Under the pieces are notes generated by a model. That model ran no database searches. It had not been told where the DNA came from and was given only the letters and a program-made list of their open reading frames with translations. DNA of 40,520 nt, from NCBI RefSeq assembly GCF_001194135.2, contig NC_068991.1:34536392-34576911 (forward strand). The letters run 5' to 3'. Shown piece after piece: positions 1-40,520 of the stretch (position 1 is its first letter; each line of letters starts with the position of its first letter). Source of the DNA: Octopus bimaculoides (Eukaryota). A program made the translations under genes and the position numbers.

Positions 1-126
1 ATATATATATACATATATAAATGGACATATATATACACTCACATTATGTACATTGCATATACATGTGTGTATGTGTGTGTTTAGATGTGTGATGATAAAT
101 TTTCAAATTACTAACTATATAATTCG

Positions 127-340
127 AAGTACAGACTATTTGCCAACATAATGTGACAGTCCTGGATGGGACGAATGTTACTGTTGTTTAGCCCCCAGGA
201 AATGTCATTTCCAGTTCGAAAATATAAGGACACAAAAATTGTGTCGTATAGCCAGCTGGAAACGTTTCCTGGGAGGCTAAACAACAGTAACATTTGTCCC
301 ATCCATGATGCCACATTATGTTGGCAAATAGTCTTTACTT
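127..340. mobile_element. MITE-like foldback element (~214 bp) with long terminal inverted repeats
   Basis: Left arm AAGTACAGACTATTTGCCAACATAATGTG...AATGTTACTGTTGTTTAGCC is the reverse complement of right arm GGCTAAACAACAGTAACATT...CACATTATGTTGGCAAATAGTCTTTACTT. No coding capacity. Confidence 0.75.
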
Positions 341-669
341 TAAAGTACTGTTACTGAATATCTCTCTGTGAGAGATTTAGAAATAATAATGTTTCTATAT
401 ATAATTTGATTTTAATTAAAATGCAAGTGGCCATTGAGCTAAGAAGAAGATGTAGTTTAAAATCGTTAAATGAGTGGAAACTTTACCAGTAAGTGTGTTA
501 AATAATAAGGCACTAAAAGAGAATGACTCTCACCACACACAACAAAATATGCAATATGAGTTTCTGGAAGAGTGAAATTACAGACCATATCCCCAAATTA
601 ATGGTCATACTTTACAATTTCTGCAACTTCAAAATTCCATAACCTGAGGTAACCTTAACATAGGTGGTG

Positions 670-701
670 CCTGTATATATGTGTGTGTGTGTGTGTATAT
701 C

Positions 702-735
<34 letters not shown>

Positions 736-740
736 TACAC

Positions 741-779
<39 letters not shown>

Positions 780-780
780 A
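670..780. repeat. Compound (TA)n/(TG)n/(CA)n microsatellite
   Basis: Directly visible dinucleotide runs. Confidence 0.9.
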
Positions 781-856
781 TCATAAATATATAGGGATTG
801 ACAGTAACCTGCTTCTCCAACATACTGAGAATTCAGAAATAGCAGTCAAAGTTTTT

Positions 857-1672
857 NNNNNNNNNNNNNNNNNNNNNNNNNNNNNNNNNNNNNNNNNNNN
901 NNNNNNNNNNNNNNNNNNNNNNNNNNNNNNNNNNNNNNNNNNNNNNNNNNNNNNNNNNNNNNNNNNNNNNNNNNNNNNNNNNNNNNNNNNNNNNNNNNNN
1001 NNNNNNNNNNNNNNNNNNNNNNNNNNNNNNNNNNNNNNNNNNNNNNNNNNNNNNNNNNNNNNNNNNNNNNNNNNNNNNNNNNNNNNNNNNNNNNNNNNNN
1101 NNNNNNNNNNNNNNNNNNNNNNNNNNNNNNNNNNNNNNNNNNNNNNNNNNNNNNNNNNNNNNNNNNNNNNNNNNNNNNNNNNNNNNNNNNNNNNNNNNNN
1201 NNNNNNNNNNNNNNNNNNNNNNNNNNNNNNNNNNNNNNNNNNNNNNNNNNNNNNNNNNNNNNNNNNNNNNNNNNNNNNNNNNNNNNNNNNNNNNNNNNNN
1301 NNNNNNNNNNNNNNNNNNNNNNNNNNNNNNNNNNNNNNNNNNNNNNNNNNNNNNNNNNNNNNNNNNNNNNNNNNNNNNNNNNNNNNNNNNNNNNNNNNNN
1401 NNNNNNNNNNNNNNNNNNNNNNNNNNNNNNNNNNNNNNNNNNNNNNNNNNNNNNNNNNNNNNNNNNNNNNNNNNNNNNNNNNNNNNNNNNNNNNNNNNNN
1501 NNNNNNNNNNNNNNNNNNNNNNNNNNNNNNNNNNNNNNNNNNNNNNNNNNNNNNNNNNNNNNNNNNNNNNNNNNNNNNNNNNNNNNNNNNNNNNNNNNNN
1601 NNNNNNNNNNNNNNNNNNNNNNNNNNNNNNNNNNNNNNNNNNNNNNNNNNNNNNNNNNNNNNNNNNNNNNNN
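857..1672. other. Assembly gap (816 N)
   Basis: Run of N. Other gaps: 8766-8775, 18078-18177, 18768-18777, 21271-21280, 25701-25802. Confidence 1.
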
Positions 1673-1689
1673 CTGTGTGAACAACAATC

Positions 1690-1860
1690 AGATGTATTAG
1701 TTTAACAATCGAGAAGTGAGAAAGTCTTTTATGTTTCGAGCCTATACTCTTCAACAGAAAGGAACTCGAATAAGCAGAGAGAGAAAATAAAAAAGGTTTA
1801 GTGGCTAGCGATCAATCATGACGAATGCTGGACAGAGGTAGTCAGACAGGATAGCTAGGA
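1690..1860 (-). mobile_element. Possible Penelope-like terminal repeat fragment
   Basis: Minus strand reads CTTTCTGTTGAAGAGTATAGGCTCGAAACATAAAAGAC, resembling the (C)TGAAGA...GAAAC ends of Penelope-like elements. Family assignment is from memory only. Confidence 0.3.
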
Positions 1861-2054
1861 AGAAGGGGAGATAATAAAGTAATGGTGATCCCAAAACAAA
1901 GGTGCATGTGCATGTGTATGTGAGAGCATGTATGTGCGTGTGGATAGGGGCTGGTGACCTTGACGTGTACGTGTGTACATGTGTAGGTGTGTAGATGATG
2001 GTATGGATGCTGGGAAGTGGTTCCTGTTTATCTGATCAATGGAACAGTCTGCTC

Positions 2055-2299
2055 ATAAAATTAATGCGCAAGTGACTGAGTGCTCCATAGACATGCATAC
2101 CATTAATGTAGTTCTCAGGGAGATTCAGCCTCACACAGAATGTGACAAGGCTGGCCCCTTTGAATTACAACTTCAACTCATTTTTGCCAGTGAGTGGACT
2201 GCAGCAAGGTGAAGTAGAGTGCCTTGCTCGAGAACACAGCATGCCGCTGGGAATCATACTCATGACCTTACGATTGTGGACCTTACGACTGAGCCACAC
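2055..2299 (-). mobile_element. tRNA-derived SINE
   Basis: Minus strand begins GTGTGGCTCAGTCGTAAG...ATGATTCCCAG...GAGCAAGGCAC (degenerate A/B-box head). The body matches 3748-3902 in the opposite orientation. Confidence 0.7.
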
Positions 2300-2757
2300 A
2301 CCTTCACTCTTTTAACTGTAGAGAAAAGGAGTGAAGCAATAGAGACAGGGAAAGGAAAGCCTCAGTCATTTAAAATGACAATTAGACTGAAATACGATCA
2401 ATCTTTTCTCGCTTCGTTACTTTTGACAACAAAGAAGAGGGAAAGAGATTTAATAATGAATAGAGGGAAAGTCTTTCAGGTGTTTAGATTTTCATACAGG
2501 GAGTTCTAGAAGGCTCAAGTGTTAGTACTCTCTTCTTTCCCCACCCCAATACTTATTTGCCTTGTTTGATAGTTCTTCATTTCTTTTAGTTGGTGGGAAA
2601 GACCATGTTTTTTTTTTGCAGGCATGTTTAATGTTTTCTCTACTAACTACAAACAAGCCCCGCACCCTTCCTTTTTGTTTTTCCATACAAAATCTAATGC
2701 AAATTTCGAATGGGGTATAGCTGTGAAAAGAGCCCAGAAAAATGGGTAATATTCTCT

Positions 2758-3212
2758 ACATGGCTACAGTCAAATGACTGTGTAGGGAAGTGGTTATACA
2801 CCATTAGGTGTACTCCGCTCCCGTACATTAAATTTCTTGAAGACAACAATGGAACGCAGTCTCTAAACTATCAACACAACAATATTTATTACAATAGAAT
2901 TCAGCTCACACTAGGAGGGAATTCGGCAGTACTTTGCCCTCTGGTTACTGAGACGCCGTCAATGAAGTTCGTGGTTATTTGTGTAGCTCCAATGCTGGGT
3001 TGTGGGAGAGCTCTGTTGTGACGTCTAGGCTCTTCGAAGATCAGCACGAAAGAAGCGCGAAAGCTTGGATATCGATGACTACGCATGCGCATGAGACTCT
3101 TCCTGTATTCCTTCCGGAACTAGTCCCTGCGCATGCGTGGATAAACTTTCCGGAAATGTCGTCTGCTATTAAGCGTCACTACAACTGAAACAAGTAAAAG
3201 AATAAAAGAATA
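2758..3212 (+). mobile_element. SINE 3' tail split by a solo LTR
   Basis: CATGGCTACAGTCAAATGACTG (to 2780) rejoins ACTGAAACAAGTAAAAGAATAAAAGAATA (from 3184), giving the same tail seen intact at ~36190-36230. Confidence 0.75.
2781..3183 (-). mobile_element. Solo LTR (403 bp) with 4-bp TSD ACTG
   Basis: Termini TGTAG...CTACA; ACTG at 2777-2780 and 3184-3187; AATAAA on the minus strand at 2885-2890; CpG-rich relative to flanks. Confidence 0.8.
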
Positions 3213-3347
3213 CCAGAAGAACGTTCCATACCACTAAACCAAGAAGGTTCTTTGAATATGTACCCTGTATTTTAAGGCTAAATAGTAATTCTGTTTACGT
3301 TTGCATAGCTGAGATATTTTGGCTGGATTATATAGTTATCGGTTTTA

Positions 3348-3558
3348 CAGCGTACATAAGCACGTCATCACATATTGAATACCATTTCGAAACTGTGTTA
3401 CGCGCTTGGCTACATGAGTTTTTGTATTTGTTTCTGACTTCACTATTTTTTTCATTTTTATTATGAACACATCCTTCTCTGCTTTCATTTTTATTTCCTC
3501 TAAAGTGACAGGTAGTTCTCGTACTACGTTGCAGAGTGTATTTTTTATTATTGCTATT
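3348..3558 (-). pseudogene. Gypsy pol fragment (RNase H-integrase linker)
   Basis: Translation KNTLCNVVRELPVTLEEIKMKAEKDVFIIKMKKIVKSETNTKTHVA closely matches KNILCNIVHKLPVTLEQIKMKAEKDVFIIEMKKIVKSETNTKSHVA at ~10340-10500. Confidence 0.85.
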
Positions 3559-3747
3559 CGCCCTCGACCCACGCTCAGTTTGATAACATCAGCCTACGCA
3601 TCGATGTTTACCAGGAACCTTGTAGGAGACCCACAAATGCCACTGTTAGGAACAGCTTAACACCCATAGTGACCCTAACAACTAAAAAGATCTTCCTGCC
3701 TCTATACAGGATCTTTTTCATTTTCTTCCAACCACTTGAAGGTTTAT

Positions 3748-3902
3748 CTTGCTTCAGTCCACTCAGCTGGCCAAAATGAGTTGTAGCTGTAATTCAAAGG
3801 GACCAGCCTTGTCACATTCTGTGTGAGGCTGAATCTCCCTGAGAACTAAATTAATGGTATGCGTATCTGTGGAGTACTCAGCCACTTGCACGTTAATTTT
3901 AT
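3748..3902 (+). mobile_element. SINE body and tail (5'-truncated), same family as 2055-2299
   Basis: CAGTCCACTCAGCTGGCCAAAATGAGTTG...CCAGCCTTGTCACATTCTGTGTGAGGCTGAATCTCCCTGAGAACT is the reverse complement of 2060-2210. Confidence 0.75.
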
Positions 3903-4107
3903 CCTTGTGTGGTAATGAAAAGTGAAAATGACATCCAATATTTGCTGTAATTATTTGTCTTTGATTTAACCATGTGTCTATGTATCTACTTTTCTTTCAA
4001 TCTATTTATCTACTTTTCTTTCGATGTATGTATCAGTTTACACCGAAAATATTGATAAACATTTAAAAACACAAAACGAACACCACCTTCCTTTCAGTCA
4101 CCACTCA

Positions 4108-4150
4108 CTGTCTCTCTCACTCTCTCACTCTCTCTCTCTTTCTCTCTCAC
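4108..4150. repeat. (TC)n microsatellite
   Basis: Visible TC run. Confidence 0.85.
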
Positions 4151-4329
4151 TTCCCTTCTGTCCCTTCTCTCTCCCGCTTTGCCACTCACTTCAACTATAC
4201 CTCCTCTGCTTAACACCTTTTATTTCTCTTTATCTTTGTACCTCTCCCTTCAACCTTTTTACTTCTTCCTTTGAAGTAAGGGTGACTCACACCACAGGTA
4301 CGTACGTACGTAAAAAAAACAAAAGTTAG

Positions 4330-5700
4330 CATATTAATATTATTCATAATAATCACCAGGGCGAAGGATGAGGGGGACAATACAAAGACAGATATAAAGT
4401 GTTGGGATTTACATATAATGGAATGATACAAAAAGAAAAGGAAAAGGAAAAGTATCCATGGTATACATTAAAAGAAGGGTATACATAGTATACGGCACTA
4501 AGAAGAATGAAAAAGTGTTAGTGATGGGGTCCTCCTGATACAGGAGGACCTCCAGGGATAATTGAGGAACCCCACCATCCAAGATCACCCAGAATACCAA
4601 AGACAAGAGCCCTTTCCAACTCTTTTCCTCCAGCTCACAGGTCTACACTCTTACCATTTTCGCAACTTTCACCCACCTTTATATAAATTCACTCATGGAC
4701 AGCACCTCCCTCTCCACCCTCATTTTCCTTTGCAAGTGAAATTTGAAAAAGTTGATGAGGGCTTCACCAAAGAGGAATGTGTCTGTCCTCATTCCTTTCA
4801 GCCTCATCCACAGACAACCTCTTTTGCCACAGCCACCAAGCAAAGGAAAACTGCCTTGCCTGCCTGATTAAAGGAGGTTGTTAGGGCAATCATCACTATG
4901 GACTTGGATGACAGATGGATCCATCCCACACGCAACAGCAGCTGTTCAACATAACTTCACAAGTCAGCAATGCCCAAACTCATTCAGAGTGCATGCAGAA
5001 CGGTTTCTGACAGTACATCTGTGCCAGTAGAGTTTATCTCGAGCCAGTAGTGCCCTGTGGTAGCACTGCCAAGCCAAAGACATCTGGAAATCATCCTTAA
5101 TAGTCCCTGACTGAAAAGTCCTCCGGAACAGACTAGCTAGTTTTTCTGTATTGACCCCAGAGCACCCCTAAGATGTCGTCGCACTTCTCCACCACTAATC
5201 TATATATAGCTGAAGTGGAACATTCACCAATCCTATTGTCTGATGTCTGACTGGTAGAGGACAGTGAGCGTCTAACGATATTCTAGGTGCCAGGTGCCCA
5301 GTCTTGGTCCATCCTTCCCCCAGGACTGCAGCTCTGTCAACGAGATGAGTTGCGGAAAGACGTGCCTCACAACAGAGTCCACATTTGTACACCTTCTAGA
5401 AATCCCGCGTCTGTGCATCAAAACCCACAGCGTGCTGAAGCTGCCACTCGGAGAGAATTGGCAGTAGACTGACCGCCCGACTATTGGAATGTGTCCCTTC
5501 TACAAGAAAATGAACAAGAGATGCTCCAACTTGATCAAGCAATAACTGAGGCAAGGCACGACAAGGCATGACAGAGGCGATGTAGGCATTCGTCACCTCT
5601 ACCCAACCTGGGTAAGACTGGTCACCTTGTTCATCACCTCGTCCCAGTTCTTGTTCACTTGGAGATTGGGACCAAATCAGACCCCAAGCAGTCTAACTGG
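4330..5700 (-). mobile_element. Tx1-type LINE, 3' part (post-RT ORF2 and 3' UTR), decayed
   Basis: Minus translation RPVRLLGV*FGPNLQVNKNWDEVMNKV ... LINFFKFHLQRKMRVEREVLSMSEFI*RWVKV, typical of L1/Tx1 ORF2 C-termini, followed by a pyrimidine-rich 3' UTR ending near 4330-4345. In frame with 13585+ once the Gypsy insert and one TSD copy are removed. Confidence 0.8.
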
Positions 5701-5756
5701 TGTTGTGGTGAAATCCTGACACCCCTGTGGGCTAGCAAGTGAACTGCCCTAAACCT

Positions 5757-5762
5757 TATAAA
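5757..5762 (+). promoter_or_regulatory. Putative LTR TATA box (also 11736-11741)
   Basis: CCTTATAAAGG is conserved at the same offset (+57) in both LTRs. Confidence 0.55.
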
Positions 5763-5800
5763 GGCGCATGTGTACTGACAGGGCGACGTACAGTGTGGTG

Positions 5801-7446
5801 TTTTTCTGTTCGGTTAAATCATTTTTGATCCCTGTTAGACGTAAGTCACATTGTTAAATATTTGTTGAAGGTCTCCTGTAAGGGTGAACCTAGGATTTAA
5901 TTTGTTGAATTGTTGAAGTACTGTTGCTGTTTTTTGCCTACGGGTGTGTGATTTTGTATTTGTTTTCTTCCCCATTTATGAATGAAGTGGAGGAAAAAGG
6001 AAGAATGGAGTACGAACCAGTTCTAGCACATGCCTGCAGTTATGCATCAGCAACAGGAAGAGGTTTAATTACAGATGCATTGGAGGCTCGAGAAGTGAAG
6101 ATTGAGCCAAAGAAACTAAAAGAATACAACAGGTTAATTCAGAAGGAAGGAATCAGTTTAAGGCTGACCCCGCCGGAAGATTTAACAACCAGCATAACAA
6201 AGCGAACAGTGGTCTACAGCACACTGTCTATGTCAACATAAAAAAAATAGAAATAGCCACAGTGGAAGCCATAGAAGAGTGTTTGAAGGAAATAAAAGGC
6301 CTCACAACATTCTACACGAGAGGAAGAAAATATGGCACAGTGGAGGTGAGGTTCTCTAACGAACAGGAAGTGATAAATCACTCCACTATGGTACTAAGGA
6401 CGCAAGAGTGGTGGTGGAAGGAAGACCACCAACTTGTTATCAATGTGGAGAGAAGGGACATATGAGAGCAAAGTATCCCCAGGGAGACAATAAAGGTGAA
6501 GAGGAACAACAGCAGCAGAGTGCTGAAGTGGCGGTGCTAGAAGTTGAGAAAGACACGGAGGAAGCGGAGGATGCATTCACTGTGGGGAACAGAAAAAAGA
6601 GCAAAGAATGTGTGAACTCACCGCCAAAGAGTCTGAAAAAGAAAAGGAGGAAGAAATCTATATGATAGGGAGTTGGCAGCAAAGAAGTGCACCAGCATCA
6701 CCAACAAAAGGTAAAAAGGAGGAAGAAATAGGCATTATAGAGAGCCGACGACAAAAAAGTACAACAGCATCATCAACAAAAGAACAAAAAAAGGAGGAAG
6801 AAATGGACATTAGAGAGAGCTGGCAGCAAGGATGTGCAATAGAATTACCAACAAAAGGACAAAAAAGAGAAACTTGCCCAGACAACCCAGGTGTGCAGCA
6901 GAAACGAGCAGTCGAGAAGCCGAAGAAGAACAAGTGGTATTTGGCAACATATGCAAAAAGTACGGCCATAGAGAAAAGAATTACAAAATTCAAATCGGTA
7001 ATAAGGGTAAAATTACCAGTAGAGCTGTATACAGAAAGCGTAAAAGGAATTGTGATAGACCGAGAGAGGTACGGAAAACTGAAGGGTTTATTCGGAAATG
7101 ACATAGACCCATTGAGAGTAGAGGTGGAGTTTGATGAACTACCACCTGTTGTGGAGTACAAAGATTTAGAACCATTCATAAATTTCTAAAAAGTAAGATG
7201 TTAAAATTTAATAGACTATAAATACGATGCTAAAAGGTAAAAAGAGAAAGAAAATGATTAAAAACTGTTAAAACATTTAAATGGTACTACTTGAAAGTGG
7301 GGTTCAATGCAGCTATTTCATCACCATTAATTTTATTCATCCTTCATTCGTTCATTTTATGTTTTTTTTTGTCCCCACTGTGGCGTTCTGTTTGTCCTTG
7401 TGCTGTCCCCTCTGTGTCATGGCCTGTGTTCCAAATAAAAGAGATA
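5801..7446 (+). mobile_element. ORF1-only Tx1-related element A (HAL1-like 'half-LINE') in the 5' LTR
   Basis: Flanked by GTACAGTGTGGTG (5788-5800) and GTACAGCATGGTG (7447-7459). Has a T-rich 5' UTR, a single ORF1-like frame, the 3' UTR motif GTCCTTGTGCTGTCCCCTC and AATAAA at 7434-7439. Confidence 0.7.
5978..7189 (+). pseudogene. Tx1-type ORF1 (RRM-like + CCHC knuckle + C-terminal domain), frameshifted, with an internal deletion of ~240 bp
   Basis: SYASATGRG...LRLTPPED...IEECLKEIKGLTTFYTRGRKYGTVEVRF...VVEGRPPTCYQCGEKGHMRAKYP...FDELPPVVEYKDLEPFINF*. Homologous to 11908-13221 and to the host LINE ORF1 at 15480-16740. Confidence 0.75.
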
Positions 7447-7590
7447 GTACAGCATGGTGCGTGCAGTCACACTTGTGAAGGTAGTCGTACAAGTCGTTGA
7501 GAAGAGGTATAAGTTTGTTACTGATTTAGTTTTTGTAGTGTTATAACACTGTTACAGTGTAGTCTATATCCAAACTAAAGGATATAAGAG

Positions 7591-7600
7591 TGGCGACGAG
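7591..7600 (+). other. Primer-binding site TGGCGACGAG (tRNA-Ser(GCU)-type)
   Basis: One base after the LTR end. Complementary to ...CUCGUCGCCA, the 3' end of metazoan tRNA-Ser(GCU) as I recall it. Confidence 0.8.
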
Positions 7601-7631
7601 ACATTCGAAGCTCACTGTGGACGTTCTTAGC

Positions 7632-10600
7632 ATGGAAGACCTATTAGTTTCCATGGTACAGTTGCAACAGAAACTACTACTACAACAAGAACAACAGAAA
7701 CAGCAACAACAAGTACAACAGCAACTACAACAACAACAACAGCAAAATCAACAGTTGTTGGAATTATTGTTGCAGTTCAGGTTCGTTTTCGGCAGATGGG
7801 GTTGCTAATTCAATTGAAGAATTTACTTATAATCCAGAAGAAAGGATAACGTTTTCTGCATACTTCAGAAGGTATGAAGGAATCTTCAAAGAAGAATGTA
7901 GAAACTGGACAGATGAAAAGAAGGTACGACTTCTTTTAAGATTATCTCCATCAGAACATTAAAAGTATTGTAATTACATCCTGCCAAGAAAACTATCCCA
8001 AATTTGTTTTAAGGAAATAATTAACCTGTTATCTAAAATATTCAGTGAAAGAAGTTCACTATTTAATATTCGCTGGGAGTGCTTAAATTTGAAAAGAAAA
8101 GAAACTAAAGATTTCGTCACGTATGCCGCAATTGTAAACAGAGAATGTGAAAAATTTAAACTAAACCAATTAACCCCGGACATGTTCAAATATCAAATCT
8201 TTGTACAAGGACTAACAGCAAGCAAAGATGCAGAGATACGGGATCGGATAGTGACAAAATTAGAACAAGATTCGAAACTAACTCAACAGGCAGTGGCTGA
8301 AGAATGTCAAAGGATTATAAATTTACGACAGGACGACACGTATGTGTCGACCTGTAACAGATAAGAAAAAGGAAAAACAACGGTCAAGACCCAAACCATG
8401 CTATGGGTGTGGAGAAATACATTTTAAAAGAAACTGTCCTTTTAAAAATCTAAAATGTTTCGGATGTGGAAAAATCGAACATAAGAAGTCACATTGATGG
8501 ATGAAACAAAAAAAGGTCGAATGCAAAAAATTCGAGAAAAAATGTATTGTCAACACAAATGCAAGACTGTAGTTAGACACAAGTAGTGATAATATGATAA
8601 TTAACGATGATTCATTGAGAAAAAAAAAAGTCTACATTGAAAATAAACTTCGAAAATTGCGCGAACAATTACGATTTAGGGGCGAAACGATAAGGTGACA
8701 TTTCGTGGAAAAACTTTGAAAGCTAAATTTTTGTATTAAAAAATACAACAAACCTATTTGGCACANNNNNNNNNNACCTCCCCATAAATACTTTTTGGTA
8801 ATAATGTAAATGGTTCTTACGCCAGTTCAAATAAAGCGTCGAAGGATTTAAAAAAGAAATTAAAGAAGATTTTTCCTGATATTTTTTTCTAAAGAATTAG
8901 ATAGGTGCACCAAGACAAAAGTAAAATTTCACGTGAAAGAAAACGCTGTACCGGTATTTAAACCGAAGCGAGCTGTACCTTTCGCGGTCAACGAGGAATT
9001 TGATAGATGTGAAAAGCTTGGAGTTATAGAAAAAATTGATTATTCAGAATCAGCATCACCAACTGTTTATGTGAAGAAAAAAAAAATACGAGCGTGCGCT
9101 GACTTTTCAATAGGCTTGAACGAATGTTTGATGACATACAGTTACTCATTACTAAGTCTGGAGGAAATTTTTGCAAAACTCAACGGAGGAAAATCTTTTT
9201 CAAAGTTGGATTTGTTGGAGGCCTATTTACAGTTACAAGTCAAGGAGGAATGTTTGAAATTATTAACGATAAACACCCATAAAGGTTTATATAAATTCAG
9301 TCGACTTCCTTTTGGGATAAAGGTAGCACCTAGTATTTTCCAACAGGTGATGGACACTATACTTGCAGATACAGATTTCGCTATAGCTTACTTGGATGAC
9401 ATACTCATAAAAAGTGAGTTTCGAGACCAGCATGACAAACATGTTAAAAAGGTCTTTGAAAGATTAAAGGCATATAAAAAAGAATAAAGGCAATAAAATA
9501 TATGCCTCCCCCGAAAAATATTACATTACAAACTATTACCAAACATATATACCAAATATGCATGAGCTAAGAGCACCCCTAAACAACCTATTGAAAAAAG
9601 ACGTTAAATGGTATTCGTTGGACAGGTGCCAAAAAGCGTTCAAAGAAATTTTAAAAGTTTTAACATCAGAACTGTCATTATCACACTAAGGCGGCGAGCT
9701 GGCAGAATCGTTAGCACACCGGGCGAAATGCTTAGCGGTATTTCGTCTGCCGTTACGTTCTGAGTTCAGATTCCGCCGAGGTCGACTTTGCCTTTCATCC
9801 TTTCGGGGTGGATAAAGTAAGTACCAGTTACGCATTGTAATCGACTTAATCCGTTCGTCTGTCCTTGTTTGTTCCCTCTATGTTTAGCCCCTTGTGGGAA
9901 ATAAGAACTGTCATTATCACACTTTGATCCAAATTTTAAAATAGTAGTAGCATCAGATGCTAGCGAAAGTAGTATAAGGGTAGCCTAAAACCCATTGCTC
10001 ATTGTTGGCGGCTGAAAAAAACTACAGCCAAATTGAGGAGGTGGCATTAGCCATTATTTTTGCGGTGAGAAAATTTCGCAAATTCATATATGGAAAGGAA
10101 TTCAGTCTGCAGACTTATCACCGCCCATTGTTGTCAATTTACAGATCAAAAAAGGGTATCACCACACATACAGCCAGTCGATTGCAGTGCTGGGGGATGA
10201 TCCTGCTAAATTAGGACTTTAAAATGGAATTTCCACCATCGAAAAAACTGGGATATGTGGATGGGCAATCAAGATTGATACCTAAATACTATGAACCATT
10301 AGAGGACACAGTAATAGCAGCACTAAAAGCTGAAATCGAAATAAAAAATATACTCTGCAATATAGTACACAAACTACCTGTCACTTTAGAGCAAATAAAA
10401 ATGAAAGCAGAGAAGGATGTGTTCATAATAGAAATGAAAAAAATAGTGAAGTCAGAAACAAATACAAAATCTCATGTAGCCGAGCGTAACACAGTTTCAA
10501 AATGGTATTTGAAATGTGATGACATACTTATGTACGCTCATAGGGTTGTAATACCTGTTTCTTTGCAAAATTGTATGCTAAAAGAATTCCATATGGGACA

Positions 10601-11561
10601 TCCAGGAATTGCGAGAATGAAAGCACTGATGAGGAGCTACGTCAACTGGCCGAATATGGATCAGGATATTGAAAAATTGGTGAAAGCCTGCAAGGTTGTG
10701 CCCTGGCAGCAAAAGCACCACCAATAAAAATTCAGCCTTGACCCGAGACTGACATATCTTGGTCCAGATTATACATAGACTTCGAAGGACTGTTAAATGG
10801 AGGGTATTATCTAACAGTTGTGGCTAGTTACACGAAATGACCGGAAATATGTAAATGTAGGAAGCCAACCTCTAAAGCAACAATGGAATTTCTGGACGAA
10901 ATTTTTTGTGCAATATGACGTCCCACACATTATAATGTCTGATAACAGAACACAGTTCACGTCGAAATAATTTTTAAACTTTTGCAAAATGCATGCAATG
11001 GAGCATACCATTCAAGATCAAATGGGCTAGCAGAACGTTTAAGAGGGCGCTGAAAAAATCTTGGAATGAGCTACTAGCTAATACTGCATTAACGCAATTC
11101 TTAAGTGTCTACCGAATAACGCCTAACCCCAACACCACTTCTGGTGTCGCCAGCTGAATTAATATTTGCCGGGAAAGTCAGGTCAGTGTTTGACAAATTA
11201 CTACCGGAAAGAAAAGAAAAGGTGGAGAGAAACACCGAAAATAAGATAAAATAGTTCAAAATCGGTGATGAGGTGTTTTTTTAAAATATACAAAAATGGA
11301 AAGGGAAGTTGGGAAGAAGGTATAATAAGTAAACGTTTAGGGAAAATAATGTACACAGTAAAAGGTTATACGTGTGAACACAAAAGACATTTAAACCAAC
11401 TAAACAAAAGGCTTACAGAAGAAAGAATAAGACACGAAGAACCAATGAAATTACTTTATGACATTTTTGACGTCCCGGTACCGCAAGGAATACTCAAACC
11501 AATGAGTGCATCGACTAGGAAAAGAAAACAAATAAAACTTTTGCAAGTAGAGCCAAAATGA
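7632..11561 (+). pseudogene. Gypsy gag-pol (gag, two CCHC knuckles, protease, RT, RNase H, integrase), many stops, frameshifts and deletions
   Basis: Gag FTYNPEERITFSAYFRRYE; knuckle CYGCGEIHFKRNC; protease remnant LDTSSD; RT FSKLDLLEAYLQL...RLPFGIKVAPSIFQQVMD...AYLDDILI; RNase H AEKNYSQIEEVALAIIFAV; integrase HMGHPGIARMKALMRSYVNWPNMDQDIE. Confidence 0.92.
9688..9903 (+). mobile_element. Young tRNA-derived SINE inserted in the Gypsy RT-RNase H region, 20-bp TSD
   Basis: AGAACTGTCATTATCACACT at 9668-9687 and 9904-9923. Head AAGGCGGCGAGCTGGCAGAATCGTTAGC, B-box-like GAGTTCAGATTCC, CpG-rich. Confidence 0.9.
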
Positions 11562-11665
11562 AAAAAAATTTCCAATTTCTTCCCAGGGAATTAAGTAAAA
11601 AAAAAAAAAAGTGTGAGAGAGGTGGTAATAAATATATGATAAAGAAAAGAAAAATCTTGATTTCC

Positions 11666-11679
11666 AAGGAAAGGGGAGA
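11666..11679 (+). other. Polypurine tract AAGGAAAGGGGAGA
   Basis: Directly abuts the 3' LTR start TGTTGTGG at 11680. Confidence 0.85.
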
Positions 11680-11769
11680 TGTTGTGGTGAAATCCTGACA
11701 CCCCTGTGGGACAGCAAGTAAACTGTCTTAAACCTTATAAAGGTGCATGCGTACTGACAGTGTGCTGTG

Positions 11770-13430
11770 TTTTTGAGTTGAGTTGTGATTTTGATTGAAG
11801 AATGCATTGCGGTGAGTCGGAGTTTTTGTTGTTGAAAGAATATTGTTGAAGATATCGTTATTGTTGAACTTTGTTGAATAATTTTTGCTGTAATACTCAT
11901 TGTGGGTATGAATACACCAAGTTACACTGCGGCAGCAGGCAAAAGCCTGTCTGCCAATGCTATGGAAATGACAGAGATTAAAACGGACATGAAGAAAATT
12001 CTAAGCCATAAAAAATTAATTGCGAAAGAAGGTGACTGCCTTAGGGTAACTCCTCCTAAAGAGGACACGCAACGTGCAGAGAAAAAATTGATAGTGTACA
12101 AAACACTGAATGTGGAAAGGAGAAAAAATTGAAATAGCAGCGACAGAAGAAATAGAGGAGTGTCTTAGCCAAATAAAGGATATGACAACATTCTATTTTA
12201 GAGGAAGAAAATTTGGCACAGTGGAGGTGCGTTTCAGAAATGAGGAAGAGGCGAAAAGGTACGCCATGGTAGCCTTAAGAACTGAAAAATGGGCACTCTT
12301 GCCAACTTACTGCGGCAAACGTGCCACAAGAATAAGAAATGGCAGAATGCCTCCAGAAATGAATGAGGAATGGCTGGTGGCAGCCATCATTTATAATTGT
12401 AAAGAAGTGGAAGTGGTGAAGGTGGAAAAGTCGAAAGAGATTAACTGGTAGGGATTTGGATTAGAAGTTCTAATCCATGTATCACTACCGGATCTGCATA
12501 ACATCGCGGAAGAGTTGGTGCTCCCCAATGACACCCGACTGAGGGTCGTGGTGGAGGGGAGGCCACCTGTATGCTACAAATGTAGAAGTAGGGGACACAT
12601 GCAGGCGGTGTGTCCCCGAAGAGAGGTACAGGTAGAAGAGACAGAGGTCAGCGTAGAAGAAATGGTGGAATGCGAAAGAAAGGTGGAAGAATAACAACAG
12701 GTGGAAGATGTGGAGGAAACTGCAATGGAGAGAAAGAGAGCACGGACCAAATCACCACCAAAGAATTCAAGTAAAAAGAAAGGGGAAAAGAAGACAGTGG
12801 AGGAAGAGGAAAATATAGAGATTTGAACCCAAGAACCCGAGGATACAGATAAATATGCAAGAGAATCGGAAAGAGCGGTGAAAATTGAAGAGTGGGAGAG
12901 GAAAGTAGAAGAAAGGATGTACGAAGCAATGATATTCGAGACTCTGATAAGAAAACATTACCGTACGTTAATGTACTATGAAAAAGATATAGAGATTGAA
13001 AAAAAGATATCGCAGATAAAGGGGCTGTAAGAGTAAGGATGGATCCGGTGATAATCGAAGGATATGATAAAGCTGCACTGGTAGAAGAGAGTGTGGTGAA
13101 GAGACTGGAAGAGATATACCCGAAAAAAATTGTAGCAAGTGGGCTATATGTGCGATACAATAATCTGCCGAAAGTTATAACGCCAGAGGAGTTATTGCCA
13201 TATATAACGATTGCAGAATAAAAATATCTCAAAACTGTATAAGAACTGTATGAAAAGAACAGTCAAATGAAGCTGCGATTTTTTTCGGGGGTGGGGTGTG
13301 TGCTTGTAAGCCATTTCATCAATTCATTGTAATTCATCATTCGTTCTATGTACCCCACGTTTTGTATCGTAGTGTCTGTCCTTGTAGTGTCCCCCTCTGT
13401 GTTCAGGCCGTAGTGCCTAATAAAGAGATA
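11770..13430 (+). mobile_element. ORF1-only Tx1-related element B (HAL1-like) in the 3' LTR
   Basis: Flanked by ACAGTGTGCTGTG (11757-11769) and ACAGTGTGGTGTG (13433-13445). 3' UTR motif TCTGTCCTTGTAGTGTCCCCCTC at 13375-13397, AATAAA at 13419-13424. Ends AATAAAGAGATA like element A. Confidence 0.7.
11908..13221 (+). pseudogene. Tx1-type ORF1 (RRM-like + intact CCHC knuckle + C-terminal domain), disrupted
   Basis: MNTPSYTAAAGK...FYFRGRKFGTVEVRF...LLPTYCGKRATRIR...VVEGRPPVCYKCRSRGHMQAVCP (knuckle 12572-12613)...YNNLPKVITPEELLPYITIAE*. Confidence 0.78.
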
Positions 13431-13584
13431 GTACAGTGTGGTGTGTACAATCGCATTTGTGAAGGCAATCATAGAAGTCATTGAGAAGAGATATAAGTTT
13501 GTTACATGTTTGTTACTGATTAAGTTTCTGTAGTGTTATAACACTGTTACAGTGTAGTCTATATCCAAGCTTAAGGATATAAGA

Positions 13585-15440
13585 ACTGGTCTGTCAGTCC
13601 AGCGTTCGTTTACACCATCTGATGGCATCTCCAGATGCCCAGTCGCAAGTCCGACTTCTCGACGCTGATTTTGGCCCCTTCTGTCAACTCAAATTCCATC
13701 TTCATTTTGGAGGCGTCCAACACCATGATGGTGACATCGTCTGCATATTGCCAACACTGCATGAGAATGTGCCAGTTCAAAAGAGATGCCCCTCAATTGT
13801 TCCAACTTCCGTAACAGTGGTTCAAGAACCAGCACATACAGAAGAGGTGACAAAGGGCATCCCTGACTGACTGAGTATGTGATGCTAAACGATTCCGATA
13901 GATGGCGGTTTACTTTAACCCCTGAGCAGGTGCTGCTGTGCATTGCAGTGATCCAGCCTCTGAAAACAGGTCTGGAACCAGCCGCTTTAAGGACGGCTTC
14001 CAAGTAGCAATAGTCAACTCTATCAAATGCTATCGATTGATCCAAATTGATCAGGGCCCCACCGAAGCCAGCTTTAGTCCCAGCCCTCTCTATGATGAAT
14101 CAATGTATCATATAAGGTGGAGGTTGTCGTGGATAGACCTGTTCAAGATTGCACATTTTTGTGCTTTCCCTACTAGGCTACCAATGACAAGCCCCAACCT
14201 TTTCACTAAAACCTTGGCCAAAATTTTAAACTCTATGTTTAGCAGAAAATCCACATGTAGCACATGCCTATCTCGATTCATCAAAGACCGGATTGTGGTT
14301 TTGTTGCCATGTTGCGTCTCCACAATTCAGGCCAATCAGACAGCTTCAGTTCCCTCATGTTTTAGTGCATGGTCCTTAGCTCTGGCAACGCATCCTTCGT
14401 GTTTTGCCTCCAAGAAATGGTCAAGAGTCTTTCTCGCTGCTAACACATTAGTGGTGATGCCTTTACTAATCGCCTCTTCTGGTTTGCTATCCAAAGTCAA
14501 TTTAGATAGGACTCATAGACAGCGACCTGGTTACTAAACTATTTCCTTCTATTGCTAACTCTTTGCTAAATGCTATCGATTCTGCTCTAATCACCCTCTT
14601 CAGGGCTATCTACTACTGGTTGTTAACGATACCCCCCCCCCATCAACTGCCACTTAACTAGTTTGCCAATCTGGTCCCTGTAGTCTTTATGTTCTGGAAA
14701 GGACACGTTCAGCTTCCAGTAACCAGGTTGCTGTCTATGAGTCCTATCTAAATTGACTGCAGATCACAAATTTATGGTCTGTGAAGCTGATCAATTTGAA
14801 TTGTGGACACCCTATGCTATCCCTATCTGCTGACCTAACAAATACTCTATTTAGATACAATCTGGATGACCCATTGTGGTTGTTCCATGTCCACACTAGC
14901 ATATCAGGTAAATCCGGTTGATACCTGTCAGACAGCTGGAAGTTTCTAAGCAGGTTTTCGAGGCTTTTACACCCGTTTCTTCTATGTACAAGACTCGCAC
15001 AGTCCTTCTGCACCTCCAAAATACTATTCCAGTTCTCAACTAATACTAAAGTGCGAGATGTTCCCAGGAATGTTTCTAGACGCCTGAAGAAATCTGGCCT
15101 TCCAGCCCCCTTTGGGGCATACATGGCCACCAATCTAAAGGCACCATCTTCACTGCCATTCACATCTATGACTACCAACCTACCATCCAGGTCCAAGAAG
15201 ACTACCCTTATTTTGAGACCTAAGGATTTTTAGAATAACATTGCTACACTGCCGCCCCCTCCCCACGGACCACAAGGTGAGAATACCTCATAATCTTTGA
15301 AAATGGATGCTAGAGCATGTTTCCCAGAAATTTTTGTCTCACTAATTGCTGTCACATCTAAATTAAGGGATCTGAGATCGTTGAGCAAGTGACCCTGCTT
15401 CCAAACCGAATCCAGGCACATTTACACAGTCAACTCTAAG
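13585..15440 (-). pseudogene. Tx1-type LINE ORF2: APE endonuclease and RT (5' part), decayed
   Basis: EN: LNLDVTAISETK, FRLVAMYAPKG, LVLVENWN, WTWNNHNGSSRLYLNRVFV. RT: DFLLNIEFKILAKVLVKRL, LDQSIAFDRVD, SVSQGCPLSPLLYVLVLEPLL, YADDVT. Confidence 0.9.
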
Positions 15441-15479
15441 TATAGAGACAAAAAGATGGAGTTACATACCTTGGTCTTC

Positions 15480-16740
<1,261 letters not shown>

Positions 16741-16759
16741 GAGCAGCTGTCTGGCTTCC

Positions 16760-17140
16760 ATGCTAGTGGCTCGTAAATAGCACCATTTGAGCGCAATCGT
16801 TACCAGCGTTGCCTTCTAGCACTTGTGCCAGTGGTACGTTAGAAAAATCATTCGAGCGAGGTCGTTGCCAGTGTCGCAGGAATGGCTCCTGTGCAGGTGG
16901 CACGTAAAAAACACCATTTTGAGCGTGGCCGTTGCCAGTACCGTGTGACTGGCCCTCGTACCGGTGGCACGCAAAAGCACCCACTACACTCTCGGAGTGG
17001 TTGATGTTAGGAAGGGCATCCAGTTGTAGAAACTCTGCCAGATCAGATTGGAGCCTGGTGCAGCCTTCTGGCTTGCCAGTCCTCAGTCAAATTGTCCAAC
17101 CCATGCTAGCATGGAAAGCAGACATTAAACGATGATGATG
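16760..17140 (+). mobile_element. SINE with RTE-type tail ending ...CATGCTAGCATGGAAAGCAGACATTAAACGATGATGATG
   Basis: The same tail recurs on the minus strand at ~22680-22895, ~31765-31930, ~36565-36720 and 40332-40520. Confidence 0.7.
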
Positions 17141-17404
17141 TATATTTAAATGTAAATGTTATAATTACTAAATCTTTCTAAAGGATACAGCAGCAGTTCT
17201 GGGTATTAATATTTATTGCCAAACTAATGTGGCAGCCCAGAGAAATAGGACGAATGCTGCTGTTGATTAGCTCCGAGAGGCGATCACCCCTAGCTAGCTA
17301 TATAACGCATGATGTATGGATATATATATGTATGTATGTATATATGTATGTATATATTTATGTATATATATGTGTGTATATATATATATATATTTATGTT
17401 ACAT

Positions 17405-18050
17405 GACACTGCTTTCCCCCATCCCAGGGTGACACAGGCCCACTCCTCTGACACCCACTCCACCCACACTGTCAGAATTGGCACTCTCAACGTCGGCACG
17501 CTGAAAGGTAGGTCTGGTGAGATTGTTGAGATGCTTGCACGGTGTCGGGTAGATTTGTGCTGCATCCAAGAAGTAAGATGGAGAGGAGGTTTCCGCAAGG
17601 TTCCTCACAGGCAAAGAACACAGGTACAAGGTTTTCTGGGCAGGGAACACTTACGGGGTCGGGGGCGTGGGAATACTCCTAGCAGAGAAATAGGTTGATA
17701 AGGTAATTGAGGTAGTCAGAATATGTGACAGAGTACTTAAGATTAGACTAGTGCTTCATCATAGGTTAGCTTCCGTCATCTCGGCCTATGCCCCTCAACA
17801 GGGGCTACTGGATGGGCAGAAAGACCAATTCTATGACACCCTCCTGCATCAAGGCAAAAAGGACGCCCAGAAGTAGACCGGTTTGGAGGAGAAGGGTTTG
17901 GAAGCTTAAAGATCCTGCAAATGGACAGAGATTTAGAGACATACTACTTGAAGCATTTGACGAAATAGATAGCATCATAAAACGTGGAAGACAACTGGAG
18001 GTTTCTACGGGACAGCCTTCTGTGAGCCACCGACCAGATTTGTGGCTGGT
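17405..18050 (+). mobile_element. RTE-clade LINE 5' fragment (APE endonuclease), decayed
   Basis: VRIGTLNVGTLKGRSGEIVEMLARCRVDLCCIQEVRWRGG ... GVGGVGILLAEK ... VISAYAPQQGL ... KDQFYDTLL. Confidence 0.85.
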
Positions 18051-18177
18051 GTAAAGTCCCCTCTCGACCCAAAGTAANNNNNNNNNNNNNNNNNNNNNNN
18101 NNNNNNNNNNNNNNNNNNNNNNNNNNNNNNNNNNNNNNNNNNNNNNNNNNNNNNNNNNNNNNNNNNNNNNNNNNNNN

Positions 18178-19882
18178 AACCTCGCCAACACTTTGTACAT
18201 GGAACAAATAGTACTCCAACCAACCAGATTTCCGCTTCACAAGTAATATGGATCTCATCCATAATGTGCAAGTGACACCGATGCTACTCTTGGATCACAA
18301 CATGGTAGAGCTGACCATGTATCGACCAAAGGAAACCATGGACATGCAGCCTACAAGAAACTCTCAGAATCTTTCCAATTTGAACTTCCATAAGGCAAAC
18401 TGTAAACAAATTGAGAAAGAGATCCTCAAACAAAACTGGCCTAAATGTCTCTCCTCACCGGACATCGACATGAAACTTCAACAATTTATGTCTGTAATGC
18501 AAGCCATATGCTACAAATGTGTCCCAGAGAGAAAGGCCACTGTACACAAGAACAAAATCCCCAGGGAGAGGAAAATTCTTATGAGACGGCGTACAAAGGT
18601 TTCAAATTGCCTAAACAAACAAATTGAAAGCAGTGAAAAGTCCCACCTGAAAATACAACTGCTGGAGATTGAAAAAAATCTGCAACTTTCCCATGAAAAA
18701 GAAAGAGCAGACAAAGAAGCCTGGGCTATAGACAATATAAAATCTAACCCCAGAGTTTTCCACAAATNNNNNNNNNNTGGCCAAAGAAACAGCTTCAGTG
18801 CACTGCAGGATAGGGCCACTCCTTGAAAAAGATGGTGCACTCACAGGAAACCCAAGGAGGATAAGTGAAATACTAAATGAGCAATTCAAAAGTGTTTTCA
18901 CTCCACCCCTAGAGTACTAGTTATGCAGATGATACAAAAGTCTCACAGGTAATACAGAACCCTGAAGACACTATGCACCTGCAATGTGAGCTGGATGAAA
19001 TATACAAGTGGGCTGAAAAGAATAACATGCAATTTAATGCTGAAAAGTTTCAAGCCTTGTGCTATCAGCATGCAAAACTAAATGTAGTACCCATTAAATA
19101 CACTGGACCTGGAGGGATTGCAATCCCAGAAGTACAGTCAGTGCGAGACCTGGGCATTTACATGAGTAATAATGCATCCTTTCATGTTCATGTTGCTAAA
19201 TTGTCAATGAAATGCAGGCGACTGACCAGATGGATTCTTAGAACTTTTAGAACAAGAGATCAGGAAACCATGATGGTCTTCTGGATGACACTTGTTCTAA
19301 GCCACTTTGACTATTGCTCTCAGCTATGGTCACTAACCAGTGTCAAATTAATCTCAGAACTTGAGGCAATCCAACAAAGCTACATGAAGAAGATATGCAG
19401 CATATAAGCTATTGAGAAAGACTCAAGAGATTAAGACTCTATTCCTTAGAGCATAGGCGAGAAAGATATGCCATAATATACATCTGGAAGATCCTCGAAG
19501 GAATTGACCCAAACTTTGGCATTGAAAGTTACACAAATAAAAGAACTGGACGCCATTGCATAGTGCCAAGGACTCCAAATTTGCCATCAAGATGTAGGAC
19601 AAGATACTGCAATAGCCTGGGCTTCAGAGGTCCACAGCTCTTCAATATCCTCCTGAAGGACCTAAGAGACCTGCATGGGGCGGATGTAGGTATCTTCAAG
19701 ATGAGGTTGGACCTCTTCCTGTCAGGTGTCCCAGATGAACCAACTTCACGGCAGGAGGTGCAGATGAGGGCAGCTGCATCAAACTCTCTCATGCACCAAA
19801 TGTCAATTCCTGAAGTAAAATTTGTGAAGTAAAATTGTGTAGCAACACCAAATGGCAGGGCCCCAGCTCATGAGCTGAAACT

Positions 19883-19885
<3 letters not shown>
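18178..19885 (+). mobile_element. CR1-group LINE 3' part with a large internal RT deletion
   Basis: LDHNMVEL...NFHKANCKQIEKEI...IDNIKSNPRVFHK...SEILNEQFKSVF jumps near 18910 straight to SYADDTKV, then LQCELDEIYKWAEKNNMQFNAEKFQAL, VRDLGIYMS, VLSHFDYCSQLWS. 3' tail GCCCCAGCTCATGAGCTGAAAC. Confidence 0.88.
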
Positions 19886-19920
<35 letters not shown>

Positions 19921-20020
19921 ATTCAGATGAATTATGTACTTATGTTGAGGCAGCAGAATTTAGTACGGTATTATCCATACAGTTTCAAAATAAAGTGATT
20001 AGAATGAAAATAAGCAACAG

Positions 20021-20388
20021 GATATCCAGAGGTAATGCAGTATGAGCATTACAAGTGACTCCATTTAATTGAACAATGCAGCCATTACATCAATTTAAAT
20101 GCAAAGCAATCTTAATGGTCACATTAGTATAATTTTACCTAAAACCTCCAAGAGGGTAAGGAGATAGACAAAGAACATGCTGTCTTCACTTCAGCTTCTT
20201 TGTCTATCTCCTTACCTTCTTGGAGGTTTTAGGTAAAATTATGCTTATGTGTCTATCTGTTTTAATTTAATTTAATTCTATGTATTTATACAGCTGAGGA
20301 TTGCTCTGCCTTTAATTGATGTAATGGTTGCATTGTTCAATTAAATGGAGTCATTTGAAACGATCGTATTGCATTACTTCTGGATATC
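20021..20388. repeat. Foldback/hairpin element with outer (~92 bp) and inner (47 bp) inverted arms
   Basis: Outer arms 20021-20112 and ~20295-20388. Inner arms 20129-20175 and 20196-20242 are 46/47 complementary. Confidence 0.85.
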
Positions 20389-20518
20389 TTTATTATTTTG
20401 ATTATATATATATATATTATTAATAAATATCAGGGTAGGAAAAATTTTAGAAATTTTTACTACCTGTGGCCTAGCATGTAGAAACTAGTCAATAGACTAT
20501 ATATCATTCATATAAATA

Positions 20519-21057
20519 CAGTGTACATTTAAACACATAAGAGGTATCCATCATAGGATTCCATAATAAGACACCTAATACACTAGAAGGAGTAGTCAAA
20601 ATCCAAACCACTATTAGGGATAATTTTGAAATGGAATGAAAAATAAAAACATTTACCATCTTTCTCCTGGACCATGGTTTCGAACTCTAATTAGCAAATA
20701 AATTAATTTGCTAGGTGAAGTTCTCATCAGCGGGAACGCCAAAAGATTAACATATAAATATGACGCAATACAGTACTTGCCTCGTGCTTACATATCATAA
20801 TTTTTCAAAGTGCAGTTTTGTCGGTAGCAAATAAAATAATGCCGACTTGCTTCAAAAAATTTCATGAGAACTTCGCCAGCAAATTAATTTATTTGCTAAT
20901 TAGAGTTTGAAACCATGGTCCAGGAGAAAGATGGTAAATATTTTTATTTTTCATTCCCTTTGAAATTACCCCTAACAGTGGTTTGTATTTTGACTACTCC
21001 TTCTAGCGTGCTAGGTGTCCTATTATGGCCATTTCTTATGTGTTTAAATGTACACTG
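20519..21057. mobile_element. Tc1/mariner-type MITE (539 bp), ~200-bp TIRs, TA target duplication
   Basis: TA|CAGTGTACATTTAAACACATAAGA ... TCTTATGTGTTTAAATGTACACTG|TA. Arms ~20519-20727 and ~20863-21057. Confidence 0.85.
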
Positions 21058-21061
21058 TATC

Positions 21062-21093
<32 letters not shown>

Positions 21094-21097
21094 TGTA

Positions 21098-21132
<35 letters not shown>

Positions 21133-21208
21133 ACATATATATATATATACGCATGTGTGTGTGTGTATGTATATATATATATCAATATATAAAGATATAT
21201 ATATGTAT

Positions 21209-21270
<62 letters not shown>

Positions 21271-21289
21271 NNNNNNNNNNTATGTGTGA

Positions 21290-21490
21290 CTGTGTTTGTA
21301 CCCCCACCATCATTTGACAACCAATGTTGCTGTGTTTATGTCCCCGTAATCTAGCGGTTCAGCAAAAGACACTGATAGAATAAGTGCTAGGGTTACAAAG
21401 AATAAATCCTGGGGTCGATTTCTTTGACTAAAGGCGGTGCTCCAGCATGGCCGCAGTTACATGGCTGAAAACAAGTAAAACAATAAAAAA
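21290..21490 (+). mobile_element. SINE 3' half (family of 35826-36230)
   Basis: Matches 36030-36230 (AAAGAATAAATCCTGGGGTCGATTT...GCATGGCC). Preceded by a microsatellite, as in the full copy. Confidence 0.75.
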
Positions 21491-22479
21491 CTATGCCATT
21501 TTAATCCCAAACAATGCCAGGTATCTCTGCTAATAGTAATAATAATAATAAGAAGAAGAAGAAGAAAAATGAAAGGAACACAGAATGAATAAAATATACA
21601 AGCTTTTTTGTTACTTCAAAATCATACAAATTTAGGTTGGTTAATAACATTGTTCAATGATAGGTATGTTATTGAAGTGTGCTGTATTTATTTTGTGTTT
21701 ATATAGAAAACACGCTCCTTAATCTAATTCCAATGGCTTAAACAGAAGATAAGTTACGGTATGATATAAATAACAAAAATGTACATCTAGTGAATAGTTA
21801 CATATTGTGGTTTTGCTGATGAAAAACTCTAGTGTTTGCACTAAATGTTTGAATGTGTAGCAACCCTGTTAACTGAGTTCATCCTTACAGATAACTCTGC
21901 ATCTTACTGACAAACTTTATGGCAAATTAGGACACAAGGTCAGTTGTAGAATTCATCTTAAAACACTAGTTATTTATCACTTGAAAGTATTAGTCAGCAC
22001 AGGAACTAAATTATCTTCAATCTATTTTTAAAAGTAGGTTGTATGTAAGTTTATGGATGGTGTGTGTGTGTTTGTTTACTAGTATATGGATCTGCAAGGA
22101 ACTGTTGCTTTAATGTTATCTTTAATGTGTTATAAGCCCAAAGAAACAGGGTTTCAGTTTTAAAAAAGTAAATTTAATGAAGCTAAGGTTGAATTTTTGT
22201 AATGACTATCACTGGATTAAATATCATTGTTGAACATTTGTGCAGTGCATGGACTAGACTGAATTCTGGGACTTTTGGCCTGTAAGACCACAGTTCAAAG
22301 AAATACTCTGTAGATTTTATCATTTGTGCAGCACATAATCAAAATGACTTCTGAGGTTAACAGTATGGAATTGATTAATTAATGTATGTGTGGGTGTTTT
22401 AGATACATATATTTATGAATTACGTCACAGTAAATTGGTGGAATTGTTATAGTATTAGATAAATTGCTTACTGGTATTT

Positions 22480-22620
22480 GCTCAGGCTTTATAGCTTCTG
22501 GGTTTAAATCATGCTGAGGTCAACTTTGTCTTTCATCCTTCCAGGATTGATAAAATAAAGTACCAGTCAAATAATGGTGTTGATGCTGTTGACTGAACAC
22601 CAAGCCCATAATTGTTGGCC
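22480..22620 (+). mobile_element. Old partial SINE (family of 9688-9903)
   Basis: GCTGAGGTCAACTTTGTCTTTCATCCTTCCAGGATTGATAAAATAAAGTACCAGTC resembles 9775-9828. Confidence 0.6.
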
Positions 22621-22679
22621 TTGTTCTTAAATTACAAACAGTTATATCATCTGTGTGTTAGCTTGTGCTTGTATACATG

Positions 22680-22895
22680 ATCATCACCATTATCATCATC
22701 ATTTAACGTATGTTTTCCAAGCTGGCATGGGTTGTTTGGCTTGGCAGGAGTTGGCAAGGCCAGAGGCTGCATCAGGTTTCATAGTCTGTTTTGGCTTGGT
22801 TTCTACAGCTGGATGCCTTTTCAGAGAGTACTGGGTACTTTTTACAAAGCACCATCACCAGTGCTTTTTATGTGGTACCATCACTCGTGCTTTTT
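22680..22895 (-). mobile_element. SINE/RTE-type tail copy
   Basis: CATCATCATTTAACGT...GCTGGCATGGGTTG...TTTCTACAGCTGGATGCC, the reverse complement of the 17000-17140 tail. Confidence 0.7.
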
Positions 22896-22919
22896 ACATG
22901 ACACCATGGTTTTAGGACA

Positions 22920-24800
22920 TCAATTCTGTTGTGGAGTACAGATCTTCTTGAGTACAGCAATGCATCATAAATCTTGGTTCTTTGTTATCTCCTTGATAAG
23001 GCTCAGCATTTTTAGATTGGCCTTCAATACTTCATCCCATGTCTTTCTAAATCTCCCTCTTCCACAACTTTATCCGCTTTGATTGCACTTTTTTATGCAA
23101 CTGTCCTCATCCATATGATTAAACCAGTGAAGTCTTCTCTCTTGCACACTGCATCTAATTTCTCTCATGCCAAACTTTTCTCCCAGTACACTAGTACTTT
23201 GAGTATGCATGACACTGACATTACACAACCAGCAGATCATACCAGCTTCATTCGTCTCTAATCTTCACATGTCCTCTACATTCAAGGCCCATGTCTCACT
23301 ACCAAACAGCTTTGTAGTTTGTACACATGCATCATACAATCTTCCTGTCACTTGGAAACACCTTTGATTGCCAACAGAGATAAAAGCTCTCTGAACTTTC
23401 TCCGTCCTATTTTTATTCTAGCTATTACACTTTCGGTACATCTTCCTCCATTGCTAATTAGGTCACCTAGGTAGCAGAAGTTATCTACTACTTCCAGGAC
23501 ATTTGAGGAAATCAGTTTCTTGTGTATTTGTTGTCTTCATGGCTTATGTACATCTTGTACATACAAACACTATTTTCTCTGTTAATCTTCAAACTATTTC
23601 ACTGCACCTCGTGTGTCCATAGCTTGCATTGGGTACACCAAATGGAATTTCTGACTACATAGAGAACAGGGCCATTTACCTGAAGCGGGTAGGGTCCTGT
23701 CTGATTTCTTGCTAAGTTGGACATTGGTCTTTGCTAAGTTAACTTTAAAACCCTTTGATTCCAGGTTTTGTTTTCATACCTGAAATTTCTTTTCTAATTG
23801 TGTTACAGAATCTGCTATTAGGGCAAGATCATCCACATACAGTAGTTTCATGGACTTCTAGTCTTAAATTTCTCTGTTATGGCCTGGAGGATGATGATGA
23901 ATGGGCAAGGGCTGAGGACTGAGCCTTGATGAACACCTACCTGTTCACTAAATTCATCACTATCTCTTATCTGCACCCCTGTACATGGCATGTATTGCTT
24001 TCACAAGCTATCCATCTACTTCTAGCTTCCTTAGAGACTACCATATCACAGAGCAAGGTACTCTATCGAAGGCTTTCTCCAGTTCAGCAAATGCTAAGTA
24101 CAATGGCTTCTTCTTAGCTAAATATTTCTCTTGCAGTTGCCTGACTATGAAAATAGCATCCGTCCAAAATAAATTTCATCTAATCTAATTCAGTTCCTAA
24201 TTAATTGAGCTATAACTCTCTCTGTAACTTTTAGCACCTGTCCAGCAATTTGATGCCTCTATAATTACTTCTATCTCCCTTACTCTTGTAGCAGCTGACT
24301 ATGATGCTGCTACGCTAGTCATTGGGGATAATGCCTTCCTGAATAATATGATTGTCTATATGGGTAACTAGACCATATCCAACTCTACCAGATATCTTAA
24401 GCATCTCAGCAGTGACTCCTGATAGACCAAGGTTTTTCCCTGTCTTCATATCTTTATTTGCCTCATTTATCATGCAGCTATCAATTGGGATAGTTGGTCC
24501 CTCTGTAGGATTCACATGGGAGAAACTCCCTTCTCCCATTCATTCTTCACATTTTATAGCCTCTTTCTTTTCAGGATCACTAAGTGCAAACAACTCATTA
24601 TCTGCCTGTACACACTTCTCTCCCACAACATCTTGATTCTCTCTAACACACTGTCAATACAGAACACCTCAAGTCTCTGATCTTCACACTGCAAGATATT
24701 GGCTAACCTCTTCTTTTCTGCTTCTGGGCAAACTTCTCCCTTTTTGCTTCTAGGCTAACTTCTTCCTTTTTTTCTTCTAGGCAATATATATATTCTCGGA
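22920..24800 (-). mobile_element. RTE-clade LINE RT and C-terminal region, decayed
   Basis: Minus translation: MKTGKNLGLSGVTAEMLK, IIQEGIIPND, SNYRGIKLLD, GVHQGSVLSP, LLYVDDLALIADS, RRLHWFNH, GRGRFRKTWDEV. Confidence 0.85.
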
Positions 24801-25280
24801 GTGGGACTGAACTTGGAACCATGTGGTTGGGAAGCAAGCTTCTTATCACACATACACATGGTATAATGCTCCCTTTAGTAGTCATGTATCTATTAAAATA
24901 CCTTCTTCATTCTTTTAAGCATTAGAGAAATATTTTCCACCTAATAATAAACAGCATAAAATATTCAACAAACTCACTATAAAATTCTCCTAATTAAATA
25001 ATATCAATAATCATTATACCAATAATAAAAACAATAATAGAAATAATACAAATACTACTTCTATTTCAAATACTACCGCTACTGCTACTACTTTTATTAC
25101 TATTACTACTGATAATAAAACTAGTAATAGTGATAATAATAATTATAGTAATAATACTAATACCAATCAGAGAACACCAGGAACATTTAACATGTGAGAG
25201 CAATAAAACACTACTCCAAAATCCATCCAAAAACAGTGGGAATAAAGACAACAAATGGAGCCTAAAATAACTGACAGTAT

Positions 25281-25500
25281 TAGACTATATCCGAGTAAGT
25301 AATACCCATTAAAATTTATTTCTATTTTCCGAATGAAACGATGTATTTTAACTGTGTGTCACCACTGTTACTCGCACAACACATGTAAACACGCTTGCCA
25401 CACTGACATAGCGCTGGACTACACCCAAGTAAGTAATACTCATTAAAAGTGTTGGACTATACCTGAGTAAGTACATATTGGACTATATCCGATTAAGTAC
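25281..25500 (+). repeat. Four imperfect copies of GGACTATAYCCGAGTAAGTA
   Basis: Copies near 25281, 25415, 25453 and 25479. The first two extend with ATACYCATTAAAA. Confidence 0.7.
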
Positions 25501-25809
25501 ACATCCCAAACACGTAAGTACATAAACTAATTAATTATGTATACACCCCAGTTTTACATGGACACATTTTAATATTTTAAGTAATGTATAAACAAGCACA
25601 CACACACACACATAAGTGAATTGAATAAAAACAAATGACAAAGACTAGTCATTATTGATCACAAAAGCATCAAACAGATATATATATATATATATATATA
25701 NNNNNNNNNNNNNNNNNNNNNNNNNNNNNNNNNNNNNNNNNNNNNNNNNNNNNNNNNNNNNNNNNNNNNNNNNNNNNNNNNNNNNNNNNNNNNNNNNNNN
25801 NNACAGGGC

Positions 25810-26775
25810 ATTTGGAGCTTTCAATCTTCAGTCGAGAAGCAGATCATCTTTGCAGTTTTGGCTGGTTAATCTTGAGACTGTTCTAATCTGGCCAGCCCCA
25901 AGGAAATCTAAGCTAAGAGCACAAGATTCTTTGGAGGAAAGCAAGCGAATGTATACAAAAACAAGGATGAAAAGAAGAAAACAGATAAATGGTACACAAT
26001 TACAAATACAAGCAACAGGACATTAACAACAGGTGTCTTTTGCCTGAGGACAAATTAAACTAAGCAGGTATGTATTGAAGTGAAGCTTTACAGCAGGAAC
26101 ATAAAAGATGAAAGTCATGGGAAGAAATACAAGAGATACTGCATGGCTGGTAGTCAAACTAAAAAAGAAAGGTCAGGCGTGGCCGAACATCAGTCACATG
26201 GAAGAAGAGGAGAGAGGTAGTGGTTAGAGGGATTGAAGAATTAGAGAGGGATGAGAAAGAGGGAAAGAAAGGAAAGGTAAAGACTTGGGTAAAGGAAGAG
26301 GGAAAGTGATGACAATAAAGGGAATATCAAAAAATGTGAGAGGGGTAAGAAAAAGAAAAGTAGAAGGAACAAAGAAAGTGGGAAAAGGGCTAAAGGAAAG
26401 AGTAAGAGTCATACAGAATTTATATATATATACAGGAGACTAAAAATGTACATATGCTGCTATATGTATACATAAACAATTTTTAAAATGTAACAAAAAC
26501 GTAATACGTGACAACAAAACATTCAGACAGGTGATACAAAAAAGGACAGGAAAAACAAGGACAGAATATTTGGAGCTTTCAGTCAAGAAGCAGATCGTCT
26601 TTGCAGTTTTGGCCGGTTAATCTTGAGACTACTCTAATCTGGCTGGCCCCAAGGAAATCTAAGTTAAGAGCACTAGATTCTTTGGAAGAAAGCAAGTGAA
26701 TGTATACAAAAACAAAGACGAAAAGAAAAAATGGAGAAATGGTACACAATTACAAATACAAACAGGACGTTAACA
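25810..26775. repeat. ~210-bp direct repeat pair (25810-26028 and 26568-26775), family unassigned
   Basis: ATTTGGAGCTTTCA...GTTAATCTTGAGACT...CCCCAAGGAAATCTAAG...TGGTACACAATTACAAATACAA present twice at roughly 85% identity. Confidence 0.8.
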
Positions 26776-27429
26776 TACCCCACCCCACGGCGTTAAACAA
26801 TATATACCCCCATCGAAAAAATGGGGGTGGATATTAGTTTTTTGTTTGTTTCTTTGTCTTGTTTGACTACATTTGTGTGTTTATAATTATAGAAGCAGTG
26901 CTCTATCAGATTGTCTACGCCAATAGATAAGGCCCAGAGCCAAGTACTAACATGAAAGTGTTAATGACAATTAGCCAAAACTCATGTCAGATTAGAGAAA
27001 ATATTAACAATGACAAATATTAAGAAAATGAAAATCATAATATCAGTGATGATAATAATAATAATGAAAGGAAGTGGTTGGAATCTTCCCATGTCCTGAT
27101 CGATGATACATCTAGTGCTTGTGTCACAATAAAAACACTGGTAATTGCACATCCTAATCGCTACCTCATATGAGTGACAATGGAGCAACAAAATATTGTG
27201 AATAACAGTGGTAATGAAACTGAAGCCCTTCATGGTGACAGTGTTGTACCTGGCAGGCTCAGAGATACTGGTCCAGCTCAAGCCTGTTGTTATCCAGCAA
27301 TGGACCAGCACACACAGCGTAGATGGAACAAACAAGTCAACACTGTGACCATGGAGTGTTACTACCTGAGCAACCCTGTTTGTCAACATCGGCATTATTC
27401 GCTCTCTTTGGGTATTTGCCACTGAGAAG

Positions 27430-30170
27430 TTTTTCTTGCCATTTATCAGTCAGAATATCTAAGGCAGCAGTTTTAGCATGGGTTTTCATGCGCTTGTTTC
27501 TTGTATGTCTAATTCTGGAATTTGTTGTATTTGGAATTCACTCATATATTCCTTTGCCTGTTTTGTTACTGAGTATGATGCTTTCTTGTTTTCATGTTTT
27601 GAGACAAGTTTTAACATCCAGTCCTCAGAGTTTTTCAGGTAGGTGTCCAGGCTGACTGTGGCAATCTTCATTGTTAATACTAGTTGTAAAAGTCCACGGC
27701 CTCCCTTTTCTTGGCAGATGAAGTCGATCTATATCTGCCTTAAGGTAGTGCATTCTATGCATTGTTAACAGTTTTCATATTTTTCTGTCAAGATTACATG
27801 TTTCAGTAATTGACCAGTTAATGATATTGAAACTGTAAGTCATGACTGGTATGGCTAAAGCATTGATTGCTTCGATCCTGTTTCTTGCATTCAGCTCTGT
27901 CTTGAGTATTGCTCTCACCCTGCAATAACATTCTCTCCTGATCCTTTCCCTCATCACTGAATGTTTGATTCCATCCTTTTCAATTACCCCTAGGTATTTG
28001 TAGCTCTCCACTGGGTCTAACTCTTTTCTGACATTCTGCTGGTCAAGGTTAACATTAGATGTTTCTGTCATTTTTCATTTGCACATTTATCGAGGCCAAA
28101 TTACATCCTGATGTTATCACTGTATTGATTAACAATCGCTAATAAGCCCTGTAGTTGTTGTTGGTTTTTGGCAGATAGCTTTAAATCATCCATGTAAATG
28201 AGATGATTTATATTTTTATCAAACATTTTATAACCATACTGTGCATCATTGAGCAATTTTGAGAGAGGTATTAAGGCTAGACAAAAGAGGAGCGGTGATA
28301 GTGAGTCACGCTGGAAAATGCAACATGAAATTCTTACATCACCAGCGTTTAGAGATTCATTGTCACTGTTTAAAGTCAGTGAGGTTCTCCATGATCTCAT
28401 ACTTACAGACAAGACGTTTCACAGAGTAAGTGCTATTTTATACATTTCCAGACATTTCTTAATCCAGCTATGTGGTAGAATATTAAAAGCTTTTTTATAT
28501 TCTATCCAGGCTATCGACAAATTTTTGTGTCGTTTATGACAATCTTCCAAGATCATCTTATTGATGAGTAGCTGATCTTTACAACCATAAGATTCACGTT
28601 TACATCCTTTTTTGCTCATTAGGGAATATGCTACTTTCTATTAAGAAACTATAGGTATATTCAGTCAGGGCAGATGTTAGCGTTTTATACATTGTTGTTA
28701 AGCAGGTTATGGGTCGATAATTTTTTGGTTCATTTGTTTCTTCAGTTTTTGGAAGTAGGAATGTTAAACCATTAACTAGCCAAGAGGGAATCATACTAGG
28801 ATGTTGCAAAACATCGTTGTAAAGTTTTGTTAGTAGTTCATGGCTCTCTGGGAAGGCATTCAACCAAAAGTCAGGAATTTTATCCTTTCCTGGAGACTTC
28901 CATTTGCTTGACCTCCTGAGAGCAGATCTTATATCTTCTACCTTGACTTTTGCTCCTCTAAGGAGTCTAAGTCAGTAGATATTGTATCAATTCAAGGGGC
29001 CTTTTCACTGTGTGTTTTTTCTTCTGCCCAAATTTTATTCCAACATTTCTGCACTTCTTCTTTTGATGCGACAGATATTACAGTAACTGGTATTTTCCCT
29101 ATCTTCCTATAAAAATTTTGGGGGTTATTTTTGAACATTGTTGTCCTTGAAGAATCTAACACACTTTTCATACCTTGCTATGCGGGCAGCTTTAGCACAT
29201 ACCTTTTGCTTGATGGTTTCTATGGTGGTATCAATATCAAGTATGGTTGTCATATTATATTTTTTCTTTAACTTTTGGGTTTTTGTAGGTTTGATAGCCT
29301 TGTCAGACTTAAGGTTTTCAAACATTCTATGTCAGACCTAAGTAGCTTAATTTGGTGTTGAAGGCTTTTTGTGGGAATGTTGTCATTTTCTAATCGAGAT
29401 TTTTGCAGATGCATTGTACAGGTGGCTGAGATCTGTAATATCAACACCATTAGCTGAAATTATATCCTTAAATGCAAGGCAGATTTTACCAATTATTTTC
29501 AGGTTTTGGTTAGAATTGCGAATTTTTGGGAGAGTATCATGTTCTTTAATTTTCACCCATTCAATCATGATTTGAATTTTTAGATCATGTAGTTCTGTTG
29601 GGTCAATTTGTGTGTGACTTTCTTCATCTATTTGATTTTCATCTGCCTTAGTGTTTATGGTTGGTTCAGAGAGTATTTCACTTTGCTTATCAGTTATATT
29701 AACTCTTTCAATCATTACTGCATTTTCATCAGACCTGGGCTGGTCTATAATTATTTCCTCTGTAGTATCTTCTTTAGCTGCAGCTTCATTCTTTTTATCC
29801 CTTATTGCTTGTTTAATTTAGTCAATCTCTACTTCAGTTAGTAATTTTTTTTCATAATGTTTCTTCTGATGTTGGCAAGTTTGTTACTGTCTATGTAGTG
29901 TCTTACTTCAAGGTGTTTCTGTCTCCAGTTTAAGTAGGTTTGTACAGTATTATATTTATTTGTGAGAAAATATATAGCATGGGAGAAGGCTGTAAGAACT
30001 TCTTTATTATCTTCCCTAGACCATTTTTCATTCTTTTTCTTTTGGTTGTTTGATGACGAGCATGGATGGCCATCCGTTGGAATATTCCGGTTGTGGGGTA
30101 CTTCCAGCTCTTGTGTTTCAGGGAGATTTGAACCAATAGCTGATTTTTTGTCTCAAATCTGGCTCCTCAT
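27430..30170 (-). pseudogene. R4/Dong-clade non-LTR retrotransposon ORF (RT), decayed
   Basis: KWSREDNKEVL...NKLANIRRNIMKKK; EPKNYRPITCLTTMYKTLT; [19 protein letters not shown]; [17 protein letters not shown]; IFQRDSLSPLLFCLALIPLS; HLIYMDDLKL; YKYLGV; KTELNARNRIEAINALAIPVMTYSFNIINW. Confidence 0.88.
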
Positions 30171-30174
30171 TCGA

Positions 30175-30588
30175 GTACGTGGCCTTTTGTTATCCGGGTG
30201 ATGATCATTCTGGTTTGTATTTTGCTTTGTTAACAGTGAGGTATGTCGAGCTTTAACGTTGGCATTAGGGCACAGATCTGTCTGTTTAGGGTTAATTTTT
30301 TGAGACAATACCGTCTCTGAGTTCTCTGCATGTAAACATTGCTCATAATGTAGCTTCTTAAGGCTAACAGATCTATATCAAGTACGTGGCCCTTTGTGAT
30401 CCGGTCGACGACCAATCTGGTTTGTAATTTGCTTTGTTATCATTGAGGCATGATGAGCTTCAACGTTGACATTAGGGGACGGATTTGTCTGTTTAGGGTC
30501 AATTTTTTGAGACAAACCATCACCGAGTTCTCTGCATGTAAACATTGCTCGTAACGTAGCTTCTTGAGGCTAACAGATCTGTATTCGT
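30175..30588. repeat. Two-copy ~207-bp tandem repeat upstream of the R4-like ORF
   Basis: GTACGTGGCC at 30175 and 30382; TGAGAC at 30301 and 30508; GGCTAACAGATCT at 30362 and 30568. Confidence 0.85.
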
Positions 30589-31169
30589 TTGTGTTTTTTT
30601 TGTTGATAGATTTATCTCTGAGCATAGATTTTTGTGGTGTTTTTAAACTTATGAATGGTTCACTCTGACTGTGTTAGTTCGAAAAATAAAAAATAAAAAA
30701 TTTTTTTAAAAGTTGTTTTTGTTTCGTTTGTGACACATGTTTACATATGCGTAAATATGTGTCCCATAAATTTCACTTAGTTATGTAAACATTGAGATGT
30801 ATGTGTAGTCCTATGGGTATCAAAATGTATATATGATTGTGTAGACATTCGAGTGTATGTGTAATTACTCAATTTATCTACTTACTGTTTTGCTCCACTT
30901 CTATTTTATAATTTGCAAACTTTCCGGTGTTGATTTCGCACATGTTTCACTGAGACATCGTGCATAGGAGAAACTGTGCTTTGTATGGCAGTAAATTTTT
31001 TTTTTTTTTGTTAAAAGACCACTTCCTTCAAGTCTTCCACAGGTTCCTTTATCTAATTCCATCGATGTTATTGGATTAGATTTGTTTTTGACTGGGGAGC
31101 CCGGTGTAGCAGATCCATGTTGTTATCCAGCGTGGGGCTTCTTCGTGTTATCTTCTTCTTGTTATCATT

Positions 31170-31340
31170 ATAGGTGGTGAGCTAGCAGGATCGTTAAAGC
31201 ACCAGATAAAATGCTCAGTGGTATTTCTTCCAGCTCTGAATTCCAGTTCTGCTGAGGTCAACTCTGCATTTATCTTTTGGGGTTGATAAAATATGTATCA
31301 GTTGAACATTGAGAATTGATGTTATCAACTTATCCCCTCC
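31170..31340 (+). mobile_element. Old SINE copy (family of 9688-9903), CpG-depleted
   Basis: AGGTGGTGAGCTAGCAGGATCGTTAAAGCACCAGATAAAATGCTCAGTGGTATTTC aligns to the head of the 9688 copy. Confidence 0.7.
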
Positions 31341-31764
31341 TCTAAAATTTGAAACCATTTATTTTGTTTTTGCAAATCTGAGCTCATATCTAAGATGTTC
31401 CATTTTGTTGATAATGAACAAGTAAACTTCAGAGGGAAGTGGAAAATATGACATTGTGAATTTGGCAAAGGGTCACAAAATGCCTAATGAAAGAAGAAAG
31501 AGAAGCCAACAATTGTTAATTGTAAAAATAAGATATTTTTAGTGCAATTAACTTGGTGTGTCTTCATAGAATAGTTTGAAGTAGGACTCACAATCCATAC
31601 ATTCTCTCTTGTATAACATATTGCAGACTATGCCATCACTGTTACTGTTATAAATGATATACTGTTAGTGAAATTAATTGTCTGTTCAATGTTAAAGCAG
31701 TTAAGAAAATACAAGAGGATATTTAGGGACAATTCAAGAGTACTTTCTAATTCAAACCACCATC

Positions 31765-31930
31765 ATCACTATCATTTAATGTCCATGTCCCATGCTGGCA
31801 TTGGTTGGATGGTTAGAAGACTACTGCATTGCGGTTCAATGTCTGTGTTAGCATGGTTCTTTTGGATGCCCTTCTTAACACCAAACATTTTACAGTATGC
31901 ACAGGGTGCATTCTTTTTGCTGCCAGCCCT
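31765..31930 (-). mobile_element. SINE/RTE-type tail copy
   Basis: CATCATCACTATCATTTAATGTCC...CCATGCTGGCATTGGTTGG...TGGATGCCCTTCTTAAC. Confidence 0.6.
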
Positions 31931-32953
31931 GATAAGGTCATCTTGCAAGACTATGAGCCCTGACGATTGGAGAATGAAGAGGAGAGAGAAAAAATATTCT
32001 AAATAACATTGATATAATGTTGTGTCTAGGGAGAATCATTATGCCAATATTATTAACACAAGCACTGGTTCAATTTGACTCCTTTATTGTTAGCCAACTG
32101 ATTTAAATTTCTAATTAACTAATCAATTGTTTGTTTAATTTGGTTAAACAGTAAATCATTTGTTTTGTTTTTGTTTGTCAAAGGTCTTTCGCTGCTACTT
32201 GCAACCGTTTCAATGAATTTTGACTTATTTTGTTACAAAGGTTGTGTTTGCTTGAAATCTTGCTCTGTATGTGTGTGTGCATGTATTAACAATACTGGCA
32301 TAATGACTCTCCCTAGACACAACAAAATTTGTTTCTACACATAAATTCACATAAAGAATCTTGCAAACCAGATACAAAAACAAAATTGATATCGTAAGAT
32401 CAAAATAAAATAATCATACCTTGAAGAAAGCACAGATGAAGTTAGTTTCTTTTGAAAAGAGAAAATTAAATACAAGTAAATTTCAAATGAGTATCATGAC
32501 ACAAAGAGCCGAAAAATCCTTTTTATTTAAAGGGTGAATGAAATGATGGAGAGTGCAAGGCACTTTTTTTTGCCATTCTACTTATCAGAAAAAAATATTA
32601 AAGCTATCTGTTTTATTAACTTTTCTTTCATTTTATTCAAAGAAATTAATTTGTATTTTACTTCAATTAATAAGTCTAATACCAGCAATTTTATTTTTAA
32701 TGTTTATAAAATGGGTAGAAATAAAAAGCTAAAAAAAAAACCACTGAAGAATGAAAAGAATTACACCTAGTAAGTATAGGGAAAAATCTTGATCTGGTGG
32801 CTGTTGTAACAACAGTAAAGAAAATAAAGAAGCAGGATGATGAAAAGAAGTGATGAATCTTTCAGCTGCTCCACCTATTGGTGACATTTATCTTTAGGGA
32901 TGGGAGCTTCTGTTTTATAGCAGATAAATTACAAGTTAAATGGAAAAATTGTC

Positions 32954-33148
32954 TCAATATAAAATGTCATAATGGCCAGGCCTATATAAAAGTGTAATTG
33001 TAGGTTTGGAGTTTTCAGGAAAGTCATGGTGGTTGACAGAACCACCTTCACCACGGTCCATGTATTCTACTCGAACAGGAATACCAACAGCAGATGTCAG
33101 TGCTGTTATGTGAATATGGTCACTTTCTTTTCCCATAGGTTCAACCTC
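32954..33148 (-). CDS. OTUB1: Last coding exon of an otubain ubiquitin thioesterase (OTU-family deubiquitinase)
   Basis: Acceptor TTATTATTTTCAG, then EVEPMGKESDHIHITALTSAVGIPVRVEYMDRGEGGSVNHHDFPENSKPTITLLYRPGHYDILY* (64 aa + TGA). Matches the otubain C-terminus (human EVEPMCKESDHIHI...EYMDRGEGG...LLYRPGHYDILYK), including the catalytic His loop. No upstream exons found in the window. Candidate minus-strand AATAAA signals at ~32520-32695. Confidence 0.93.
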   Translation of the reverse strand, partial: EVEPMGKESDHIHITALTSAVGIPVRVEYMDRGEGGSVNHHDFPENSKPTITLLYRPGHYDILY

Positions 33149-35336
33149 CTGAAAATAATAAAATTGCTTATAATTAATATTAATGATGTGTAGGGATACC
33201 ATATTTCATTATGCAACCATAATCTGCTACAAAGTATATTAAATGTTTTTAAAGTTTATACTGCATTCTATTGTGTTAGCATTGCTATTACATCACTTGT
33301 CAAGTTATCTCTACAGATTTTCTATAGAAATTATAGCCAGCACTGATTTTGTCATGATGTTTTGTATCCAAAATATCTGATATAAGCAACAACAAGATTG
33401 AAGATGAAAAATGGGTAATGGGCATATATATCATATTTCAGGAGTTTTGCTCCTTCATCAGCACACATCCAACTCATTAATCATCCACAAACTCATTGCT
33501 TACATAGCCACTAAATATAGCAGTGTAACATTATTGGATATATCAATTTTATATATTAAACACATTCCTGGAAGTTGGTACATGAATGTTCATGACTGTA
33601 AAATTGAAAATAATTCTAACTGCATTCAAGCTACTGAGATACTGTAATTTTGATGAAATAATAGCAAAATCACTTCTAACAAAAAAAAACAAAACAAAAA
33701 AAAAACAACTAACTAAACTTAACCAAGAGAAAGATTTAGATAGGGCCAAATGTTGTTGCCATTTGAACCCCAAGTCAGCATGTCTACAGGCAACATAAGA
33801 GAGCAAGGTGAAAATAAAAGTAATGAAAATGAATGCTGTTGAAAACTATTTTATGCTGTTAATTTGGTTCTTATTGCAGAATCTCTCGAGTTGTGGAAGA
33901 AACCTGAAATTTCATAGAATCAGATAAAGTAAAAAAAAAATGAACAAAACAAAAAGAACTTCTGGCTGTAGTAAGAGAATATAAAAGGCTAGCAGCTATT
34001 GGAATGTTGCTCTGCTCACTCTACTAGCAGAAAGTGAAGAGAAGCATTGTGTAGCTAGTACAAACAAGGAGCACACAAAAATTATAGCAGGAATTTGCAA
34101 ATACATAGGAATAGCTGGTGGCAGATACAATCATAGACTGATGATCAAAATGTGCTTAAATAATTTGTGGAAAGGAAAAGATAAATTGTTACCTAAGTGA
34201 TATAAAAAGTGCTAGTGATGGTTCTATTGAAATATTATGACATTTTATTTTTTCACACTGGCTCTGCTAGGAAGCAATGTAAAAATGCAATACAAGATTA
34301 TGCAACACTAAGGTATATGCAGCAAATGCACAAGAATTGCAACACCTGGAATGGAATAAGTAATATATGGTCCATTAGAAGTAGTGGATCATTCATTAAA
34401 TGTTAATTCACAAGAAATACTGAGTATATAAACAATTTTAACCAATAAAAAAATAATCCTAATTTTATCATTGTCAATCCAATTGTACCTGAGATGTGTG
34501 CCATGAGATGAAGTGAAGGGTGCTTCCTAGAATATAGTTTTTAGATAGCATGTTTAGTTGGAAGGAAAAGAAATCAGAAGTATCTGAGAATGTATGTAAG
34601 GCTGAAAAGAAAATGAAATTTCTAACCTCTACTCTTCTAAAAACGGTTTTGATAGGGCAACTGCTCCTAATTACAACAAAGCCATGGCAAGACAGTGGCT
34701 TCAAAGGAAAGGCTTCATAAGCTCTAATAGGCATCCTGTGAAGATACGTTACAGCTGTAGAGCCAACATGAAAATAATCATCTCAAGGAAGCCACCAGAC
34801 AGACTGTTCCACACTGATACATGTACTATACCTGTTTAAATTTTCAACTCACAGCATTCTTTCTAGTGTGTTCAACAGAACACAAACTTATAAGCAACAT
34901 TCCCAACAAGAAGCCTTTATAGACATTTTCAGGACTGATTTAACATTTTAAAAGAAATCTTGTAGACAAAACTGGAAACCGAATAACTTAAATATCTATA
35001 ACATGAACCTCAAGTTGGTGTCTAAACTAGCAAGTTAAAGATATAAAACATATCAAGATTTTTGAAAATATATTGAGTGGTTTCAATAACTGAACCTCTT
35101 TACAGACAACACTATATAAACACACACACACATACACACAGGTTGGAATATAATTCTGAAAGGAATTACAATAATCCTCTAAGGATCAGGTGTTTAAACC
35201 CAATTATATAAATGTTTACATCACATAATGTATTAAATTTTGCTTGTGAAATGTGTAAGATGTATGTAACTGATGATGATGTGATATAAAACAAACTTTT
35301 ATTTTGCTCTTATATTTGAGTGTGTATGTACATGTG

Positions 35337-35372
<36 letters not shown>

Positions 35373-35825
35373 ATTTTCTCTAAAATCTCTCTAATCATGG
35401 AAAGCAATCGCATGAAAACTGAATTTCAAAATTAACCTTTCATTCCAAGTGAGAAACTCTCATTAGTAGTTAAGTTTGTATCAACAGAAACATCCAAACT
35501 CTGGGCCATAAATGCACTGCATTTTGACTCTGCATATTCTAGTTGCATACTATCTCCACTCAGGTTCACCTGACTCCAACTCATCACTCTTATGGTATAT
35601 ATACACCATCACCCACTAACTGCAGAATTTAGGGAATTAAAAGTTTTCTCTGCAGATGCCATCAATCACTAATCTCATTCATATCAAATGGTTTGAAAAT
35701 GTCATTAGCACTGCCCCTCTTGGATAAATCAAGATAATCACACTTGTGGATGGCATACAAATAAGGAGAAGAAAGATTAGAAAATAAAGAGAGCAGAAAA
35801 GGATAAGAGTTTGCCTACTTTTTAG

Positions 35826-36230
35826 GCACAGGAGTGGCTGTGTGGTAAGAAGCTTGCTTCCCAATCACATAGTTCTGGGTTCAGTCCCACTGCATGGCAC
35901 CTTGGGCAAATGTCTTCTATTATAGCCTTGAGCTGACCAACGCCTTGTGAGTGGATTTGTTAGACAGAAACTGAAAGAAGCCTGTCATATATATGTATGT
36001 GTGTGAGTGTGTGTGTATTTGTGCGTCTGTGTTTGTCCTCCCACCACTGCTTGACACCAATGTTGGTGTGTTTACATCCCTGTAACTTAGCAGTTCAGCA
36101 AAAGTGACCGATTAAACAAGTACTAAGCTTACAAAGAATAAATCCTGGGGTCGATTTGTTCAACTAAAGACTGTGCAACTAAAGACTGGAGCATGGCCAC
36201 AGTCAAATGACTGAAACAAGTAAAAGAATA
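35826..36230 (+). mobile_element. Full-length tRNA-derived SINE with internal (TA)/(TG) microsatellite
   Basis: Head AGGAGTGGCTGTGTGGTAAGAAGCTTGCTTCCCAATCACATAGTTCTGGGTTCAGTCCCACTG (A/B boxes); tail GACTGAAACAAGTAAAAGAATA. An isolated head of this family lies on the minus strand at ~24800-24850. Confidence 0.8.
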
Positions 36231-36564
36231 GAAGTCAACCCCTACCCCCTCAAGAAAAAGACAAACTAGCAGCATAAAAGGGTATAAAAATAAAGGAATG
36301 TGTGTGTAGATACACTGTCAACATCCTGTGCCACCTCTGCAAAGAACTAGCAATAAGAAGCATTGTAAATTCAACATTGACCAATCTACTAATTTTACTA
36401 AATCTAACATTCCATGTGGCCTGATCATTAATTTGGGAAATATGTCAATTAGCATGAGTAGAAGTGCACAAACTTTATTTTATTTGAAATCTTTTTGTTC
36501 TATAGTAGCAAGGCTTAGATAATCCACATCAATGCTTGATATTATGTTCTTTTACAATTGGTTT

Positions 36565-36720
36565 GGTCATCATCATCATCATTTGACATCCACCTTCCAT
36601 GCTGGCATGAGCGGAACGGTTTGACAGGAGCCAGCCAGGCAGGAGCCAGCCAGGCAGAAGCCTGCACCAGACTTCTGTGACTGTTTTGGCAGGATTTTCC
36701 AGAAAAAAATTTGAATGGCT
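36565..36720 (-). mobile_element. SINE/RTE-type tail copy
   Basis: CATCATCATCATTTGACATCCACCTTCCATGCTGGCATG..., with an internal duplication of AGGAGCCAGCCAGGC. Confidence 0.65.
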
Positions 36721-39700
36721 AATTGCAAGAGCGTAGACTTTCTCTGCTGACAGCATTTACATTCAAAGTTAATTCTGAGAACTAATATACCAATAGCCAC
36801 TCTTTTAAAACACTAAAATATGGCTATAGAGCTTTTATTATGTTGGAGAAGCTTTGTAAAAAAGAGAGTCCTCAAGTATAGATAGCTGTGCATCAAAACT
36901 CAAGATTAGCCATTAAAACATTTAGCTACATCTCATCTATGAACAAACATTACATTAAAAAAATTTTCAGCATAAAATTTTTAGTAGGGCAGACCGAGTT
37001 GAATGTGTCTATTAACAACAACTCTGCTTGGCCATTTCGAGTAAAAATAAGTTTTTTAAAATAAACTTTCCCAATGGTGAATATGTGACTACTGTAACTA
37101 TGAGAAACAAATAACTTTATGGGTGTCATAGGTAAAGTGAGCTTCAGAAAAATATATCAGCTATAGTTGTTGAGATATCTGTTTTGTTTTACATCTTGAA
37201 AGTGTTTATAAAGAAATGCACAACCAGCTCCACATATGTATAAAAGACAGCAGAATGTACCACACAGACAATAGACAATGATGGAGGAAGTGCAATGAAA
37301 GTGGTTAATTATAAATTTGTCTTTAGTATGAGCTATAACAATGAAATATATGGATACTTAGAACATCTGAACATCATCTGTTGTGCAAAAACTTCCTTAT
37401 TAACAAAGTAGTTTTACTGATTTTTATGTTTTTCAAAAGAGAATAGGTTGTTGGATCCAACTGAAGTTGTCTGAAATTGTGAAAAATGATTTGTTTGAGA
37501 CACAAAATAGACAAGTGGACATTAAAGGATAAAAATTTTGTCATATGACTTACAAGTGTGGTTGGAGCATTTGGTTTCAGATGATATTTTGAGTCTGCTG
37601 AAAGCTTTGTCAAAAGTAGGGATGGGACAGTTTTGATCAGAAACAAAAGTGCATAATTCCTCAGATTTTAAAGAAAAAGTCACTGCATTGGCAATAAACG
37701 TGTAAGATGCAAAGAAGAATGGAAGTGAGTGCATGTGTCTGAGTTTGAAGAAATAATTGATGTAGAGTTGACCAAAATAATCTAAGTGAATTCTAAGATG
37801 AAGTATAAGTTAAAGATGGAAAAAATGTAAACTGAAAGAGCTTTTCTAGTGAGAGACGTGCTGCAAATGTAACCAGCAACAAAATTAAGGGATAAATGGA
37901 TAGAAACTGATTTTCAATGATGTTAGGTAGCAAGAAATTTTGTAGTAAAAATTAGTGTAAAAAAGGGTCTGTGTAACAGATAACTACAAAATGTTCTGAC
38001 TATAGAGTTTCCTCAGGAATGGATTTGATAATGATGATGCTATGCTGTAATTTCCTATGTTATCACTGCATTTTTTAAATGAAACTTTGGAAAGTATAAA
38101 GACCTCTTTTAGGGTTTCAATTCCATTTATTGTTCTTTTACTGAGCAAATTCATTGTTAACATAGAGTTGTGTTGTGGAAATAAGCAGGGGACTGCACAC
38201 AATATCATATTTTACTTTAAACTTGTCTTGCATCACAGATGAAAAGTTAACATATTTGCTGAGGATAGATTTTTCAGCAACTATAAGAGGCAATTTAGAA
38301 AGTTATAAGAGTCTGCAATTTAGTAGATTCAAGCAACAAAACCCAGCCCTACCTGGTTTCATCAATACCTTAAAAAAAAAAACACACACACACACACATG
38401 AATTCATATTTTGGGTACATTGAAAAAGATTCCAACAATCATCGATTGGTCTAGGAATGTTGATTTGCTCAGAACTGCTGAATCCAAACATTTCCTTTTT
38501 TAGGAAATATCAGAAAATGTCATATAACTTATGATCTCATGGGAAATATGTGTTGCTATGCAAAATTTCAGTTACCTAGTTGCAAAACTATAGCTATCAA
38601 CTTGGACATACATATACACATTCATTATTATACCTCAAAATATTTAGTAATAGATGGAATGTATTAGGCAGGAAGGATTAACTGCATATAAATGTATGTT
38701 GAAGATAACGTTGCGAGTAAACTGTTTGTTCTCAATTCCCATTATCACACTGTGAACATACTTCTTGCCCTCATTCCTTTATAATCCCTTTAAAATGTTT
38801 GCCTTTCTGTTCCCCTCCCTGAGTCTCATTTGATATTCAGTTTCCTTTTTCATAAATTCAGTCAGGATAGAAAGAGCTTAAGCCTCTATAGATCAATTTC
38901 TGAAGAAAATATGTGGTCAAAGAAGGAATTCCGAATGACTGAAGTTTTAGAAAGTTAAGGTTGGATGAAGTATTTCATGCTACATGTGGGAGGATAGACA
39001 TAGCAAATGTAATAGCAGGAAAAGACAGGTTGATCAAGTAGACCTATGTGGAAAAGCATACAGCCAGCTTTTAAGAAGAGAAATTTCTATTGCAGTAGCA
39101 ATAAGAAAAACCAAAAGGAGGAAAACATTCACCTGCAAGATAGTAGATGGATTCCCTTCTTTTCAATAGGTTTAGAACATCCCAATGTGCATAGGAGTAT
39201 CTAATCTTGGTCTTATTTGAGCTTTGTAGGGGGTTAGAAAGTAATCGTAAAGCACTGCTTGGATCCATGATTCTGTTTTGTAACCTCTCAACACTCATCC
39301 TTATATATACAAAATTTTTATACATTTCACAGGCAATGAGAAGGTTACTTACCTAAAATGTCAATCTCTACATTTTACAGTAAAGCAACATACACTATTT
39401 CAGTTAATTTCAAACCAATACTTGAAAGTGCAGTCTGTCTTCATGGATTACCAATGTTAATGACTTCTTTATATATTTGTAATTTAATAAAATTATATTA
39501 GGCATTAAATGTTTTGTATTTTCTAATTTCATTTTTCTTCAAATCAACAAGTTCAAATATCACTCACAAACAAGAGGAAGATCAAGGCAGTCCAATTTCT
39601 CAATCTGTAATATCGGATAATTTTGAATAAAAGCATATTTAAATGCAATATTTTGAGTGAATTTATTAAATATAATAGACATAAATGGTAGTAAAAGGAA

Positions 39701-40331
39701 AAATGCAATTGGTACTGCAGCAATAAAATGTGTGTGTTGACACATGCATTTTATGTTTAGGATGATACTGTAGCTTGCAGGATAAAAAATTTTTTTTTAA
39801 GAATATGGAAACTACAAAGGTGAAAACTGATGCACTGAAAACATATTCTAGTAATTATTCTTGACATTTGTCAATTACTAAATGTTCTATTTCAGTTCTG
39901 ATTCCAAGTGAGGTTTCAGTTTATGGAAGAATATTAATACAAAGTCTAGTAACAAATAAAAATTTAAGAAAAAAAAAAATGTAATCTTAATATAAAACAT
40001 AGCTAGTTGATAAGTTCAAACTTGATTCTAACTGAGGTGACTCTTGCTGGAAATCAATAAAATGTAAGAAAAACCAACAGTATACTATTAACCTTTTTGT
40101 TAGTGTATTTCGAACCAAAATACACCCCTTATGTGTTTCAATTAAATTCTAAAATAATCATGCATTTAGACTGGTTTCATAAAACAACTCAAACCAAATC
40201 TGTGGGCTAAAACCAAATTTGCTTTCATAATTCTTTTCTAAAAACAAATCTAATTACAGGTAAATCCAACAAAATACATTTAAATTTTGTTTACACTACA
40301 GCATAGAAAATGAGTTATTAGCAAGTATTCA

Positions 40332-40520
40332 ATCATCATCATCATCATCATCGTTTAACGTCCGCTTTCCATGCTAGCATGGGTTGGACGATTTGACTGA
40401 GGACTGGTGAAACCGGATGGCAACACCAGGCTCCAGTCTGATTTGGCAGAGTTTCTACAGCTGGATGCCCTTCCTAACGCCAACCACTCAGAGAGTGTAG
40501 TGGGTGCTTTTACGTGTCAC
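40332..40520 (-). mobile_element. SINE/RTE-type tail copy, runs off the window edge
   Basis: (CAT)n CGTTTAACGTCCGCTTTCCATGCTAGCATGGGTTGGACG...GGATGCCCTTCCTAACGCCAACCACTC is the reverse complement of 16980-17140. Confidence 0.8.

What the first reader, a model, noticed from the sequence alone, without database searches (positions are those of the whole stretch)
5701..13584. Candidate LTR-targeting 'half-LINE': two different ORF1-only Tx1 derivatives at the same site in both LTRs of one Gypsy element
Seen: each 1.9-kb 'LTR' resolves into a ~230-bp LTR plus a ~1.65-kb insert (A 5801-7446, B 11770-13430). Both inserts have the same 3' junction, AATAAA(A)GAGATA|GTACAG. Both are flanked by 13-bp direct repeats (A GTACAGTGTGGTG/GTACAGCATGGTG; B ACAGTGTGCTGTG/ACAGTGTGGTGTG), and their 5' junctions differ by about 2 nt. 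LTR ends agree at 74/81 and 69/73 nt, while the inserts align only as protein (very roughly 30-45% identity by eye, with conservative changes). The ACTGG TSD and the in-frame rejoining of the host LINE ORF2 show a single Gypsy insertion. Established: reverse transcription makes the two LTRs identical; Tx1-clade LINEs are often target-sequence specific (including into other transposons); HAL1-type elements encode only ORF1; a precise 3' junction with a variable 5' junction is the TPRT signature. Inference: two independent insertions of diverged members of a non-autonomous family that targets GTACAGTGTGGTGTG in this LTR, i.e. a retroelement parasitising an LTR retrotransposon. I know of no description of this arrangement but cannot search.
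Basis: partly seen in the sequence, partly recalled or inferred. Interest (0 to 1): 0.9.

Follow-up and report, generated by a model that had tools for sequence, protein, structure and literature searches.

The report
ORF1-only LINE copies in both LTRs
One old, dead Gypsy retrotransposon in an octopus genome carries, at the same nucleotide of each of its two terminal repeats, a different copy of a small LINE-derived element that encodes only the first LINE protein; this points to site-preferring insertion, which is a known habit of this LINE group and not a new kind of system.

Summary
Window 5701-13584 is one decayed Ty3/Gypsy copy with an ACTGG target duplication, inserted in frame-restorable fashion into a Tx1-like LINE ORF2. 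The N gap hides only about 8-9 pol codons.

Each 1.9-kb LTR is a ~230-bp LTR plus a 1.65-kb insert:
- The 3' junctions are identical.
- Each insert has 11-15-bp flanking repeats.
- LTR flanks differ by K2P 0.09-0.13; the inserts by 0.6-1.0.

The inserts are ORF1-only derivatives of an octopus L1/Tx1-type LINE:
- They consist of 5'UTR, ORF1 and a LINE 3' tail.
- Their ORF1 matches the ORF1 of a full-length Octopus sinensis LINE.
- Further ORF1-only copies with target duplications occur in O. vulgaris, O. sinensis and O. bimaculoides.
- ORF1 shows purifying selection (dN/dS 0.2-0.5).

Two independent insertions at one LTR site is the best reading. "A family that targets this LTR" is not shown. 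Equally related copies sit at non-LTR sites, and no genome-wide census was possible.

Tx1 families preferring LTR retrotransposons (crocodilians) and ORF1-only LINEs (HAL1, HeT-A) are already described. I rate this a new variant of known kinds, of moderate interest.

The parts
4345..5700 (-). Host L1/Tx1-like LINE, 3' part: ORF2 C-terminal region, 3'UTR and tail. The tail ends ..TGTCCCCCTCATCCTTCGCCCTGGTG next to ATT-rich DNA.
   Evidence: tblastn to L001 ORF2 residues 531-929; sequence; 66-70% nt identity to the L001 LINE
5696..5700 (+). Gypsy target-site duplication ACTGG, left copy
   Evidence: host ORF2 is restored when one copy is removed
5701..5800 (+). 5' LTR, upstream segment. Starts TGTTGTGG; TATAAAG at 5757-5763; ends with the insert's target duplication GTACAGTGTGGTG at 5788-5800.
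   Evidence: 91% identical to 11680-11760
5801..7446 (+). Insert A, an ORF1-only LINE derivative. 5'UTR 5801-5974 (starts TTTTTCTG); decayed ORF1 5975-7189; 3'UTR and LINE tail 7190-7446 with AATAAA at 7434-7439. ORF1 has frame changes near 6241, 6405 and 6660, lacks about 73 codons of the RRM-to-knuckle region, and carries a 3 x 72-75-nt tandem repeat at 6642-6869.
   Evidence: ORF1 homology to the L001 LINE ORF1
7447..7589 (+). 5' LTR, downstream segment. Starts with the second copy of the insert's target duplication, GTACAGCATGGTG, at 7447-7459.
   Evidence: 88% identical to 13431-13584
7590..11679 (+). Gypsy internal region, heavily decayed. PBS-like TGGCGACGAGACA at 7591; gag with two CCHC knuckles; protease; N gap 8766-8775; RT; RNase H; integrase; polypurine tract ending at 11679. 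RT has an open stretch at 8933-9487, followed by loss of about 55 codons.
   Evidence: three-frame translation; tblastn to P0005 in the order gag-PR-RT-RH-IN; 54-55% identity to Gypsy polyproteins with PF00078, PF17917 and PF00665
9688..9903 (+). SINE inserted in the RT-RNase H linker. Its 20-nt target duplication AGAACTGTCATTATCACACT lies at 9668-9687 and 9904-9923. Its 3' tail is of the same type as the insert and LINE tails.
   Evidence: (D10)
11680..11769 (+). 3' LTR, upstream segment. TATAAAG at 11736-11742; ends with the target duplication ACAGTGTGCTGTG at 11757-11769.
11770..13430 (+). Insert B, an ORF1-only LINE derivative. 5'UTR 11770-11904 (starts TTTTTGAG); decayed ORF1 11905-13221; 3'UTR and tail 13222-13430 with AATAAA at 13419-13424. 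ORF1 has frame changes near 12125 and 13020 and several in-frame stops, for example at 12449.
   Evidence: (nearest proteins are all Octopus)
13431..13584 (+). 3' LTR, downstream segment. Starts with GTACAGTGTGGTGTG at 13431-13445.
13585..13589 (+). Gypsy target-site duplication ACTGG, right copy
13590..16464 (-). Host L1/Tx1-like LINE, 5' part: RT, APE endonuclease, and ORF1 remnant with a CCHC knuckle.
   Evidence: tblastn to L001 ORF2 residues 1-603 and ORF1 residues 230-338; translation

Best explanation
A single Ty3/Gypsy element with ~230-bp LTRs integrated into a Tx1-like LINE, making the ACTGG duplication.

Later, two different members of an ORF1-only ('half-LINE') lineage of octopus L1/Tx1-type LINEs integrated by target-primed reverse transcription. 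One went into each LTR, at the same nucleotide and in the same orientation:
- The bottom-strand nick fell before GTACAG in both cases.
- The top-strand nick fell 13-15 nt downstream.

These elements are 5'UTR, ORF1 (RRM-like domain, CCHC knuckle, C-terminal domain), and a ~200-500-nt 3'UTR ending in a conserved LINE tail. They have no endonuclease or reverse transcriptase. They must therefore be copied in trans by an autonomous LINE that recognises the shared tail.

Hitting the same site twice implies that the mobilising machinery strongly prefers this LTR sequence. The site lies about 31 nt downstream of the LTR's TATAAAG, roughly where LTR transcription should start.

Shown here: the anatomy, the homology, the age difference between flanks and inserts, the existence of the ORF1-only lineage, and its selection.

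Inferred: trans-mobilisation, sequence preference of the partner endonuclease, and any use of the LTR promoter.
For: - LTR flanks differ by K2P 0.094 and 0.133, while the inserts differ by 0.6-1.05. LTRs are identical at integration (established retroelement biology), so the inserts arrived afterwards and separately.
- The 3' junctions are identical and each insert has its own 11-15-nt flanking repeats.
- Both inserts start at the same element position, TTTTT(C/G)...
- The insert ORF is homologous over its whole length to ORF1 of a full-length LINE in O. sinensis (L001). That LINE's ORF2 has Exo_endo_phos, RVT_1 and zf-RVT. Its best solved relative is human L1 ORF2p at 5e-23, against R2 at 1e-5.
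- The tail motif GTC(C/T)TTGT..TCCC(C)TCTGTGT..GCC..GTG..AATAAA is shared by A, B, the SINE at 9688-9903, the host LINE and the L001 LINE.
- Further ORF1-only copies with target duplications occur in O. vulgaris (L006), O. sinensis (L009) and O. bimaculoides (L007 and L008).
- ORF1 dN/dS between L007 and the L008 copies is 0.20 over 129 codons and 0.47 over 207 codons.
- The ORF1 family has 804 representatives at E <= 1e-3; every one of the 20 whose source I looked up came from an octopod or an unnamed run.
- The sister LINE in L001 is flanked by (ATT)n on both sides, so target-specific behaviour exists in this group.
- Tx1-clade LINEs are often target-specific, including for other transposons and for LTR retrotransposons (PMC4494074).
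- A related Gypsy, L003, has short LTRs with no ORF.
Against: - Only two events support the site preference, and both are in one element.
- No empty or additionally filled LTR of this Gypsy family could be retrieved.
- L006 and L009 sit at non-LTR sites with unrelated target duplications. L009 is as related to A and B as they are to each other. Target choice therefore does not follow ORF1 relatedness.
- The L008-X tail is 93% identical to B's tail, yet that copy is not at the LTR site.
- No autonomous LINE with this target was found.
- An assembly gap lies inside the element.
- The 2-nt difference at the 5' junctions could be a slippage deletion.
Confidence: 0.6

Rival explanations
1. Hot spot without a dedicated LTR-specific family. 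The ORF1-only elements are mobilised by LINEs of loose specificity. This LTR position is hit repeatedly because of a local property: a short GT-rich motif ACAGTGTGGTG, a promoter or start-site DNA structure, or pairing with the RNA 3' end. On this view the target is a motif or structure, not 'the LTR'.
For: - Relatives L006 and L009 are at non-LTR sites with different target duplications.
- The nick contexts share only a C before the nick: GCGAC|GTACAG, ACGCC|TGCTGG, CCAAC|AGCTAG.
- The site is GT-rich and lies about 31 nt downstream of TATAAAG.
- The related L003 LTR also has GTACAGT and CAGTGTG motifs.
Against: - Two hits at the very same nucleotide are hard to obtain from a loose preference in a ~2.7-Gb genome.
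- The L006 and L009 insertion sites share a significant 31-nt motif. That hints at sequence-specific targeting in those subfamilies as well, not at loose specificity.
Confidence: 0.17
2. One insertion by reverse transcription plus ectopic gene conversion. Only one LTR, or neither, was hit in this copy. The other insert was copied in from a filled LTR of another Gypsy copy, using the ~90-nt and ~145-nt LTR flanks as homology.
For: - The flanks on both sides of the inserts are 88-91% identical between the LTRs, enough for homology-directed repair.
- The flanking repeats would be carried along with the converted tract.
Against: - It still needs a second, different insert at the same LTR site somewhere in the genome, so it does not remove the need for repeated same-site insertion.
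- There is no mosaic pattern in the LTR flanks.
Confidence: 0.1
3. Assembly artefact. The scaffold joins two copies of the Gypsy family at the N gap, or short-read contigs threaded through the wrong repeat copy. On this view A and B are not in one element.
For: - A 10-N gap lies inside pol at 8766-8775, and five other gaps lie in the window.
- The O. bimaculoides loci I fetched are also gap-rich.
Against: - Each contig runs uninterrupted from unique host flank through the LTR segment into its insert.
- The two host flanks are adjacent codons of one LINE ORF2 and share the ACTGG duplication.
- The two sides of the gap are adjacent pol positions.
- Even a chimera would still show A and B at the same LTR site in the genome.
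Confidence: 0.07
4. LTR-borne gene. The ORF is an intrinsic part of long LTRs in this Gypsy family, and the two LTRs differ because of recombination between subfamilies.
For: Both LTRs carry an ORF of the same architecture, at the same place and in sense orientation.
Against: - The inserts have their own flanking direct repeats, a LINE-type tail shared with a SINE and with autonomous LINEs, and free-standing relatives with target duplications outside LTRs.
- A related Gypsy has short LTRs with no ORF.
- Non-coding LTR flanks could not stay 88-91% identical while the ORF diverged to 35% protein identity.
Confidence: 0.04

Closest known systems
[quoted passage not shown]
   Same: - An APE-type LINE group whose members insert at defined sequences, including inside other transposons and in microsatellites.
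- Here the autonomous relative L001 sits in (ATT)n, and the two inserts sit at one LTR site.
   Different: - The window elements lack ORF2, so any specificity must be supplied in trans.
- Clade membership was not tested by RT phylogeny.
- Preference for the LTR rests on two events.
- The host is a cephalopod.
HAL1 (half-L1) of mammals, a non-autonomous L1 derivative encoding only ORF1p that arose several times (PMC5753468, citing Smit 1999 and Bao & Jurka 2010)
   Same: - The architecture is 5'UTR, ORF1 and 3'UTR with no ORF2.
- It propagates as a lineage.
- The ORF1 coding capacity is kept: dN/dS is 0.2-0.5 here.
   Different: - ORF1 is of the RRM + CCHC-knuckle type, not the coiled-coil/RRM/CTD type of mammalian L1.
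- The 3' end is a specific tail with AATAAA and no poly(A) run.
- Origin is independent, in octopods.
- HAL1 is not site-specific.
HeT-A of Drosophila telomeres (PMC5537684)
   Same: - A Gag/ORF1-only non-LTR element lacking pol that depends on another element's reverse transcriptase.
- Its location is targeted and it forms head-to-tail arrays. L008 shows two ORF1-only copies joined head to tail.
- Its transcription is driven from sequence upstream of the element.
   Different: - HeT-A belongs to the Jockey clade, targets chromosome ends and is domesticated for telomere maintenance.
- Nothing of that sort is indicated here.
SINE-LINE partnership through shared 3' tails (Kajikawa & Okada 2002, as cited in PMC4494074)
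   Same: The inserts, a SINE inside the same Gypsy, and autonomous LINEs all share a 3' tail motif. This is the usual mark of trans-mobilisation by a stringent-type LINE reverse transcriptase.
   Different: The passenger here is protein-coding and 1.65-1.9 kb long.

Membership tests
Ty3/Gypsy LTR retrotransposon (the carrier element) | Two LTRs in direct orientation, a short target duplication, and a PBS next to the 5' LTR and a polypurine tract next to the 3' LTR | tested here: met
   LTR ends are 88-93% identical; the duplication is ACTGG; TGGCGACGAGACA starts at 7591; AAGGAAAGGGGAGA ends at 11679
Ty3/Gypsy LTR retrotransposon (the carrier element) | Pol domain order protease - RT - RNase H - integrase | tested here: met
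   tblastn to P0005 is collinear along 7774-11567. The homologues carry PF13975, PF00078, PF17917/PF17919, PF17921 and PF00665.
L1/Tx1 superfamily LINE (autonomous relatives: host LINE and L001) | ORF2 with an N-terminal APE endonuclease, RT and a C-terminal zinc-binding motif; a separate ORF1 | tested here: met
   Pfam Exo_endo_phos, RVT_1 and zf-RVT on L001 ORF2; ORF1 at 9965-11812 upstream; best solved relative is human L1 ORF2p
Tx1 clade specifically | Placement inside the Tx1 clade in an RT phylogeny with reference elements | not testable with these tools
   No reference LINE RT set was on hand. Indirect support only: published octopus repeat annotations list L1-Tx1 as the L1-type group (PMC13282606), and L001 sits in (ATT)n.
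Type-I LINE ORF1p (RRM + CCHC knuckle) | A CCHC zinc knuckle | tested here: inconclusive
   CX2CX4HX4C is present in B (CYKCRSRGHMQAVC) and in relatives; in A the last cysteine is replaced (CYQCGEKGHMRAKY). Pfam zf-CCHC scores 16.8-18.1 bits, below the 20.8 cut-off.
Type-I LINE ORF1p (RRM + CCHC knuckle) | An RRM fold | tested here: inconclusive
   The AF2 model of P0001 is poor overall (pLDDT 47.6). Residues ~57-132 reach pLDDT 70-85 with a b-a-b-b-a-b topology. Foldseek top hits are RRM domains, but none has E <= 1e-3.
ORF1-only non-autonomous LINE (HAL1-like, by architecture) | ORF1 homologous to that of an autonomous LINE; ORF2 absent; the LINE 3' end retained | tested here: met
   tblastn of B against L001 ORF1 gives 2e-42. 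Only 209-257 nt lie between the ORF1 stop and the element end in A and B. Tails align with the LINE tails.
ORF1-only non-autonomous LINE (HAL1-like, by architecture) | Propagated as such: several copies with their own target duplications, and coding capacity under selection | tested here: met
   L006 has a 19-nt duplication, L009 has an 18-nt duplication, and L007 and L008 are further copies. dN/dS is 0.20 and 0.47.
HAL1 sensu stricto | Derived from mammalian L1 | tested here: not met
   The elements come from octopods and have a different ORF1 type. They work like HAL1 but are not members of it.
Target-specific (site-specific) LINE | Independent copies at the same target position with a precise 3' junction | tested here: met
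   A and B are at one LTR position with identical 3' junctions. This is n = 2 only.
Target-specific (site-specific) LINE | Most genomic copies of the family at that target; empty and filled target copies both present | not testable with these tools
   No octopus genome search was available. DNA scans of the public collections gave 0 hits.
Target-specific (site-specific) LINE | Relatives are not found at unrelated sites | tested here: not met
   L006 and L009 are at non-LTR sites with different duplications. This holds for the wider lineage; the A-type and B-type subfamilies themselves could not be sampled.

The most novel reading that the evidence does not exclude
Octopods harbour an old, selectively maintained lineage of ORF1-only Tx1-type elements. 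Its subfamilies each home to a defined sequence inside another transposon. The A and B types home to the transcription start region of a Gypsy LTR, about 31 nt downstream of its TATA box. There they would be transcribed from the LTR promoter and terminated at their own AATAAA. That would make them a protein-coding hyperparasite of an LTR retrotransposon that also depends on a third element for reverse transcription.
Probability: 0.25. Interest if true: 0.65.

Novelty: new variant of a known kind. Interest (0 to 1): 0.45.

Why it matters
If the site preference is real, this is a three-layer parasitic chain. A non-autonomous, protein-coding LINE derivative borrows the enzymes of an autonomous Tx1-like LINE and lands in the promoter region of a Gypsy LTR.

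It would extend two known phenomena to cephalopods: target-specific Tx1 elements and ORF1-only 'half-LINEs'. It would also give a natural case for asking what ORF1 protein contributes in cis when ORF2 comes from elsewhere.

There is a practical consequence for annotation. Such composite LTRs inflate apparent LTR length and would mislead LTR-based dating and family classification in octopus genomes.

Tried and rejected
- **Other copies in the window.** I looked for the LTR or the inserts elsewhere in the window and found none.
- **Rfam.** No hits over the window.
- **Pfam on the insert ORFs.** Only a sub-threshold zf-CCHC.
- **Same-family Gypsy copies through Pol homologues.** The best hits are only 54-55% identical and come from marine metagenomes. 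They served only for the gap test and for LTR length.
- **Exact-pattern scans.** The LTR 31-mer and an insert 30-mer gave 0 hits in metagenome contigs (twice) and genome contigs.
- **O. bimaculoides proteins P0001, P0002, P0128 and P0134.** These could not be traced to contigs.
- **Whether the L007 element lies in an LTR.** A TGTTGTG 116 nt upstream and a TATA-like box looked promising. Alignment to the window LTR is no better than shuffles (p 0.3-0.5), and the 3' side is lost in a 2.1-kb gap. I dropped this as evidence.
- **A common target motif shared by the LTR site and the L006/L009 sites.** By eye, TGAA..TAGTC seemed shared. It is not significant in local-alignment tests (p 0.2-0.8).
- **Structure prediction of ORF1.** This gave a low-confidence model, and I use it only as weak support for an RRM.
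- **LTRs different at integration through template switching between co-packaged RNAs.** I rejected this on the established mechanism: both LTRs are copied from one minus-strand U3-R-U5.

Full report
**Organism and setting**

The only protein relatives of the insert ORFs are from octopods: Octopus bimaculoides, O. sinensis, O. vulgaris and Argonauta hians. The window is therefore octopus DNA. The closest matches (51-58% identity) are O. bimaculoides proteins.

The finding lies inside an L1/Tx1-like LINE on the minus strand, roughly 16464 down to 4345.

**Observation check**

*The Gypsy element*
- The element is 5701-13584 and is bounded by ACTGG on both sides.
- It has a PBS-like TGGCGACGAGACA starting at 7591 and a polypurine tract ending at 11679.
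- Its internal region is collinear with Gypsy polyproteins in the order gag-PR-RT-RNase H-IN.
- It is dead, gene by gene:
  - gag has at least two frame changes (near 7790 and 8340) and in-frame stops (7960, 8495).
  - Protease has a stop near 8570, further frame changes, and the N gap.
  - RT keeps a 184-codon open stretch (8933-9487) and then lacks about 55 codons.
  - A SINE sits in the RT-RNase H linker (9688-9903, with a 20-nt target duplication).
  - RNase H and integrase carry several stops and frame changes.

*Host continuity*
- Deleting the element and one ACTGG restores the host ORF2 as ..ERWTDRPVRLLGV.FGPNLQVNKNW...
- This matches ..DRWTDGPVKLLGVWFGPDLQVDKNW.. of a full-length O. 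sinensis LINE.
- It is therefore one insertion event.

*The assembly gap, tested first as asked*
- Three related Pol proteins read NLFG + 11 residues + LPINSF at this point. The window reads NLFGT-[10 N]-LPINTFW.
- One tblastn match spans the gap, 41 residues against 33 codons.
- About 8-9 codons are hidden, and the two sides are neighbouring positions of the same gene.
- The gap length is only estimated, so in-frame reading through the N run has no weight.
- Continuity of the locus rests instead on the matching host flanks.

*The LTRs*
- The first 81 nt agree at 74/81 (K2P 0.094). The last 143 nt agree at 126/143 (K2P 0.133).
- In between, identity collapses: K2P is 0.6-1.05 and most of the alignment is arbitrary.
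- Two patches are exceptions: a 113-nt coding patch at 76%, and the last 60 nt of the inserts at 78%.
- The 3' junctions are identical: ..AATAAA(A)GAGATA|GTACAG.
- Each insert is bracketed by its own direct repeat: A at 11/13, B at 12/13.
- Subtracting the inserts and one repeat copy gives an LTR of about 230 bp.
- A related Gypsy from a marine metagenome (L003) has LTRs of about 210-310 nt that start TGTTGT. They are followed by TGGCGACC and contain GTACAGT/CAGTGTG motifs but no ORF.
- The short LTR is thus the ancestral state and the 1.65-kb pieces are additions.

**What the inserts are**

Both have the same plan:
- a 5'UTR beginning with a T run;
- one ORF of about 410-440 codons;
- 209-257 nt of 3'UTR ending in a conserved tail with AATAAA.

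The ORFs are decayed.
- A has three frame changes, a ~73-codon deletion and a 3 x 72-75-nt internal tandem repeat.
- B has two frame changes and several stops.
- They are clearly homologous to each other: BLASTP E 1e-43, and 35% identity over 346 aligned residues.

They are also homologous along their whole length, including the C-terminal domain, to ORF1 of a complete LINE in O. sinensis (L001; tblastn 2e-42).
- That LINE's ORF2 has the APE endonuclease, RT and zf-RVT domains.
- Its best solved relative is human L1 ORF2p (5e-23, against 1e-5 for R2).
- The host LINE of the window is 66-70% identical to it in ORF2.

The last ~60 nt of A and B share a motif with four other elements: the tail of the SINE inside the Gypsy, the tail of the host LINE, the tail of the L001 LINE, and the tails of other ORF1-only copies. 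Shared tails are the classical sign of trans-mobilisation by a LINE reverse transcriptase (PMC4494074).

The 'Tx1' label is reasonable but was not tested by phylogeny.
- Published octopus repeat annotations list L1-Tx1 as the L1-type group (PMC13282606, PMC8967140).
- The L001 LINE is flanked by (ATT)n on both sides. That is the kind of target specificity typical of Tx1.

**A real lineage, not two accidents**

A profile search over 1.84 billion representative proteins finds 804 ORF1 relatives at E <= 1e-3 and 334 at E <= 1e-10. I could fetch four more loci.

| Locus | Species | Element | Target duplication | Context |
|---|---|---|---|---|
| L006 | O. vulgaris | complete, ~1.7 kb, starts TTTTGAG, no ORF2 | 19 nt | in a small repeat between (AT)n tracts |
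| L009 | O. sinensis | complete, ~1.85 kb | ~18 nt | in an intron |
| L007 | O. bimaculoides | A-like copy | not determined | 3' end lost in a gap |
| L008 | O. bimaculoides | two A-like copies joined head to tail; the first is ORF1-only | not determined | tail 93% identical to B's |

Between the L007 and L008 copies, ORF1 shows dN/dS of 0.20 (129 codons) and 0.47 (207 codons). The protein was therefore under purifying selection while these ORF1-only elements diversified.

This is the same logic as HAL1 in mammals (PMC5753468) and resembles HeT-A in Drosophila (PMC5537684).

**Two independent insertions?**

Reverse transcription copies both LTRs from one minus-strand U3-R-U5, so they are identical at integration (established mechanism).
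- The flanks have since diverged by about 10-13%.
- The inserts differ at least five-fold more, and their ORFs belong to different subgroups. A is nearest L007 at 46%. B is nearest P0135, P0001 and P0002 at 51-58%.
- They cannot descend from one sequence in the newly integrated element.

Recombination between two elements at different loci is excluded by the matching ACTGG and the collinear host ORF2.

The remaining options are these:
- two insertions into this copy;
- one insertion plus gene conversion from another filled LTR;
- an assembly chimera.

All three require that two different elements entered this LTR position at some time. Same-nucleotide coincidence by chance is negligible, so some form of site preference is implied.

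**How far the 'LTR-targeting family' claim goes**

Here the evidence is thin, and partly negative.
- L006 and L009 are not in LTRs, and their target duplications are unrelated to GTACAGTGTGGTG.
- L009 is as close to A and B (38-39%) as they are to each other (35%). Target choice does not follow ORF1 relatedness. That fits specificity supplied in trans by different autonomous partners, but it also fits a local hot spot.
- The downstream flanks of L006 and L009 share a significant 31-nt motif (0 of 3000 shuffles reach the score). Those copies may therefore have a defined target of their own.
- L007's flank is not demonstrably an LTR.
- I found no empty LTR, no further filled LTR and no autonomous LINE with this target. 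No tool here can search an octopus genome.

**Likely mechanism (inferred steps marked)**

1. An autonomous L1/Tx1-like LINE supplies ORF2 protein. (inferred)
2. Its reverse transcriptase recognises the conserved 3' tail of the ORF1-only RNA. (inferred from the shared tails)
3. Its endonuclease nicks the LTR bottom strand before GTACAG, and cDNA synthesis starts at the exact RNA 3' end. (the precise junction is shown)
4. The top strand is cut 13-15 nt downstream, which gives the flanking repeats. (shown)

The site lies 31 nt downstream of the first T of TATAAAG (5757 and 11736), roughly the expected LTR start site. An inserted copy could therefore be transcribed from the LTR promoter and polyadenylated at its own AATAAA. 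This is speculation and was not tested.

**Comparison with what is known**

- Tx1-clade LINEs are often target-specific. Examples are Tx1L in the Tx1D DNA transposon, Keno in U2 genes, and Kibi and Koshi in microsatellites.
- ORF1-only LINE derivatives are known as HAL1. A Gag-only, targeted, trans-dependent element is known as HeT-A.
- The combination seen here may be undescribed: an ORF1-only lineage of Tx1-like LINEs in octopods, with two members at one Gypsy LTR site. I could not check Repbase or Dfam. It is nonetheless a variant of known kinds.

**Verdict**

- Interest is moderate.

Noticed in passing
window 9688-9903 (target duplications 9668-9687 and 9904-9923): A SINE is inserted in the Gypsy RT-RNase H linker, with a 20-nt target duplication AGAACTGTCATTATCACACT. 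Its 3' tail has the same motif as the insert and LINE tails, so it is probably mobilised by the same LINE group. More diverged copies lie at window 22462-22567 and 31172-31311 and in L001, L006 and L009.
   Followed up: partly
L001 9720-9778 and 15345-15375; window ~4335-4360 (minus strand): The full-length O. sinensis LINE is flanked by (ATT)n on both sides. The host LINE's 3' end in the window abuts ATT-rich sequence (ATTATTATGAATAATATTAATATG). This suggests a microsatellite-specific LINE family.
   Followed up: partly
L008 8462-10402: Two A-like ORF1-only elements are joined head to tail with no target sequence between them. The tail ..CCTAATAAAGAAAA runs directly into a 5'UTR that lacks its first ~14 nt. 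This could be a tandem insertion or a template jump. A 5'-truncated, different Gypsy lies next to them on the other strand (5869-8026).
   Followed up: partly
L006 11674-11704 and L009 ~11122-11152: The DNA just downstream of two ORF1-only elements in different species shares a 31-nt motif, TGAT(A/G)A..TAC(A/C)CTGAAACTAGTCT (0 of 3000 shuffles reach the score). The upstream flanks are not alike. This may be a second target sequence or a shared repeat.
   Followed up: partly
L006 9626-9923; window 17159-17278: The sequence hosting the L006 element is itself a repeat with an internal ~150-nt inverted duplication. It lies between (AT)n tracts, and a fragment of it also lies next to an (AT)n tract in the window.
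   Followed up: no
window 6642-6869: There is a three-copy 72-75-nt tandem repeat inside the insert A ORF. It encodes a repeated K/E-rich segment that is absent from insert B and from the relatives.
   Followed up: no
window 3349-3548 (minus strand): A short integrase fragment of a Gypsy of the same or a closely related family lies here (52-64% to P0005; by eye close to window 10350-10560). No LTR is nearby.
   Followed up: no
window 14483-14535 / 14718-14770; L001 ~13300-13590: A 53-nt inverted repeat (89% complementary) lies inside the host LINE ORF2. The L001 LINE also carries an inverted ORF2 segment. These look like internal inversion-duplications in these LINE copies.
   Followed up: no
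L002 (Logan contig SRR11869385_2367685): This is a LINE copy in which the N-terminal part of ORF1 is fused to the C-terminal part of ORF2. Internal deletions other than the clean ORF1-only form also occur in this group.
   Followed up: no
window 5757-5763 and 11736-11742: TATAAAG lies 31 nt upstream of the insert nick site in the 5' LTR. In the 3' LTR the spacing is shorter because of a 12-nt indel. The insertion site therefore coincides with the expected LTR transcription start.
   Followed up: no
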